DNA from: an uncultured Bacteroidales bacterium
Lineage (GTDB): Bacteria > Bacteroidota > Bacteroidia > Bacteroidales > FEN-979
Length of the DNA stretch: 64,000 bases
Direction of reading: 5' to 3'
Assembly: GCA_903837605.1 (NCBI GenBank)
Contig: CAILVF010000021.1
Coordinates: forward strand, 14,630 to 78,629
Shown here piece after piece: positions 1-64,000 of the stretch. The position numbers and the translations under genes are program-made. A model generated the notes under the pieces. The model saw only the letters and a list, made by a program, of their open reading frames with translations, did no database searches and was not told the origin of the DNA. Position 1 is the stretch's first letter, and every line of letters begins with the position of its first letter.

Positions 1-151
1 TTGCTGCCTTGTATTTAGGATTCTCTTCGACGAACGGGATGAGGGATTCGACTACTTCCATTACTGCCTGGTGGAATTCTTTTTCATTTGGATTCCTGGC
101 GATCAGTTTTGCCATGAATTCATCAACGAGTTTCTGATAAGCGTTTGCCAT
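1..151 (-). CDS. gdhA: Glutamate dehydrogenase (NADP-specific GdhA family), N-terminal part; runs off the left edge
   Basis: Manual translation from ATG at 151: MANAYQKLVDEFMAKLIARNPNEKEFHQAVMEVVESLIPFVEENPKYKAA. The 'NPNE.EFHQAV.EV.ESL' segment is the typical GdhA N-terminus. Not in the ORF track. Confidence 0.85.
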   Translation of the reverse strand, partial: MANAYQKLVDEFMAKLIARNPNEKEFHQAVMEVVESLIPFVEENPKYKAA

Positions 152-203
152 AGGTTTGAGATTTTAATTAATGTATGAACGTTAATAATTTCACAATAAT
201 TCG

Positions 204-211
204 CAAATGTA
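204..211 (-). promoter_or_regulatory. Bacteroidota sigma-70 -7 element (TACATTTG) for gdhA
   Basis: Matches TAnnTTTG on the minus strand about 50 nt upstream of the gdhA ATG. Confidence 0.6.
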
Positions 212-379
212 AGCGGCCCGATAACCCGAAATCAGCACCATGATAAAATAAATTCATATATTTTACATAAAACAGCCGGTTTACTTAGTGGGTATAAGTG
301 AATCACGTACCAACTCTAAGGATATTCCGTAATGTGCTAAAATTGCGGGTTTCGGTTCAAAAGGGAAGGAAGATTTATC

Positions 380-387
380 TAACTTTG
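380..387 (+). promoter_or_regulatory. -7 element (TAACTTTG) for the PPDK-like/Stn operon
   Basis: TAnnTTTG 21 nt upstream of ATG 409; supports 409 rather than GTG 298 as the start. Confidence 0.6.
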
Positions 388-408
388 AGCGTTAAATTCA
401 GGCAATTT

Positions 409-3400
409 ATGACTAAACCCGGGGAGGACAAAAAACACGTCAGGGAAGATAATATTGACCTTGACAGGCTGGTTTACGACAACCGGGAAAGGCTTAAGGA
501 ACTTGCGGCCCTGAACGCAACCACCTCAATTATTAAGAAGGGAAAATCCATTCAGGAGACCCTTTATGAGATCTGTAATATCATACCTCCTGCCTGGCAA
601 TATCCAGAATTCACCGTGGCCAGGATACGGTACGATGAAACGGAAGTAACCACAACAGAGTTTGAAGAAACCCAATGGTGCCAGAAGCAGGAATTTGAAA
701 GCATTGACGGGTTCAGCGGCACCATAGAGGTTTTTTATACAAAGGAATTCACTCGCTCATACGAGGGACCTTTCCTGAAGGAAGAAAAGGACCTCATTAT
801 GAACCTGGCAAGCCTCATCGAGGGTTTCCTGAACGGGGTCAAGGGGCGTGAAGGCCGTTATATTACAAGGGAAAGGCTGAAAGAGCTGTCGGCCATCAAC
901 CAGACCACGAATATACTGAGAGCAGGGAAACCGGTTGAAGAAGCCCTTCACCAGATCTGCATGATCCTTCCTTCGGCATGGCAGTTCCCCGAATACGCCG
1001 TATGCCGTATCAAATACGGCAAGATTGAAATCAAAACCCAGAATTTCAAGGAAACAAAATGGTGCCAGCGGCAGTTGTTTGAGACTATCGACAACCAGGT
1101 TGGGTCTATTGAAATATATTACCTGAAAGCATTCCCCCTCGCATTTGAAGGCCCTTTCCTCGAAGAAGAGCGATACCTGATCATAAACCTGGGAAACCTC
1201 ATCACAGGCTATCTCAACAGTGTAAAGGGGAAAGCTATACTGCGGAAAAGCGGGTACACCGATGCCCAGGAAATAAAGACGGCTTCAGAACAGGAAACCC
1301 GGGCCAGCCGGAAACTGCTGCAGACCTTCCTTAACAGGATGAATTACAACCGGGACCTGTACCATGACCTTATGCCGTTTAAAGTCAGGGAAATTCTGCT
1401 TGTTGCAAATCTCTATGATGCATACAGCATAGAAAAGGAGGGAAGATTCTCTGAACACGTCCTGGGTGAATTTTATTCGCTCAGCCTGTCGACCATGCCC
1501 CGTATCACTGGAGCTTCCAGTACCGAGGAAGTCATGGAGCAGCTCGGCTCCAAGCATTACGACCTTGTGATAATCATGATGGGGGTCGATAAGCATTTCC
1601 CCGTAGAATTGAGCCGCAAGATCAAGGACCTTTACCAGTATATTCCTGTATTTCTCTTGCTGAACAGCAATACCGATACGGCTTTGTTTGAAGAGACCCC
1701 TGAGAGGCTGACCTGGATCGACAGGGTGTTTGTATGGAACGGCGATTCCAAGATCTTCTTTGCCATGATCAACTACCTTGAGGACAAGGTGAATGTTGAG
1801 AACGACACCAATATAGGGATGGTGAGGGTGATACTGCTGGTTGAAGATTCCCCAACCTATTACTCCCTGTACCTGCCCATGCTATATAATATCGTTCTGG
1901 AACAAACCAAGACGATTATTGAAGATGTGACTACCGATGAACTTTACCGCATACTCCGTCTGAAGGCCAGGCCCAAGATCCTCCTGGCATCCACCTACGA
2001 AGAGGCGTTATACATATTTAATAAGTACAAGGAATTTATGCTCTGCCTGATATCGGATGTCAGGTTTAAAAAGGATGGCCGGATGAGCGATACCGCCGGC
2101 TTCAGCCTTGTAAAACAAACAAGGAAGGAACTCAGGGAGCTGCCCATCATACTGCAGTCAAGCGATAATATGAATTCCCAGCAGGCTTATGAACTTAAGA
2201 CCTCCTTCATCAATAAGAATTCAGAGACCCTGCTTGCCGATTTCAGGAGTTTTATCACACACTACCTCGGCTTCGGTAATTTCATATACAGGGATACCGG
2301 CGGCAGCCAGATCGCTGTTGCCAAATCTCTGAAAGAGTTTGAAGATTTCCTTAAGACGATCCCCGAGGAATCCCTGTTGTACCATGCCCGCAAGGATCAT
2401 TTTTCGCTATGGCTGATGGCCAGGGGTGAAGTACAGGCGGCAAAGATCCTCAACCCGGCCAAGGTCACCGATTTTAAAAATCCTTCAGAACTCAGGGAAC
2501 ATCTCATCACTGTGATCCGGAATTTCAGGAATGAACAGAATATAGGGAAAGTCATTCCTTTTGAAGAAGCTGCCATTACCGACGAAAGGAATATTGTCGC
2601 ACTTACCGAAGGAGCGCTGGGCGGCAAGGGAAGGGGACTCGCATTTGTAAGCACCCTGATCTACAACTACGATTTTTCACAGATCATCCCGAACATCATC
2701 ATCCGCACTCCTAAAACATCCATCATCGGCACCGAGGAGTTTGAATATTTTCTCGACAGGAATAAATTACGGGAGCAGGCATTGCTTGAAAATGACTACA
2801 GCCTGCTGAGGCACAGGTTTATGAGCGGCAAGCTCACCGAAACCCTGATCAGGAAGCTTAAGGCAGTCATCAAATCGATAAAAAACCCGCTGGCTATAAG
2901 GTCCTCGGGGCTTTTCGAGGATTCCCTGAACCAGCCGTTCGCCGGGATCTTCGAAACATACCTGATCCCAAACAACCATCCCGATCCTAACGTCAGGCTT
3001 GCACAGCTCATGGATGCAATCAAACTGGTCTATGCCTCTGTATACTCTCCTGTTGCCAAAGGGTATATTGAAGCGGTAAATTACAGGATAGAATCGGAGA
3101 AAATGGCTGTTGTTGTCCAGGAAGTCGTGGGCCACAGGCATGGGGATGTGTTCTATCCGCATATCAGCGGTGTAGCCCAATCCTACAACTACTATCCTTT
3201 TGCCCATATGAAACCCGAGGAAGGCTTTGCAGTAATGGCTGTTGGCCTTGGGCGCTATGTTGTTGAAGGGGAAAAGGCATTCCGTTTTTCACCCAAATAT
3301 CCAACACTTGAGATCAACACCCCCAAGGACCAGTATAAAGGTTCCCAGCTGCATTTTTATGCGGTGGACCTGAAGAAAGAGAATGTGAACCTTCTTGAGG

Positions 3401-4281
3401 GGGAGGATGCCGGCCTCAGGATGATGGAGATAGATGTGGCGGAAGAACACGGGACCCTGAAGCATCTGGCTTCGGTATATTCCCTTGAGAACAACCGCAT
3501 CACTCCCGGCCTCAACCAGCCCGGCCCCAGGGTGATCAACTTTGCCGATATCCTTAAATACAACTATGTTCCCCTGGCCAAGACCGTCGAGGTTGTTCTT
3601 GACGTAGTCAAGGAAGCCTTAGGGACCCCCGTCGAAATCGAATTTGCCGTCGACCTTGAAAAGGATGATGAGAACCGGGCTTCTTTTTACCTTCTGCAAA
3701 TTAAACCCCTGATCGGAAATGTGACCGACTACCATGTCGACATGAATAAGATCAACCCGGCAGAGATATTGCTGTATGCCGATAAAGAAATGGGCAACGG
3801 TGTCGTTGAAGACATTCACGATGTGATTTTTGTAGATCCTGACACCTTCGACAACACCAAGACCATGGAGATGGCCGATGAGATCAACCATATCAACCAT
3901 GAGTTTTTCAAGGAGGGGAAGAAGTATGTCCTGATCGGCCCGGGAAGATGGGGTACCAGGGACCGCTGGATCGGGATCCCTGTCGCATGGCCGCAGATCA
4001 GTTCCGCCAAGATCATTGTTGAAACCAGCCTGGAAGGGTTCCCTCTGGATGCCTCTTCAGGATCCCATTTCTTCCATAACGTAACTTCGATGAATGTAGG
4101 TTATTTCTGCATTCAGCCGGAGATGTCAGACAGCTACATCCGTTATGAGATACTGAAACAGCAGAAAAATATCAGGAAAACGCAGTATTTCACCATAGTT
4201 CACTTTGAACAGCCATTGACCATCCGCATGGACGGCAAGCAAAGGATCTCGGTGATCACCTGGAAACGCGATAAACAATAA
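409..4281 (+). CDS. PEP synthase/PPDK-like nucleotide-binding-domain protein with two N-terminal GAF-like repeats, receiver-like domains and a C-terminal His-swivel-like domain; no pyruvate-binding barrel
   Basis: ATP-grasp motifs GGKGRGLAF, AIRSSGLFEDS, FAGIFET, MAVVVQEV, EIEFA, LLQIKP. Receiver motifs LLVEDS...ISDV...LQSS...NKN. C-terminal GPGRWG...SSGSHFFHN. Confidence 0.85.
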   Translation: MTKPGEDKKHVREDNIDLDRLVYDNRERLKELAALNATTSIIKKGKSIQETLYEICNIIPPAWQYPEFTVARIRYDETEVTTTEFEETQWCQKQEFESIDGFSGTIEVFYTKEFTRSYEGPFLKEEKDLIMNLASLIEGFLNGVKGREGRYITRERLKELSAINQTTNILRAGKPVEEALHQICMILPSAWQFPEYAVCRIKYGKIEIKTQNFKETKWCQRQLFETIDNQVGSIEIYYLKAFPLAFEGPFLEEERYLIINLGNLITGYLNSVKGKAILRKSGYTDAQEIKTASEQETRASRKLLQTFLNRMNYNRDLYHDLMPFKVREILLVANLYDAYSIEKEGRFSEHVLGEFYSLSLSTMPRITGASSTEEVMEQLGSKHYDLVIIMMGVDKHFPVELSRKIKDLYQYIPVFLLLNSNTDTALFEETPERLTWIDRVFVWNGDSKIFFAMINYLEDKVNVENDTNIGMVRVILLVEDSPTYYSLYLPMLYNIVLEQTKTIIEDVTTDELYRILRLKARPKILLASTYEEALYIFNKYKEFMLCLISDVRFKKDGRMSDTAGFSLVKQTRKELRELPIILQSSDNMNSQQAYELKTSFINKNSETLLADFRSFITHYLGFGNFIYRDTGGSQIAVAKSLKEFEDFLKTIPEESLLYHARKDHFSLWLMARGEVQAAKILNPAKVTDFKNPSELREHLITVIRNFRNEQNIGKVIPFEEAAITDERNIVALTEGALGGKGRGLAFVSTLIYNYDFSQIIPNIIIRTPKTSIIGTEEFEYFLDRNKLREQALLENDYSLLRHRFMSGKLTETLIRKLKAVIKSIKNPLAIRSSGLFEDSLNQPFAGIFETYLIPNNHPDPNVRLAQLMDAIKLVYASVYSPVAKGYIEAVNYRIESEKMAVVVQEVVGHRHGDVFYPHISGVAQSYNYYPFAHMKPEEGFAVMAVGLGRYVVEGEKAFRFSPKYPTLEINTPKDQYKGSQLHFYAVDLKKENVNLLEGEDAGLRMMEIDVAEEHGTLKHLASVYSLENNRITPGLNQPGPRVINFADILKYNYVPLAKTVEVVLDVVKEALGTPVEIEFAVDLEKDDENRASFYLLQIKPLIGNVTDYHVDMNKINPAEILLYADKEMGNGVVEDIHDVIFVDPDTFDNTKTMEMADEINHINHEFFKEGKKYVLIGPGRWGTRDRWIGIPVAWPQISSAKIIVETSLEGFPLDASSGSHFFHNVTSMNVGYFCIQPEMSDSYIRYEILKQQKNIRKTQYFTIVHFEQPLTIRMDGKQRISVITWKRDKQ
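484..1230 (+). repeat. Internal tandem duplication of an ~120-aa GAF-like module (484-846 and 868-1230)
   Basis: Both copies read RERLKEL.A.N...IC.I.P.AWQ.PE..V.RI.Y...GPFL.EE..LI.NL..LI.G.LN.VKG; period 384 nt. Confidence 0.85.
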
Positions 4282-4298
4282 GACTCAAATTTACTCAT

Positions 4299-4817
4299 AT
4301 GCGAATAAGCCGATTGAATCAAAAGAAAACAGAGATTAAAGCTGAAGATACCGATCTCAGGCTAATCGAACCCCTGATCGAAAAAAACAAAGCAAAAAAA
4401 GGAAACCTGATCCCCCTTCTCCAGGGAGCCCAGGATCTTTATGGGTACATTCCCAAAGTGGTTTTTGAAAAGATCAGCGCCGAATGCGGGATCCCTCTCA
4501 GCGATATGTTTGGCGTGGCCACTTTTTATTCACAGTTCCGTCTGCACCCGGTGGGAAAACATATCATTAAGGTATGCCACGGAACTGCCTGCCATGTGCA
4601 GAATGCAAAGGAGATCTCCGAAGCACTTGAGGAATCGCTCAGGATAAAAGACGGCGAAACAACCGAGGACCGTTTTTATACTCTCGAATCGGTTGCCTGC
4701 CTTGGCTGCTGCTCACTCGCCCCGGTGATGATGGTTGCCGATCAGACTTACGGCAAATTAACCGGCAATGAAGCGGTGAAGATCATTAAGAATATCAAAC
4801 TTGCAGAAAACAATTGA
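4299..4817 (+). CDS. stnA: NuoE/HydC-like [2Fe-2S] subunit (StnA/BfuC-like)
   Basis: VATFYSQF, CHGTACH and ACLGCCSLAP motifs. Confidence 0.85.
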   Translation: MRISRLNQKKTEIKAEDTDLRLIEPLIEKNKAKKGNLIPLLQGAQDLYGYIPKVVFEKISAECGIPLSDMFGVATFYSQFRLHPVGKHIIKVCHGTACHVQNAKEISEALEESLRIKDGETTEDRFYTLESVACLGCCSLAPVMMVADQTYGKLTGNEAVKIIKNIKLAENN

Positions 4818-4894
4818 GCCATAAGTGATGAGCCATGAGCCATGAATAATGAGTGATTTTCACTCATGGCTCATGCCTCATGGCACATGGCTTG
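4815..4894. repeat. Heptamer array TGAGCCA followed by an inverted TGGCTCA arm (hairpin)
   Basis: tgagcca taagtga tgagcca tgagcca tgaataa tgagtga ... cactca tggctca tgcctca tggcaca tggcttg; starts at the stnA stop codon. Confidence 0.85.
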
Positions 4895-4914
4895 TCTAAC
4901 AAACAAACTAGATT

Positions 4915-6690
4915 ATGATGACTACAGTGACCGTCGGACTGGGCAGTTGCGGAATAGCAGCAGGAGCCAATAAGACCTATGAAAAGATAAAAGCTATGAA
5001 AGAACAGGAGAAGCTCCCGTTTGAACTTCAGAAGACCTCCTGTATCGGGATGTGCTACCGTGAACCTCTCGTCGAGATCACCGACGATACGGGTACCTAT
5101 ATATATGGTGATGTAAATGAAGACCGGGCGGTTGAAGTGATAGAAAAGCACATCAACCAGCACGACCCCATCAGGGATTACATTGTATATACCGATTTGT
5201 TTGAGGCTGCTGAGAATGATTTCATACAGGCCCAGGTTAAGATAGTTCTCCGTAACTGCGGCTATATGGACCCTGAGTCGATAGCAGAATACGAAGAAAG
5301 AAATGGTTACACCGCCATGAAGACGATCGTAATGAATAAGCTGTCGCGGGAAGAGGTGATTAAAACCATCCTTGACTCGGGGCTGCGGGGCCGCGGTGGT
5401 GGCGGTTTCTCAACCGGTATGAAGTGGAAGTTTGCCAATGCAAATAAATCGGAACAAAAATATGTTATCTGTAATGCGGATGAGGGAGACCCCGGGGCAT
5501 TCATGGACCGCTCGGTCCTGGAGGGCGACCCGCACTCCATCCTGGAGGGGATGATCATTGCAGCCTATGCAATTGAAGCCACGGGCGGGGTCATTTATTG
5601 CAGGGCCGAATATCCGCTGGCTATCAAGAGGCTCAATATTGCATTACACCAGGCCCATGAGAAGGGATATCTCGGGAAAGACATTTTCGGGATAAAAGGA
5701 TGGGATTTCGACATTTATATCAAGGAAGGCGCCGGCGCATTCGTTTGCGGGGAAGAAACAGCCCTTATCGCATCCATAGAAGGGGAACGCGGCATGCCAC
5801 GCAAACGCCCCCCGTTCCCGGCTGCTTCCGGACTGTGGAAAAAACCAACCAACATCAATAATGTTGAGACTTATGCCAATGTCCCATGGATCATTCTTAA
5901 CGGTGCGGCGGCCTATGCAAAGTACGGTACCGAAAAAAGCAAGGGCACAAAGGTCTTTGCACTTGCAGGAAAGATCAAACGTTCGGGGCTTGTGGAAGTC
6001 CCGATGGGCATTACAATCAAGGATGTCATCTTTAAACTTGGAGGCGGGATCAAAAATAACAAACGCTTCAAGGCAGTTCAGCTCGGGGGGCCTTCAGGAG
6101 GCTGTATCCCCGAATATCTTTCGGATACCATCGTTGATTATGATTCGGTGAATGCCACCGGTGCCATCATGGGTTCAGGCGGTATGGTCGTAATGGACGA
6201 AACTACCTGTATGGTGGATGTAGCCAAATTCTTCCTCGACTTCACCCGTAAGGAAAGCTGCGGAAAATGCACATTCTGCCGCATGGGCACTATGAGGATG
6301 CTCGAGATCCTTGAGCGGATTACCAGCGGAAAAGGCAGGGAGGGCGATATTGAAAAACTTGAAGAACTGGCTTACCAGATCAAAGACAATTCGCTTTGCG
6401 GACTGGGGCAAACGGCTCCGAACCCGGTCCTTACGACTATAAGGTATTTCAGGGATGAATACGAGGCACATATCGGGCATAAAAAATGCCCCGCCAAAGT
6501 ATGCCGCCCCCTGCTTACCTATACCGTCGACGAAGAGAAATGTACAGGATGCATGGTATGTCTTAAAAACTGCCCGGCCAAAGCAATCACCGGCGAACGG
6601 AAGAAACCTCACCTGATAAACCAGGACCTCTGCACAAAATGCGGGGTCTGCTTCACGAAATGCAAGTTTGACAGCATCGTGTTGACGTAA
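4915..6690 (+). CDS. stnB: NuoF/HydB-like FMN/NADH-binding subunit with N-terminal [2Fe-2S] and C-terminal 2x[4Fe-4S] (StnB/BfuB-like)
   Basis: GLRGRGGGGF, NADEGDPGAFMDR, GAGAFVCGEETAL, GGPSGG, ESCGKCTFCR, CTGCMVCLKNCP and CTKCGVCFTKC. Confidence 0.9.
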   Translation: MMTTVTVGLGSCGIAAGANKTYEKIKAMKEQEKLPFELQKTSCIGMCYREPLVEITDDTGTYIYGDVNEDRAVEVIEKHINQHDPIRDYIVYTDLFEAAENDFIQAQVKIVLRNCGYMDPESIAEYEERNGYTAMKTIVMNKLSREEVIKTILDSGLRGRGGGGFSTGMKWKFANANKSEQKYVICNADEGDPGAFMDRSVLEGDPHSILEGMIIAAYAIEATGGVIYCRAEYPLAIKRLNIALHQAHEKGYLGKDIFGIKGWDFDIYIKEGAGAFVCGEETALIASIEGERGMPRKRPPFPAASGLWKKPTNINNVETYANVPWIILNGAAAYAKYGTEKSKGTKVFALAGKIKRSGLVEVPMGITIKDVIFKLGGGIKNNKRFKAVQLGGPSGGCIPEYLSDTIVDYDSVNATGAIMGSGGMVVMDETTCMVDVAKFFLDFTRKESCGKCTFCRMGTMRMLEILERITSGKGREGDIEKLEELAYQIKDNSLCGLGQTAPNPVLTTIRYFRDEYEAHIGHKKCPAKVCRPLLTYTVDEEKCTGCMVCLKNCPAKAITGERKKPHLINQDLCTKCGVCFTKCKFDSIVLT

Positions 6691-6779
6691 GAAAGCAGTG
6701 AAACAGAGAAAATAAATCCCGTATCCCTCATCTTGCATCTAAATTGTAAATAGTATCGTAATCGCAAATAATAATACCA

Positions 6780-9700
6780 ATGTCTGACAACTCATTAAAT
6801 ATCATTCTCAACGGATCTATCGTAAAAGGCTACCCCGGGGAGACCATTTTAGAACTGGCCCGCCGGAACGGAATAGAAATACCCACCCTTTGCAACGACG
6901 ACCGCCTCGAACCGTTCACTTCATGCTATGTGTGCGTTGTTGAAGTGGAAGGCATGAGAGGCCACCAGCCGGCATGCTCCACGAAACTGGCCGAAGGAAT
7001 GAAGATCATCACCGACAACGAAGGCATCCGTAAATCAAGAAAAATGGCACTCGAGCTTATGCTCAGCAACCATTATGCCGACTGTCTTGGCCCATGCAAA
7101 CAAACCTGTCCGGCAGGCGTGGATGTGCAGGGATATATCTCCCTTATCGAAAAAGGCCTGTATACTGAAGCGGTGGCGCTGATCAAGGAAACCAATCCCC
7201 TGCCTGCTATTTGCGGACGCGTTTGTGTTCGACCCTGCGAAAGGGAGTGCCGCAGGAACCTTCTCGACGAGGGCGCCCCGGTCGGGATAGACTACCTGAA
7301 ACGCTATGCGTCGGATCATGACCTTGAATCACCCGATAAATTTGTTCCCGCCGTAAAGAAATCCACAGGCAAAAAAATTGCAGTCATTGGCGCAGGCCCC
7401 GGTGGCTTGTCGGTTGGTCATTTCATGCAGATCGAAGGACACCAGGTCGATATCTATGAAGCTGCCCCGAAATCGGGCGGATGGCTTCGCTATGGGATCC
7501 CCGAATACAGGCTGCCCAACGACATCCTTGATAAGGAAGTGAAAAACATCACCGATCTTGGCGTCAATATCTTTTACAACAAAAAGTTCGGCGAAAACCC
7601 GAGCTATAAAGAGATCAGATCTAAATATGACGCAATGGTACTGACTATTGGTTCCCAAAAGGGGACAGGCGTCGGCTGCACGGGTGATGATGCCGGGAAC
7701 GTATATTCGGGTATAGATTTTCTTAAAAACATGGAAGTCACAGGCCAGAGGTATGATTTCAAAGGCAAAACCATTGCCGTGGTAGGAGGCGGAAATACAG
7801 CCATGGACTGCTGCCGCACATCGATACGCTGCAATGCCGATAAGGTATATGTGATCTACCGGCGCACCGAAAAGGAAATGCCTGCAAACCCCATTGAGAT
7901 CCACGAATCCAAACTGGAAGGAGTCGAATACATGTTCCTGACCCTTCCCAAGACGATAAATAAAAACGAAAAAGGTGAAGTTGAATCCATTACCTGTATC
8001 AAAATGGAACTGGGAGAACCCGATGCTTCCGGCCGCCGCAGGCCGGTGCCTGTTGAAGGTTCCGACTTCGACCTGGGGGTGGATTATGTTCTGGCTGCGA
8101 TCGGGCAAAAAACCGATGTGAATTTCATCGATGATATCAATACTTATGCCGAAGGAGGAGAGCTTAAGATCAACAAATGGGGAGACCTGGATGCCGATAA
8201 AAATACCCTTCAAACAGGCATTCCTTCTGTGTTTGCAGCGGGAGACGGTGTAACCGGCCCGGCTACTATCATTGAAGCCATAGCCCAGGCCAGGATTGCC
8301 TCCGTAAGCGCACACCAGTTTGTCATGGGGCTGCCCATAAGGCCTGCTGCAAAACCATTCACCAGCAAACGTGATAACTTCAAAAAGCAACTGGCACAGG
8401 ATTACCTTGATAAATTTGAAAAGCAAATCCGTGAGGAAATGCCCACCCTGCCCGCCAAAGACCGTATGAACTTCAGCGAGGTTGAACTGGGTTATAAGGC
8501 TGCTGAAATCGCACATCATGAAAGCCAGCGTTGCCTTGAATGCGGTTGCACCGCCTTCTTCAACTGCGACCTGCAGAAATATTCAAGCGAATACAATGCC
8601 CGTCAGAATTATTTCGAAGGCGAATTCAGGGAATATCAGGTTGACTTCCGTCATCCGTACATCGAGATAGATAATAACAAATGCATTCTCTGCGCCCGTT
8701 GCGTCAGGATCTGCAGGGAAGTTGTTGGTGCCAATGCCCTCGGGCTTATCAACCGCGGTTTCGACACCTATGTGGCCCCTGCAATGGGCGAAGCCCTTCA
8801 GGATACCCAATGCGAGTCCTGCGGCATGTGTATTTCGACCTGCCCCACGGGAGCCATCACCGAAAATGTGATCTTCAAACCGGGTCCGGTGAAAACAAAA
8901 GCGGTCGACAGCATATGTACTTATTGCTCGGTGGGATGTGCCATCAGCCTTCAAACGGTAAACGGGTTCACCTATGGCGTAACAGGAAGGAAAGGCCTGG
9001 TCAATGCCGACGGAAATATATGCCGTTATGCCAAATTCGGCTACAACTACCTGAACGACACTTCAAGGATCACCACACCCATGCTCAGGGTGGACGGGAA
9101 ATTTGAAACTATAAGTTTTGAAAAGGCATTCGGTATCATCAAAGAGAAGATCTCAGAGGTAAATCCCAACGACAACGCATTTTTCGGAGGGGCAAGGCTT
9201 TCAAACGAAGAGATGTACCTCATCCACAAGCTTGCCAGGCTGGCTGTAAAGACCAACAACGTAGGCAGTTTCCATTACCTTGGAAGAGGGGAGAGCTACC
9301 GGAAGAACTGCGAGTATAATGTACCTTTCAGCGAAATTAAAGATGCAAGCCTCATCTGTTTTATCGGAACCGAAATCAACCGCGACCATGCCGTTGCAGG
9401 ATTTATGGCACAGAATGCGCACTTCGTGAAGAAGATCCCCCAGGTAATGGTTACGGTGAAGGAGAATAACAGCCTTTCACATAAAGTAAACCAGGAAATA
9501 AAGATTAAATCCTATTACCATTTTATTAAAGCCATGAACCATTTCATCCTTTCGAAGGGACTTGAGAACGGGTTGTTCCTGAGCGACAGGGTGGAAGGTT
9601 TTGAAGAATATAAAAAACAACTGCTTGCCCTTGATTTCCATGATCTTTTAAAGGAAGCCGGTATTGGGGCGGATGAGCTCGGCAATTTTGCCAAAACTTA

Positions 9701-10487
9701 CAACAATGAAATGAATGCCGTGATCCTTTTCTCAGAGAAGGAGATTTCCGGGACTGCTTCAAAAGAGCTGTTCAACCTGGCAATGATCACAGGTAAACTT
9801 GGCAAGACTGCCAGCGGACTGGTTGCTGTAAGGGAAAAGAATAATTCCCAGGGTTTGTTCGATATGGGGGTCAGTCCGCACTACGGCATTGGAGGTCAGG
9901 AGCTTGCTGATGCAGGATATATTGCGCGCTTGAAAGACAAGTGGAAGACTGAGCTGCTTGCAACGGATGAAACCAAATGCCTCCATGGCATTGTACAGGA
10001 CGGACAGGTGAAGAATATGTTTATTTTCGGCGAAGATCCCGTTGGCTGCGCCATCGACAGGTCCTATGTGGATTCTTTGTTTAAACCGGTTGAATTCCTG
10101 GTGGTACAGGATTATTTTATGACTGAAACCGCTTCTATGGCCGACCTGGTCCTGCCAGCTTCACTTCCTGCTGAAACGGGGGGATCTTACACGAATGCAC
10201 AGAAAGTGATACAGCAATTCCAGGCGGAAATGAAACCAAAGCCTGGGCTTACCAATTTACAGCAGGTTGCAGGCTTGCTTGCAGAATTCGGGTATAAAGT
10301 GAGCAGCAACCCCATCGATACGTTTATGGAGGTGGTTACACTCTTCCCCGAAAATAACGGGAATGAAAAGCTTAGGCTTTGCATTACATTGAAGGACAAT
10401 CACCATCGAAAATACAGGTATGGCTGCGATGCTGTAATGAAGAGGTTTGAAGAAGAATTTGATTTAGCCACGAGCCAAAAACATTGA
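6780..10487 (+). CDS. stnC: Fusion of [2Fe-2S], GltD/NfnB-like FAD/NADPH domain and NuoG/FdhA-like domain without Mo ligand (StnC/BfuA-like large subunit)
   Basis: IPTLC..CYVCVV..AC; PCKQTCP, CGRVCVRPCE; GAGPGG; GGGNTAMDC..YRR (NADPH type); CILCARCVRIC, CESCGMCISTCP, CTYCSVGC. NNVGSFHYLG replaces the FDH Cys/Sec motif. Confidence 0.8.
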   Translation: MSDNSLNIILNGSIVKGYPGETILELARRNGIEIPTLCNDDRLEPFTSCYVCVVEVEGMRGHQPACSTKLAEGMKIITDNEGIRKSRKMALELMLSNHYADCLGPCKQTCPAGVDVQGYISLIEKGLYTEAVALIKETNPLPAICGRVCVRPCERECRRNLLDEGAPVGIDYLKRYASDHDLESPDKFVPAVKKSTGKKIAVIGAGPGGLSVGHFMQIEGHQVDIYEAAPKSGGWLRYGIPEYRLPNDILDKEVKNITDLGVNIFYNKKFGENPSYKEIRSKYDAMVLTIGSQKGTGVGCTGDDAGNVYSGIDFLKNMEVTGQRYDFKGKTIAVVGGGNTAMDCCRTSIRCNADKVYVIYRRTEKEMPANPIEIHESKLEGVEYMFLTLPKTINKNEKGEVESITCIKMELGEPDASGRRRPVPVEGSDFDLGVDYVLAAIGQKTDVNFIDDINTYAEGGELKINKWGDLDADKNTLQTGIPSVFAAGDGVTGPATIIEAIAQARIASVSAHQFVMGLPIRPAAKPFTSKRDNFKKQLAQDYLDKFEKQIREEMPTLPAKDRMNFSEVELGYKAAEIAHHESQRCLECGCTAFFNCDLQKYSSEYNARQNYFEGEFREYQVDFRHPYIEIDNNKCILCARCVRICREVVGANALGLINRGFDTYVAPAMGEALQDTQCESCGMCISTCPTGAITENVIFKPGPVKTKAVDSICTYCSVGCAISLQTVNGFTYGVTGRKGLVNADGNICRYAKFGYNYLNDTSRITTPMLRVDGKFETISFEKAFGIIKEKISEVNPNDNAFFGGARLSNEEMYLIHKLARLAVKTNNVGSFHYLGRGESYRKNCEYNVPFSEIKDASLICFIGTEINRDHAVAGFMAQNAHFVKKIPQVMVTVKENNSLSHKVNQEIKIKSYYHFIKAMNHFILSKGLENGLFLSDRVEGFEEYKKQLLALDFHDLLKEAGIGADELGNFAKTYNNEMNAVILFSEKEISGTASKELFNLAMITGKLGKTASGLVAVREKNNSQGLFDMGVSPHYGIGGQELADAGYIARLKDKWKTELLATDETKCLHGIVQDGQVKNMFIFGEDPVGCAIDRSYVDSLFKPVEFLVVQDYFMTETASMADLVLPASLPAETGGSYTNAQKVIQQFQAEMKPKPGLTNLQQVAGLLAEFGYKVSSNPIDTFMEVVTLFPENNGNEKLRLCITLKDNHHRKYRYGCDAVMKRFEEEFDLATSQKH

Positions 10488-10535
10488 GCCATGAGAGATG
10501 GGATATATAACACACAACTCATGGCTCATGGCTTT
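10464..10535. repeat. Degenerate TGAGCCA heptamer array with inverted TGGCTCA arm, overlapping the stnC 3' end
   Basis: ttagcca cgagcca aaaacat tgagcca tgagaga tgggata ... actca tggctca tggcttt. Confidence 0.7.
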
Positions 10536-10566
10536 TAAATAGTACAATTACCTAAAAAATGCCCAT

Positions 10567-11022
10567 ATGAAAGAATTTAAAAATATAACCGAAATCCTTG
10601 ACTTCGCAATTGGCGAAGAGCAGGCAGCTGTAGATTTCTACCTCTTGCTGTCGGCACAGTCGAAAAGCTCCGAAACAAAAACTATTTTCAACGAGTTCGC
10701 GGAGGAAGAAATGCGCCACAAGGCGAACCTTACCAAAATAAAGGAAAACGGTATGCTTCGCCTGAGCGATGAAAAAGTCAGGGATCTTAAGATCACCGAA
10801 TATCTTATCGACGTGAAGCCTTCACCGGGTATGACATACCAGGATGCCCTCATCCTTGCAATGAAGAAGGAAAAGGCTGCATTCCGCATGTACACTGTTC
10901 TTGCCGCCCAGGCTGAAGATCCGGCCGTGAAAGAACTGCTCCAGTCGCTCGCCCTTGAAGAATCAAGGCATAAACTCAGATTTGAGATCGAATATGACGA
11001 TGTTATCTTCAAAGAAAACTGA
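10567..11022 (+). CDS. Ferritin-like/rubrerythrin-family di-iron protein
   Basis: Two E...Y...ExxH repeats (GEEQAAVDFY..EEEMRH; KEKAAFRMY..LEESRH); no rubredoxin domain. Confidence 0.85.
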   Translation: MKEFKNITEILDFAIGEEQAAVDFYLLLSAQSKSSETKTIFNEFAEEEMRHKANLTKIKENGMLRLSDEKVRDLKITEYLIDVKPSPGMTYQDALILAMKKEKAAFRMYTVLAAQAEDPAVKELLQSLALEESRHKLRFEIEYDDVIFKEN

Positions 11023-11056
11023 TTTCCGTATCTTAGTGCAAATTTCAGCATAAGGT

Positions 11057-14026
11057 ATGCATCTGAAGCAAAATGCTTTAAACCCGAAGAAGTATTACTT
11101 CATCGACACCTCGTTCAACATGATGATGAAACGCAGGATCTACCAGATTCTGCTGATTTCGAGTACTTACGACTCATTCATGCTCGAGGAGGACGGGAGG
11201 ATAGACGAGACGATTTTCATGGAATATGTCTCGCTCAACCTGCGATATCCGCCCCAGTTTATTAAAGTCACTTCCGAGAAAGAGGCTTTTGAAGTCCTTG
11301 AAGACAAGAATATAGAACTTGTCATTTCAATGCTCAACATCGAGCAGGCCGATACTTTCGATCTGGCAATGCAGATCAAGAGCAAATACCCCAGGATCCC
11401 TATTGTGGTGCTGACGCCTTTCTCCAGGGAGGTCAACCTCAAACTGGCCGAAAAAAACCTGGCCGCCATCGATTATGTTTTCTCCTGGCTGGGCAATGCC
11501 GATATCCTGCTCGCAATCATCAAGCTGATCGAGGATAAAATGAACATGCCCCAGGATGTGAAACAGGGCGTTCAGGCCATACTCCTGGTGGAAGATTCGA
11601 TCAGGTTTTATTCGAGCTACCTCCCCAATATGTATAAGATCATGCTCAAGCAGTCGAAGACCTTCATGACCGAAGGGCTCAATGAGCATAATAAAATGTT
11701 GCGGATGAGGGGGCGTACGAAAATCCTGCTCGCTACCAATTACGAGGAGGCCGTAAATCTTTGGGAAAAATACAAGAATAACCTCCTTGGGATCATCACC
11801 GATATCAGTTTCCCCAGGCAGGGCGAGACCGACACTATGGCCGGCATCAGGTTTGTTGAGAAAGTGAGGGGAGAGGACGAGTTCATGCCTGTGCTGTTCC
11901 AGTCGACCGACACTGAACATGAGGCCCTGGCCGAAAAAATGAGAGTCGGGTTCCTGAATAAAAATTCCAAGACCCTTGGGATTGAACTCAGGAATTACAT
12001 CAACGATCATTTCTCCTTTGGTGATTTTATATTCATCGACCCCAGGTCGGGCCGCGAGATTACCCGGGTTATTGACCTGAAGGCCATGCAGGACAAGATC
12101 TTCGAGATCCCTGATGATTCCCTCAAATACCATATGCAGAGAAACCATTTCTCGAAATGGCTCAATGCCCGCGCCCTGTTTCCCATTGCTGAAATGTTCA
12201 GGGAAGTATCCTTTTCGGAGTTCGCCGACATGGATGAGGCCAAACGATATATTTTCGACGGTATCACTGCGTTCAGGATCAACAAGGCCAAAGGTGTGAT
12301 TGCCGATTTCGACAGGGAACGTTACGATGAATACCTTCAGTTTGCAAGGATTGGAGAGGGTTCTATCGGCGGAAAAGCCCGGGGACTGGCATTTCTGGAT
12401 TCACTTATTAAAAGAAACAGGCTTTCATACAAGTATCCGGATGTCATTATCTCCATTCCCCGCACCGTTGTTATAGGTACCGATATCTTCGATGAATTCA
12501 TGGAGGAGAACAACCTGTATGAGATTGCCCTGAGCGACCGCGCCGATGCTGAGATCCTTGCACGTTTCATCAAAGCGCGCCTGCCATACCGCATCCATGA
12601 AGACCTTTACGCTTTCGTTTCCTGTATCAATACACCTATCGCCATCCGCTCTTCCAGCCTGCTTGAAGACTCCCATTACCAACCCTTCGCGGGGATCTAT
12701 TCCACCTACATGATCCCCAATATCAAATCCAATGAGCGGCTGATGATAGAGAAACTCACCGAAGCCATCAAAATGGTATATGCGTCGGTGTATTTTAAAG
12801 ACAGCAAGTCGTATATGACAGCCACCCTGAACATGATCGACGAGGAAAAAATGGGAGTGGTACTCCAGGAGGTCATCGGGAACCGCTACAATGAAAGGTT
12901 TTACCCGGCTATCTCCGGCGTAGCCCGTTCCATTAATTTCTATCCTATAGCCCCTGAAAAGCCCGAAGACGGAATTGCCAACATCGCCTTCGGCCTTGGG
13001 AAATATATTGTCGACGGCGGTAACGGCCTCAGGTTTTCACCCCGTTATCCGAAGAAAATACTCCAGCTTTCCACCCCAGAGCTGGCCCTGAGCGAGACCC
13101 AGAAATTCTTTTTTGCACTCGACCTGAAACCCGAAAGTTTTGAGCCTGATACCGATGATACGATCAACCTGCTGAAGCTTAAGATCAAGGATGCCGAAGA
13201 AGATCCTGCCCTGAAACTTGTCGCTTCCACTTTTGACTACGACAGCCACCAGCTTAAGGAAGGCATTATGCATAACGGCAAACGCCTGATCACCTTTTCA
13301 CAACAGTTGTCGCACAATACATTCCCCCTGGCCGAGATACTGCAGGAGGTGCTGGAAATCGGGCAGAGGGAAATGAACAAGCCCGTGGAGATTGAATTTG
13401 CAGTGAACCTCGATGCACCCGCCCATGAACCAAAAGTATTCAGCCTGCTTCAGATACGGCCAATTGCCGGAAGGGATGAAACTATTCACATCGACGAGGA
13501 TAAGGTAACCCGCGAAAATACACTGCTGATCTCTACAACTGCCCTTGGCAACGGGATTATCAACGATATTCATGATTTTGTGTATGTGAAACCGGCAGCC
13601 TGGGATGCCGCCAAAACCCAGGAAATCGCGCTCAGGCTTGAAAAACGCAACGACTGGTTCCAGGCCGAAAAAAGGTATTACATTCTTGTAGGACCGGGCC
13701 GATGGGGCTCCAGCGACCCATGGCTGGGTGTGCCGGTACGCTGGCCGCAAATCTCAAATTCAAGGCTGATTGTGGAATCGGGCCTCGACAAGTACCGTAT
13801 CGATCCCAGCCAGGGGACCCATTTTTTCCAGAACCTTACTTCCTTCCGGGTGGGATATTTCACGATAAACCCCTTCATCAACGAGGGATACTATAACCTG
13901 GAGTATCTCAACAGCCAGCCGGCACTGTTTGAAGACGAGTATATCAGGCATGTTCATTTTGAAAAACCCATAAGGATAGAGATTGACGGCAAAAGGAATT
14001 ATGGTGTTGTTTTTATGCCTGAATAG
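11057..14026 (+). CDS. Second PEP synthase/PPDK-like nucleotide-binding-domain protein with receiver domains (paralog of 409-4281 without the GAF-like repeats)
   Basis: GGKARGLAF, AIRSSSLLEDS, FAGIYST, EIEFA, LLQIRP. Receiver LLVEDS...ITDI...FQST...NKN. C-terminal GPGRWG...SQGTHFFQN. Confidence 0.85.
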   Translation: MHLKQNALNPKKYYFIDTSFNMMMKRRIYQILLISSTYDSFMLEEDGRIDETIFMEYVSLNLRYPPQFIKVTSEKEAFEVLEDKNIELVISMLNIEQADTFDLAMQIKSKYPRIPIVVLTPFSREVNLKLAEKNLAAIDYVFSWLGNADILLAIIKLIEDKMNMPQDVKQGVQAILLVEDSIRFYSSYLPNMYKIMLKQSKTFMTEGLNEHNKMLRMRGRTKILLATNYEEAVNLWEKYKNNLLGIITDISFPRQGETDTMAGIRFVEKVRGEDEFMPVLFQSTDTEHEALAEKMRVGFLNKNSKTLGIELRNYINDHFSFGDFIFIDPRSGREITRVIDLKAMQDKIFEIPDDSLKYHMQRNHFSKWLNARALFPIAEMFREVSFSEFADMDEAKRYIFDGITAFRINKAKGVIADFDRERYDEYLQFARIGEGSIGGKARGLAFLDSLIKRNRLSYKYPDVIISIPRTVVIGTDIFDEFMEENNLYEIALSDRADAEILARFIKARLPYRIHEDLYAFVSCINTPIAIRSSSLLEDSHYQPFAGIYSTYMIPNIKSNERLMIEKLTEAIKMVYASVYFKDSKSYMTATLNMIDEEKMGVVLQEVIGNRYNERFYPAISGVARSINFYPIAPEKPEDGIANIAFGLGKYIVDGGNGLRFSPRYPKKILQLSTPELALSETQKFFFALDLKPESFEPDTDDTINLLKLKIKDAEEDPALKLVASTFDYDSHQLKEGIMHNGKRLITFSQQLSHNTFPLAEILQEVLEIGQREMNKPVEIEFAVNLDAPAHEPKVFSLLQIRPIAGRDETIHIDEDKVTRENTLLISTTALGNGIINDIHDFVYVKPAAWDAAKTQEIALRLEKRNDWFQAEKRYYILVGPGRWGSSDPWLGVPVRWPQISNSRLIVESGLDKYRIDPSQGTHFFQNLTSFRVGYFTINPFINEGYYNLEYLNSQPALFEDEYIRHVHFEKPIRIEIDGKRNYGVVFMPE

Positions 14027-14089
14027 GTTTCATGCGCACAATCAGCAATTTTTATTTTTTGCCGCAGGGAAGCCGGGTGATGTAAATGT

Positions 14090-16750
14090 TCACCTGCTTT
14101 TTACCAGGCTGATCCTTTTGACATCCCGGTCAACCTCCAGGTTCAGGGAATATATGCCGGCCGGCAGCCGTGAAAGATTGCATTGAACCGTAGTTTTACC
14201 CGGGATCATCAGTATATCCTGACTATGAACGATTTTAAAGTTCAGGTCTGTTATTTTCATGACTGCGGATGTCTTTTTCCCCGAGGTCAGGGTAATCGTG
14301 AATATACCGCCGGATGAAGGATTTGGAAAGGCGGTGATTGAAACACTTCCTGCAGCGGATATTGACGATATCCCTGTGACGGGTTCCAGCCTGAATTTAC
14401 CTTTACCTGAAAACAGTATGACATTCAGGCTGCCGGAACTGTCGTATGTCACAGAGATGATATTCCCCTGAACAGCTTTCAGTGCCATTGAATTATAAAT
14501 TGAAACCCTGCCGCTGTCGCTGCTGTATCCTTCGATGATACCTGCCTGCACTTCATTCCAGGCTGCAAGCATGGGATGGCTTGTTGCAAGCATGACCCGG
14601 CTGCCGTATTTGATTTTATCGCCTCCGCGAAGCAGTATGCAAACAGGATTATTTGCGGGATCAAAGCTGAGGAAGTTGATCTGCCCGTTACAGATGGCAG
14701 CTTCAGGCAGCCCGCTTTGTGCTGCAGGTACAGTTTGAATGGCGCTGCCCGACTGGGTTAACGCAAAATCCGTCCACGATTTGTATTTAAGAACTGTTGC
14801 GTTTGCTCCGTTGATGCCTGGTATTGGAGTACAAACTGCCGAATCGGTCGTATAAGGAAACATGACCGATTGAAAGCTTATGTTTGATGCCGAATCGGGA
14901 TGCACCAGCATTTTGCTGTAATGCCTGTAAGACGAAGAGCCTGTCGCCAATGAATCTGTTTCATAGGAATAAACCACAGGTTTTACATCACTTTGAACCT
15001 GAAGCAGCAGTGAGACGGTGTCACGTTTATATGTTCCCCGGTAATTCCCGAAGGCAGGGATGAATTGGCCTTCGGCGGAAGAGGAGCTGCTCCCGAACAA
15101 TCCATTCCCATGGAACTGGTAAGTGTATTCACGCATGCCTGCTGCTGAACAAAGATCATTCAGTATAAAATAGCGGTTCCCCGGGAAGAGATTGCAGCGG
15201 ATAATGCTGTCGCCCCAGTAGGATGTGCGCACTTCCCCGTATGCAAGGGATGGGACCTGGAAACAGTCTTCAATATAAGCCGTATTTGAAGCTGCATTGA
15301 CGAATTCTCCCAGCGGAGGTTGCGGACCTCCGCCATTCACAAGAATACAGTTATGATTTGACGCTTTATTCACGAAATCGCTTTCAGTAGCCCCGGGGTA
15401 ACCGGGATCAACAGCCAGGAGCTGATTGAAAGCCATCATCGAAAAGCTGGAAGCATCTCCCTGGTGGTGGGATTTAGCCCCGGTAAGTGCAATGCCGTGT
15501 TTCCCGATAAAATGCATGTAAACAGCATCCTTTTCCCAGGATGAACGGAACACCAGGCTGCCGGCAGCTGGCAGGACCTGGAAGAGACTGTCGGTGCGGA
15601 CCCCCTGGGCAACATTCGTGGCAATATACTGGGTACGGATAAAGGGGTCGTCGTAAGAAAACCCCTGATTGGGAAGGTTGAACCCGGGTTTCCCCGATAA
15701 AGCTGTGATATGAGTCCCGAACCCGACAGGGCTGTCATGGATGGCTGGTTCGCTGCCATCGGGCATCTCAATTTTATTCATCCAGTCATAGATACGGTCA
15801 TAGCGTGGGTCGTACCAGGGGTTCCGTATCATCCTCGATTCGGAATTAAAGCTTACCGATATACTGTCATCCGGAAGGAAATTATATAAAGACCGGATAA
15901 AGGGGAAGGCATTCTGGAAGGCATAATTGAAATATCCCGGCCCTTCGGCATACCCGGCCAGGGTATCAGGCTCAGATACCCGGGGATAGGAACCGTTTTC
16001 AACCCAAAGAGTGTTGTCGAGGTTCCATAATCCCGCATTGATCCAGTTCAGGGGCTGGTAATCGGGATTGGCGCTGGCGTAATCATTCAATACCACTGCC
16101 GCCATTCCAAGTGCCGAGGCAGTCATGATGCTGTGGTTGTCGAACTGGAAATTGAAAAATTTCAACTGGATGAAAAATACGGTATACGTGGCCATAGCCC
16201 TTGAATAAAGGTTCCCTGTGAAATGGACCAGTGAATCCCGGGCCACCATATCAGAAACACCTGCGCCTTTCATCAGGTCGTAGGCAGTGAGGTAAAAAAT
16301 AAGTTCTTTTGACCGGTGCTGCCATTCCTGGTAAAACACCCAGCCGCTCTGGAAGCCTACCCTGGTGTTCAGGCTTTTCAGGAGCAACCTGGTTTTGGAA
16401 ACCAGGGAGTCTTTCTCGGCAGGTAAAAGGTTTATTATACTCCCGTTTTCCCACTTCCGGTCCATCAGGATTGCAAAAGCCGCCTCCCTGGCTATCAAAG
16501 CCCTGGTGAACCTGTCACCGTCGGTGCTGTCGCCTGCGGGGATGGAGCTGTTTGCTGTAGTCCAGATCGAATGGTAAAGATCTGAAATGAGAGGGGAAGA
16601 TAATGTGCCGCGTACCTCCTCAATTGAGTTGCTGTCAAGAAGCGTCCTCGGGTAACTGTGGCCGGCGCCGGGCGGGTTCCAGGAACCCTGGCAAAATGCC
16701 ATCCGCAGACTTAAACTAAAAAAGACGCATATGACCAAACTGAGTTTCAT
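14090..16750 (-). CDS. Secreted heparinase II/III-like polysaccharide lyase-family protein with T9SS C-terminal sorting domain
   Basis: Signal peptide; DNH..., YAEGPGY, MPDG.P.IHDS, FRSSW, HHQGD.SF, VDPG, SNHN motifs; C-terminal FPNPS...GIYSL. Confidence 0.7.
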   Translation of the reverse strand: MKLSLVICVFFSLSLRMAFCQGSWNPPGAGHSYPRTLLDSNSIEEVRGTLSSPLISDLYHSIWTTANSSIPAGDSTDGDRFTRALIAREAAFAILMDRKWENGSIINLLPAEKDSLVSKTRLLLKSLNTRVGFQSGWVFYQEWQHRSKELIFYLTAYDLMKGAGVSDMVARDSLVHFTGNLYSRAMATYTVFFIQLKFFNFQFDNHSIMTASALGMAAVVLNDYASANPDYQPLNWINAGLWNLDNTLWVENGSYPRVSEPDTLAGYAEGPGYFNYAFQNAFPFIRSLYNFLPDDSISVSFNSESRMIRNPWYDPRYDRIYDWMNKIEMPDGSEPAIHDSPVGFGTHITALSGKPGFNLPNQGFSYDDPFIRTQYIATNVAQGVRTDSLFQVLPAAGSLVFRSSWEKDAVYMHFIGKHGIALTGAKSHHQGDASSFSMMAFNQLLAVDPGYPGATESDFVNKASNHNCILVNGGGPQPPLGEFVNAASNTAYIEDCFQVPSLAYGEVRTSYWGDSIIRCNLFPGNRYFILNDLCSAAGMREYTYQFHGNGLFGSSSSSAEGQFIPAFGNYRGTYKRDTVSLLLQVQSDVKPVVYSYETDSLATGSSSYRHYSKMLVHPDSASNISFQSVMFPYTTDSAVCTPIPGINGANATVLKYKSWTDFALTQSGSAIQTVPAAQSGLPEAAICNGQINFLSFDPANNPVCILLRGGDKIKYGSRVMLATSHPMLAAWNEVQAGIIEGYSSDSGRVSIYNSMALKAVQGNIISVTYDSSGSLNVILFSGKGKFRLEPVTGISSISAAGSVSITAFPNPSSGGIFTITLTSGKKTSAVMKITDLNFKIVHSQDILMIPGKTTVQCNLSRLPAGIYSLNLEVDRDVKRISLVKSR

Positions 16751-16833
16751 GATATCAAAGGTAATGCACAGGGATGAGATTCGGAGGTCTCTTCGCCTTT
16801 TGCCGGTAAAAAGTATTTTATTAGATTTACATT

Positions 16834-18141
16834 ATGATCCTGAAGCATATTTTTCGTTCACGGGAACATGGCCTGGCGCTGTTTATCATTTTTCTCCTGC
16901 TTCATGCTTCTGTTGCCGCCCAGACGGCAATGGATATTTCCGGCAAAGTTGCAGATGCTGATAACGGGTCTCCCTTGTTGTTTGCCCAGGTTGCATTGAG
17001 CAATTCAACAACGGGCACAGTGACGAATGAAGACGGCCAATTCTTTCTTGGCATCCCTGGAAATCATTTACATGATACAATTGTAATCACTTATCTTGGT
17101 TATGAGACTGCCCGTATGCCTGTTGCCGGTCTGATCGGCCGGACCAGCCTGATACGGCTGAAATCAAAGGAGTTTAACCTCAGGGAGGTTGAAGTGACGG
17201 TCCTGGCGCCTGAAGAGGTCTTAAGGAGGGCATTCATGCGGATTCCTGAAAATTACGGAAGGGATTCGATCCTGCTGACGGCATTCTATCGTTCGCAGAA
17301 ATTCGCAGGTAAAAAGCTTGCGGAATACACGGAAGCCGTCATAGAAGATCTAAAAGCCGGCTACTTTCACCAGAATACCCTGAAGGAGATCCAGGAAGCA
17401 TATTCACAGTCTAATTTTACACATCTGGTGAAAGGAAGGGTTGTTTCCGACACGGCCCTGGTAAATTCAATGGGAGACGTTGGGAAAATGGCAGGCTGCC
17501 TTGGATGTATTTTTATGCAGGATATGGTCGAATTTTCATACCATACTATACTTGATGAAGAGACCTTCAGGTTTTATTCACTGAAAATGGAGGAATTGGG
17601 AGGACCTGAAGGTGGCAGGATCTATCATATATGGTTTGACCAGTCTAAAAAGAATCAGAGGGGATACAAGGGTGAATTGTTCATAGACGGTAATTCTTTT
17701 GCCATCATAAAAATTAAGCGGAGTATAAGTTACATGGCGTTTAATAAATATGAGAAGGAGAAATATCGTAAAACCTATACGATCGATGATATTCCCGGAT
17801 GGATTGCTGAAATGCCGTTGTTCAATGAAACCCTGAACTACTCGAACAGGGAGAACCAATGGTATCTCAGTTCAATCCGCGACGAACAATGGATAACTTT
17901 TACACTTCCATCGACCGGGCAAAAAGTCAGAATGGGTTATAAGAATGACCTTGTTGTAACCGGCGTCTCACGTGACACCCTGCAGACCCGCAGTTTCAGG
18001 GGAGATAAAAAAGCAGGGATTAATCAGCGCTGGGACCAGCTTGTGGGCCAGGCCGATGAGGCATTCTGGGCCAATTTTAACTATTTACCTGTTGAAGAAA
18101 AACTGAAGAAAGAAATTGGAGGGATCGTCACCAGTCACTAG
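16834..18141 (+). CDS. Exported carboxypeptidase-like regulatory (CarboxypepD_reg-like) domain protein
   Basis: Signal peptide; ISGKVADA..GSPL.FA.V...GTVTNEDGQF..ITYLGY..L.EVEV; C-terminal FW.NFN.LP.E. Confidence 0.75.
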   Translation: MILKHIFRSREHGLALFIIFLLLHASVAAQTAMDISGKVADADNGSPLLFAQVALSNSTTGTVTNEDGQFFLGIPGNHLHDTIVITYLGYETARMPVAGLIGRTSLIRLKSKEFNLREVEVTVLAPEEVLRRAFMRIPENYGRDSILLTAFYRSQKFAGKKLAEYTEAVIEDLKAGYFHQNTLKEIQEAYSQSNFTHLVKGRVVSDTALVNSMGDVGKMAGCLGCIFMQDMVEFSYHTILDEETFRFYSLKMEELGGPEGGRIYHIWFDQSKKNQRGYKGELFIDGNSFAIIKIKRSISYMAFNKYEKEKYRKTYTIDDIPGWIAEMPLFNETLNYSNRENQWYLSSIRDEQWITFTLPSTGQKVRMGYKNDLVVTGVSRDTLQTRSFRGDKKAGINQRWDQLVGQADEAFWANFNYLPVEEKLKKEIGGIVTSH

Positions 18142-18151
18142 TCACTGGTCA
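18126..18151. repeat. Short AGTCACT heptamer array spanning two convergent stop codons
   Basis: cgtcacc agtcact agtcact ggtca. Confidence 0.6.
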
Positions 18152-18865
18152 AAGGTCCAGGTTATTCTGAATCACCATCTCCATGGAGTTCAGCTCAAGG
18201 GCCACGAGGTTCCCGAAGCCTTCTTTCCCCGAGATATAGGGCCCGTTATCAAGGTCGATGAATTTGTATACCCTGCTTTTTACAGCCAGCATGATCAGCT
18301 CCATATTCACAGGTACATGCCCGTGAATGATCTTGCGGTTGCCGATCTTCCCGGGGATGATCTCGTAATCACGAAGCCATAACATGGCTCGAAGGTCTTC
18401 AAAGGGATTTTCATTTTTAAAGTTCAGTCCGGCATGCACAAGGATGAAGTTCTCGAGAGGTATGTAATATTTTAACCCTCGCATCCATTCGATATAGCTC
18501 GCGGGAACCTGGCGGATGTTCTCTGCTTCGAAGCTGGAGAGGGTGGACTTGCCGCCGATATCAATCCAGACTTTGTGTTTTTTATCGCCCAGCCTGTGCC
18601 ACCACGTGTTTCTGGCTTTATTCTCGGCATCGTACAACTCGACCATGAAATCCTCGTGGTTACCTTTAAGTGCCGTCACATTATACTGGTCATCCTGAAG
18701 AGCCCTTATAAAATCGATGACCCCTTTGGAATCAGGTCCGCGGTCAACATAATCGCCGAGAAAATACAACTCATCATTACGGCTGGGCTTGATAAGTTCG
18801 GAAACCAGGCTTTTAAGGGTCTTCGAACAACCGTGAATGTCGGGGATCACCCAGCGCTTTGGCAT
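18149..18865 (-). CDS. Calcineurin-like metallophosphoesterase (PPP Ser/Thr protein phosphatase family)
   Basis: DIHG, GDYVDRG, GNHE, VHAG and HGH motifs; start at MPKRWV (18865) immediately after the gpmA stop. Confidence 0.85.
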   Translation of the reverse strand: MPKRWVIPDIHGCSKTLKSLVSELIKPSRNDELYFLGDYVDRGPDSKGVIDFIRALQDDQYNVTALKGNHEDFMVELYDAENKARNTWWHRLGDKKHKVWIDIGGKSTLSSFEAENIRQVPASYIEWMRGLKYYIPLENFILVHAGLNFKNENPFEDLRAMLWLRDYEIIPGKIGNRKIIHGHVPVNMELIMLAVKSRVYKFIDLDNGPYISGKEGFGNLVALELNSMEMVIQNNLDL

Positions 18866-18866
18866 C

Positions 18867-19613
18867 TTATTTCTTCTTTCCCTGGTTGGCGACTTCTTCC
18901 ATGAGTTTTTTAATGACTTCCGGATCACCCAGGAAGTAATCCTTCTGCAGTACCATATTATCGTCAAATTCGAATACATATGGAATCCCGGTAGGCAGGT
19001 TAAGGCCGACGATATCCTCATCCGAGATATTTTTCAGGTATTTCACGATACCGCGGAGGCTGTTGCCGTGAGCTGCCACCAGCACTTCTTTATGCACGAT
19101 CAGGTTGGGCTCCATCTCGTCTTTCCAGTAAGGAACTATTCGTTCCACAGTGTTCTTCAGGGCTTCAGTCGCAGGAATATCTTTAGGGTCGAGGTCGCGG
19201 TAACGGGGGTCATGTTTCGGATGCCGGGGGTCGTCTTCGGGCAGGGGAGGAGGGGCAACATCGTAACTTCTTCTCCAGATAAGCACCTGTTTGTCACCGT
19301 ATTTCTCAACCATCTCGGTTTTGTTAAGCCCCTGCAGGCTCCCGTAATGTTTTTCATTGAGCCTCCAGGTTTTGTAAACAGGGATCCACAAAAGGTCCAT
19401 TTGTTCCTGGATGAGCCAGAGGGTGCGTATGGCACGGGTAAGATATGAAGTATAGGCTATCTTGAAATTAAATCCTTCTTTCTTAAGGGTTTGCCCGGCT
19501 TCGGTTGCTTCCCTGAGTCCACGCTCGGAAAGGTCAACATCGGTCCACCCGGTAAAACGGTTTTCCTTGTTCCAGGTACTTTCACCGTGACGGATTAATA
19601 CGAGTTTGTTCAT
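18867..19613 (-). CDS. gpmA: 2,3-bisphosphoglycerate-dependent phosphoglycerate mutase
   Basis: [37 protein letters not shown]. Confidence 0.95.
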
Positions 19614-19637
19614 AGTGGTTTAAGTTGGTTTACAGCG

Positions 19638-19674
19638 CAAAAGTATAAAATAATCTGCATTTTCCATACCTTTG
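19638..19674. promoter_or_regulatory. Divergent -7 elements (TACTTTTG on minus, TACCTTTG on plus) for gpmA and the DUF2723 gene
   Basis: caaaagta at 19638-19645 and tacctttg at 19667-19674. Confidence 0.6.
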
Positions 19675-19694
19675 GTCCTTCGAAGATACTCATT

Positions 19695-22600
19695 ATGCAG
19701 CAATACAAGCGACTTAACAACATCCTGGGCTGGATGGTATTCGTAATTGCCTCCGCCGTTTTCATTTTAACTTCCGAGCCAACCATGAGTTACTGGGATT
19801 GCGGGGAGTATATCTCGACCAGTTATAAACTGGAAGTCGGCCATGCCCCGGGAGCTCCTCTTTTCCAGATGATCGGCAGGTTCTTCTCCCTGTTTGCTAT
19901 GGGGAATGTAACCCTGGTCGCCCGCATGATCAATACCATGAGCGCCCTTTCAAGCGGTCTCACAATACTGTTCCTTTTCTGGAGCATTACCATGCTGGCA
20001 AAAAAGTTTGTAGTACGAAACGAGGAAATGAGCAAAGCTAAAATGCATCTTATTTTTGCCGCCGGATTGGTGGGCTCCCTTGCTTATACATTCACCGATT
20101 CATTCTGGTTCTCGGCAGTGGAAGGGGAAGTGTATGCAATGTCGTCCTGCTTCACGGCCATCGTGTTCTGGGCCATGCTTAAATGGGAAGAGCATGCCGA
20201 TGAGTCCCACAATTACCGCTGGCTTATCCTGATCGCTTACCTCATGGGCCTGTCAATAGGCGTTCATATGCTCAACCTGCTGACCATTCCTGCCATGACC
20301 ATGATCTGGTATTTCAAAAAGTACAAGAACCCGAACTGGAAGGGCATCCTTCTGGCAATGATCGTCTCGGTGCTCATTCTCGGCACTGTCATGTCGGTTA
20401 TCATTCCCGGGGTTTTAAAACTCGCTGCCTTGTTTGAACGCTTCTCGGTAAATTCTTTGAACCTTCCGTTCAATATCGGCACAATAATTTTCTTCCTGAT
20501 CCTGATAGCATCAATTGTCTTCGGATTGCGTTATTCGGCGAATAAACTGCAACCCGCCTGGAACGCAATACTGCTGGCATTCTCCTTTATACTGATCGGC
20601 TATTCTTCATTCTTCATGCTGGTAATCCGCAGTAATGCCGATACGCCTATCGACGAGAACAATCCCGAGAATGCGATGTACCTGCTTGCTTACCTTCAGC
20701 GTGAACAATACGGCGACTGGCCTATCCTGAATGGACCATATTACAATGCACCGGCAATCGACCATGAGAACGGAAGCCCTGTTTATACCAAGGATAAAAA
20801 AACAGGCCGGTACGAGATCACTGATAAAAGGGAAAAAGTTGAACCGGTTTATGATCCGAGGTTTACAACCATTTTCCCGAGGATGTGGTCAAACCGGGAA
20901 CCAAGGCATGCCAGGGAATATATTAAATGGGGCAACATACAGGGCGTTCCGGTTCAGGTTCAGCTTGGCGAAAAAACCGAAACCCGCATGAAACCGACTT
21001 TCGGAGAGAACCTCACCTTTATGTGGAACTACCAGATTATCCATATGTACTACCGTTATTTTATGTGGAATTTCGCCGGAAAGCAGAATGACTTCCAGGG
21101 AATGGGCAGCAAAATAGACGGGAATTGGAAGAGCGGTATTAAATTCATTGACCGGTGGAGGCTGGGTAACCAGGATATCCCGAAAAGCCGCGAAAGCAAA
21201 GCAGATAACAGCTTTTATTTTCTGCCCCTGATCTTTGGAATAATGGGCTTGTATTTAACCTTCCGAAGAGATTATAAGTCATTTATAATCATCGGGTTGC
21301 TCTTCCTGATGACCGGACTTGCCATAGTCATATACCTGAACCAGTATTCTCCCCAGCCAAGGGAAAGGGATTATGCCTTTGCCGGTTCATTTTATGCCTT
21401 TGCCATATGGATAGGCTTTGGCGTGATCTTCCTGGCCGAAACTCTCGGCCGGTGGATGAAAGCAAACCTGGCCCTGATCATATCCCTGGTGTTCGGACTT
21501 ATCACCGTAGGTGTGATGGCCCAGCAGGGATGGAACGATCACGACCGCTCCGGCCGATATACAGCCCTTGCTATGGCCGAGAATTATCTTAATTCATGCG
21601 CTCCCAATGCAATCCTTTTCACCAACGGTGATAACGACACTTTCCCTGTATGGTATGCCCAGGAAGTTGAAAAGATCCGCACCGACGTTCGCGTGGTCAA
21701 TTTGAGCCTCCTGAACATGGACTGGTATATCGACCAGATGAAACGGAAAGCCTATGATTCGGATCCTGTTCCGTTTTCCATGACCCAGGAAAAATACCGC
21801 CAGGGGAACCATGATGTTACCTACCTTATGGAGGACCCGTCGTTTAAAGACAAGTACGTCGATATACGCCAGTTATTCATGATCATCAATACCGATGAAT
21901 CAAAGCTGAAGATGAATCCCGGCGGAGGAGAGGGCCTGTTTGACTATTTCCCTACCCGGAAATTTTACCTTCCTTCCGATTCGGCTGAACTGATCAGGAG
22001 TGGAGCGGTTCCTGCCATATATAAAGGAAGGATAGAAGATCTTGCCTGGGAGATTAAAAGGGAAGGGATAGAAAAAGCCAACCTGATGATCCTTGACCTG
22101 CTTGCCACAAATAATTGGAAACGCCCGGTTTACTTTGTTGTTTCGACCGGGGCTGAAACCTATCTCGGGCTTGATAAATACCTGCACCAGGAAGGTCTTA
22201 CATACAGGCTGCTTCCTGTGAGGGCCGGGGTCACTGAAGGAGAACTGGGCGATGTCAACACCCCGGTGATGTATAACAACCTGATGAACAAATTCAGGTT
22301 CGGCGGATTGAATAATCCTAAAGTTTACCTGGATGAAACCAATCTGCATATGGTGATGAACATCCGTTCGGTCTTTGCCCGTCTTGTTACAGCCCTTCTT
22401 GCTGAAGGCAAGAAGGATTCAGCCCGGAAAGTGATTGAGCGTTGCCTCGAAGAGATGCCCGACAATACTATCCCTTACGATTATTTCGTGGTTACCCTTG
22501 CCGATGGATTGTACAAAGCAGGTGATGTGAAAAAGGCCAACGAAATCTCTCAAAAGCTCATCAATGGCTCAACCGAAAAGCTGGCCTACTATTTTTCATT

Positions 22601-22775
22601 TCCCGATAAAGATCTGAAAGATATGGAGATCCCTATGCAGGAAAGCCTGTTCACTTTGCAGAGGATCGGGGTTTCTGCAAAGAATGCCAATCAGGAGGAT
22701 CTTGCCAAACTCGCCGATCAGAACCTTACAAAATACTATGATCTTTATGTAAACAAGGTATACAGGCCCGAGTAA
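19695..22775 (+). CDS. DUF2723 (TMEM260-like, GT-C fold) multi-pass membrane protein
   Basis: SYWDCGEY, VGHAPGAP, FWFSAVEGEVY, YLQREQYG, PRERDY, FTNGDNDTFP.WY.QEVE. Confidence 0.85.
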   Translation: MQQYKRLNNILGWMVFVIASAVFILTSEPTMSYWDCGEYISTSYKLEVGHAPGAPLFQMIGRFFSLFAMGNVTLVARMINTMSALSSGLTILFLFWSITMLAKKFVVRNEEMSKAKMHLIFAAGLVGSLAYTFTDSFWFSAVEGEVYAMSSCFTAIVFWAMLKWEEHADESHNYRWLILIAYLMGLSIGVHMLNLLTIPAMTMIWYFKKYKNPNWKGILLAMIVSVLILGTVMSVIIPGVLKLAALFERFSVNSLNLPFNIGTIIFFLILIASIVFGLRYSANKLQPAWNAILLAFSFILIGYSSFFMLVIRSNADTPIDENNPENAMYLLAYLQREQYGDWPILNGPYYNAPAIDHENGSPVYTKDKKTGRYEITDKREKVEPVYDPRFTTIFPRMWSNREPRHAREYIKWGNIQGVPVQVQLGEKTETRMKPTFGENLTFMWNYQIIHMYYRYFMWNFAGKQNDFQGMGSKIDGNWKSGIKFIDRWRLGNQDIPKSRESKADNSFYFLPLIFGIMGLYLTFRRDYKSFIIIGLLFLMTGLAIVIYLNQYSPQPRERDYAFAGSFYAFAIWIGFGVIFLAETLGRWMKANLALIISLVFGLITVGVMAQQGWNDHDRSGRYTALAMAENYLNSCAPNAILFTNGDNDTFPVWYAQEVEKIRTDVRVVNLSLLNMDWYIDQMKRKAYDSDPVPFSMTQEKYRQGNHDVTYLMEDPSFKDKYVDIRQLFMIINTDESKLKMNPGGGEGLFDYFPTRKFYLPSDSAELIRSGAVPAIYKGRIEDLAWEIKREGIEKANLMILDLLATNNWKRPVYFVVSTGAETYLGLDKYLHQEGLTYRLLPVRAGVTEGELGDVNTPVMYNNLMNKFRFGGLNNPKVYLDETNLHMVMNIRSVFARLVTALLAEGKKDSARKVIERCLEEMPDNTIPYDYFVVTLADGLYKAGDVKKANEISQKLINGSTEKLAYYFSFPDKDLKDMEIPMQESLFTLQRIGVSAKNANQEDLAKLADQNLTKYYDLYVNKVYRPE

Positions 22776-22776
22776 G

Positions 22777-23400
22777 ATGTATGCAGTTCGTCCCCCTTGG
22801 TTCTACAGGGCGCTTAGCCCTCATTACCTTCTCTGCCAGGTGGCCGGGCCGGAAAAGACAGCCTATCTTACATTCGACGACGGGCCGGTGCCCGAAGCAA
22901 CCCCTGAGGTGCTGGAAATACTGAAAAAATACAATGCCAAAGCAACCTTCTTTTGCGTTGGCGATAATGTGAGAAAACATAAGGATATCTTTGAGCGCAT
23001 CATTGCTGACGGGCATGCCGTCGGCAATCATTCCTTCAACCACCTTAGCGGATGGAAAACATCGCCCGGAGCATATTACAACAATGTGATGAAATGCCGG
23101 GAATTTTTCGATAGCAAGCTGTTCAGGCCGCCACATGGCAGGTTTACGCCGGGCCAGTATTTTGTTCTCAGGAATGATTTCCGCTTCGTTCTCTGGTCGG
23201 TCCTCACCATGGACTACCACCATGCCGTAAGCCCCGAACAATGCCTGGCCAATGCGACTTCGAACCTGAGCCCCGGCGCGATCATTGTCTTTCATGACTC
23301 CATCAAAGCCAGGGAAAAGATGCTTTACGCCCTGCCGGGGTTCATTGAGCATGCCATGGGACAGGGATATGAGTTTGCTGAACTTTCACATGGGATGTAA
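22777..23400 (+). CDS. Polysaccharide deacetylase (CE4/NodB)
   Basis: YLTFDDGP, GNHSFNH, FRPPHG, IVFHD. Confidence 0.9.
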   Translation: MYAVRPPWFYRALSPHYLLCQVAGPEKTAYLTFDDGPVPEATPEVLEILKKYNAKATFFCVGDNVRKHKDIFERIIADGHAVGNHSFNHLSGWKTSPGAYYNNVMKCREFFDSKLFRPPHGRFTPGQYFVLRNDFRFVLWSVLTMDYHHAVSPEQCLANATSNLSPGAIIVFHDSIKAREKMLYALPGFIEHAMGQGYEFAELSHGM

Positions 23401-23404
23401 ATAC

Positions 23405-23581
23405 CGGATAGCTGGATAATGCGCTTCGCAGCCGATAACTGGATAGCTGGATAAGGCTGCTTCGCGCCGATAGCTGGATAACTGGATAATGCGCTACGCG
23501 CCGATAACTGGATATCCAACTATCCAGCTATCCAGCTACCCAGTTATCCAGCTATCCAGCTATCAAGCTATCCAGTTATCC
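23405..23581. repeat. Octamer array GGATARCT with inverted TATCCAGY arm, interspersed with three GCT(T/A)CGC-GCCGATA units, between convergent genes
   Basis: ggatagct/ggataact repeats followed by tatccaac tatccagc tatccagc tacccagt tatccagc... Confidence 0.9.
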
Positions 23582-24279
23582 TACATCTCCCCCTGGTCGG
23601 CAAAACTGTAATAGCTGTCATCCCCCACGATAATATGGTCCAGCACATCGATGTCGAGCAGCAATCCTGCATCCCTGATCTTTCGGGTAAGCTTTTTATC
23701 GGCTTCGCTGGGTTCCAGGTTCCCCGAAGGATGGTTATGCCCTATGATGATGGAGGAAGCATGGGCCTCCAGCACAATATTGAAGATCTTCTTAGGATCT
23801 ACAACGGTTCCCGAAATACCTCCTTCGCTGATCTGGACCTTTCGCAAAAGTTTGTTGCCCCTGTTTAAAAGCAGCATCCAGAACTGTTCGTAGAGGTGGT
23901 CCCCCATCAGGCTGCTGAAAATCTCATAAGCCTGCCTGCTTTGTGTTATCTTGTCGAGGCTCACGGCCCCGGCTTCGTTCCTGCGGCGCCCCAATTCAAG
24001 GGCAGCCATAATTGTCAGCGCCTTTGCTTTCCCAATACCTTTCTCCCTGGTCAAATCACTCAGGCACATTTTCGACAGTTCAATAAGGTTGTTCCCTGCC
24101 TTCTGCAGGATATTCTTAGAAAGGTCCACGGCCGATCCATGCCTTGTACCTGTGCTGATGAGAATGGCAAGCAACTCAGTGTCGCTGAGTGCATGCCTGC
24201 CCTTCATCTCCAGTTTTTCCCTTGGCCTGTCGTCTTCAGCCCACTGGTTGATAGGGATATGGTTTACATAATTATCCAT
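23581..24279 (-). CDS. radC: RadC-family (JAB domain) protein
   Basis: DRPREKL, LSD.ELLAIL, HNHPSG, D.DVLDHII. Confidence 0.92.
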   Translation of the reverse strand: MDNYVNHIPINQWAEDDRPREKLEMKGRHALSDTELLAILISTGTRHGSAVDLSKNILQKAGNNLIELSKMCLSDLTREKGIGKAKALTIMAALELGRRRNEAGAVSLDKITQSRQAYEIFSSLMGDHLYEQFWMLLLNRGNKLLRKVQISEGGISGTVVDPKKIFNIVLEAHASSIIIGHNHPSGNLEPSEADKKLTRKIRDAGLLLDIDVLDHIIVGDDSYYSFADQGEM

Positions 24280-24365
24280 TTTGTTTATTCTCTTAATCCG
24301 GCAAACAGCCGGAAGTGATATCTTTATTCAATTATTTTTATGTTTGCAGATGAAATTCCCCTTTA

Positions 24366-25106
24366 ATGAAGTTTGATATCAATTATCTCGAACGCGTCGA
24401 CTCCACCAATGCCCATGCGAAAAAGCTCCTCAACGGCTCTTCGGCAGGGGAGGGAACGGTTATATGGGCCGGGGAACAGTATGCAGGGCGCGGACTGGGC
24501 GAAAATACCTGGCATTCGGGGGCAGGGCTGAACCTCACCTTCAGCCTCATACTTGAACCCCTGTTTCTTCAGCCCGATAATTTGTTTTGCCTGAACAAAG
24601 CGGTTGCACTGGCTGTTTTACAAACAATACGACATGAGCTTAACGGAGGAATCGAGGCTTCGGTCAAGTGGCCCAACGATATCTATGCCGGCGACCGTAA
24701 AATTGCCGGGATACTGATTGAACATACAATTCTTGGAACCGCAATCAAACATACTGTGATAGGGGTCGGCATCAACCTGAACCAGGAAGAATTTCCTGCC
24801 GGGATCCCGAATCCCGTTTCATTGCTTCAGCTTACCGGGAAACGGTATGACCCCCGCAACATACTTGAAATATCCATCTCAAACCTGGCAGGAGAATATT
24901 CCCGTCTCAGCAGCTCCGAATGTGACGAAATAGTTTCAGAATATGATGCCAGCCTCTTCGGGTTGGGCAAAAACTTTGTTTTCAATGCATCAGCTTCCAC
25001 TTTCAACGGCAGTGTCCAGGGCGTGGATGATCTCGGAAGGCTAAATGTTCTGACTGCGGATGGCGTTCTGCGAAAATTCAATCACGGGGAAATTGTCATG
25101 AAGTGA
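24366..25106 (+). CDS. birA: Biotin--protein ligase (no HTH domain)
   Basis: DSTN, Q.AGRG, KWPNDI, KIAGILIE, GVGINL. Confidence 0.9.
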   Translation: MKFDINYLERVDSTNAHAKKLLNGSSAGEGTVIWAGEQYAGRGLGENTWHSGAGLNLTFSLILEPLFLQPDNLFCLNKAVALAVLQTIRHELNGGIEASVKWPNDIYAGDRKIAGILIEHTILGTAIKHTVIGVGINLNQEEFPAGIPNPVSLLQLTGKRYDPRNILEISISNLAGEYSRLSSSECDEIVSEYDASLFGLGKNFVFNASASTFNGSVQGVDDLGRLNVLTADGVLRKFNHGEIVMK

Positions 25107-25172
25107 CTGGTGACTGGTGACTAGCGACTGGTGACTGGTGACTAGCTACTGGTGACTAGTACCTAGTAACTA
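25103..25172. repeat. Heptamer array GTGACTR (about 10 units) starting at the birA stop
   Basis: gtgactg gtgactg gtgacta gcgactg gtgactg gtgacta gctactg gtgacta gtaccta gtaacta. Confidence 0.9.
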
Positions 25173-25185
25173 TTCATTGTTCACT

Positions 25186-25944
25186 CTAACGGTTATATCT
25201 CTTCCCGAACATAACACTCACATATACCGTGAGAAAAAAATTCTGCTTGGGGTTCAATGCCATTATGGCGATGGCGATGGGGCTGTAATCAAGGGTGGCT
25301 CCGACTTCAAGAGACGAGATCATTTTATTGGAACTGCCGAACTCGAAATCAAGTCCGGTTTTTGTATAAAGCCCTGGAAAGAAATTAAGTTCCAGTATGC
25401 CTGCAAGGAAGGACCCCCTGCCGTAAATATAATCGGGGTTGATATCGGCCGAATAACGCTGCTCCCGTAGTTCATAATTTGAACCGGTCGTTTGGTAAGC
25501 CACAAAAACATACGCAGGTTTGGTGATCCCGATACTTAATCCGCCGTATACTATTCCGCTTACCTGCACCCCTCCCCAATAAGGTTTCCGGTTGAAAATA
25601 TAATTCAGGCCAACCCCGCCCCTGAGAAAGGAAACATAGTTAAGCTTTCCGAAAAAATAGGGCCTGGAATTTGAATAATACGGGTTAACCACCCTTACTT
25701 CTTTAGCCGATTTATAGGTTGACCATTCTATCTCCCACATGAACTGCTTTAAAGCGGTGAGATTATACCCTTTTCGGAATTTGAGCCCCCATCCGTTGGA
25801 ATGCAGCATGGCCCCCAGGCTCCACTGACGTTCAAATAATACGTTGTCGGGAACAGAATCGCTGTAATCATGGAAGGTTTCCTGGGCCCCTGCGAGGCCG
25901 GGAACCGAGATCATCAGAAACACCAGGAAAACGATCTTTTTCAT
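25186..25944 (-). CDS. Hypothetical exported protein, probable outer-membrane beta-barrel
   Basis: Signal peptide, amphipathic aromatic-rich beta strands, C-terminal ..FGKRY; TACTTTTG element at 25964-25971. Confidence 0.65.
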   Translation of the reverse strand: MKKIVFLVFLMISVPGLAGAQETFHDYSDSVPDNVLFERQWSLGAMLHSNGWGLKFRKGYNLTALKQFMWEIEWSTYKSAKEVRVVNPYYSNSRPYFFGKLNYVSFLRGGVGLNYIFNRKPYWGGVQVSGIVYGGLSIGITKPAYVFVAYQTTGSNYELREQRYSADINPDYIYGRGSFLAGILELNFFPGLYTKTGLDFEFGSSNKMISSLEVGATLDYSPIAIAIMALNPKQNFFLTVYVSVMFGKRYNR

Positions 25945-25973
25945 TTTAATCTGAACGACCAGGCAAAAGTAAG

Positions 25974-26014
25974 AAAAATAAAAAGGCTGCCCTTATTAGC
26001 AAAGGAGCAGCCTT
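25974..26014 (-). terminator. Rho-independent terminator of the small lipoprotein gene
   Basis: Stem aaggctgc...gcagcctt followed by a T-rich run on the minus strand. Confidence 0.65.
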
Positions 26015-26035
26015 AAAATTCCTTAAAAAAGCGTT

Positions 26036-26158
26036 TCAGCGACGTTCCATTTGGTATCTTTGCTTTTCACCGTAAGCGGCACAACCCCGGTTGGAGGTGC
26101 AAGAAGAAACAATACCTAAAAGTACCACTGATAATAATAAGATAGCTATTTTTTTCAT
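26036..26158 (-). CDS. Small 40-aa lipoprotein with CxAY motif
   Basis: MKKIAILLLSVVLLGIVSSCTSNRGCAAYGEKQRYQMERR; lipobox VSSC; own TACCTTTG element (26187-26194) and terminator. Confidence 0.75.
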   Translation of the reverse strand: MKKIAILLLSVVLLGIVSSCTSNRGCAAYGEKQRYQMERR

Positions 26159-26275
26159 TTTATAAACCAGGATTTATAAAGTTTTGCAAAGGTACACAAT
26201 ATTAGGTAATAAACTCCAGTTTGAGCACTTTATTGTTTAAAGTTATTAACGAGCCTAAGTTTATAACCTGAGCAT

Positions 26276-26959
26276 ATGAATGAACCACAAAGCCCTGCAA
26301 TAGAAGAGAGTTGGAGGGTCGTTTTAGGAGAGGAATTCAGGAAGCCCTATATGGCCGGCCTCAAAGGATTTCTTGTAAATGAGAAAGTGAAATTCCGCGT
26401 ATTCCCTCCCGGTTCATTGATTTTCAATGCGTTCAATCAAACCCCATTCAATGATGTCAAGGTTGTCATCCTGGGCCAGGATCCGTACCATGGCTACGGG
26501 GAGGCCCATGGATTATGTTTCTCGGTTCTCGAAGGCATCACCAAACCCCCTTCATTGATCAATATTTTCAAAGAGATTGAGAATGACCTCGGGATCAAAC
26601 CCCCGAAGCATGGAAATCTTACTAAGTGGGCCAAACAGGGGGTGCTGTTACTTAATGCAACCCTGACAGTAAGGGAAAACCAGGCAGGTTCCCACCAGAA
26701 TAAGGGTTGGGAATCATTTACCGACGAGGCAATAAAGCAACTTTCAACCCAAAGAGAAGGTCTTATCTTTGTTTTATGGGGTAAATTTGCAGAAGCTAAG
26801 TCTGTTCTGATCGATAAGTCTAAGCATTTTATCCTGTCGGCCCCGCATCCTTCTCCATTCTCGGCCAACAGGGGCTTTTTCGGTTGCAGGCATTTTTCAC
26901 GCATCAATGAATTGCTGAAGCAGATGGATAAACAGGAGATCGATTGGAGGCTGGAATGA
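26276..26959 (+). CDS. ung: Uracil-DNA glycosylase
   Basis: GQDPYH, PPSL.NI, GVLLLN, HPSPFS. Confidence 0.95.
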   Translation: MNEPQSPAIEESWRVVLGEEFRKPYMAGLKGFLVNEKVKFRVFPPGSLIFNAFNQTPFNDVKVVILGQDPYHGYGEAHGLCFSVLEGITKPPSLINIFKEIENDLGIKPPKHGNLTKWAKQGVLLLNATLTVRENQAGSHQNKGWESFTDEAIKQLSTQREGLIFVLWGKFAEAKSVLIDKSKHFILSAPHPSPFSANRGFFGCRHFSRINELLKQMDKQEIDWRLE

Positions 26960-27819
26960 AGACATCCGGGAACATGAGAATTCAATTATCATCTTTGTGT
27001 GTTTTTATAGCGGTTGTTTGTCTTACAGCCGGCCTGCCGGCTCTCCAATCATGCACGAAATCGGGGATTACAGAAGAGGGAACCTCCAAACCCACAACCC
27101 TGATAATCCGCTTTGAAAACATGGTTGACACACTTCCGCTGGTCCTTGACACTATGAAGTATAAAAATTTAGCGGATGATTATTATAAGGTGACAGACCT
27201 TCAGTATTTTGTGTCTAATGTTACCCTGCACCGGGATGATGGAATAGTATACAGGGCCCTCAATAATGATGGTATACACTATGTTGATGCAAGAATACCA
27301 TCTACTTTGTATTGGACCATAAACGCTTCAGTGCCCCCCGGCACATTCGACTCTATATCCTTTACCTTCGGATTGAATGCTGAAATGAATTATTCGTACC
27401 GCTTTCTTAATCCGCCCGAGCGGGATATGAACTGGCCCGAGATCCTGGGAGGAGGGTATCATTACATGAAAATGAACCTATCGTGGCGAAAGTCAGGTAT
27501 GAACAGGGCTTACCCCTTTAATTTTCATCTTGGGATAGGCCAGATCTATAGAGGGAACATTATCAACCCTGATTCCATTGAAGGCTATGTACAAAACTTC
27601 TTTAATGTTAATCTGCCGGCTTCCGCATTTTCAATCAGCCAGGGCCAGGTCAGATTACTGGTTCTTACAATGAATATCAACAGCTGGTTCAACGGTGAAA
27701 ATGAGTTTGATTTTGCAAAATATCAAAATATGATGATGCAGAACCAGAACGCTATGCATAATGCCTGTTTGAACGGTAAAAATGCGTTTGCCGTGAGGTT
27801 TACGAGCGGAGGGAAATGA
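26956..27819 (+). CDS. MbnP-like lipoprotein
   Basis: Lipobox LQSC; LQYFVSNV.L, ISFTFGL, MNWPEILGGGYHYM, FHLG; upstream of a di-heme peroxidase; ATGA overlap with ung. Confidence 0.7.
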   Translation: MKTSGNMRIQLSSLCVFIAVVCLTAGLPALQSCTKSGITEEGTSKPTTLIIRFENMVDTLPLVLDTMKYKNLADDYYKVTDLQYFVSNVTLHRDDGIVYRALNNDGIHYVDARIPSTLYWTINASVPPGTFDSISFTFGLNAEMNYSYRFLNPPERDMNWPEILGGGYHYMKMNLSWRKSGMNRAYPFNFHLGIGQIYRGNIINPDSIEGYVQNFFNVNLPASAFSISQGQVRLLVLTMNINSWFNGENEFDFAKYQNMMMQNQNAMHNACLNGKNAFAVRFTSGGK

Positions 27820-27821
27820 GG

Positions 27822-27974
27822 AGCTGGATAACTGGATAACTGGATAGCTGGATAACTGGATAATAGGATAACTGGATAATAGGATAACTGGATAGGGTGA
27901 TGAAAATTGAACGTAAAGCTTTATTTGAAAAATCTTTCCCCGTATCCAGTTATCCTATTATCCAGTTATCCAGC
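27822..27974. repeat. Octamer array CTGGATAR (27822-27896) with inverted TATCCAGT arm inside the next CDS (27943-27974)
   Basis: Same unit as 23405-23581; the two arms flank the start codon of the peroxidase. Confidence 0.85.
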
Positions 27975-29105
27975 ATCCTGCAACTTGCCTTCCTGCTCAT
28001 CATCTCAGCCTCATGCACAAAGAGTTCGCAGGACACCACAACGTCTAAGGCAACGCCTTACGTCATCCGCATACCAAAATATTTTCCAACCGAACTGAAT
28101 ATCCCTGCCGACAATCCGATGACTGTTGAAGGTGTTGAACTGGGACGTTACCTGTTTTATGATGGAAGGATATCGGGTCGAACCGAACCCGATTCCCTGA
28201 TGAGTTGCTCTACCTGCCATGTTCAGGCCCATTCTTTTGTATGCGGAATAGAGAATCCCCGCTTTCAGGGCGGCCACCCCCGCGGGCTTACCGGTATTTT
28301 AACCCCTCACTTCATGCTCCCGATGATCAACCTGGTATGGGTGACTAACGGTTATCTCTGGAACGGATCTCTTTCACCGGCTAACCCGCTCCAGGCAAAG
28401 CGCAGGCTGGAGGATATGTGCTGGATGGCGATCGTGGCACCTCACGAGATTTCAGGGGATACCAGCCGTTCCAGGGCGCTTATCCAGGGCATTGAAGGGT
28501 ATCCCGAATTATTTGAAAAAGCATTTGGCAGCAAAACCGTAACGGTGAAAAATATGGGCAGGGCTATAGCCCAGTTTGTTCGCACACTCATTTCGGCCAA
28601 CTCGAAGTTCGACAGGTTCCTGGAAGGGAAAGCCCAGCTTAGTGAAAAGGAGCGCAAGGGCTATGTACTTTTCATGACCGAAACCGGGGGTGATTGTTTT
28701 CACTGCCACGGCGGGGAAGGAAATCCCCTGTTTACTACCAATCTTTTCTATAATAACGGCCTTGACAGCGTATTTGTTGATCCTCTCGACAGGTACGGCT
28801 TTACTCATAATTCCATGGATGTTGGCGCATATGTGGCCCCTACATTGAGAAATGCCGCTTATACCGCACCATACATGCATGACGGCAGGTTTAAATCCCT
28901 GGAAGAAGTAATTGATTTTTATAGTTCGGGACTGGTATGGTCGCCAAGTATCAGCACCCTGATGCACCATGTTTCAACCCGGGGGGTGCAGTTGACCCCT
29001 TCACAGAAATCTGACCTTAAAGATTTCATCTTAACTTTGACCGACAGTAGTTTTGTGACAAATTCTGAGTTTTCCAGGCCGCCCAGGCTTCCTGGCGAAA
29101 AATGA
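27900..29105 (+). CDS. Di-heme cytochrome c peroxidase, MauG/MbnH family (lipoprotein)
   Basis: DNP.T.EGVELGR.LF.D, CSTCH, CFHCH, PTLRN..YTAPYMHDGRF. Confidence 0.88.
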   Translation: MKIERKALFEKSFPVSSYPIIQLSSILQLAFLLIISASCTKSSQDTTTSKATPYVIRIPKYFPTELNIPADNPMTVEGVELGRYLFYDGRISGRTEPDSLMSCSTCHVQAHSFVCGIENPRFQGGHPRGLTGILTPHFMLPMINLVWVTNGYLWNGSLSPANPLQAKRRLEDMCWMAIVAPHEISGDTSRSRALIQGIEGYPELFEKAFGSKTVTVKNMGRAIAQFVRTLISANSKFDRFLEGKAQLSEKERKGYVLFMTETGGDCFHCHGGEGNPLFTTNLFYNNGLDSVFVDPLDRYGFTHNSMDVGAYVAPTLRNAAYTAPYMHDGRFKSLEEVIDFYSSGLVWSPSISTLMHHVSTRGVQLTPSQKSDLKDFILTLTDSSFVTNSEFSRPPRLPGEK

Positions 29106-29114
29106 GGATATCCC

Positions 29115-29930
29115 ATGATCGTTAAATCAAACTGCAAAATAAACCTTGGACTGAATGTCGTGAGAAAACGGGCCGACGGCTATCACGACATCGAAACGGT
29201 ATTTTACCCTGTAGGGCTTTACGATTCCCTGGAAATTAAAGTCTCTGAGGATGAAAAGTTCCGTTTCTCCTCCACCGGACTTAAAATTCCCGGTGCCACG
29301 GCCTCAAACCTTTGTGTTCAGGCGTATGAACTCATGAGGGAGCATTTTAATATTCCTGCGGTCGGGATCCATCTTGAGAAGAACATACCAATGGGTTCAG
29401 GCCTGGGCGGAGGTTCTTCGGATGGAGCCGGAACACTTCTGGCCCTGAATGAGATTTTCGGGCTCAAACTCAGCCTTGAACATCTTAAGGCCTTTGCTTC
29501 AAGGCTTGGCAGCGATTGTACTTTTTTTATTGAAAATAAACCTGCCTTTGCAAAAGGAAGGGGAGAACTGCTGGAGAAACTTAATCTCAGCCTCTCCGGA
29601 TTTTACATTCTGCTGGTCATCCCGCATCTTCATATGAACACGGCAGAAGCATATGCGATGATGGAGCCGGCCGGTCCCGCAAGGTCTCTGAAAGAAATCG
29701 CCATGATGCCCCTGAACCAATGGAAAGATAGCATGCAAAATGACTTCGAAGGTCCGGTGTTCAGGAAATTTCCACTAATCGGAAAGATCAAGGAATTGCT
29801 GTATGAAAAGGGGGCAGTTTATGCCTCAATGAGCGGCAGCGGCTCGGCAGTTTATGGTATATTTAACGAAATCCCGGTGGTGGAAGCCTTGTTCCCCGGA
29901 TGTTTTGTGTGGGTCTCGAATCGTATTTAA
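29115..29930 (+). CDS. ispE: 4-diphosphocytidyl-2-C-methyl-D-erythritol kinase
   Basis: KINLGL, DGYHDIET, IPMGSGLGGGSSD, MSGSGS. Confidence 0.95.
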   Translation: MIVKSNCKINLGLNVVRKRADGYHDIETVFYPVGLYDSLEIKVSEDEKFRFSSTGLKIPGATASNLCVQAYELMREHFNIPAVGIHLEKNIPMGSGLGGGSSDGAGTLLALNEIFGLKLSLEHLKAFASRLGSDCTFFIENKPAFAKGRGELLEKLNLSLSGFYILLVIPHLHMNTAEAYAMMEPAGPARSLKEIAMMPLNQWKDSMQNDFEGPVFRKFPLIGKIKELLYEKGAVYASMSGSGSAVYGIFNEIPVVEALFPGCFVWVSNRI

Positions 29931-29947
29931 TTGCTGTAAACAGCGAA

Positions 29948-30008
29948 GCATTTTACACAAGCCGCATCAGGTGCAGCGCAGCAAACCGTAGCGGCGGTGT
30001 AAAGATGC
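29948..30008. repeat. Imperfect palindrome (REP-like or bidirectional terminator) between convergent ispE and lptG
   Basis: gcattttacac-aa-gccgc ... gcggc-g-gtgtaaagatgc. Confidence 0.55.
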
Positions 30009-30018
30009 GAGCGAATGT

Positions 30019-31095
30019 TTATTTCGGAGCCAGCCGTATAAGCACTAACGCGATGATGCCGAAAATGATATTGGGTATCCACACAGCAACCAGGGGCTGA
30101 AGGTTTCCGAACGTTGCAAATACCGTTGAAATCTGCATGAACAGGATATAAAGGAATGTAAGCGCAAGACCCATGCCCAGGTGCAATCCTATCCCGCCTC
30201 TTACTTTCCTCGAGGAAACCGCAACAGCGATCAAAGTGAGTATGAAGGTCGCAAAGGGATCAGAGATCCTGCTGTACCCCTTGACCTTGTATTTCATAAC
30301 ATCAGGGTCGCCGCGAAGCTCTTTCTTACGGATATGTTCCTTAAGCACGAAGTAGTTCATGATCTTGACCTCTTCTATATCCTCCGTGAAATCGGCCGGG
30401 ACCAGGGGCAGCAAGGTGTCAAGTTTAACGCCCTTTCGCATACTTTCCTTCAGGCCATCCATCTTTCGTTCATAAAAACTGCTGATGATCCAGTGCTGGC
30501 GAAGGCTGTCCCAGTCGAGACGTTCGGCTTTGAGTTTATAGACCATCTCCCTGTTCTGGAATTTTTCAATGGTGAACTTCCACCCGCTCTTTGTTTTAAT
30601 GTTGAAATTCTCAAGATATATAAAGGTTCCCGGGCTGATCTGGCGGTGGATGTTCATATCATTGAACTCCTTTGGATCCTTGATGTACTTCTTTTCAAAT
30701 GCATACATTCCCTGGTTGGTATAAGGGATGATGAAGTTTGCCAGGAGGAATGAAAGGAAGGCAAGGATTAGTGCCGACATAACATAAGGCAGCAGTAGCC
30801 TCCGGAAGCTTATGCCGCTGGCCAGAATAGCAACGATCTCCGAGTTTGAAGCCATCTTCGATGTAAAGAAGATCACAGCAATGAAAGTGAGCAGGTAACT
30901 GAACAGATTGATGAAATAGGGGATGAAGTTGAAGTAATAATCAACAACAATAGCCATCAGCGGGGGTTTGGTGCGCAGGAAATCGTCTATCCTTTCCGAA
31001 ATATCAAAGATCACAACGATGAAGATCAGCAGGACCAGGGTGAAAAAGAAAGTCCCCAGGAACTTACGGATGATATACAGGTCAAGGGTTCGCAT
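30019..31095 (-). CDS. lptG: LPS export ABC transporter permease, LptF/LptG family
   Basis: MRTLDLYIIRKFL start, SEIVAILASGIS..R, W.PNI.F; TGATG overlap with the upstream gene. Confidence 0.85.
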   Translation of the reverse strand: MRTLDLYIIRKFLGTFFFTLVLLIFIVVIFDISERIDDFLRTKPPLMAIVVDYYFNFIPYFINLFSYLLTFIAVIFFTSKMASNSEIVAILASGISFRRLLLPYVMSALILAFLSFLLANFIIPYTNQGMYAFEKKYIKDPKEFNDMNIHRQISPGTFIYLENFNIKTKSGWKFTIEKFQNREMVYKLKAERLDWDSLRQHWIISSFYERKMDGLKESMRKGVKLDTLLPLVPADFTEDIEEVKIMNYFVLKEHIRKKELRGDPDVMKYKVKGYSRISDPFATFILTLIAVAVSSRKVRGGIGLHLGMGLALTFLYILFMQISTVFATFGNLQPLVAVWIPNIIFGIIALVLIRLAPK

Positions 31096-32798
31096 CAGTA
31101 GATCTCCATCATTTGATAATTCATGTTCCTGGCAGGGGGTACCCAGCCTGTGGAAACGGAGACCCAAAAATAATAATTCCCCGGATGGGAAGGCGTAAAG
31201 AAACGAATACTGGTGTCCCTGCCTGCACCTGTAATAACCATATTGGTTAATTCGGTAGAAGGAACCATCTGGGCAATAAACTGGTCCTTGTAATGGATAT
31301 GGTATACCAGCCTGCTTGGCATCCATTTGTTCTCGTTGAACGTGACTTTCTCATTATAAGGATTTACAATGGTTATCGGCAGTATGATTGTTGAATTGGC
31401 AGGAAAACGCAGGGTCTTTAACTTAAATTTAAGTCCGAGCTTATAATGGGACCTGAAATTTTCCCAGTAGCCGTAATAAGTGATGATCCTGTTACTGCTG
31501 ATGAAGGCTTTTTTTGCAGGCAGCCACCGCCAGGGAACAAAATCAATAACCATGATGTCCTTTCCCTGCAGGCTCTTTTCAATTTTACTCCAGTAATAGT
31601 ATTGGGTTCGGTGACCGGCGTAATCTTCCATGGTATAGGCCGGTTTACCGGTATAAAAAATGTACTTTGATGCTCGTTGATAGGAGTTGAGGAACAGTAC
31701 CGGCCTGCCGTTTGCTTTTGCTTCAACTTCCTTCGACCATTCCTTCCATCCGTACAATTCTGAAAGATTTACAAGATGGCGGGGGATATTTAAATAATCG
31801 TAAACCAGGTAAACCCTGAGCCCTGCGGCAAATACCAGGCTAACAACCGCCAGTGACATGATCCATTTCCTCAATTTTATTTTGCCTGCGGATGTCGTGT
31901 AGGCGATAATCAGGAGAGGGGCGAATGCCGGGACCGTCCAGTTTGGTTCCACTTTGCCCCTGAAAGTATATGCCATGAAAAACAGTATAAATCCTATGGC
32001 CGTGAACTTTAAGCTTTTATCAAAAGGGCTTTCAGGTTTGAAGACTATCATGGCCCTGAAAAATACAAAGGCCATAAAGGGGCCGTAAATGAGGAACTGG
32101 CCAACAAAATACTCAGTGAAATACTTCAGCAGGTTGAATTGTTCGAAGCTTCTTTCAAAAAGATGGTAATATACCGTCGGATGGTCATTCCTGAATGACC
32201 ATAAAATATGGGGTATCATGCAGATGATCCCGCTGGCTGCGGCAATGTAAAACGACCTGCTTCTGAAGAGTTTGAAATTCGACATGATGGTAAAGAGAAT
32301 AACCAGTATGCCGTTGTATTTGCTGTATATCATGGCCGCCATGATCACTCCCCAGATCGCCGACAGCATGATGCTGTCCTTTTCAAGGAGTTTTTTGTAC
32401 ACGAGGAAATACAGGATGGTGAAAAAAAGCAGGGCTACGTCGGGGGCTGCCATAAAACCGCCGACCTGGGCAATCACTGTTGTAAACCCAAGTGCTGCAA
32501 ACAATACCGGGTCTTTAACACCGGCCAGCTTTGAAACGAAATAAAACGAGAGGGTGTTTATGATCACAAAAAAGAACCTCAGCCCGAACTCATTATGAAA
32601 GAGTGTATACCCGGCCCTTATCAATATGCCCACCATGGGAGGATGCTCGTAATATCCCCATGCCGGCCTTTGTCCGTACATCCAGAATAATGCCTCATCA
32701 TCGAACAGGCCTGTCGCTGCGGCCTGGATGAAATTGATGATCATCCAGCCGAGGAGGATGTAAAGCAGTAAGCGCTTATTGCCTGTGAGTTTATTCAT
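31095..32798 (-). CDS. ArnT/PMT-like (GT83/GT39, GT-C) membrane glycosyltransferase
   Basis: DEA.FW...WGYYEHPPM, PD, SKY, PH..W, E.NW motifs; multiple TM segments. Confidence 0.8.
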   Translation of the reverse strand: MNKLTGNKRLLLYILLGWMIINFIQAAATGLFDDEALFWMYGQRPAWGYYEHPPMVGILIRAGYTLFHNEFGLRFFFVIINTLSFYFVSKLAGVKDPVLFAALGFTTVIAQVGGFMAAPDVALLFFTILYFLVYKKLLEKDSIMLSAIWGVIMAAMIYSKYNGILVILFTIMSNFKLFRSRSFYIAAASGIICMIPHILWSFRNDHPTVYYHLFERSFEQFNLLKYFTEYFVGQFLIYGPFMAFVFFRAMIVFKPESPFDKSLKFTAIGFILFFMAYTFRGKVEPNWTVPAFAPLLIIAYTTSAGKIKLRKWIMSLAVVSLVFAAGLRVYLVYDYLNIPRHLVNLSELYGWKEWSKEVEAKANGRPVLFLNSYQRASKYIFYTGKPAYTMEDYAGHRTQYYYWSKIEKSLQGKDIMVIDFVPWRWLPAKKAFISSNRIITYYGYWENFRSHYKLGLKFKLKTLRFPANSTIILPITIVNPYNEKVTFNENKWMPSRLVYHIHYKDQFIAQMVPSTELTNMVITGAGRDTSIRFFTPSHPGNYYFWVSVSTGWVPPARNMNYQMMEIY

Positions 32799-32812
32799 CT
32801 CTTCAAATGCTC

Positions 32813-32923
32813 GTATTCTCGCAACGCTGCTGCGCCTTATCTTCGCTCAATTCCGTTATATCCCAAATCTCCATCGTTCTCCGGTTTTCGCTCCGATAAG
32901 CCAAGGCAGCTTTTGCGAAATAC
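32813..32923. repeat. ~110-bp palindromic element (REPIN/MITE-like) inside the tgt operon
   Basis: Left arm gtattctcgcaacgctgctgcgccttatc versus reverse complement of right arm gtatttcgcaaaagctgccttggcttatc. Confidence 0.65.
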
Positions 32924-32942
32924 ATCGCTATCTTCACTGTTA

Positions 32943-34073
32943 TTATAATCTGCTCATCAGTTTCACAACCATTTCGGCTTTCCATTTTGCAAAATCCCCG
33001 TCCTGTATGTGTTTTCGTGCCTCTTTCATCAGCCAGATATAAAACCCGAGATTATGCATGGTGGCGATCATGGCCGACAGCATTTCCCCTGAAATGAAGA
33101 GATGCCTCAGAAATGCCTTTGAATACTGTATATCGGAGTATACATCACCCGAGGCTTCAACAGGGGAGAAATCGTCTTTCCATTTTTCATTCTTGATGTT
33201 GATGATGCCGTCCCTCGTGAAAAGCATCCCGTTCCTGCCGTTCCTGGTCGGGATAACACAGTCGAACATGTCGATGCCAAGTGCTATGCTTTCGAGTAAA
33301 TTTGCCGGGGTTCCCACACCCATCAGGTACCTGGGTTTTTCAGGGGGCAGTATGTTGCATACAAGGCCTGTGATCTCATACATGATCTTTGCCGGTTCCC
33401 CTACCGAAAGACCTCCTATGGCATAACCGTCTGCTTCCTTTGATGCAAGGTATTCTGCCGATTGTATCCTGAGGTCCCCGAAGGTGCTCCCCTGCACTAT
33501 AGGGAACAACGCCTGGGTATAACCGTAACGGCATTGGGTCTTGTTGAAATGCTCAAGGCAGCGGTCAAGCCATTTATGGGTCCGTTTCAGGGATTTTTTT
33601 GCATACTCGTATTCGCAGGGATACGGGGTGCATTCGTCGAATGCCATGATGATGTCGGCTCCCAGGGAACGTTGAATGTCAATTGCTGATTCGGGTGTGA
33701 AGTGATGCCTCGAACCGTCGATATGCGACTGGAATACCACACCTTCATCGGTGATCTTCCGGATATCGGCAAGTGAATAGATCTGGAAGCCGCCACTGTC
33801 GGTGAGTATGGGCCGGTCCCAGCCGTTGAATTTATGCAAGCCGCCTGCTTCTTCAATGATCCTGGTCCCCGGGCGGAGGTAAAGGTGGTAGGTATTGCTG
33901 AGCATGATCTCAGCCCTGATCTCTTCCCTGAGGTCCCTGATGTGCAATGCCTTCACAGCACCGGCAGTTCCTACCGGCATAAAAAAAGGAGTGTGAACCA
34001 CACCATGGTCAGTGATCAGGGACCCGGCCCTGGCTGAACTTCCGGGATCGCGATGTTCTATTCTGAAATTCAT
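32943..34073 (-). CDS. tgt: tRNA-guanine transglycosylase
   Basis: TP.FMPVGT, NTYHL, TDSGGFQ, GGLSVGE, DMFDCV.PTR. Confidence 0.96.
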   Translation of the reverse strand: MNFRIEHRDPGSSARAGSLITDHGVVHTPFFMPVGTAGAVKALHIRDLREEIRAEIMLSNTYHLYLRPGTRIIEEAGGLHKFNGWDRPILTDSGGFQIYSLADIRKITDEGVVFQSHIDGSRHHFTPESAIDIQRSLGADIIMAFDECTPYPCEYEYAKKSLKRTHKWLDRCLEHFNKTQCRYGYTQALFPIVQGSTFGDLRIQSAEYLASKEADGYAIGGLSVGEPAKIMYEITGLVCNILPPEKPRYLMGVGTPANLLESIALGIDMFDCVIPTRNGRNGMLFTRDGIINIKNEKWKDDFSPVEASGDVYSDIQYSKAFLRHLFISGEMLSAMIATMHNLGFYIWLMKEARKHIQDGDFAKWKAEMVVKLMSRL

Positions 34074-34127
34074 CTTTTACAGCTGAATTCTGGGATTTAG
34101 TAATTAACGAAGCCGCCTATTTATCGA

Positions 34128-34165
34128 CAAAGGTAGGTTTTTATAGCGGATTCTGAATATCTTTG
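34128..34165. promoter_or_regulatory. Divergent -7 elements for tgt (minus) and the GT2 gene (plus)
   Basis: caaaggta at 34128-34135 and tatctttg at 34158-34165. Confidence 0.6.
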
Positions 34166-34191
34166 CCGCCATCCAATTCAAAACTCGTTAA

Positions 34192-35325
34192 ATGCCCGAC
34201 CGACTTGTAAATCTTGATACTTTCCCACTGGCCTTGCTGATCACCCTGTCCTGCTTTTTTCTTATCCAGATGGTTTATTACCTTGCGCTTTTCCTTAAAC
34301 TGGCAAGATATAAAGGACCTGTATCCGTCAGTTCGAAAGAAGGGGTCTCGGTGGTTATCTGCGCCCATAATGAATTTTACAATCTGAAGGCAAACCTCCC
34401 TTTGATCCTGGAACAGGATTATCCGGAGTTTGAGGTCCTGGTTGTAAATCATGCTTCAGACGATGAAACCTCATACCTGATTTCCGATTTACAGAAAGAA
34501 TATCCGAACCTGAAGGGCATCGAAATAAAGAAGGATCTAAATTTCTTTACGGGAAAGAAATTCCCTCTGGCTATCGGGATCAAATCGGCGAAATATGATA
34601 AGGTGCTGCTTACCGATGCAGATTGCAAACCATCCTCCCCACACTGGATCGAAACGATGCAATCGGCCTACACCGAAAGAATTAAAGTGGTGCTCGGTTA
34701 CAGCCCGTACACCCGGGTAAAAGGGATCCTGAATAAGCTGATCCGTTATGACACGGCTCATATTGCGATCCAGTATCTTTCAAGTGCACTGGCCGGGCTT
34801 CCTTATATGGGGGTTGGCAGGAACCTCTCTTACCTGAGATCGGTGTTTTACGATAATCAGGGGTTTATAAAACACTACAGGATACGATCGGGTGATGATG
34901 ATCTTTTCATCAACAGGGTGGCAAAAAAATCAAATACTGCAGTGGTGGTTAGTCCGGAAAGTTATACAGTTTCGGAACCCAAGAAGACATTCAGCCATTG
35001 GGTTACACAAAAGAGGCGCCATCTTTCGACTTCCACCCATTACCGGTTTGTTCACAGGTTCCTGCTTGGATTGTATTCTTTCAGCCTGTTGTTTTACTAT
35101 GTCTTTTTTGTATTGATGCTGGCCCTGAATTTCTCTGTGCTCCCTGTTCTCGGATTGTTTGCACTGAGAATGCTCATCCAGTACCTGGTCATTTCACGCT
35201 GCTTCAGGCAGCTCAATGAAAATGACCTTATCCTTTTTATTCCATTGCTGGAAATTGTACTTTTGCTATTGAATATTGGTATCGGCATCACGAACGTTTT
35301 CCGCAAACCGAATAAATGGAAATAG
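34192..35325 (+). CDS. Family 2 glycosyltransferase with C-terminal TM helices
   Basis: VSVVICAHNE, GKK, TDADC, SGDDDL, QKRRH. Confidence 0.88.
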   Translation: MPDRLVNLDTFPLALLITLSCFFLIQMVYYLALFLKLARYKGPVSVSSKEGVSVVICAHNEFYNLKANLPLILEQDYPEFEVLVVNHASDDETSYLISDLQKEYPNLKGIEIKKDLNFFTGKKFPLAIGIKSAKYDKVLLTDADCKPSSPHWIETMQSAYTERIKVVLGYSPYTRVKGILNKLIRYDTAHIAIQYLSSALAGLPYMGVGRNLSYLRSVFYDNQGFIKHYRIRSGDDDLFINRVAKKSNTAVVVSPESYTVSEPKKTFSHWVTQKRRHLSTSTHYRFVHRFLLGLYSFSLLFYYVFFVLMLALNFSVLPVLGLFALRMLIQYLVISRCFRQLNENDLILFIPLLEIVLLLLNIGIGITNVFRKPNKWK

Positions 35326-35924
35326 CAAACCATCTAACCGATAAAGGGCAGAGGGATTACCGCCTTGTGCAGCTGGCACTAACCGAAGGCGACCAGAAAG
35401 CTTATGCGGAACTGCTGAATAATTACCGGGATTCCTTATACTTTATGATGCTTAAAATGACAGGCAATCCCGTTGATGCCGATGACCTGACCATCGAGGC
35501 GTTCGGCAAGGCATTCAGGAACCTGGCCCAATACACTCCTGATTATGCTTTCAGTACATGGCTTTTTAAAATAGGCGCCAACAATTGTATAGATTTTCTA
35601 AGGAAAAGCAGGAGGATCCAGTTTGCCGATTATGAGTGGGGAGATGAAGAGGAGTCTTCGGATCTTCCATCAAATATCCCATCCACCACCCCTGACCCCG
35701 AAGAGCATATCATTGCCAAGCAGAAGGTAAAGCTGATGCACGAAGTGGTGGATAAATTAAAACCGCATTATCGCCAGCTTATCGAGATGCGGTATTTCAA
35801 GGAATGGTCTTATGAAGAGATCGCTTCTTCACTGGATCTGCCTTTGGGCACTGTAAAGGCACAGCTTTTCAGGGCCCGGGAGCTCCTACATGAGATACTT
35901 AAAGATTCGCAGGATAAGATTTAA
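35316..35924 (+). CDS. ECF sigma-70 factor
   Basis: DADDLT.EAF.KAF, FSTWLF.I..N..IDF.R, SYEEIA..L.LP.GTVKAQLFRAR. Confidence 0.92.
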   Translation: MEIANHLTDKGQRDYRLVQLALTEGDQKAYAELLNNYRDSLYFMMLKMTGNPVDADDLTIEAFGKAFRNLAQYTPDYAFSTWLFKIGANNCIDFLRKSRRIQFADYEWGDEEESSDLPSNIPSTTPDPEEHIIAKQKVKLMHEVVDKLKPHYRQLIEMRYFKEWSYEEIASSLDLPLGTVKAQLFRARELLHEILKDSQDKI

Positions 35925-35947
35925 CCCGTGATGAACGTGATATAATT

Positions 35948-37939
35948 ATGGACTTCAAACAGCAAATACGTGAGGGGATCCCGGCTGAATTGCCCGTGCC
36001 CAGGCCTGTTGACAACAATGTTAGTCATGCCCCTGTAAGGAAGGACATTTTAACTCCTGAAGAGAAGAAACTGGCAGTTCGTAACGCTTTACGTTATTTC
36101 CCTTCACATTTCCACAAGGTACTGGCGAAAGAATTCGCTGAGGAACTCAGGTTGTATGGCCGGATCTATATGTATCGTTTCAGGCCGGTTTATGATATGC
36201 ATGCCCGCAATATCAATGAGTATCCATGCAGCTCTCTGCAGTCTGCAGCGGTGATGCTTATGATCCAGAACAACCTTGATCCTGCTGTGGCTCAGCATCC
36301 GCATGAACTCATCACCTACGGCGGCAACGGTGCAGTCTTCCAGAACTGGGCGCAGTATCTTATTACTATGAAATATCTTGCCGCCATGACTGATGAGCAA
36401 ACACTGGTCATGTACTCGGGTCACCCTATGGGCCTTTTCCCATCCCATAAAGAAGCGCCAAGGGTCGTTGTTACCAATGGCATGATGGTCCCGAATTACA
36501 GCAGGCCCGACGACTGGGAGCGGTTTAATGCAATGGGGGTGACGCAGTACGGACAGATGACCGCAGGTTCTTATATGTATATCGGCCCACAGGGAATTGT
36601 CCACGGAACGACAATAACCATCCTGAATGCAGCCAGGCGCAGGGCCGAAGGCGATATAAGCGGTAAGATCTTTGTCACCTCAGGCCTCGGGGGGATGTCG
36701 GGGGCGCAGGCCAAGGCTTCGGTTATTGCCGGTGCTATCGGGGTTGTTGCAGAAGTCAACCCCTGGGCTGTTCACAAACGGCATTCTCAGGGGTGGGTCG
36801 ATGAGGTTTATACCGACCTTGACCTCCTGATCGAAAGAATGCTTGAAGCCAGGTCGAAGAAACAGGCTGTGTCGCTGGCATACCAGGGTAATATTGTGGA
36901 CTTATGGGAGAAACTGGTAGAAAAGAATATTAAAATCGAGATGGGCTCCGACCAGACTTCATTGCATAATCCCTGGGCCGGGGGGTATTACCCTGCGGGT
37001 CTCAGCATGGAAGAATCAAATGCGCTTATGGTCAGGGATCCGCTTAAATTCCGCGAAGAAGTGCAGAGATCCCTCCGCCGCCAGGTCGACGCTATTAACC
37101 GCATGAGTGCAAACGGGATGTATTTCTGGGATTATGGAAATGCTTTTCTTCTTGAAGCAGGGAGGGCCGGTGCCGATGTGATGAAAGCCGATGGCACCTT
37201 CATCTACCCCTCGTATGTTCAGGATATTATGGGACCCTTATTTTTCGATTATGGCTTTGGCCCATTCCGCTGGGTTTGTACATCGGGCGATCCGAAAGAC
37301 CTGGAGGTCACCGACCTGATCGCAGGGGACGTTATGGAGGAGATCGCGGGAGAGTCTCCGGCAGAGATCCGGATGCAGCTAAAGGATAATATTCACTGGA
37401 TCCGTGAAGCTGGAATTAACAGGATGGTTGTCGGGTCACAGGCAAGGATTTTATATGCCGACTGCGAAGGCCGAACTAAAATAGCAGCAGCATTTAACAA
37501 GGCAATCGGCAGTGGTAAAATCTCGGCGCCTGTTGTTCTTGGAAGGGACCATCATGATGTTTCAGGGACTGATTCTCCGTTCCGCGAAACATCAAACATC
37601 TATGACGGATCGGCTTTTACTGCCGATATGGCTATACAAAATGTGATTGGCGACAGCTTTCGCGGGGCTACCTGGGTATCCATCCATAATGGCGGTGGTG
37701 TGGGATGGGGGGAGGTCATCAACGGTGGCTTCGGCATGGTCCTCGACGGTTCTGCCGATGCTGAACGCAGGTTGCGTTCCATGCTTCACTGGGATGTGAA
37801 TAATGGAATCTCCCGCAGGGCCTGGGCCCGTAATGAGGAAGCGGTGTTTGCCATCAAAAGGGCTATGGCAGAAAATCCTTCATTAAAGGTAACTCTGCCG
37901 AATACAGTTGAAGATTCCTTTCTGGACGGCTTGTTCTGA
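35948..37939 (+). CDS. hutU: Urocanate hydratase (long form)
   Basis: NNLDP.VAQ.P.EL.TYGG, YGQMTAGS..YIGPQGIVHGT, GLGGMSGAQ, DQTS.H, GRDHHD, HNGGGVG.G. Confidence 0.95.
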   Translation: MDFKQQIREGIPAELPVPRPVDNNVSHAPVRKDILTPEEKKLAVRNALRYFPSHFHKVLAKEFAEELRLYGRIYMYRFRPVYDMHARNINEYPCSSLQSAAVMLMIQNNLDPAVAQHPHELITYGGNGAVFQNWAQYLITMKYLAAMTDEQTLVMYSGHPMGLFPSHKEAPRVVVTNGMMVPNYSRPDDWERFNAMGVTQYGQMTAGSYMYIGPQGIVHGTTITILNAARRRAEGDISGKIFVTSGLGGMSGAQAKASVIAGAIGVVAEVNPWAVHKRHSQGWVDEVYTDLDLLIERMLEARSKKQAVSLAYQGNIVDLWEKLVEKNIKIEMGSDQTSLHNPWAGGYYPAGLSMEESNALMVRDPLKFREEVQRSLRRQVDAINRMSANGMYFWDYGNAFLLEAGRAGADVMKADGTFIYPSYVQDIMGPLFFDYGFGPFRWVCTSGDPKDLEVTDLIAGDVMEEIAGESPAEIRMQLKDNIHWIREAGINRMVVGSQARILYADCEGRTKIAAAFNKAIGSGKISAPVVLGRDHHDVSGTDSPFRETSNIYDGSAFTADMAIQNVIGDSFRGATWVSIHNGGGVGWGEVINGGFGMVLDGSADAERRLRSMLHWDVNNGISRRAWARNEEAVFAIKRAMAENPSLKVTLPNTVEDSFLDGLF

Positions 37940-38019
37940 TAAAGCATCTTGCCGCCGCCTGCTAAAATTGAAGATTCCTTTGCGGATAACCTGTTCTGAT
38001 AAAACAGCTTGCCGCCGCC
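37908..38019 (+). repeat. Diverged direct repeat (period 60 nt) duplicating the hutU 3' end
   Basis: ttgaagattccttt...tgttctgataaa.ca.cttgccgccgcc at 37908-37959 and 37968-38019. Confidence 0.85.
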
Positions 38020-38028
38020 ATCTCCTGA

Positions 38029-39327
38029 TTATTTTTTTCTTCGCATCAGTTTCCCGATATCGGCAATTTCTTTCGGGATCGCTTGTGACAGCAGCTCGTG
38101 GCCATCCGCAGTCACAAGCACATCATCTTCAATGCGCACGCCAAAACCCCTGCGTTTCAATGGCTGAACGGTGTCGTTTACCGGGATGTAGATTCCGGGT
38201 TCCACGGTAATTATCATACCGGGCCGAAGAGTATCGCCTGTGGCAACATCATGAACTTCGAGCCCGACAGTATGGGTTACCGAATGGAGAATATAGTTGA
38301 CATAACCTGCCTTACGCGTCAGTTGTGTGGTTTTACGGTCCAGGTCACTGAGGGTGATGCCCGGCCTGATCATGTCGATTACCGCCTTCTGGATGTCCAG
38401 GACAGCCTGGTAAATTATTTCCTGGTCGGGGGTGAATTGCCCTGAAACAGGAATAGTCCTGGTGATATCGGCGCAAAATTCCCCATACCTCGCACCCACA
38501 TCCATAACAACCAGGTCCCCTTTGTTCATCACGCAGGTATTTTTCTCGTAATGCGGACTGAGGCTGTTGGTCCCTGAGCCAATGATTGACGCAAAAGCCA
38601 TGCTTTGGGCTCCCTGCCGTTTTGCTTCATACTCAATAATCGCCTGCAGTTCATATTCATGCATGCCGGGTTTGCAATGTTTCATCGCCGAAACTATCCC
38701 GTCGCCGGTCATGGCTATTGCCTTTTTTATAAGCTCTGTTTCCTGAGGGGTTTTGATCAGCCTGATGGCCGTGAATAATTTACTTGCCGACTTTAACTTC
38801 ACCCCCGGATGGGCCAGTTCGAAAACTTTTTTGGTCTCTCGTTCACTGATTACTGTTTTACCGTTAAGCCAGTCATTTGAGAGTTTCGGCAAAGGATAGT
38901 AATACAGGGTTTTAATATGCCCGGAAATCTCTGCCAGCACCGGCAAAAAGAGCTTTTCGTCGAGAAGTGTGTCAGAGGATGATAACGGTATTGTCTCCGA
39001 CATCTGATCAGGGTAGGTGAATATTAAAATATGTTTGATCCCTGAACCTGATTTATACCCTACAGGCGTTACAATCATTTTGTACCCGGGTTCGTCTATC
39101 CCAGTGAGATTAAAAAAATCGGGACTCTGGCGGTAAGGTTCAATGTCGGCATCATAAACGGCATCTTCAGCCTTAATAACCAGGGCCGAAGTGCTATCCA
39201 TCATATGAAGTAAAGCAGTCCTCCGTGTAAAAATCACCCCTGGGATGCTTCCCGGCCTCTCACAATCCTGGCCATAAAGGGAACATGCCATCAGCAGGAT
39301 AAAAAGAAAGGAAAATCCGCCGCGCAT
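38029..39327 (-). CDS. Xaa-Pro aminopeptidase (M24B) with signal peptide
   Basis: YRQ..DF..LTG..EP, MDVG, ADITRT, H.VGLEVHD, TVEPGIY, GVRIEDD. Confidence 0.88.
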   Translation of the reverse strand: MRGGFSFLFILLMACSLYGQDCERPGSIPGVIFTRRTALLHMMDSTSALVIKAEDAVYDADIEPYRQSPDFFNLTGIDEPGYKMIVTPVGYKSGSGIKHILIFTYPDQMSETIPLSSSDTLLDEKLFLPVLAEISGHIKTLYYYPLPKLSNDWLNGKTVISERETKKVFELAHPGVKLKSASKLFTAIRLIKTPQETELIKKAIAMTGDGIVSAMKHCKPGMHEYELQAIIEYEAKRQGAQSMAFASIIGSGTNSLSPHYEKNTCVMNKGDLVVMDVGARYGEFCADITRTIPVSGQFTPDQEIIYQAVLDIQKAVIDMIRPGITLSDLDRKTTQLTRKAGYVNYILHSVTHTVGLEVHDVATGDTLRPGMIITVEPGIYIPVNDTVQPLKRRGFGVRIEDDVLVTADGHELLSQAIPKEIADIGKLMRRKK

Positions 39328-40167
39328 CTATTCCGTAAGGCTTTGAGTAGTGGTCATCTTTTGGGTTATCGGAATGGTCATCTGCTGCTGGCCGGTCAGT
39401 GCCATGGTCATATCCACGTTATTGTTGTCAACTTCTTCTATCAGAAGGCCGAGTGCGGCATCAAGCCAGATCGTTCCGGAAGTGTCTCCGCTGCCTTCCA
39501 TAGCCAGGTCCATGCCCATCTGCTTCATTTTCCCGGTAATTTCCATTGAGCCTTTAAATTCTATTTTAATACAATCATGGCTTCCCTTCTTCTCCTTTCC
39601 GGTGAAACTGTATTCAATGTTCTTTTTATACACGATCTGGCCTTCTCCCACGTCGGTTGTATCGGTGGCAACCCTTGACCATTTTTCCCCGATACCGACC
39701 TGATGATCGGGCAACCTGGTGAAGTTGACACTTGTTAGACTCCCTATGGAGAATGAAGATCTACCTGGTTTTACAGTGTCGTGAGCCGGCTCCTTGGTAA
39801 GCTTTCCAACGGCCGTAAGCTTCGCCCTTACCGGTTTGTTTGCTTTATCCTTCATATCCATGGTCGTATCCCGGCCCATTCCCTTCATGTGGAATGATAC
39901 ATCTTCAAAAGTATATACAAGGCTCATGGTGCCATCTGCCGACACGCTGTCAATCACATATTTCAGATGGGAATGTGCATCGGTATTCATTTTCATCTCC
40001 TGTCCCCCCATTTCCTGGGTGGTTTCAACGATGCTGCCCTGCAAATACCTGTAGGTTTTTCCTTTTTCCATTTTGTAACTAAGGCTGAACTTTTCCTGGG
40101 CTCCTGCCTGCAGATTAACCATCACTAAAACAACCGTGACGATCAGCATAATCATTTTGGTCTTCAT
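39328..40167 (-). CDS. Hypothetical exported protein (DUF6263-like beta-rich fold)
   Basis: Signal peptide; L.Y..EKGK.Y.Y, LP...V.IG.KW, G.IW.D...GL. Confidence 0.6.
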   Translation of the reverse strand: MKTKMIMLIVTVVLVMVNLQAGAQEKFSLSYKMEKGKTYRYLQGSIVETTQEMGGQEMKMNTDAHSHLKYVIDSVSADGTMSLVYTFEDVSFHMKGMGRDTTMDMKDKANKPVRAKLTAVGKLTKEPAHDTVKPGRSSFSIGSLTSVNFTRLPDHQVGIGEKWSRVATDTTDVGEGQIVYKKNIEYSFTGKEKKGSHDCIKIEFKGSMEITGKMKQMGMDLAMEGSGDTSGTIWLDAALGLLIEEVDNNNVDMTMALTGQQQMTIPITQKMTTTQSLTE

Positions 40168-40204
40168 TTTTTTCAGAATTATTAGTCTTGACGTTTATAT
40201 GTTC

Positions 40205-41797
40205 TTATTGATCGGGGGCATCGGTTTCAATTGGGTTGATGCTGTACCTGACATCTTCATTGGATATTTTCCCGGCCGTGTAGAATACCAGCCTGGAGAC
40301 CCTTGCAGCCTTGTTGCAATCCGACTTGTCGGGATTGTCGCTTACCTGGTGATAATCTTTATGCAAGCCTGTAAAGTAGAATATAAAGGGGACGTTATGC
40401 TTGTAAAAATAATAATGGTCGCTCCCGCCTAAATATTCACTGTCCTTAACGACAAGGGTGAACTTTGTCTTTTTGTTTTCTTTCCTGATTATTTCAGTGA
40501 TGTCAGGACTTTGTTTGGCGCCTTCAAGGTAAAGCGAATCAGGGGAATTTCTGCTGATCATATCGAGGTTGAGCATGGCAACTGTGGAGGCAAGGGGGTG
40601 CAAGGGATGGGTTGTATAATACCTTGACCCGTACAAACCTTTTTCTTCACCTGCAAACAATATGAACATCATACTGCGTTTGGGTTTCTCTTTAAGCATG
40701 CTGAAGGCATGAGCCACCGTCATAACCCCTGAAGTCCCGGAAGCATTGTCGTCGGCACCATTGAAAATATAATCTTCACCTGCTTTATGTTCCTTCTTGA
40801 ACCCAACGTGATCGTAATGAGCTCCGATGATAACCAGCTGTTTGTTTAAAACCGGGTCGCTCCCCTGGATGTATCCTACAACATTCTTTGAATGGAATAT
40901 TGTTGTAATGATGTTTGCATGCATGCTCACTTTGGTACCGGGTAATTCGTAGGAAACACAGGCAAGATCTTTTTCAATTCTTGCTTCCAGATGTTTAAGT
41001 GAGTCTACACTGCCGAAAAGAAGCCTGACCACTTCCTCCCCGATATGCATCGCCGGGATCTGATCCTCGTTGTCGATACATAAATGAAGTGGAACTGCAT
41101 CCTTTGGGATCACTTTTGATAAGGAAGGCCATGGGAACCCTCTGGCTTTTACCGAACTGTACTGCAGCGGCCCATTTACTATCAGCATCCCTGCCACGCC
41201 ATGCTTCACGGCATTTTTCATTTTCTCTTTTAATGAGATGTATTTTGAATCTTCCTTGCCTTTAAAAACCGAATTGGAATCATCTTTCTGGGGTTCATTC
41301 CTGAAAATGACCACGATCTTGCCTTTGGCATCAATTCCCTTATAATCATCGTAGTTGTATTCGGGCGCTGTAATTCCGTATCCGGCGAAAACCACAGGGG
41401 CTGTAACAGAAGCGGGGGAAGAAAAGTCATAGGGAACATAATCCGCTTTAATGTTCAGTTCAAAACTGGCACCGTTTCGCAATACAGCCAGTTCATTGGT
41501 GTCGCCCAGTTCATCCTTGCAGATTGGCACTTCCTGAAAATAACTTCCGTTCCAGGGTTGAATTCCCCAATCCCTGAAGTTCCTGGCAATATAAGCCGCG
41601 GCAGTGTCCAGCTGGGGGCTGGGAGTGTTCCTGCCTTTCATCGAATCAGAGGCCAGGTAATTGAGATGCATGCTGAAAAATTCAGGGGTAATAAGTTTCC
41701 TGCCATTCCCGGAGCTGTATTGGGATCCTGAACACCCGGCGAAAACATAAGCAATAACAATGAACAGGGAAATGCGGAATATAACAGGGGTCTTCAT
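40205..41797 (-). CDS. M28 family aminopeptidase lipoprotein with PA domain
   Basis: Lipobox FAGC; LASD...GR, VFAGYGI, GAHYDH, NGADDNASG, GEEKGL.GS, SDH, H.DYH. Confidence 0.9.
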   Translation of the reverse strand: MKTPVIFRISLFIVIAYVFAGCSGSQYSSGNGRKLITPEFFSMHLNYLASDSMKGRNTPSPQLDTAAAYIARNFRDWGIQPWNGSYFQEVPICKDELGDTNELAVLRNGASFELNIKADYVPYDFSSPASVTAPVVFAGYGITAPEYNYDDYKGIDAKGKIVVIFRNEPQKDDSNSVFKGKEDSKYISLKEKMKNAVKHGVAGMLIVNGPLQYSSVKARGFPWPSLSKVIPKDAVPLHLCIDNEDQIPAMHIGEEVVRLLFGSVDSLKHLEARIEKDLACVSYELPGTKVSMHANIITTIFHSKNVVGYIQGSDPVLNKQLVIIGAHYDHVGFKKEHKAGEDYIFNGADDNASGTSGVMTVAHAFSMLKEKPKRSMMFILFAGEEKGLYGSRYYTTHPLHPLASTVAMLNLDMISRNSPDSLYLEGAKQSPDITEIIRKENKKTKFTLVVKDSEYLGGSDHYYFYKHNVPFIFYFTGLHKDYHQVSDNPDKSDCNKAARVSRLVFYTAGKISNEDVRYSINPIETDAPDQ

Positions 41798-42024
41798 TTG
41801 GAGGTTATTTAAAAATATGCAATCGGCAGATATGAGAGATTTCTATTACAAACGTACTGCAAATAAGTAAACCGGGCAAACTTCCCGGAAATATCCTTTA
41901 AAATTTTGATTTTACCCTGCTTTCTGGTTATTGGGGCAATGTCAACCTGATCACCGGTCTTTTCATTTCCATCTGCTTGAAATGAGTCCCCGGTCTCCCC
42001 AAAGCGGTTTTTTTTTTCTTTGAC

Positions 42025-42051
42025 GCAACGAATTGCAATTTTATCCTGTCA
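42025..42051 (+). promoter_or_regulatory. Possible ECF-type promoter (GCAAC-N17-TGTCA) upstream of the sigma/anti-sigma/CHAT operon
   Basis: Resembles ECF -35/-10 elements; no TAnnTTTG seen close to ATG 42154. Confidence 0.3.
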
Positions 42052-42153
42052 TTAACATTACAACAGGCAATCTGGCCAACCCCTGTAAATTTATTTTCAA
42101 CAATTGTATCACTTTTTCATTTTCCCCGGATTAAGAGGGGTAGTTCATCTGTT

Positions 42154-42735
42154 ATGATAATTCTGTATACAAATGAATGGCTGGTCAAGGGCTTCATGGA
42201 AGGCCGGGAATCCTGCATAAAATACATGTACAGGGAATACTTCCCTATGGTCAGATCAATTGTACTCACACGGAACGGGAACCTGGAAGATGCTGAGGAC
42301 ATTTTTCATGATGGGTTGATCATCATTTATAAGCGTTTAAAGAAAAGTGGATTTTCACTGAACAGCAGTTTGAAGACCTATCTTTTTTCAGTTTGCCGGA
42401 ATCTCTGGAGGAGACGACTGGAAAGAAAATACCGATTGATGTATGGCATGGATTCCTGTGTAAGTGATTCGGGATGCAATGAAACCAGCGAAAGTGAGGA
42501 AGAGGAGAATGCTGAAAAATTCAGGCTGTATAAGAAGCACTTTGCAGCCATGCCTGAATTCTGCCGAGCATTACTGACCCATTATATCAGAAAAACGTCC
42601 CTGGAAGAAATCGCCAGGATTATGAATTACAAGGATGCTGAATATGTCAAGGCAAGAAAATATTATTGTAAGAACCTGCTCCGGAAAAAGATCCTGAATG
42701 ACCCGGAATGCAAACAATTTATGAATTATGAGTGA
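42154..42735 (+). CDS. ECF sigma-70 factor (Bacteroidota type linked to CHAT genes)
   Basis: DAEDIF.D, SSLKTYLFSVCRNLW, C..LL..Y...S.EEIA..M.Y....VK.RKY.C...L. Confidence 0.85.
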   Translation: MIILYTNEWLVKGFMEGRESCIKYMYREYFPMVRSIVLTRNGNLEDAEDIFHDGLIIIYKRLKKSGFSLNSSLKTYLFSVCRNLWRRRLERKYRLMYGMDSCVSDSGCNETSESEEEENAEKFRLYKKHFAAMPEFCRALLTHYIRKTSLEEIARIMNYKDAEYVKARKYYCKNLLRKKILNDPECKQFMNYE

Positions 42736-43510
42736 CTTCTTAACCCATAGCCAATGGATTGGAAAATTTACTGATAACGAGTTGTCTTCAGAGGAAGAGA
42801 CCCAGTTTTTATTCAGGGCTTCACAAAATCCATTGCTTAGAAATGAACTAAGGCTAGACAAGGATTTATCGGACTTACTCGCCGATCAGGGTTTATTGGA
42901 ATTGTCGGAAGCTATCAGAAAGACAATTAAAAACGAAAAAAGCAACAAACGGATGCCGCTATACCGGCAAATTGCAGCGTCGGTGATAATCCTGGTGAGC
43001 CTGGCCGGTCTTGCCGGCCTCATAATTAACTACACAACTCAATGGGATGGTCAGTTTTTTCTTGCGCATCATACTTTTTTAAGCCCCCAGGTTAAGGGTT
43101 TATTCGGAATTTATCCCGGTGAAAGGAAAATAAATTCGGCGTCCACCCCTGCAAAACGGAGGGCTATTGTTCAGGATAATTTCAAAGAAGACCCCTACAC
43201 TCCGAGGCCTGAATATGAATTTCTTGTCGGGACGGTTACAAGAGATATATCGGTATTTGTGATCTCACCCATGCCAAGGGTCAAATGCAGGGTCGACAGC
43301 CTGATCCAGTTCAGCTGGAGATGGCTTACCGGTCCTGTGCCGTTAAGTATTGAGATAAGCGATAACCATGGTCGCGTAATATTGAATTCTATGCAGGTGA
43401 CAGATGTAAATTATATACTGAACACCAGGTACTGGACCAGGGGATTATATTATTATAAAATATCGGCAGCTGATGAACTTGTAACCATCGGAAGCATTTT
43501 AATTTATTGA
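42728..43510 (+). CDS. Putative anti-sigma factor (N-terminal helical domain, one TM, C-terminal Ig-like domain)
   Basis: I..F.D.ELS.EE..QF...NP.L..EL; TM 'IAASVIILVSL'; C-terminal GLYYYKI; overlaps the sigma stop. Confidence 0.6.
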   Translation: MSDFLTHSQWIGKFTDNELSSEEETQFLFRASQNPLLRNELRLDKDLSDLLADQGLLELSEAIRKTIKNEKSNKRMPLYRQIAASVIILVSLAGLAGLIINYTTQWDGQFFLAHHTFLSPQVKGLFGIYPGERKINSASTPAKRRAIVQDNFKEDPYTPRPEYEFLVGTVTRDISVFVISPMPRVKCRVDSLIQFSWRWLTGPVPLSIEISDNHGRVILNSMQVTDVNYILNTRYWTRGLYYYKISAADELVTIGSILIY

Positions 43511-44880
43511 ATTGTATGGATCCAAGAGTCTTTCTTTTTATGGTGGGTTTCCTGTTTATAATCCCGAGGTTTTTAACATTTGCCTTGGCTCAGGTTCAGG
43601 ATGTTGAATCATTGATCTCCGACATAGCTTCTCCCCAAAGAAACCTTGATCTGGGTTTATCAGTACTGAAAGACCCGATGCATAACCTGGCATTTCGAGA
43701 AATGTCAGGGAACGCCGATATTCCTGATACTTCCCTACAGGCTCCCATTTTTGCAACCACAGGAGAACCGGTATATAACCCTTCTCTGTTGATGATGATA
43801 CAGGGCCTGCTTTCAAAACAGGAAGTGCTTCTTGAATATTTCCCCGGTGATAGCGTAGTTTTTACAGTTGCTGTTACGAAAGAATCATTTGGCATCCACA
43901 GAATGAGGACCAGTCCTGAGATATGGCAGGAATTATCCGGATTTAAACGGAATATCAGATTGGCCGATTTCGGGAATTGCAAGTACCAGTCGGAATTATT
44001 GAGCGAGGTCTTGCTAAGGCCGGTCTCAGAGTCACTGAAAGGAAAGACGAAAGCAGTAATTATTGCCCATGCTGCACTTTACGGGTTCCCATTTGAAGTG
44101 CTCGTGTATCCCACCATTCCATCATTACAAGCATCAGGTAAAACAAAATACCTTATCGAAGGAAGGGAAGTGGTTTATAATAATTCGGTCGCCCAATGGC
44201 TGAGTTCCAGGATACGCAGTAAAACCTGTACTTTGAAAACTTCTGCCGACAACAACCTTGCATTTGCAGGGTTCTCTCCGGGGTTTGAACTTCATGAATG
44301 CATTCAGGAACTCCATAATGCGGGCACGGAGATCAGCAGAATCGGTAAAATGTTCAAGGATAGTGGGAAAACACCGGTTATTCTGTTAAACGAGAATTCC
44401 AATGAAAGCAATTTCAAATCTATTGCACGTTACAGCCATATTATTCATATTGCAACCCATACTATCAGCAGCACAGACTGCCCCGATATGAACGGGCTGC
44501 TGTTTCATGAATTCGGATCACGGGAGAATACTGATGAGGATGATGGATTACTGGCTGTTCGTGAGATTTGTGAACTCAATATCCCGGCAGACCTTATCGT
44601 GATCAATGCCTGTGCCTCGGCAAATATCAGGAGCAGGATAGGTTTGAACTGGTTTTCCTGCGCCGATTGTTTCATGAAAGCCGGGGCAAGGAACGTTTTA
44701 TGCACCCTTTGGAACATAAGTGATCGTGTGGCGGAACGGTTCATGGTGGAATTCTACCGCTGCTACCTGGGAGGAATGTCATACAGTAAGGCACTTCAGC
44801 AGGTTAAAGTAAAGATGATATCGGAACCATCAACATCTTTGCCGTTAAACTGGGCAGCTTATGTGCTGATAGGTGATTGA
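43507..44880 (+). CDS. CHAT-domain (caspase-like, clan CD) protease without TPR array, with hydrophobic N-terminus
   Basis: LLEYF, LL.PV, L...PFE.L, IHIATH (His), DGLL...EI..L, INAC (Cys), AGA..V..TLW..SD, FY, AL..VK, P.NWAAY.LIG. Confidence 0.85.
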   Translation: MNCMDPRVFLFMVGFLFIIPRFLTFALAQVQDVESLISDIASPQRNLDLGLSVLKDPMHNLAFREMSGNADIPDTSLQAPIFATTGEPVYNPSLLMMIQGLLSKQEVLLEYFPGDSVVFTVAVTKESFGIHRMRTSPEIWQELSGFKRNIRLADFGNCKYQSELLSEVLLRPVSESLKGKTKAVIIAHAALYGFPFEVLVYPTIPSLQASGKTKYLIEGREVVYNNSVAQWLSSRIRSKTCTLKTSADNNLAFAGFSPGFELHECIQELHNAGTEISRIGKMFKDSGKTPVILLNENSNESNFKSIARYSHIIHIATHTISSTDCPDMNGLLFHEFGSRENTDEDDGLLAVREICELNIPADLIVINACASANIRSRIGLNWFSCADCFMKAGARNVLCTLWNISDRVAERFMVEFYRCYLGGMSYSKALQQVKVKMISEPSTSLPLNWAAYVLIGD

Positions 44881-44887
44881 ACCGGGT

Positions 44888-45265
44888 TTAATGGCAGGCA
44901 ATTGTCTCTATTTCAATCAGGGCCCCCATTGGCAGTCCTGCCACAGCATATGCCGCGCGTGCAGGCGGGTTTTCAGGGAAAAAGGTCCCGTAGATCGAAT
45001 TTACCAGGGAGTAATCGTCCATTTTGCTTAACAAACAGCTCGTTTTTATCACATCCATGTATGAATAGCCTGCCGCATTAAGAATGGCCCCTATATTCTT
45101 CATGACCTGTCTGGTTTGTTCTTCGATGCCTCCCCCGACCAGTTTGCCGCTGGAGGGATCAATGGCAATCTGGCCCGAAATATATAACATGCCATTTGCT
45201 TCTACAGCCTGGCTGTATGTAGCTATCGCTTTAGGTGCATCGGGGGTTGATATAATTCGTTTCAT
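44888..45265 (-). CDS. ridA: RidA-family enamine/imine deaminase
   Basis: AP.AI..YSQA, SGQI, N.IY..FF...PPAR, LP.GA.IEIE.IA. Confidence 0.9.
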   Translation of the reverse strand: MKRIISTPDAPKAIATYSQAVEANGMLYISGQIAIDPSSGKLVGGGIEEQTRQVMKNIGAILNAAGYSYMDVIKTSCLLSKMDDYSLVNSIYGTFFPENPPARAAYAVAGLPMGALIEIETIACH

Positions 45266-45296
45266 AGGTTATGTTTCATTAAATTAATTTTACTAA

Positions 45297-45324
45297 TCAC
45301 TTATGGCTTATGGCTCATGGCTCA
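45297..45324. repeat. Short TGGCTYA heptamer array after the lptD-like stop
   Basis: tcactta tggctta tggctca tggctca; same family as 4815 and 10464. Confidence 0.7.
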
Positions 45325-45327
45325 AGT

Positions 45328-48081
45328 CTAATTCGTATAGTCTCTGAAATCTTTCTTTTTATTCAGTTTCATATCCTGCAGCATAGACGCCTTGATGTTT
45401 ATCGAAAAGTTCCAGCTTTGTTGCCCGCCTTTGGGAATCCACCCGAAACTCATTTCCCAGCAATGCAGGTCACGGTATACCTGGACCGACGTATATGACA
45501 GTTCCCCATGCGAGAAGTCCCATCCTGTAGTCAAAGTGATCTTCCATTTCGGGGTGATATTGACCTGGCCGCTTACGCCAAGGGTCTGGGTTACCTGGTC
45601 AGTATTGTGCATGACCGTGCTGCTGTATGAATTGGAGTAATGAAAATTGTAAGAAATATTAAAACTCCAGGGTATATCAAAATCAACATAGTAATCATAG
45701 TCAGGTATCGTCTCTGTTTTTTCCTGGGTGCTCATTGCAGCAGGGGGCCCCACATTACCCGTTGCACCGGGTGCAACCGGTTTCTTCTTCTTTACCTTAT
45801 CGGAAGAAAGACTGTAGTTAAACCCAATATCCACACTCGAATTGTCAAATTTCAACAGCTTGTTATAGGCCTTAAGGGTTGTTTCATTAATTCGCCTGTT
45901 AAGTGAATCATGCACATACATATCCCATTGCGCACCGTATTGAACAGTAAGCCCTTTGATTATAGTGCTTCTCGCCGATAATTGCAAGGGGGACCAGTTT
46001 AAGGAATCCTTGGCAAGATCATACGATATGCGTAATGTGAGATCATCGATCAGAGGGATCTTTTTTGTTCCGGTGACCGTGTCTTTCCTGTTCCTGACTT
46101 TCATTTCAAGGTTATTGCTTATTCCAAAACTAACCACTCCCGATTTATACTGGTTTGGCGAACCGTAAATACCTTGCTCGAAAATGGAATATTTCTGAGG
46201 ATTCCTGGTATTGGTGTCATTGGCGATATACTTGTAATACCCGAGCTTTGCTCCGGAGAAATCGGGAGAATATGAAAACCCGATTGTTGGAGTAACCATA
46301 TGCCTGATGGCAATAAGCGCACCCTTTTTAAACTGGTACATCCCGTATATCCTCGTATTGATCGATGATGAGAAATTTGCATCAATGGCATTTGCGAACC
46401 CTGCGACCTGCTCCGTTTTATATCCCGGCTTGATGGTGTCACCAGGTGCAACAATAATGGTATCCTTCTGGTAGTATTTCCTGATCGTCTTGAAATACAT
46501 CCTGTCAACCATGTTGATGGAATTCGTCCAGGTGAAAAACTTCAATACACGGATTGAAGCGCTGATAGGGATAGTATGCCTTATGCCGTTTTGAAGGCTG
46601 TCAATCCAGTTGCCTTTGAACAACAGGGAGTCTTTTGTGTAATACCTGTTTTCCATATCCAGGTTATACTTCATACTGATATTTTCATACCATCTGATAT
46701 TTCCCACAGGATTCTTTCTCCGAAAAGGATAAAACTGATTCACCGACAAAGCAACCTGGGGAAGCACCAGGTTTATGGTTTTTGACAGGGTGTTCTGATT
46801 GTGGTTGAAGTTCAGGTTCAGAAAAACCTTCCCTCCGAAATTCGTCGAATAGTTAACGCTTGAAGTAAAGGTATTTGAAAGATAATTCTGTGCGCTTGAG
46901 CTGAGATTATACTGGTTATAGGTGTTACTGACTATGTTCACATTTGCCGAGAAAGTCGATTTTGGCCTTGCTTTCGGGTCCTGGGTATGGGTCCAGTGAA
47001 ATTCAAAGTCTTTTTTAATCTGGAAATTCGGGTCATCCTCAGAGCCAATCCGGTTGTAGGCATAGCCGAACCTTACACTCCCATTGTATTTGTATCTTTT
47101 TGTATAACGGGCCGATGGCCTGATTGCCCAGCTGCCATGGGTGTATATATCTCCAACCACAGTAAGGTCCATATACTGGCTCAAAGCAAAATAATAACCC
47201 AGGTTCTGAAAATAAAAACCACGTGTGTCGGATTCTCCGTAGGTGGGAAGGATTAAGCCCGAACGCCTTCCCGATTTGCTTGGAAAATACCCGAAAGGAA
47301 CAAGAATAGGCGTGGAAACACCTGCGATCTCCATAAATGCAGGACCGGTGATAACACGTTTCCCGGGAATTACTTTTGCTTTCCCAAAACGAAACGCATA
47401 ATGAGGATCTTCAGGGCGGTCACAGGTAGTATAGGCTCCGTTTTTTACGTAGGTTACGTCATTTTCCATTTTTTTGACTACGGTTCCGTGCAGGTAACCC
47501 TCATCCTGCTTGGTAAATACCGTTTTAATATAACCCTGTTTGGAGTTATAATTATACCGCATCTGTTTTGACTTGAAGGAAAGCGCCCCCTGTGTAAACT
47601 CAGGGATGCCCTGGTCCTTCCCGGTGGAGTCCGGAACTCCTTCGGCAAATACCTCGTTTTTGGGAAAATCTATCTCAAGATAGGCCGATTTCATGCTGAT
47701 GTCTTCGTACTTTACATCTGCATCCTTGAACATATATACTTTTTGATGCTCAATCTCAAATCTGAGTGAATCGGTCGCCTTAAATTCAACTTTTGATTTC
47801 AATGCCACTGAAGGCTTCTTTTTCTTTGATAAACTGTCTGATTTTAACGAATCTTTTTTGACTGCGGATGAGTCGCTTGTTGCAATCAGGTTTTTCTTTA
47901 TGGAATCCTGGACATGCACGCTGTCGGCCGGGAATTTCTTAAGGGAATCCGGCAAATGGATGCTGCCGGCAGAGGTCTTTCTTACAGTATCCCGCAGGAC
48001 CGGATAAAAAGCATGCAGATTAAACCCCGTAAAAATGAAAAGGAGTAAGAAGGTAGTCCTTGTTAATAATTTGGTTAACAA
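45328..48081 (-). CDS. lptD: Putative LPS assembly protein LptD (Bacteroidota type)
   Basis: TTG start; YTTC, G...PTYGE...RG, W.H.QD.KA.P, YRDLHCWEM.F.W.P, C-terminal L.D.K..K. Confidence 0.85.
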   Translation of the reverse strand: MLTKLLTRTTFLLLFIFTGFNLHAFYPVLRDTVRKTSAGSIHLPDSLKKFPADSVHVQDSIKKNLIATSDSSAVKKDSLKSDSLSKKKKPSVALKSKVEFKATDSLRFEIEHQKVYMFKDADVKYEDISMKSAYLEIDFPKNEVFAEGVPDSTGKDQGIPEFTQGALSFKSKQMRYNYNSKQGYIKTVFTKQDEGYLHGTVVKKMENDVTYVKNGAYTTCDRPEDPHYAFRFGKAKVIPGKRVITGPAFMEIAGVSTPILVPFGYFPSKSGRRSGLILPTYGESDTRGFYFQNLGYYFALSQYMDLTVVGDIYTHGSWAIRPSARYTKRYKYNGSVRFGYAYNRIGSEDDPNFQIKKDFEFHWTHTQDPKARPKSTFSANVNIVSNTYNQYNLSSSAQNYLSNTFTSSVNYSTNFGGKVFLNLNFNHNQNTLSKTINLVLPQVALSVNQFYPFRRKNPVGNIRWYENISMKYNLDMENRYYTKDSLLFKGNWIDSLQNGIRHTIPISASIRVLKFFTWTNSINMVDRMYFKTIRKYYQKDTIIVAPGDTIKPGYKTEQVAGFANAIDANFSSSINTRIYGMYQFKKGALIAIRHMVTPTIGFSYSPDFSGAKLGYYKYIANDTNTRNPQKYSIFEQGIYGSPNQYKSGVVSFGISNNLEMKVRNRKDTVTGTKKIPLIDDLTLRISYDLAKDSLNWSPLQLSARSTIIKGLTVQYGAQWDMYVHDSLNRRINETTLKAYNKLLKFDNSSVDIGFNYSLSSDKVKKKKPVAPGATGNVGPPAAMSTQEKTETIPDYDYYVDFDIPWSFNISYNFHYSNSYSSTVMHNTDQVTQTLGVSGQVNITPKWKITLTTGWDFSHGELSYTSVQVYRDLHCWEMSFGWIPKGGQQSWNFSINIKASMLQDMKLNKKKDFRDYTN

Positions 48082-48276
48082 CTTCTCTTCCGGATTCTGA
48101 GGTTAATAATATATCTTTGTTTTGAAAACAGATTGGATTAATGACTTGAAAATCCATGTTTTTCGGTGTTCAAAACTAATCAAAATAGTTAGATTTATTG
48201 AACTTTTTATGAATCTTTAACAATAAAACAAAGGCTTTCAGTCGTTTACAAAAGTCGTGCTGAGTTCTGCCCCAAC

Positions 48277-49500
48277 ATGGAAAAATCAAAGATCCATTCA
48301 CCTGCCTGGTTAATTTTTACCTGCCTCTTTTTATTGTCACTTTCTGTTAACGTCTCGGCCCAGAAAAAAGTTGCAATAAACAGGGTGGTGATTGATGCCG
48401 GACATGGTGGACAGGACCCCGGAACAATCGGCCGCCGTGCAAAAGAAAAAAATGTAGCCCTTGCCATCGCCCTGAAACTGGGCTATATGATCCAGAAGAA
48501 TTTCAAGGATGTTAAGGTGATCTTTACCCGTGATCGCGATGTTTTTGTCGAGCTTAACCGCAGGGCCCAGTTTGCCAACGATATGAAAGCCGACCTTTTT
48601 ATCTCCATTCACTGCAATGCCAATAATAATCATTCATTGAAAGGGGCCGAAACCTATGTTATGGGGCTGCATAAAACCCAGGCTAATCTTGAAATCGCGA
48701 AGACTGAAAATGCCTCAATCCTCATGGAGTCTGATTACGCAAATCATTATAACGGGTTTAACCCGAACTCGGATGAATCCTATATTACATTTTCAATGTT
48801 CCAGGATGCCTATCTCGAACAAAGTATGGAATTCGCAGCTGAAGTCCAGAAACAGTTTGAAGAACGGGTCGGGATGAACGACAGGGGCGTCAGGCAGGCC
48901 GGGTTCCTTGTCCTCTATAAAACAACTATGCCAAGTGTCCTTGTGGAAACCGGTTACCTGAGTAATCCCAATGAGGAAACTTTCATGGTCACCGACAAGG
49001 GCCAGGAATATATTTCTTCGGCTATCTTCAAGGCATTTAAAACATTTAAACAGAATGTTGAGCACCCGGAACAAGCAATAAACCAGCAATATCCCAAATC
49101 CTACCTGCCTAAACCCGAAACCGCACAACTTGCGAAACCAGCTCCGGATTCATCACCGGGGAAACAGTATAAAAAACCGGGAAAGACCGAAACCATCCAA
49201 ACTCAAACCAGGGCGGATGTTGCAAAATCATCTTTCCGGGGCACGGTGTCGTTCAGGGTTCAGATCGCATCCATGTCAAAGGAAGTATCAACTTCATCCT
49301 CTGTCTTTGCCGGACTTTCAGGAGTAAGGATGTACCAGCATAACGGGATGTTCAAGTATACTGTTGGCGATGAGACTTCCATTGCAAGCGCTGAACATCT
49401 TCTTGCCGAAATGAAAAACAAAGGATTTAAAGATGCATTTATTGTTTATTTCAAAAATGACTTGCGGATAACCAGGGAGGAGGCCCTGTCGGCTCCCTGA
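48277..49500 (+). CDS. N-acetylmuramoyl-L-alanine amidase (Amidase_3) with C-terminal SPOR-like domain
   Basis: IDAGHGG.DPG, EK...L, SIHCN, MPSVLVETGY; FRVQI...KY.VG...GF.DAFIV. Confidence 0.9.
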   Translation: MEKSKIHSPAWLIFTCLFLLSLSVNVSAQKKVAINRVVIDAGHGGQDPGTIGRRAKEKNVALAIALKLGYMIQKNFKDVKVIFTRDRDVFVELNRRAQFANDMKADLFISIHCNANNNHSLKGAETYVMGLHKTQANLEIAKTENASILMESDYANHYNGFNPNSDESYITFSMFQDAYLEQSMEFAAEVQKQFEERVGMNDRGVRQAGFLVLYKTTMPSVLVETGYLSNPNEETFMVTDKGQEYISSAIFKAFKTFKQNVEHPEQAINQQYPKSYLPKPETAQLAKPAPDSSPGKQYKKPGKTETIQTQTRADVAKSSFRGTVSFRVQIASMSKEVSTSSSVFAGLSGVRMYQHNGMFKYTVGDETSIASAEHLLAEMKNKGFKDAFIVYFKNDLRITREEALSAP

Positions 49501-49545
49501 GTAAAATAAAATCAAAAGATTTAAGTTTTATCTTTGTAAAAAACT

Positions 49546-50499
49546 ATGGCCATTAAATTTAAACGGGAGATCAAGATTGGTGTAATCTTCATCATTGCCA
49601 CACTGGTATTGATTTGGGGACTGATGTACCTGAAAGGGCTTGAACTTTTAACTTCAAGCAGGACATTCTATGCCGTTTATGACAATGTCGACGGCCTTGT
49701 AGTCTCCAATCCGGTAACTTTAAATGGATTGCAAATTGGCCAGGTAAATGTGCTTCAATTTGATGCCCGTCATAATGGCAAGATCATCTGTGAATTATAC
49801 ATTAAAGGTGATTATCCCTTCCCGAAAAATTCTATCGCCCGCATCCGGAGTTCAAGCCTCCTTGGTTCAAAGGAAGTTGCAATAATTCTCGGCAATGAAG
49901 CTTCTGCTGCAAAAAACGGGGATACCCTGAAAACCGAAATTGAAGCTTCACTGGGTTCCGAGGTGAACAAACAGCTCCTGCCGCTTAAACGGAAGGCCGA
50001 AAACCTTATCAGTTCGATAGATTCGGTAGCTACCATTGTACAATTGGTGCTTAACAGGAATACCCGGGAAAATCTTGTACAGGCCATCGATCATGTTAAA
50101 GATGCACTTGCCAATATTGCTCACGCCACATTTGATCTCGACACCCTGATTACATCCCAGCGGAAAAATCTTGCCGGCATTATTATCAACGTCGAGTCCA
50201 TCAGCAGAAACCTTAAGCAGAACAACGAAAAGATCACGAACATAATCAGTAATCTTTCTGATGTGAGCGATTCTCTGGCAAAGGCCCGTATCCCCTCAAC
50301 CATCATGCAGGTCAACCTGGCCGTTAAGAGTCTCAACACCACGCTCGAAAAGATCAATAAAGGGGACGGCTCGCTTGGAATGCTGGTCAATGACCAGAAA
50401 CTATATATTGACGTGGAAAATGCAGCCCGCAACCTGAACCTCCTTATCGAGGACCTTAAAGCAAATCCCAAGAAATACCTCAAGATTTCGGTTTTCTAG
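49546..50499 (+). CDS. MlaD/MCE family protein
   Basis: RE.KIG, TM, GL....PV..NG..IG.V, LLG.K, coiled coil, D.K.NPK.Y..SVF. Confidence 0.88.
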   Translation: MAIKFKREIKIGVIFIIATLVLIWGLMYLKGLELLTSSRTFYAVYDNVDGLVVSNPVTLNGLQIGQVNVLQFDARHNGKIICELYIKGDYPFPKNSIARIRSSSLLGSKEVAIILGNEASAAKNGDTLKTEIEASLGSEVNKQLLPLKRKAENLISSIDSVATIVQLVLNRNTRENLVQAIDHVKDALANIAHATFDLDTLITSQRKNLAGIIINVESISRNLKQNNEKITNIISNLSDVSDSLAKARIPSTIMQVNLAVKSLNTTLEKINKGDGSLGMLVNDQKLYIDVENAARNLNLLIEDLKANPKKYLKISVF

Positions 50500-50605
50500 G
50501 CACTGGGCACCAGGTGCCAGGCTCCGGGTTCCGATTTTTTAACCAGTACCCGGCACCCGGCAACCAGCACCCAATACCCGGCACCCAGTACCCAGTATCC
50601 GGATC
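50499..50605. repeat. Heptamer array with inverted arm (GGYRCYR / CCCRGYA) between convergent genes
   Basis: ggcactg ggcacca ggtgcca ggctccg ggttccg ... accagta cccggca cccggca accagca cccaata cccggca cccagta cccagta. Confidence 0.85.
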
Positions 50606-52129
50606 CTACCATTTAAAAATATCTTCCCTCTTCTTTGGCCTCTTTTCTTCCAGCCACTTGAAATTTTTAAGGATCAGATCATACGGACTGACATCTTTCT
50701 CAGGGAAAATCGTGCCTACTGTTGTTCCAAGATAGGTGATGCTTTTGATCTGGTTATTGTTTATAAAGATCAGCATATCGCTTGAATATGCTTTTTGTAT
50801 GCCAATCAGTGTCTTGTCCTCCTCCCTTGCCCAGTAAACGGTCTCGGCGTTCCCAAGGACCTTTATTTTATACAGCTCATTCTTTTTAAAATACCCGGCC
50901 ATATCCCGGCCCTTGATCTGGTTATATTTGTTTGTGTCATCCTGGGATATAAGGAAGGAAGAATTATATAAAGCCATTGTGTCGATTGCTCCATTCTTCA
51001 TGACAAGCCTTATCGAATCTGCGGTAAGCTGGTTTTTGACCGACCATATCACCGGATCATGGTACATCACCAGGGCCGAATCCTTGCTGTGCCAGACCAT
51101 GGAATCACACATCCCCTGGAGGTCGGGCCTGAAAAATTTCACCTTATAATAACAGAATACACTGCGGATGTTCTGGTTGGTGTCAAAATAGGCTTTGACC
51201 GAATCACCATGCATATGCAATGCTGTTTTCTTGTCGATCATGATAGCAACGGCGCTGTCGGTCATAAAAGCATAGCCGGTATTACGGTGCATCTCACCGT
51301 AATTACCTGTGAGCATCATGTCCTGTATTGAATCAAACAAGACTGCATGACGAATAGCCTGTCCGAATCCGATCTTTCGCTCGTAGTAAAGACTGTCACC
51401 AGTAAGATACTGGGCTTCATGAAATATCTTGGCCCTTTCCTTGAAACTGGCAATATCCTTATGTGTATTGTACCATCCGTTTTCAGTATATATTGAATCC
51501 ACCTTGTCCCTGCTCACAATATGGGAGGGCCCGTAAAAATATGCCACCGAGGTCACCGTGTTGTACATCAGGGTATCTGATTTCATAGTGTATTCGGGAT
51601 TCAGAAGCAGCACCTTGTTCTTGAAGAAAAATTCCTTTTTGTCGGTATAATAATATCCGTGCCTGCTTATCAGGATGTTCTTGTCATTGACGATCTTGCC
51701 CCAGTAATCGTACCTGGCGATCTGGGTTTTGCGGTCATAGATCAGGGTATCGGTCGTAAGAGTGGTTTGGTTATCGATGAGCTTTACATTGCTCCAAACC
51801 CTGGCCTCTTTGGTATTGCCGTTGTAGATAAGTGAATCACCAAACAGGTTCAGGGTATCGCTGAGATGAATGTGAACATTCCCGTAGGCATTAACGGTAT
51901 TTGCAGCTTCATTGAGATAGGCGCTGTCGCAATACATCAGGGCCGAGTCGTGACGCAGTATAACATTTCCAATGATACGCTGGGCATCAGGCCTCACTGC
52001 CTTATTGTAATCCCAGCGGTCGCCTTTCTCCAAAAGTATCTTTGTCGTATCCTGGGCATACAATGCCAGGGGCCCCAGAAATAAAAGGCAGGTTAATATA
52101 TACCAGATGGCTTTACCTGGTTTATGCAT
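50606..52129 (-). CDS. OstA-like (LptA/LptD_N beta-jellyroll) protein
   Basis: GNV..RHD...MYCDSA, AYGNV, repeated DSL/DTL.Y, DLQG.CDS, NQI.G..M, L..F.W....RP. Start MHKPGK supported by TATCTTTG at 52145-52152. Confidence 0.85.
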   Translation of the reverse strand: MHKPGKAIWYILTCLLFLGPLALYAQDTTKILLEKGDRWDYNKAVRPDAQRIIGNVILRHDSALMYCDSAYLNEAANTVNAYGNVHIHLSDTLNLFGDSLIYNGNTKEARVWSNVKLIDNQTTLTTDTLIYDRKTQIARYDYWGKIVNDKNILISRHGYYYTDKKEFFFKNKVLLLNPEYTMKSDTLMYNTVTSVAYFYGPSHIVSRDKVDSIYTENGWYNTHKDIASFKERAKIFHEAQYLTGDSLYYERKIGFGQAIRHAVLFDSIQDMMLTGNYGEMHRNTGYAFMTDSAVAIMIDKKTALHMHGDSVKAYFDTNQNIRSVFCYYKVKFFRPDLQGMCDSMVWHSKDSALVMYHDPVIWSVKNQLTADSIRLVMKNGAIDTMALYNSSFLISQDDTNKYNQIKGRDMAGYFKKNELYKIKVLGNAETVYWAREEDKTLIGIQKAYSSDMLIFINNNQIKSITYLGTTVGTIFPEKDVSPYDLILKNFKWLEEKRPKKREDIFKW

Positions 52130-52154
52130 CGTTTGGAATTTCTGCAAAGATATT

Positions 52155-52442
52155 TCATTTCGGCTGAAGATAGCTATGGAGGGCATCCACATATTTTTCA
52201 AAAGCAGAAATACCGGCGGGGGTGATCCTGCATGTGGTCCTTGGCATCTTTCCTTTGAACGATTTCTCGACACTGATATATCCGGCTTCCCTGAGTTTCT
52301 CGATCTGCACGCTCAGGTTGCCGGCAGTGGAAGCAGTCTTCTCCCGGATAAAGACAAAATCTGCTTCCTCCGTACCTATCAATATGGAAATGACCGCCAG
52401 CCGGAGTTGTGAATGAAGCAGGGGGTCAAGTTCCTTAAACAT
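52155..52442 (-). CDS. Winged-HTH transcriptional regulator (ArsR-like, HTH_34)
   Basis: LDPLLHSQLRLA, F...EKT..T.GNLSVQ..KL..AGYI...K.F.GK.P.T. Confidence 0.9.
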   Translation of the reverse strand: MFKELDPLLHSQLRLAVISILIGTEEADFVFIREKTASTAGNLSVQIEKLREAGYISVEKSFKGKMPRTTCRITPAGISAFEKYVDALHSYLQPK

Positions 52443-53103
52443 TTTTGTACTCCTTCCTGTTCAGCATGTGACCCGGGATCACAAATCCGGCGACAGCCGA
52501 AACACCTAAAACAAATTGCTGAAAATACATGACCCCTGTTTTATGTATGCTGAAAAAGAGGAAAAACGAAGCAAAAAAGCAGATAATCCCACCGATAACA
52601 AGAGGTTTGAACTCATATGCCTTCCCTGAAACAAAAAGCGCAAAACCATAAAGACACAGCATGATTGGAGTTAAAAGGAGCCATTGAAACCAATAGACGA
52701 AGTCATTACCCTCTTTCACCCTGCTGACAAAATAGGAAAGAATTACCGTATCAAGAAGCATTCCAACAACAACAACAAGGACAGATAATGTAAAACCAAT
52801 CCATACCCACCTCATGAGTTTCTCAATATAAGTCATAACCAGCCTTTCATTCTCGCGTTTTTTGATAAGCCAGAAATGAAAGGGTATGCCAAAGAACATG
52901 AGGAACCACAGAAGGTAAGCATCATATGCGGTTTGTTTCGGCAGAATCATTGACAGGATACAAGTCCCAAAACTGATCCCTGCAACCAGGTACCCCCATA
53001 ACAGGAAAATTTTTCCCGTGCCTTTTTCAAGGTTGTTTTTTGCTGTATTGATCATTTGCCCGATCAATTCAAGGCTTTCTTTTTCATTTAATAACTTTTC
53101 CAT
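52435..53103 (-). CDS. Hypothetical integral membrane protein, partner of the wHTH regulator
   Basis: E.ESLELI..MI..., FLLWG, about 6 TM segments, IPG..L; start MEKLL at 53103. Confidence 0.75.
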   Translation of the reverse strand: MEKLLNEKESLELIGQMINTAKNNLEKGTGKIFLLWGYLVAGISFGTCILSMILPKQTAYDAYLLWFLMFFGIPFHFWLIKKRENERLVMTYIEKLMRWVWIGFTLSVLVVVVGMLLDTVILSYFVSRVKEGNDFVYWFQWLLLTPIMLCLYGFALFVSGKAYEFKPLVIGGIICFFASFFLFFSIHKTGVMYFQQFVLGVSAVAGFVIPGHMLNRKEYKNV

Positions 53104-53196
53104 AAAGGTTGTTTTGTTAAATTCCCACATTCATTTTTCTATTAATCCTGAAGCCCGGAAGCGGGATGTTCAGGGTTTCAATTATAATTCACGTTG

Positions 53197-53226
53197 CAAA
53201 TATAAACCAGTTTATAATATAAACCA
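53197..53226 (-). promoter_or_regulatory. -7 element TATATTTG overlapped by a palindromic operator TATAAAC-ca-GTTTATA-a-TATAAAC
   Basis: caaatata at 53197-53204; three alternating 7-bp half-sites at 53201-53224. Confidence 0.6.
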
Positions 53227-53381
53227 AATATTTTAACATTTATTTTTATTTTTACCTGGATTTTCATCTTTTTCATCTTATTCTGACCCAGGAAAGCCTG
53301 TATGGCAGTTCATAAGCCATTCTATTACTTTAAGTTTTTCACAATAATTAACAGTCAGGCTTCCGGTCTCTCAGAAATCCC

Positions 53382-53389
53382 TAATTTTG
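53382..53389 (+). promoter_or_regulatory. -7 element TAATTTTG for gatE-gatD
   Basis: TAnnTTTG 32 nt upstream of the gatE ATG. Confidence 0.55.
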
Positions 53390-53421
53390 ACGCTTCTTTG
53401 GAAACTATTCCTCCCTAAAAC

Positions 53422-55386
53422 ATGAAACAACAATTCAACCCTAAGCTCAACTATGAAGAAACCCGTAAAGCTGTCGGGTATGTCGAGCGCAAACAAGCCA
53501 CCCAGGCCGACTATGACCGTATAGGATTCATGTCGGGGCTGGAAGTCCATCAGCAACTGAACACGAAACAGAAACTTTTTTGCCGATGCCCGGCCGGGAT
53601 TTTTCAGAAACCCGACGAGTACAATGCGGAACTTATCCGACATATGAGGCCGACGCTCAGTGAACTTGGAGAATATGACGGCACTGCCCTGATGGAGTTC
53701 AAGACAAGGAAGGAGATCATTTACAGGATATCCAATAAAACTGCCTGTACTTACGACGTTGATGATACTCCCCCGTTTCCTTTGAACAGGGAGGCCCTGA
53801 ATATTGCCATCGGGATCTCGGTACTATCAAAGCTTAAGATAGTAGGGGAGGTTCATATTACGAGAAAGCAATATCTTGACGGAAGCATCCCTACAGGATT
53901 CCAGAGGACGGCGATCATAGGTGTGGAAGGCGAGATCCAGCTGAAGAATAAAAAAGTAAGGCTTATCCAGCTCAGCCTCGAGGAGGATTCATGCAGGGAG
54001 GTATCTGATATAGGGCATGTAAGGATATACCGGACTGACCGTCTTGGGATGCCTTTGATCGAAACGGTGACCTACCCCGACTTTGCAAACCCGGCCGAGG
54101 TTAAAGAAGGTGCTGATTATATCCGTTTCCTGAACAGGAGCACAGGTAAAGTGAGGCAGGGGATAGGTTCCACAAGGGCCGATGTGAATGTAAGCTGCAA
54201 AGGAGGTACAAGGGTTGAGATCAAAGGTGTGGCCCATACTTCATGGATGCCTGAGCTTACACACAATGAAGCCTTCCGCCAGTGGGCCTTGCTCCGGATC
54301 AAAGAACTCTTGCTGAAATCGGTGAAAGACCCTGCTGCCTGGAAGCTGTCTTCAAAAGAAGTCAGCCTGAAAGAGATCAGGATTGAACTGCCGGCTTCTC
54401 ATAAAGCCAATGCCTCGACAAAAATCTGCATCGTCAACCTGCCTATGTTCAGGGGTGTTCTTTCTCATTTTACCCAGCCTGGTAAAATGTTTGCCGATGA
54501 GATCAGCGAGCGCCTCAAGGTAATTGCCTGCATTGAACTGCCGAATATGATACATTCGGAGATGCTTGAAGATATGGCCAGGGATAAGGTCTGGATAAAA
54601 GTAAAGACCCTTCTGGGGAGCAGGGAAGAAGATGCCCAGATAATTTTCTGGGGACCTGAGGCTGATATGAAAACAGCGATTGAGACCATTGAGGAACGCT
54701 GCAGGATGGCGCTGAGCGGTGTGCCGAATGAAACCCGCAAATCATTTGAAGACGGGACGACCATTTTTGAACGGGTGCTGCCGGGTGCCGACCGTATGTA
54801 TCCCGACACGGATTCAGCCCCCATCCCTCTTGAAGATGAGGTTATTGAAGAGCTCAGGAAAGACCTCCCTCCCGATATTTGTGATCGATTCAGCCAGCTC
54901 ACACAATGGGGCGTACCCTCTGATACCTTTACTTTCCTGCTGAAATACAACCTGGTTCCACTGATAGAGAAATGCAACAATGAACTGGGTATCGCACCCA
55001 GGTTCTGTGCAACCCTTCTCGGCCATACCCTGAAGCATCTTCACGGGAAATTCGAGGCTTTGCTCTTATTCCGTAATGATATGATTTTCGAATTGCTTAA
55101 ATATATCAGGAAGCGCGGCCTCGACCTTGCCATAGCGGGCAAGATGCTGAGGGTACTTTACGAACATCCGAAAATGGACTTTGATTCCATCCTGGTTACC
55201 CTGAATTATAAAGAGGTCTCCAGGGACGAGATCCTGGGAAAATTACCATTCCTGGTAAAGAAATACAAGGAAACAAGGCTGTCGGAAGATGATTCGGCGG
55301 GCCATCGCTGGATAATGGGGAGCCTGCACAAACTGGCACTGGGAAATATCTCCCTAAGGGAACTAAACGAACACATACAACTTTAA
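53422..55386 (+). CDS. gatE: Glu-tRNA(Gln) amidotransferase subunit E
   Basis: GLEVHQQL, KLFCRCP, RPTLSELGE.D..AL.EF, DGS..TGFQRT, LEED, DRLG.PLIE, RSTGKVR.G.G..R.DVNVS, RVEIKGV, central insertion domain, GVP.ETR, LPGA.RMYP.TD. Confidence 0.92.
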   Translation: MKQQFNPKLNYEETRKAVGYVERKQATQADYDRIGFMSGLEVHQQLNTKQKLFCRCPAGIFQKPDEYNAELIRHMRPTLSELGEYDGTALMEFKTRKEIIYRISNKTACTYDVDDTPPFPLNREALNIAIGISVLSKLKIVGEVHITRKQYLDGSIPTGFQRTAIIGVEGEIQLKNKKVRLIQLSLEEDSCREVSDIGHVRIYRTDRLGMPLIETVTYPDFANPAEVKEGADYIRFLNRSTGKVRQGIGSTRADVNVSCKGGTRVEIKGVAHTSWMPELTHNEAFRQWALLRIKELLLKSVKDPAAWKLSSKEVSLKEIRIELPASHKANASTKICIVNLPMFRGVLSHFTQPGKMFADEISERLKVIACIELPNMIHSEMLEDMARDKVWIKVKTLLGSREEDAQIIFWGPEADMKTAIETIEERCRMALSGVPNETRKSFEDGTTIFERVLPGADRMYPDTDSAPIPLEDEVIEELRKDLPPDICDRFSQLTQWGVPSDTFTFLLKYNLVPLIEKCNNELGIAPRFCATLLGHTLKHLHGKFEALLLFRNDMIFELLKYIRKRGLDLAIAGKMLRVLYEHPKMDFDSILVTLNYKEVSRDEILGKLPFLVKKYKETRLSEDDSAGHRWIMGSLHKLALGNISLRELNEHIQL

Positions 55387-55425
55387 CTCAAATTTGACCA
55401 TCTCATTTTCTCACAATTAAACAAT

Positions 55426-56811
55426 ATGAGCGAAGATATTTTCCAGGGTTATAAAGGACGTGCATTGGAAGTGATGCAGAAATTCAATGCCCGGGTCTGG
55501 GCTAAGGTGAAAGTCGATACCACCAGGGGTGTTTTTGAAGGCAGCATCCTTCCGAGGGCCGAAAACACTGATGACAAGCACCTTGTCATGAAATTCTTTA
55601 CCGGCTACAACATTGGCATTGATATCGATACGATCACCAATATAACTGAACTTGGATATAAGAAAGCTGTTTATAAAATACCCGAAAAAGAGTTCCCGTA
55701 TTCAAAAGGACTGCCCAGCGTTAAATTGCTTGGCACCGGGGGGACGATTGCTTCAAGGCTGGATTACCGCACAGGGGCCGTTATCCCTGCATTTTCGCCT
55801 GGTGAGTTATACGGGGCAGTGCCTGAATTAGCCGATATATGCAACCTGACAACCGAAAAGATCTTTGCGGTGTTCAGCGAAAACATGGGCCCGGAACAAT
55901 ACAGGAAACTGGCTATCGCAATAGGCGAAGAAATTGAAAAAGGCATACAGGGCATCATTATCGGGCATGGTACGGATACCATGCATTATACCTCGGCTGC
56001 TCTTACATTCATGGTCCAGAATTCACCTATCCCGATTGTCCTTGTTGGTTCCCAGCGTTCCAGTGACCGCCCCAGCTCCGATGCGGCTTTAAACCTTATG
56101 CATGCCGCAACCGCTGCAGGCCATGGCGATATTGCAGAAGTCATGGTATGCATGTTCGGGCCGACTTCTGATGAGTATGGTTTTTTACACAGGGGGACAA
56201 GGGTACGCAAGATGCATTCATCCTACCGTTCTACTTTCCGCACCATAGGGGATACGCCGATTGCAACTGTAAGCCGCAAAGGCGTCGTTCCTATTAAAGA
56301 AGATTATAACCGCCGCCGGAACGACCGCAATGTGAAGATCACACCCGTGTTCGAGGAAAAGGTTGCGATGATCTATTATTATACCAATATGCAGCCCGAC
56401 ATGATTGATTCGCTGATAGATAACGGTTATAAAGGGATTATCATCATAGGTACCGGCCTTGGCCATGTTAACAAACCCCTTTATCCGGCTATTGAAAGAG
56501 CGCGTGAAAAAGGTGTTGCAGTTTATATGACAGTACAAACCCTTTGGGGATATGTAGGGATGTTTGTTTATGATACCGGCCGGGACCTGATGGCCAAAGG
56601 AGTTATCCCTCTTGAAAACATGCTGCCCGAAGTCGCTTATATCAAACTTGGCTGGGCGCTTGGTCAGACCTCCGACCTGGAAGAGGTTAAGAAGATCATG
56701 CTAACCCCTATCAACAGCGATATCACTCCCAGGGAACCGTATAACGGCTACCTGATATACCAGGGCGGTGTGCCTGAGGTGGAAGACTTTATCAGGAAGT
56801 TCCACAAATAA
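55426..56811 (+). CDS. gatD: Glu-tRNA(Gln) amidotransferase subunit D (asparaginase-like glutaminase)
   Basis: GatD-specific N-domain (G...PR.E..DD.H.V.K...GYNIG), GTGGTIASR.DY.TGAV, HGTDTM, GSQRSSDRPSSD, RKMHSS.R, GTGLGH, MLPE.AY.KL.W.LG. Confidence 0.93.
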   Translation: MSEDIFQGYKGRALEVMQKFNARVWAKVKVDTTRGVFEGSILPRAENTDDKHLVMKFFTGYNIGIDIDTITNITELGYKKAVYKIPEKEFPYSKGLPSVKLLGTGGTIASRLDYRTGAVIPAFSPGELYGAVPELADICNLTTEKIFAVFSENMGPEQYRKLAIAIGEEIEKGIQGIIIGHGTDTMHYTSAALTFMVQNSPIPIVLVGSQRSSDRPSSDAALNLMHAATAAGHGDIAEVMVCMFGPTSDEYGFLHRGTRVRKMHSSYRSTFRTIGDTPIATVSRKGVVPIKEDYNRRRNDRNVKITPVFEEKVAMIYYYTNMQPDMIDSLIDNGYKGIIIIGTGLGHVNKPLYPAIERAREKGVAVYMTVQTLWGYVGMFVYDTGRDLMAKGVIPLENMLPEVAYIKLGWALGQTSDLEEVKKIMLTPINSDITPREPYNGYLIYQGGVPEVEDFIRKFHK

Positions 56812-56827
56812 TTCGTAAATCCTTAAG

Positions 56828-58600
56828 CTATTCCTCCGAGAATTTTTTCAGCAGTTTCCTGTATTCCGAGAAGACTGTCGCGCGGCTCATGAAGCCGAGA
56901 TACTTCCCGTCCTTCAATACCGGGATGTTGAAGCGGTCGTTTTTATGGAACATGTTCACGATCTTTTCCATATCGTCATCTGGAGTAATGTACAATTCGG
57001 GTGTGTACATCAGCTCCCGAACTAACTTCTTATCGTATAATTCCCTCTCGAACATGATGCCCCGTATATGGTCCAGGGTCACGATCCCGTAAAAGGTGCC
57101 GGTCTCGTCCACCACCGGGAAACTGTTCCGGCTGGAGGCTGAAACCACCTTGACAAGGTCGCCCAGGCTGGAGTCGGGACCGACCTTCAGGAAATTCGTT
57201 TCGATGAGGTTGGCCGGGTCCATCATCGTGAGTATGGCATTGTCTTTATGATGCGTAATAAGCTCTTTGCGCGTTGCAAGCTGCCTTGCATAAATGGAAT
57301 GGGGCTCGAAATAATACACGGTGAGATACGAAACCGTAGAGGAAATTATAAGAGGGGTCAGTAATTCATATCCTCCCGTAATTTCAGCAATAAGAAAGAT
57401 AGCCGTCAGGGGGGCATGCATCACGCCGGTCATGATCCCGGCCATCCCCACCAGGGCAAAATTGCTCTCGGGAAGATGGGAATTGAGGCCAAGGTTAATA
57501 CCCCTGGAAAGAAAAAGCCCGCTGATCCCGCCTACGAACAGGGCAGGGGCGAAGGTCCCGCCGATCCCGCCACTGCCCTGGGTCACCGACATCGCCACCA
57601 CTTTTGAGATGATCAGGCCGAAAATGATGAAAAGGAAAAGGTATGGGCTGTTTTTCATCCACCCGAAAAACTCGGGGTTGCCTATAGTTTCAGCATGCCC
57701 GTTCAGCACGGCTTTAAGTATGGTATATCCTTCCCCGAACAAGGACGGGTATATAAAGATCAATCCTGCCAGTACAGCACCTGCAAGGGGAAGCCTCGCA
57801 GCTGCAGGAATCCTTACGAGCATGCGTTCTATCCAGGCACTCCCACGTATAAAATACACCGATACAAGCCCGGCGAAAACCCCGAGGAGAATATAAAACC
57901 CGGTCTCATGAAAATGGAAAGGGGATAAAAGTATAAATGAAAAGGCGACTTCTTTTCCCATCAGCAGGGTTGAAACAAGAGAACCTGTAACAGCCGAGAT
58001 AAGCAGGGGGATCAGGTTTGTCATCGTCATGTCCATGAGCAATACCTCGATTACAAAAACGACCCCTGCAATGGGAGCCGTGAAGAGGCTCGACAGGGCT
58101 CCGGCCGCCCCGCAGCCAAGCAAAAGGGTGGTGTTCTTGTAATCCTGCCTGAAAAGTTTCGCCAGGTTAGATCCTATGGCCGATCCGGTGAGCACACCGG
58201 GTGCCTCGGGACCTACCGACCCCCCGAAACCTAAGGTAAGCGTACAGGCAACAAGAGAACTCCATGTATTATGCGGCTTGATCTGGCTCTGGTTCTTGGA
58301 GATCACGTAAAGGACCTTGCTTATGCCATGACTGATGTTGTCCTTTACAACATACTTCAAAAAGAGCCAGGTAAGCATTAAGCCGAAAAAGGGATAAAGC
58401 AGGTAAAGAAAATTTATAGCTTTAAAAGTAAACCCGTTTGTCAGGAAAAAGTTTGTATAATACAGGGTGTTTTTAAGGACCACACCGGTAAGGCCGCTGA
58501 GTATCCCTACTACAAAACTCAGTACCAGCAAAAACTGCCGGGGCTTAAATGTTTTATACTGATACAGATATATCCTGTCGAATAATGTATGTCGTGACAT
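56828..58600 (-). CDS. ClC-family chloride channel/transporter with C-terminal CBS pair
   Basis: HGISKV, GGSVGPEAP, F.API.G..F..E, GG.FAP.LF.G, APLT.I.L.AE.TG.Y; CBS domains; start MSRHT at 58600. Confidence 0.88.
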   Translation of the reverse strand: MSRHTLFDRIYLYQYKTFKPRQFLLVLSFVVGILSGLTGVVLKNTLYYTNFFLTNGFTFKAINFLYLLYPFFGLMLTWLFLKYVVKDNISHGISKVLYVISKNQSQIKPHNTWSSLVACTLTLGFGGSVGPEAPGVLTGSAIGSNLAKLFRQDYKNTTLLLGCGAAGALSSLFTAPIAGVVFVIEVLLMDMTMTNLIPLLISAVTGSLVSTLLMGKEVAFSFILLSPFHFHETGFYILLGVFAGLVSVYFIRGSAWIERMLVRIPAAARLPLAGAVLAGLIFIYPSLFGEGYTILKAVLNGHAETIGNPEFFGWMKNSPYLFLFIIFGLIISKVVAMSVTQGSGGIGGTFAPALFVGGISGLFLSRGINLGLNSHLPESNFALVGMAGIMTGVMHAPLTAIFLIAEITGGYELLTPLIISSTVSYLTVYYFEPHSIYARQLATRKELITHHKDNAILTMMDPANLIETNFLKVGPDSSLGDLVKVVSASSRNSFPVVDETGTFYGIVTLDHIRGIMFERELYDKKLVRELMYTPELYITPDDDMEKIVNMFHKNDRFNIPVLKDGKYLGFMSRATVFSEYRKLLKKFSEE

Positions 58601-58607
58601 GATGATG

Positions 58608-58635
58608 CAAATGTAGCAGTATATTCTTACTTTTG
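58608..58635. promoter_or_regulatory. Divergent -7 elements for the ClC gene and xth
   Basis: caaatgta at 58608-58615 and tacttttg at 58628-58635. Confidence 0.6.
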
Positions 58636-58651
58636 GAACAAACAACCGAAC

Positions 58652-59419
58652 ATGAAAAGGATCATATCATATAATCTCAACGGGATCAGGTCAGCTGCCT
58701 CAAAAGGGCTTGCACACTGGCTCAGCGCTGCCAATCCCGATATCGCATGCTTCCAGGAAACAAAGGCCCAGCCTGACCAGATCCCCGTGGAACTCTTTGA
58801 AGCCATGGGGTACCATCATTACTGGTTCTCAGCGGTCAAGAAAGGATATAGCGGGGTGGGGATACTCTCTAAGGTTAAACCTGATCACGTCGACTTCGGA
58901 ATGAACATACAGAAGTATGATGATGAAGGAAGGACCATCATGGCCCATTACGGGGATACTACGGTAATGAGCGTTTATCATCCATCGGGAACAACCGGGG
59001 AGGAGAGGCAGGGTTTTAAGATGATCTGGCTGGAAGATTTTCTCAGGTATGCCAATGAGCTGAGGAAAACAAGGCCCAACCTGATCATCTGCGGGGATTT
59101 CAACATCTGCCATAAAGCTATCGACATCCATGACCCTGTCAGAAATGCTACCAGCAGCGGATTCCTGCCGGAAGAAAGGGAATGGCTGACCCGTTTCTTC
59201 AACAGTGGTTTTATCGATACCTTCAGGATATTCAACCAGGATCCTCATAACTATACCTGGTGGAGTTTCAGGGCCGGTGCCCGCTCAAGAAACCTGGGAT
59301 GGCGTATTGATTACCAGGTGGTGACCCCTCCGTTGGAGAAAAGGCTTCTGAGGGCGGCAATCCTGCCCGATGCAAAACATTCCGATCACTGCCCCACCCT
59401 GCTTGAAGTGGATTTCTAA
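58652..59419 (+). CDS. xth: Exodeoxyribonuclease III
   Basis: SYNLNGIRS, QETK, KGYSGV, EGR, GDFNI.H..ID, YTWWS.R, GWRIDY, SDHCP. Confidence 0.95.
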   Translation: MKRIISYNLNGIRSAASKGLAHWLSAANPDIACFQETKAQPDQIPVELFEAMGYHHYWFSAVKKGYSGVGILSKVKPDHVDFGMNIQKYDDEGRTIMAHYGDTTVMSVYHPSGTTGEERQGFKMIWLEDFLRYANELRKTRPNLIICGDFNICHKAIDIHDPVRNATSSGFLPEEREWLTRFFNSGFIDTFRIFNQDPHNYTWWSFRAGARSRNLGWRIDYQVVTPPLEKRLLRAAILPDAKHSDHCPTLLEVDF

Positions 59420-59457
59420 GCGGGGCAAAGCCCTGGAGAAAGGGCTGTCTCATCCGC
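59420..59457. terminator. Hairpin between convergent genes
   Basis: gcgg...agccct-ggagaa-agggct...ccgc. Confidence 0.4.
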
Positions 59458-59462
59458 AGTAA

Positions 59463-62399
59463 TTAAAAGCTTACCGAGTAAATAAACTGGCATCCCCAGG
59501 TATTGTTGACGGGAAAGTACATCGGGCGCACCCCTAATTCAAAGGGGTAAACAAACCTCAGGATATGCAATTCGGCGGTGAGTTCCGAACCTATGGTCTG
59601 ATAAAGGTTGGGGAGGCTCCAGTCAATGGCCTTCGAATCGTCACCCATAGCCTGGTCGTAAAACAGGTTAAGCTTGAAACGTTTGAAATACAGCACTCCT
59701 CCAAGGCTCCAGTCGGGACGGAACAATGGGAATTTATAATTTGCCGAGAAGCTGAAGAGATGACTGTCATAACCGCTGCTGTAACCGCGGGGATAGGGAA
59801 CAACACCTGAATAACTGTACCCGTATACCGTGTTTTCGTCCCTCTGCTGATAGCCTCCAAACAACCAAAGCCCGTGGTGCCGTAATAAGCCCGGGAAATA
59901 CAGGTTTGTTTGAACGGCCCAGATGGAACCCATATCATTTACGCCAAACGGGCTGTTCGTTAAACTTAGCTGTATATTCTGGCCCCAGCGGTAATACATA
60001 TCCTGGTAATTTGAACGCCGGTACTGGTAAAAATTCAGGCTGTAAGTTACAGTGTTGATCCATCCGCTTGTAAACAAGCCGGGAGTTGACTTGTCGTGGA
60101 TCACATCCACCAGTGAAGTACTGATTGCAGGCGTTAGCCCCCTGTACCATGCTCCCCTGGTGAAGTTTAAAGGAACCGAGACCGTAAGTTGCAACTTCAG
60201 CTCATTCCAGGTAAACCTCGTCCTGGGGGAGGTACTGCTTGTTATATAATAGCCTGCCCTTTTTCCGAATGAAGAACCCAGGTCGAAGACCGGGAAAAGG
60301 CCCTGGTAGCTGAAGTTCAGGTAAAACTGCCCGGTTTGCTCATTGTAATCCCAGTCATACCCTGCGCTTGCGAAGGTCGAACTCATCACATTCTGCGATA
60401 ATACCGTAACGCCGGGATGTATTGTCAGGTTTGAAGCGCTTAAGGATACTGGAGCCCAGGAATGGACATTGAACAGGTGTGCCGCTTTTGAATATTTTTT
60501 TGAAGGATACTGCGGATGACCCTGTCTTGATGAATCAGGGTTCATTGAGTGGTCAAGCAGCATCCTGAAAAGCCCCTCGTTTGCAAGGCTGTCCTGGAGG
60601 TTGACCCCTTCCTGCCCGGCCAGTATGTCGTAAAGCTTAAATGAATGATCCCTCACCCCTGTTAAAGGTATCCATTTTGCAGAATCCAGGCTGGCTTCGG
60701 AAACCATCTGCCCGTCACTGCAGTAATCTGAATACAGCAGCCTGGTTTTATCGGAGTTGAAATCGGGATCAGAGGCGCAAAACCGGGCAGAAGTCACCTG
60801 GAAGATTTTTTTTATTACAGTGTCTACGGCGTATATGTTTTCTATGCCCGAATAATCTGCTGAGAAAATGATAAAATGGCCGAACATCTGGGATGGCCCG
60901 TCAATCCCGGTAAAAGTGAAAGGGATGTGGAACCTGGTTTCTTTTGTCGCCATATCGCAGGTGGCAATCGTTTTCCCTTTCTCATTCATGTATAAATAAA
61001 TCAGATGTTTGTCGTCATCGGTAAAATCGGGCGACTGGAAGGTGGCTGAACCTTCGGCTTTTTTAGAGAAGAGAACACGTCCGTCGGAAGTCCCCAGTAC
61101 TTCGAGGAAGGATTCACCGTCAGTGTTTATCCTCACCGCAGCAATCATCGATGCGTCATGTGAAAGGATGGGGGAGAAATATCTTGACCTTTTTGTAAGA
61201 TGGCGTGACCGGCGTGACTTCATGTCATAGATCTTGATGCTTGAATAATCCCTGTTGCCCCACCTGAGATCGGGTTCATATTCTGCCCAGGCGATGAGAT
61301 CACCTGAAATGGAATTGCTTCCATCCTGGTAGGCGCCTGTCTGGAATAATTGTTTCTCCTTCCCGTTTGGCAGTATCTTAACAAAACAGTCAACGCCTTC
61401 GTTACTCTGACGTTCGGCAATGATGGTGCTGTCATTCAAATAGAGAGGGTGAGTAAAGACCTTGTAATTCCTGGCGTTCCTGATGCTGATCATCCTGCTC
61501 CCGGTCTTCGGGGTATTACGGTCCTGCTCCTTCCAGATGCTGTCAAGTTCATTCATGGACTTCCTGTACCATTTGACTTTTGTAAGTCCGGTTGTGCGTT
61601 TAATACCATCGGCAAGAGGGATGATCATGAAAGGGTATTTTGCCACATGATCGAGGCTGTAATCCCATAATTTCGGTCCATAGTCCTTCCGGCCCATCCC
61701 GACAAGATAATATCCGAGTTCATAGGCATCGGGGACAAACGTCTTAAAAGAGCCTAAGGTCGCTTTATTGAAGTTATAGCTTCCTTTTTCAAGGAGTTGG
61801 GCGCGCAGTATCGCTTCAAACCAGCCTGCACGGCCCCGCCCGGTCTTTGTCAAGGCAGTTTCAGTAGCGGTTGCATCCCCTTCAAGGAACCAGGTTGGGA
61901 TAAAAGCCCCAAGTATACCGCCAGTAGCCTGTTCCCCCAGGATATAATATAAAGCCCTTGTAAAACCCTTATTCATTTTATTGATCTGGACGGCATGGCG
62001 GTATTCATGTATTGCAAGCTGTTCAAGCCATTCTTCGGCATACGCATCAGGATCGGGAGTCGGATAAAATTCAATCCGCTTAGGGGCCCAAACGGTGACA
62101 CCATTGGCCAGGCTGGATTGGGTATGGATTATAATGGGGATCCTGGGTGGTTTTGCAGTCAGGGTCTTCGTTTCATACCTCCATACATTATCCATGATCC
62201 TGGCTGTATACTGTGCATGGGTTTCATAGGTTGAAGGATAGATGATACTGTAATTCCCGGTTTTAATCTGCCTCCAGCGAAGCGATGCCGGATCCTGGCC
62301 AGTTGAAAAAAACTGGCCCCGGGAGCTCAACGGGATAAGGCTGATAATGAATATTGCGATGATGGCGGATTGGAAAAACCTGAAATTAGGTGTTGTCAT
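59463..62399 (-). CDS. Outer-membrane protein: zincin-like (HExxH) domain, TolB-like beta-propeller and Omp85-like C-terminal barrel
   Basis: Signal peptide; LAIHEYRH..Q, P.WFLEGDA; propeller repeats (SP.LS.D, SPDF..D, DPDF..D); PRGY, terminal Phe; start MTTPN at 62399. Confidence 0.7.
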   Translation of the reverse strand: MTTPNFRFFQSAIIAIFIISLIPLSSRGQFFSTGQDPASLRWRQIKTGNYSIIYPSTYETHAQYTARIMDNVWRYETKTLTAKPPRIPIIIHTQSSLANGVTVWAPKRIEFYPTPDPDAYAEEWLEQLAIHEYRHAVQINKMNKGFTRALYYILGEQATGGILGAFIPTWFLEGDATATETALTKTGRGRAGWFEAILRAQLLEKGSYNFNKATLGSFKTFVPDAYELGYYLVGMGRKDYGPKLWDYSLDHVAKYPFMIIPLADGIKRTTGLTKVKWYRKSMNELDSIWKEQDRNTPKTGSRMISIRNARNYKVFTHPLYLNDSTIIAERQSNEGVDCFVKILPNGKEKQLFQTGAYQDGSNSISGDLIAWAEYEPDLRWGNRDYSSIKIYDMKSRRSRHLTKRSRYFSPILSHDASMIAAVRINTDGESFLEVLGTSDGRVLFSKKAEGSATFQSPDFTDDDKHLIYLYMNEKGKTIATCDMATKETRFHIPFTFTGIDGPSQMFGHFIIFSADYSGIENIYAVDTVIKKIFQVTSARFCASDPDFNSDKTRLLYSDYCSDGQMVSEASLDSAKWIPLTGVRDHSFKLYDILAGQEGVNLQDSLANEGLFRMLLDHSMNPDSSRQGHPQYPSKKYSKAAHLFNVHSWAPVSLSASNLTIHPGVTVLSQNVMSSTFASAGYDWDYNEQTGQFYLNFSYQGLFPVFDLGSSFGKRAGYYITSSTSPRTRFTWNELKLQLTVSVPLNFTRGAWYRGLTPAISTSLVDVIHDKSTPGLFTSGWINTVTYSLNFYQYRRSNYQDMYYRWGQNIQLSLTNSPFGVNDMGSIWAVQTNLYFPGLLRHHGLWLFGGYQQRDENTVYGYSYSGVVPYPRGYSSGYDSHLFSFSANYKFPLFRPDWSLGGVLYFKRFKLNLFYDQAMGDDSKAIDWSLPNLYQTIGSELTAELHILRFVYPFELGVRPMYFPVNNTWGCQFIYSVSF

Positions 62400-62400
62400 C

Positions 62401-63366
62401 TCAGTAATATCTTGTTGACTGCAGGTAAGCCTGTACATATTCGGTAATGCCGTCTTCAAGGCTGCGGAAGGCTTTAGGGTAACCTGCCAGTTTCAGCTTC
62501 TCCATTTTTGCTTCTGTAAAATACTGGTATTTGTCGCGGATATCGGCAGGTGTATCTATGAATTCAATTTCCGGCCTCATATCCAGGGCAAGAAAGACAG
62601 AATTTACCAGGTCGAGAAAGGTGCGTGCCTTTCCTGTCCCGAGGTTATAAATACCTGGCTGGCCCCGGTGCTCGAAAAGAAAATACATCACATCGGCTAC
62701 ATCTTTCACATAAATAAAATCACGCAGTTGTTTTCCATCCTGGTAGTCGGGCCTGTGGGACCTGAACAGCTTTACTTTACCGTTCGCCTTAATCTGGTTA
62801 AAGGCATGAAAAACCACGGATGCCATCCGCCCTTTATGATATTCATTCGGACCGAAAACATTAAAAAATTTGAGACCGAACCAGGCGGGTGGGGCTGAAG
62901 ACTGCTGTAATACCCATTTGTCAAACTCGTTTTTAGAGACCCCGTAAGGGTTCAGGGGTTTAAGCCGGGGTACCAGTTCATGACTGTCGCTGTACCCTAA
63001 AGAACCGTCGCCATAGGTTGCAGCCGAAGAAGCATAAATAAGCGGGATATTATACTCGCTGCAAAAATTCCAGATTTTTTTGCTGTACCCGAGGTTGAGC
63101 TCGTCAAATACGCTCATGTTAAACTCAGACGTGTCGGTACGCGCGCCGATATGGAATACGAATTCAATTTCTTTTGCGTGGGCCGGAAGCCAGTTGAACA
63201 GGTCCTTTCGCTCAATTTTGCGTAGGTACACCTTATGGGAATAGTTATTGATCTTGTCAGCCCTGGAGAAATCATCTGCAATAACAATTTCCTTGATTCC
63301 TTTGTTATTCAGTTTGCCCACCAGGCAGCTTCCTATGAAGCCTGCGGCCCCTGTAACTATAATCAT
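62401..63366 (-). CDS. rfaD: ADP-L-glycero-D-manno-heptose 6-epimerase
   Basis: MIIVTGAAGFIGS, YASSAATYG, PLN.YG.SK, FNVFGPNEYHKGRMASV, RDFIYV.D, YQ.FTEA. Confidence 0.93.
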   Translation of the reverse strand: MIIVTGAAGFIGSCLVGKLNNKGIKEIVIADDFSRADKINNYSHKVYLRKIERKDLFNWLPAHAKEIEFVFHIGARTDTSEFNMSVFDELNLGYSKKIWNFCSEYNIPLIYASSAATYGDGSLGYSDSHELVPRLKPLNPYGVSKNEFDKWVLQQSSAPPAWFGLKFFNVFGPNEYHKGRMASVVFHAFNQIKANGKVKLFRSHRPDYQDGKQLRDFIYVKDVADVMYFLFEHRGQPGIYNLGTGKARTFLDLVNSVFLALDMRPEIEFIDTPADIRDKYQYFTEAKMEKLKLAGYPKAFRSLEDGITEYVQAYLQSTRYY

Positions 63367-63390
63367 ATCCAGTTAATTTTCATTTCTTCC

Positions 63391-63414
63391 TCAATCGTCA
63401 ATCGTCAATCGTCA
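63391..63414. repeat. TCAATCG heptamer x3 at the decarboxylase stop
   Basis: tcaatcg tcaatcg tcaatcg tca. Confidence 0.75.
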
Positions 63415-64000
63415 TGTCCAGAACCTGATAATGTCATCAATTTCTTCCCGTTCTTTTATTACGACAAACGATTCGCCTTCATTGTAATACCCGATAATCC
63501 TTGGTGCAAACCGGCTGTTGTACCTCGACCACATTGAGAATGTATACCCGCCCGTATCATGGATGACGATATGATCCCCTTCCTGCACCCCGGGTAAAGA
63601 TACTCCTTTTGCAAGGATGTCACCCGAGAAGCAAAGCGGGCCCGCTAAATTCCAGGGATTGACCGAATTGCCTGTCCTGGGATTGCCTTCGCCGTCAAGT
63701 AGAGTGTATTCATGCAGCCAGTCCTTCGGGTTCAGGCACTCCCTTACAAAAAGGTCGGCCCCTACATGGAGCATGGCGGTGCTGACACCCGGATCGTGTT
63801 TGACATATTCAACCCTGCTGATGGTCCATCCCGGATTGGTATATGTCCACCGGCCAAATTCAGTGATCAGGCGAATGCTGTGATCATGAAGCGGGGAACC
63901 GGGAGCGGGAAGCGGGGAACCGGAAGCCGGAAGGGGGGGGCCGGGATCCGGGTTGCCCGGTACCGGTAAACTTCTTTCACTGAACAGAAGGGGGGCCCTC
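63412..64000 (-). CDS. PLP-dependent group IV (diaminopimelate-like) decarboxylase, C-terminal part; runs off the right edge
   Basis: Frame open to the window end: ...LITEFGRW...SRVEYVK...HVGADLF...AGPLCFSGD...HDTGGY..SMWS.YNSR. Confidence 0.8.
   Translation of the reverse strand, partial: RAPLLFSERSLPVPGNPDPGPPLPASGSPLPAPGSPLHDHSIRLITEFGRWTYTNPGWTISRVEYVKHDPGVSTAMLHVGADLFVRECLNPKDWLHEYTLLDGEGNPRTGNSVNPWNLAGPLCFSGDILAKGVSLPGVQEGDHIVIHDTGGYTFSMWSRYNSRFAPRIIGYYNEGESFVVIKEREEIDDIIRFWT
63888..63966. repeat. Heptamer array read in frame inside the decarboxylase
   Basis: gaagcgg ggaaccg ggagcgg gaagcgg ggaaccg gaagccg ...; encodes PVPGNPDPGPPLPASGSPLPAPGSPL on the minus strand. Confidence 0.85.

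Follow-up and report, generated by a model that had tools for sequence, protein, structure and literature searches.

GatDE has been described as confined to Archaea in reviews up to 2022 (PMC2330236, PMC2811023, PMC9499178), and three evolutionary arguments draw on this distribution: co-evolution of the enzyme with archaeal tRNA-Gln, the use of that co-evolution to explain why archaea did not acquire GlnRS, and the question of whether LUCA had both amidotransferases. Archaea are described as using GatDE for glutamine and GatCAB for asparagine (PMC2330236), with GatDE converting only Glu-tRNA(Gln) (PMC2811023) and reading the A1-U72 pair of tRNA-Gln as identity element (PMC2330236, PMC9499178), and in a modelling study the insertion domain of GatE was predicted to clash with AspRS (PMC2330236). 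Some bacteria, certain Bacteroidetes included, combine AsnRS, GlnRS and GatCAB with the lack of an asparagine synthetase and have been read as making asparagine on tRNA (PMC4206432). A survey of bacterial genomes took the indirect pathway to be defunct wherever GatCAB was absent, GatDE not being among the proteins looked for in the part of that survey available to us (PMC3927822). No paper describing a bacterial GatDE was found in the literature.

The window (the whole 64,000-nucleotide stretch of DNA analysed) derives from a freshwater Bacteroidales genome, and its ORF list contains gatE and gatD, both intact, on the same strand and separated by 39 nt. The features of the locus are as follows.

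53382..53389, + strand: possible -7 promoter element of Bacteroidota type, TAATTTTG, 33 nt ahead of the gatE start (ATG)
53422..55386, + strand: gatE, 654 aa; candidate GatDE-type amidotransferase subunit that binds tRNA and acts as kinase/amidase (ORF and TIGR00134)
53422..53505, + strand: GatE N-terminal extension, aa 1-28; missing from both solved archaeal GatE chains
53542..54063, + strand: GatE catalytic core with H43 (EVHQQ), E187 (LEED) and E214 (PLIE) as predicted Mg2+ ligands
55054..55383, + strand: GatE C-terminal helical tail, aa 545-654; terminal motif remodelled
55426..56811, + strand: gatD, 461 aa; asparaginase-type glutaminase subunit (ORF, TIGR02153 and Pfam)

No start codon lies at position 53382, which is the first base of the TAATTTTG motif. 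The Bacteroidota -7 promoter consensus is TAnnTTTG. The pattern TANNTTTG matched 49 times in the window against 44.8 matches expected by chance, and because it is no commoner than chance the motif by itself says little about promoter activity. The Bacteroidota-type promoter of the original prediction depended on this motif and was not substantiated.

Matches of both proteins to curated models were above chance (E-values of 1e-119 to 1e-152). GatE scored 398.8 bits against the GatE model TIGR00134, passing the cut-off of 319.55, and fell narrowly under that of a second GatE model, NF003107 (451.9 bits, cut-off 456). Scores against GatB models were 51-117 bits, for cut-offs of 315-680, and membership of the GatB family was rejected on a TIGR00133 score of 114.1 bits (cut-off 314.8), GatE being a paralogue of GatB. 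GatD scored 506.5 bits against TIGR02153 (cut-off 324) and 506.7 bits against NF003217 (cut-off 310), above the 383 bits obtained with the type I asparaginase subfamily model, and contained the Pfam domains GatD_N (PF18195, 43.6 bits), Asparaginase and Asparaginase_C. GatE thus scored higher with the GatE models than with those for GatB, and GatD higher with the GatD models than with that for type I asparaginase. When solved chains were compared by phmmer, GatE matched 2d6f_C with 286.9 bits and 1zq1_C with 272.7 bits, and GatD matched 1zq1_A with 404.9 bits, the best PDB asparaginase reaching only 138 bits. The GatE motifs EVHQQ (aa 41-45), LEED (186-189) and PLIE (211-214) supply H43, E187 and E214, which align in the phmmer alignment to 2d6f_C with His15, Glu157 and Glu184 of M. 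thermautotrophicus GatE, residues described as Mg2+ ligands (PMC2330236). The GatD motifs TGGTI (aa 104-108), HGTDT (181-185) and RKMH (261-264) align with both solved GatD chains and retain the Thr nucleophile and the Thr-Asp-Lys residues whose catalytic roles have been described (PMC2330236). All catalytic motifs named in the original prediction were therefore located, in two intact genes that pass the equivalog cut-offs of TIGR00134 and TIGR02153.

The locus resembles the archaeal GatDE systems of M. thermautotrophicus (2D6F) and P. abyssi (1ZQ1) in its two subunits encoded by adjacent genes, in the Mg2+ ligands, AspRS-like insertion domain, helical domains and fold of GatE, and in the Thr, Thr-Asp and Lys motifs and GatD_N domain of GatD. 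The full-length AF2 model of GatE (pLDDT 91.7) found its best fold matches in 1zq1_C and 2d6f, with TM-scores normalised to the target of 0.80-0.83 (0.83 over 515 columns for 1zq1_C). The insertion domain is retained in a phmmer alignment to 2d6f_C and 1zq1_C that is unbroken over residues 30-542, and the Pfam GAD model gave no match in GatE at E<=0.001. Unlike the archaeal enzymes, the bacterial clade has core motifs of its own, DDTPPF and RKQYLDGSIPTGFQRT. The altered motifs first noticed in this gene, located at aa 114-118 (DDTPP), 148-159 (RKQYLDGSIPTG) and 252-258 (RADVNVS), are real; DDTPPF and RKQYLDGSIPTGFQRT characterise the entire bacterial GatE clade and are not peculiar to this gene. 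The predicted N-terminal extension of about 28 aa, a further difference from archaeal GatE, was likewise confirmed: alignments to both solved chains begin at query residues 29-30, the extension is kept across the Bacteroidales clade, and residues 7-18 are modelled as a helix in a block of pLDDT 94.

A third difference lies in the GatE tail. The phmmer alignment to PDB chains stops near residue 542, before the tail, which is modelled as helices (pLDDT ~90) and is aligned by NCBIfam models up to residues 636-642; GatB_Yqey (PF02637) was not detected in it by Pfam at E<=0.001. In a three-group comparison, ALGN (aa 639-642) replaced the RG[KR] of Archaea and other bacteria, indicating a Bacteroidales motif that was remodelled, with reduced basic charge, and then held fixed. 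The tail has been assigned to D-loop reading of tRNA (PMC2811023), and GatE is without the 3-10 turn and Lys-rich tail motif described for GatB (PMC2811023).

Of 201 genomes sampled throughout the order, 91 had a GatE over the cut-off. GatE was also present in further classes of Bacteroidota and among proteins labelled by their sources as KSB1, Calditrichia, Latescibacteria, Krumholzibacteria and Aminicenantes. The bacterial GatE clade was monophyletic with 100 % support and has a single origin, so the bacterial GatDE clade postulated in the original prediction exists and, with members in several phyla, is far larger than supposed. Its Bacteroidales members sit on a long stem (0.49-0.58). In a free quick tree with GatB as outgroup, one archaeal lineage was sister to the bacterial clade; however, a tree constrained to hold all Archaea together was 47.9 log-likelihood units better and was unrejected (p-AU 0.885), which makes a divergence of the same age as the archaeal clade itself an equally plausible history. 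The old archaea-to-bacteria transfer suggested earlier was thus not established.

A misassembly or binning error that placed archaeal DNA in a bacterial genome, or else a very recent archaeal transfer, would account for best curated models that are named for Archaea, which is the sole point in its favour. GC content over the gatE-gatD locus is unremarkable, the same gene pair and neighbourhood recur in Bacteroidales assemblies by the dozen (two of the contigs measuring 3.5 and 4.1 Mb), GatE is present in 22 of 24 same-family genomes, and the protein falls inside the fully supported bacterial clade. Metagenome contigs bridge the junction between gatD and the ClC gene in runs of two different studies and that between gatE and gatD in four runs. 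Neighbouring genes are conserved among 92 related loci, encoding OstA-like (53/92), MlaD (48/92) and Amidase_3 (46/92) proteins. Such an artefact or recent transfer is extremely improbable and was rejected on this synteny, the bridging contigs, GC content and clade placement, in agreement with the earlier view that a chimera was unlikely. Values of dN/dS were 0.028-0.064 for gatE and 0.006-0.027 for gatD, indicating that both genes evolve under strong selective conservation. We put at roughly 0.9 the probability that gatE and gatD form a working operon for a predicted GatDE-type tRNA-dependent amidotransferase, as judged from sequence and models, belonging to a monophyletic multi-phylum bacterial clade and vertically inherited in Bacteroidales. 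GatD would release ammonia from Gln or Asn, and GatE would phosphorylate and then amidate the acidic amino acid on the tRNA.

Unlike archaeal carriers of GatDE, the host is a bacterium possessing GlnRS (747 bits) and AsnRS, together with a single GluRS and a single AspRS, the latter of bacterial type (706 bits); no archaeal-type AspRS was over cut-off in its genome. Neither GatA and GatB of GatCAB nor AsnA, AsnB or an Asn_synthase domain was found in this genome, which is 97.4 % complete. The check for glnS, asnS and gatCAB proposed earlier therefore returned the two synthetases and no GatCAB, and GatDE would not be needed for charging host tRNA-Gln and tRNA-Asn because GlnRS and AsnRS are present. 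In the host, U1-A72 is the first pair of tRNA-Asn and of the two credible tRNA-Gln genes, and tRNA-Asp has G1-C72; neither tRNA-Gln gene carries the A1-U72 element of archaeal GatDE. The GluRS keeps an arginine where the alignment places Arg358 of T. thermophilus, and an Arg358 to Gln change sufficed to render the Thermus enzyme non-discriminating (PMC2978374). From this residue the single GluRS of the host is predicted to be discriminating; the archaeal-type non-discriminating partner is absent, and little Glu-tRNA(Gln) would be expected.

A canonical role only, as a Glu-tRNA(Gln) amidotransferase that clears or uses Glu-tRNA(Gln) formed by an incompletely discriminating GluRS and acts beside GlnRS for fidelity or as back-up, appears somewhat unlikely in this setting. 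GlnRS, the arginine that marks discriminating GluRS enzymes and the want of an A1-U72 pair in tRNA-Gln all argue against it, and it leaves unexplained both the anticorrelation with AsnA/AsnB described below and the tail remodelling specific to Bacteroidales GatE. It would nonetheless fit the equivalog models matched by both subunits, which are those for Glu-tRNA(Gln) amidotransferase, a catalytic core and insertion domain like those of the Glu-specific archaeal enzyme, the weak U1-A72 first pair of host tRNA-Gln, and the position of glnS 1.4 kb from gatE in one genome (G275). It would also fit an other-class Bacteroidota lineage in which all 12 GatE carriers (12/12) also have GatB (GatCAB), GlnRS and AsnRS, placing GatDE beside GatCAB as in the archaeal division of labour; these carriers indicate that the ancestral bacterial role of GatDE was not gap-filling.

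The comparison set consisted of 201 order genomes, 92 GatE-positive and 109 GatE-negative. AsnA or E. coli-type AsnB was found in 17/92 of the former versus 77/109 of the latter, and neither AsnA nor a strong PF00733 match in 40/92 versus 22/109; AsnA or some strong PF00733 protein was present in 52 of the 92 GatE-positive genomes. GatB was carried by 252 of 301 genomes in the phylum sample, whereas the 201 order genomes included only 11 carriers, six of which also had GatE. Apparent asparagine auxotrophy is common in the order anyway, as AsnA, AsnB, GatE and GatB were all missing from 31/201 genomes. Six same-family pairs were identified as discordant for GatE: a compensating change in the expected direction occurred in one, the reverse in another, and no change in the other four. 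The anticorrelation of GatE with AsnA/AsnB is therefore mostly deep-phylogenetic and is overstated by its Fisher p-values.

We tentatively infer that host GatDE makes asparagine on tRNA-Asn, in place of the GatCAB used elsewhere in the phylum, and regard this as quite possible. The single bacterial-type AspRS would make Asp-tRNA(Asn), a predicted step, and GatDE would turn this into Asn-tRNA(Asn), giving a tRNA-dependent asparagine supply and filling the role left vacant by GatCAB loss in Bacteroidales; it may act on Glu-tRNA(Gln) too, recognition operating through the U1-A72 pair common to host tRNA-Asn and tRNA-Gln. The absence of AsnA, AsnB and GatCAB from the host, the AsnA/AsnB anticorrelation, and the remodelled tail and long stem of Bacteroidales GatE are consistent with this proposal. 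The gene complement recalls Thermus, Deinococcus and Bdellovibrio, which are described as having AsnRS and GlnRS, no asparagine synthetase and a retained amidotransferase (PMC4206432), and tRNA-dependent asparagine synthesis of the GatCAB type shares with the host a tRNA-Asn with U1-A72 and, in GatB, the paralogue of GatE. In contrast to GatCAB, with its amidase-type GatA and GatC, GatDE is of heterodimer type with an asparaginase-type glutaminase, and no GatDE is known to accept Asp-tRNA(Asn). Several observations stand against asparagine formation by this enzyme: archaeal GatDE is Glu-tRNA(Gln)-only and the insertion domain predicted to clash with AspRS is retained here; all 12 other-class carriers and the six GatB-positive Bacteroidales with GatE have no gap to fill; and 17 GatE-positive genomes have AsnA or AsnB. 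A usable sequence signature of AspRS non-discrimination, which would mark mischarging of tRNA-Asn, was looked for and not found.

A different job altogether, on another acyl-tRNA or a non-tRNA substrate, or in regulation or nitrogen metabolism apart from ribosome supply, is improbable. The 12 other-class carriers, with GlnRS, AsnRS and GatCAB, have no known need of GatDE, the Bacteroidales tail is too diverged for Pfam and has lost its basic motif, and selection is very strong in spite of apparent redundancy, all of which would suit such a role. However, all Mg2+ ligands and glutaminase residues and the entire four-domain tRNA-holding architecture of GatE are kept, and no linked partner gene pointing to another substrate was found beside gatED among the 92 loci. 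Returning to asparagine formation on tRNA, its combination with a deep branching order, such that bacterial GatDE forms the sister group of every archaeal GatE in the sample and the Bacteroidales branch switched its tRNA substrate to become the sole asparagine route, is rather doubtful.

The single-origin, strongly selected bacterial clade, found in 91/201 genomes of the order and in several other groups labelled bacterial by their sources, shows the premise of an Archaea-only GatDE to be wrong. It offers a natural experiment in how an amidotransferase is adapted to tRNAs whose first base pair differs. Were bacterial GatDE sister to all archaeal GatE, the bacterial lineage would be as old as the archaeal one, with a bearing on GatDE in LUCA. 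If the Bacteroidales enzyme does make asparagine on tRNA, metabolic reconstructions wrongly label many environmental Bacteroidales as asparagine auxotrophs. Should both hold, GatDE would be no archaeal signature protein, and nearly half of the sampled species of a major order would carry the first GatDE with the function of an Asp-tRNA(Asn) amidotransferase.

GatD and GatE form a textbook pair, and both were found as open reading frames on the same strand of the window, separated by 39 nt:

53422..55386, + strand: gatE, 654 aa
55426..56811, + strand: gatD, 461 aa

When scanned with family models GatE scored 398.8 bits on TIGR00134 (cut-off 319.55) and 451.9 bits on NF003107, narrowly under its cut-off of 456, with merely 51–117 bits on GatB models. 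GatD scored 506.5 and 506.7 bits on two GatD models (cut-offs 324 and 310) and contains the Pfam domains GatD_N, Asparaginase and Asparaginase_C. Alignment to chains of solved structures gave the same assignments, GatE scoring 286.9 bits on 2d6f_C and 272.7 bits on 1zq1_C (GatB chains at most 73 bits) and GatD 404.9 and 386.8 bits on GatD chains (top plain asparaginase 138 bits). The Mg2+ ligands His15, Glu157 and Glu184 of the M. thermautotrophicus enzyme correspond to H43, E187 and E214 of GatE, and GatD retains the TGGTI, HGTDT and RKMH motifs; the roles of these ligands and catalytic residues are taken from passages of PMC2330236. GatE was modelled with AlphaFold from an alignment of 65 rows; the model was confident over its full length (pLDDT 91.7, pTM 0.88), and its top fold matches were two archaeal GatE structures (target-normalised TM-score 0.80–0.83), followed by GatB. 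Model scores, structure-chain alignments and residue checks thus confirm the original prediction of full-length genes with catalytic motifs, and the family scores rule out the alternative identity that it had named, an ordinary GatB and a type I asparaginase. The predicted N-terminal extension of GatE, of about 28 aa, is also real: its 28 residues are conserved, and a helix is modelled in them. Elsewhere in the host genome (G000:C93:60046-61077) lies another, plain type I asparaginase-like gene, with 200.6 bits on the GatD model, under the cut-off, and one TGA inside the match.

A chimera had been considered unlikely, and this was borne out. GC content over the locus was unremarkable, and a scan of species-representative genomes produced 295 stretches encoding a relative; the best 80 of these comprised 78 titled with Bacteroidota taxa, one with "bacterium" only and one with "Chlorobiota", and included contigs of 3.5 and 4.1 Mb. 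MAGs labelled Draconibacterium and Prolixibacteraceae were among the carriers listed. These 80 and 12 loci from other Bacteroidota classes were used for ORF clustering (n=92), in which GatE was recovered in 91 and GatD in 81, with envelope genes as recurring neighbours (OstA-like 53/92, MlaD 48/92, Amidase_3 46/92). The stretch was present in pond, lake and freshwater metagenome runs of 13 studies, the gatE-to-gatD junction being bridged by contigs of four runs and the junction from gatD to the ClC gene by contigs whose runs belong to two separate studies; no RNA run containing it was among the 20 runs listed. GC content, synteny, independent contigs and clade membership together rule out misassembly or archaeal contamination. 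The locus is under selection: against six close relatives with dS <2, dN/dS was 0.028–0.064 for gatE and 0.006–0.027 for gatD, equally low as or lower than in the flanking ClC (0.029–0.067) and xth (0.026–0.066) genes.

Between the OstA-like gene and gatE (window 52155-53130, - strand) lie genes for a winged-helix HTH_34 regulator of 95 aa and a 231-aa protein without a Pfam match. A cluster of ORFs of about 95 aa, presumably this HTH regulator, recurs in merely 6/92 loci, so the pair looks like a small local insertion in a conserved neighbourhood. The Bacteroidota-type promoter of the original prediction was not supported: at 53382, the start coordinate given in that prediction, there is a TAATTTTG motif (33 nt 5' of the gatE ATG), and the pattern TANNTTTG has 49 matches in the window against 44.8 expected by chance, so that the motif alone carries no weight. 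No recurrent tRNA or synthetase gene was found beside the pair among the 92 clustered loci. A tRNA gene lay in the flank of one of 56 loci scanned, a tRNA-Asn 5.7 kb downstream of gatE (L070:13637-13711), a lone case that may well be chance.

GatE scored over the family cut-off in 22 of the 24 further genomes from the host's family and in 91/201 genomes of an order sample drawn evenly to cover 148 family codes. In the phylum sample 13/301 genomes carried it, the window's own included; the remaining 12 all bear the "same phylum" label and belong to four families, with none among 67 "same class" and 7 "same order" genomes. These 12 other-class carriers share 45–50 % identity with the window's GatE and 68–71 % with its GatD, and wherever their loci extend far enough to reveal the gene order (10 loci), gatE is followed by gatD. 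Exhaustive searching of 1.84 billion cluster representatives yielded 2850 relatives with E<=0.001, 600 of them with E<=1e-30. The name GatE is already given to the bacterial proteins by annotation pipelines. In one other-class genome glnS, on the opposite strand, is separated from gatE by 1.4 kb (L118; G275:C45:508058-512924), and in another sampled genome (G448) the two are about 8 kb apart.

A 123-row tree of full-length GatE was divided by its midpoint root, with 100 % local SH-like support on each side, into two groups, one of 41 rows with the query among them and one of 82. A profile from 26 unlabelled members of the query group gave 120 listed matches, of which ten were organism-named, all of them bacterial (KSB1, Calditrichia, three Aminicenantes/Aminicenantales, Krumholzibacteria, Latescibacteria, Desulfaltia, a Clostridiales MAG and one "bacterium" only). 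The same procedure on the group of 82 gave 19 organism-named matches, all archaeal (Asgardarchaeia, Odinarchaeota, Thermoprotei, Methanocaldococcus, Methanotorris, Verstraetearchaeota, Nezhaarchaeales, Bathyarchaeota, Hadesarchaea, Desulfurococcaceae, Thermoproteales and "archaeon" only). MAG labels in such trees can be wrong. Proteins P0332, P0345 and P0338, labelled Aminicenantes, Desulfaltia and Clostridiales MAG, are near-identical GatE sequences (branch lengths 0.07–0.15 in the free quick tree described below), and one "Aminicenantales"-labelled GatE groups with other-class Bacteroidota, a pattern reflecting either recent inter-phylum transfers or mislabelled MAG bins.

When eight bacterial GatB sequences served as outgroup, bacterial GatE formed a monophyletic clade (100 % SH-aLRT, stem 0.31), with the Bacteroidales nested inside on an additional long stem of 0.49–0.58. 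From these trees we conclude that the bacterial clade had a single origin. In a free quick tree one unlabelled representative, P0164, was sister of the bacterial clade; its lineage is archaeal, since contigs encoding its 70 %-identical relatives carry an archaeal-type uS4 (archaeal model 214 bits, bacterial model 48 bits). On an archaeal contig of this nearest lineage (L137:7436-10935) gatD and gatE lie side by side in divergent orientation, whereas the bacterial pair is co-directional. A constrained search keeping all 30 archaeal rows together produced a tree whose log-likelihood was better by 47.9 units and which the AU test did not reject (p = 0.885). The bacterial clade may thus be the sister group of all sampled Archaea or may branch next to a single archaeal lineage, and long-branch attraction of the GatB outgroup to the stem of the bacterial clade has to be reckoned with. 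The old transfer from Archaea to bacteria originally proposed is accordingly unproven.

As to function, the original prediction had pointed to glnS, asnS, gatCAB, the type of gltX and the tRNA-Gln 1-72 pair as worth checking. The host genome, 97.4 % complete, encodes GlnRS (747 bits), AsnRS (630 bits), one GluRS, one bacterial-type AspRS and two glutamine synthetases; no archaeal-type AspRS over the cut-off, no GatA, no GatB besides GatE itself and no AsnA, AsnB or any Asn_synthase domain was found in it. Its tRNA-Gln(UUG), tRNA-Gln(CUG) and tRNA-Asn have U1-A72 and its tRNA-Asp G1-C72. A 94-nt "tRNA-Gln(ttg)" called by ARAGORN (G000:C85:25512-25605) shows mismatches in its acceptor stem as well as a long extra arm and is probably a false positive. 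Three genes lie within 6 kb outside the window (G000:C87:163986-169929), with the tRNA gene directly 3' of glnS:

163986-165476, + strand: gltX
168216-168291, - strand: tRNA-Gln(CUG)
168355-169929, - strand: glnS

Host GluRS has arginine at the site aligned with Arg358 of T. thermophilus, where a change to glutamine alone made the Thermus enzyme non-discriminating, according to a passage of PMC2978374. Because this arginine is kept, the canonical GatDE substrate is predicted, from one residue, to be scarce in the host. The canonical glutamine role of bacterial GatDE is considered somewhat less likely than a role in asparagine supply.

GatDE in the host would provide tRNA-dependent asparagine supply, a reading to which we give a probability of roughly 0.4. 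Passages of PMC4206432 describe a precedent, GatCAB retained in bacteria with AsnRS and GlnRS and without Asn synthetase, some Bacteroidetes included; no usable sequence signature of AspRS specificity was found in them. GatB occurs in 252/301 genomes of the phylum sample against 11/201 of the order and, being general in the phylum and rare in the order, leaves the Asp-amidotransferase niche vacant in the order. PF00733 was dropped for NF006949 as proxy for AsnB, being too broad since paralogues of about 630 aa also match. Four contrasts in the order sample speak for asparagine supply, although Fisher p-values overstate the association because related genomes are not independent:

Asparagine synthetases by GatE status, order sample (GatE-positive; GatE-negative)
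AsnA present: 12/92; 57/109
E. coli-type AsnB over cut-off: 6/92; 59/109
AsnA or AsnB: 17/92; 77/109
Neither AsnA nor strong PF00733 match: 40/92; 22/109

Counting against asparagine supply, all 12 other-class carriers also have GatB, GlnRS and AsnRS (8/12 have a PF00733 protein), GatE is also present in 6 of 11 GatB-positive Bacteroidales, and 31/201 order genomes are without any of the four routes (AsnA, AsnB, GatE, GatB). Six same-family pairs discordant for GatE showed nothing consistent in compensation by AsnA/AsnB: one pair differed as expected, one the other way round and four not at all. That GatDE does something else altogether is considered improbable. In one Bacteroidales genome an E. 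coli-type asnB lies in two adjacent pieces (G064:C15:40232-41810; 367.5 and 308.2 bits), which suggests a frameshift or a decaying gene.

The altered GatE motifs of the original prediction proved real but only partly particular to this lineage: DDTPPF and RKQYLDGSIPTGFQRT are common to the whole bacterial clade and not specific to this gene, whereas RADVNVS is specific to Bacteroidales (RQDVNVS in other bacteria, RQDlNiS in Archaea). A second Bacteroidales-specific change is a rewritten C-terminal motif, in the tail to which a passage of PMC2811023 assigns D-loop reading:

GatE C-terminal motif and median net charge of the last ~35 residues
Archaea: lMG.vMK..RGk.DGk.V; +5.5
Other bacteria: lmG..M...lrGr.pg..v; +3
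Bacteroidales: RWiMGnL.kl.AlGNiSL; +1

A tail remodelled and then fixed, on a long stem and in the sole group that lost GatCAB, fits a change of tRNA substrate, though it is no proof of one.

GatDE is called an archaeal signature protein in PMC2330236, exclusive to Archaea in PMC2811023 and nowadays found in Archaea only in PMC9499178 (2022), each in the passages concerned. Because Bacteroidetes lack gatCAB, PMC3927822 takes the indirect pathway to be defunct in them, and GatDE is nowhere mentioned there. No description of bacterial GatDE was found in the open-access papers and bioRxiv preprints searched. An intact gatE-gatD pair is confirmed in this bacterium, and the bacterial GatDE clade originally proposed is confirmed and much enlarged, being fully supported in the rooted trees, widespread in the order and carrying labels of several phyla.
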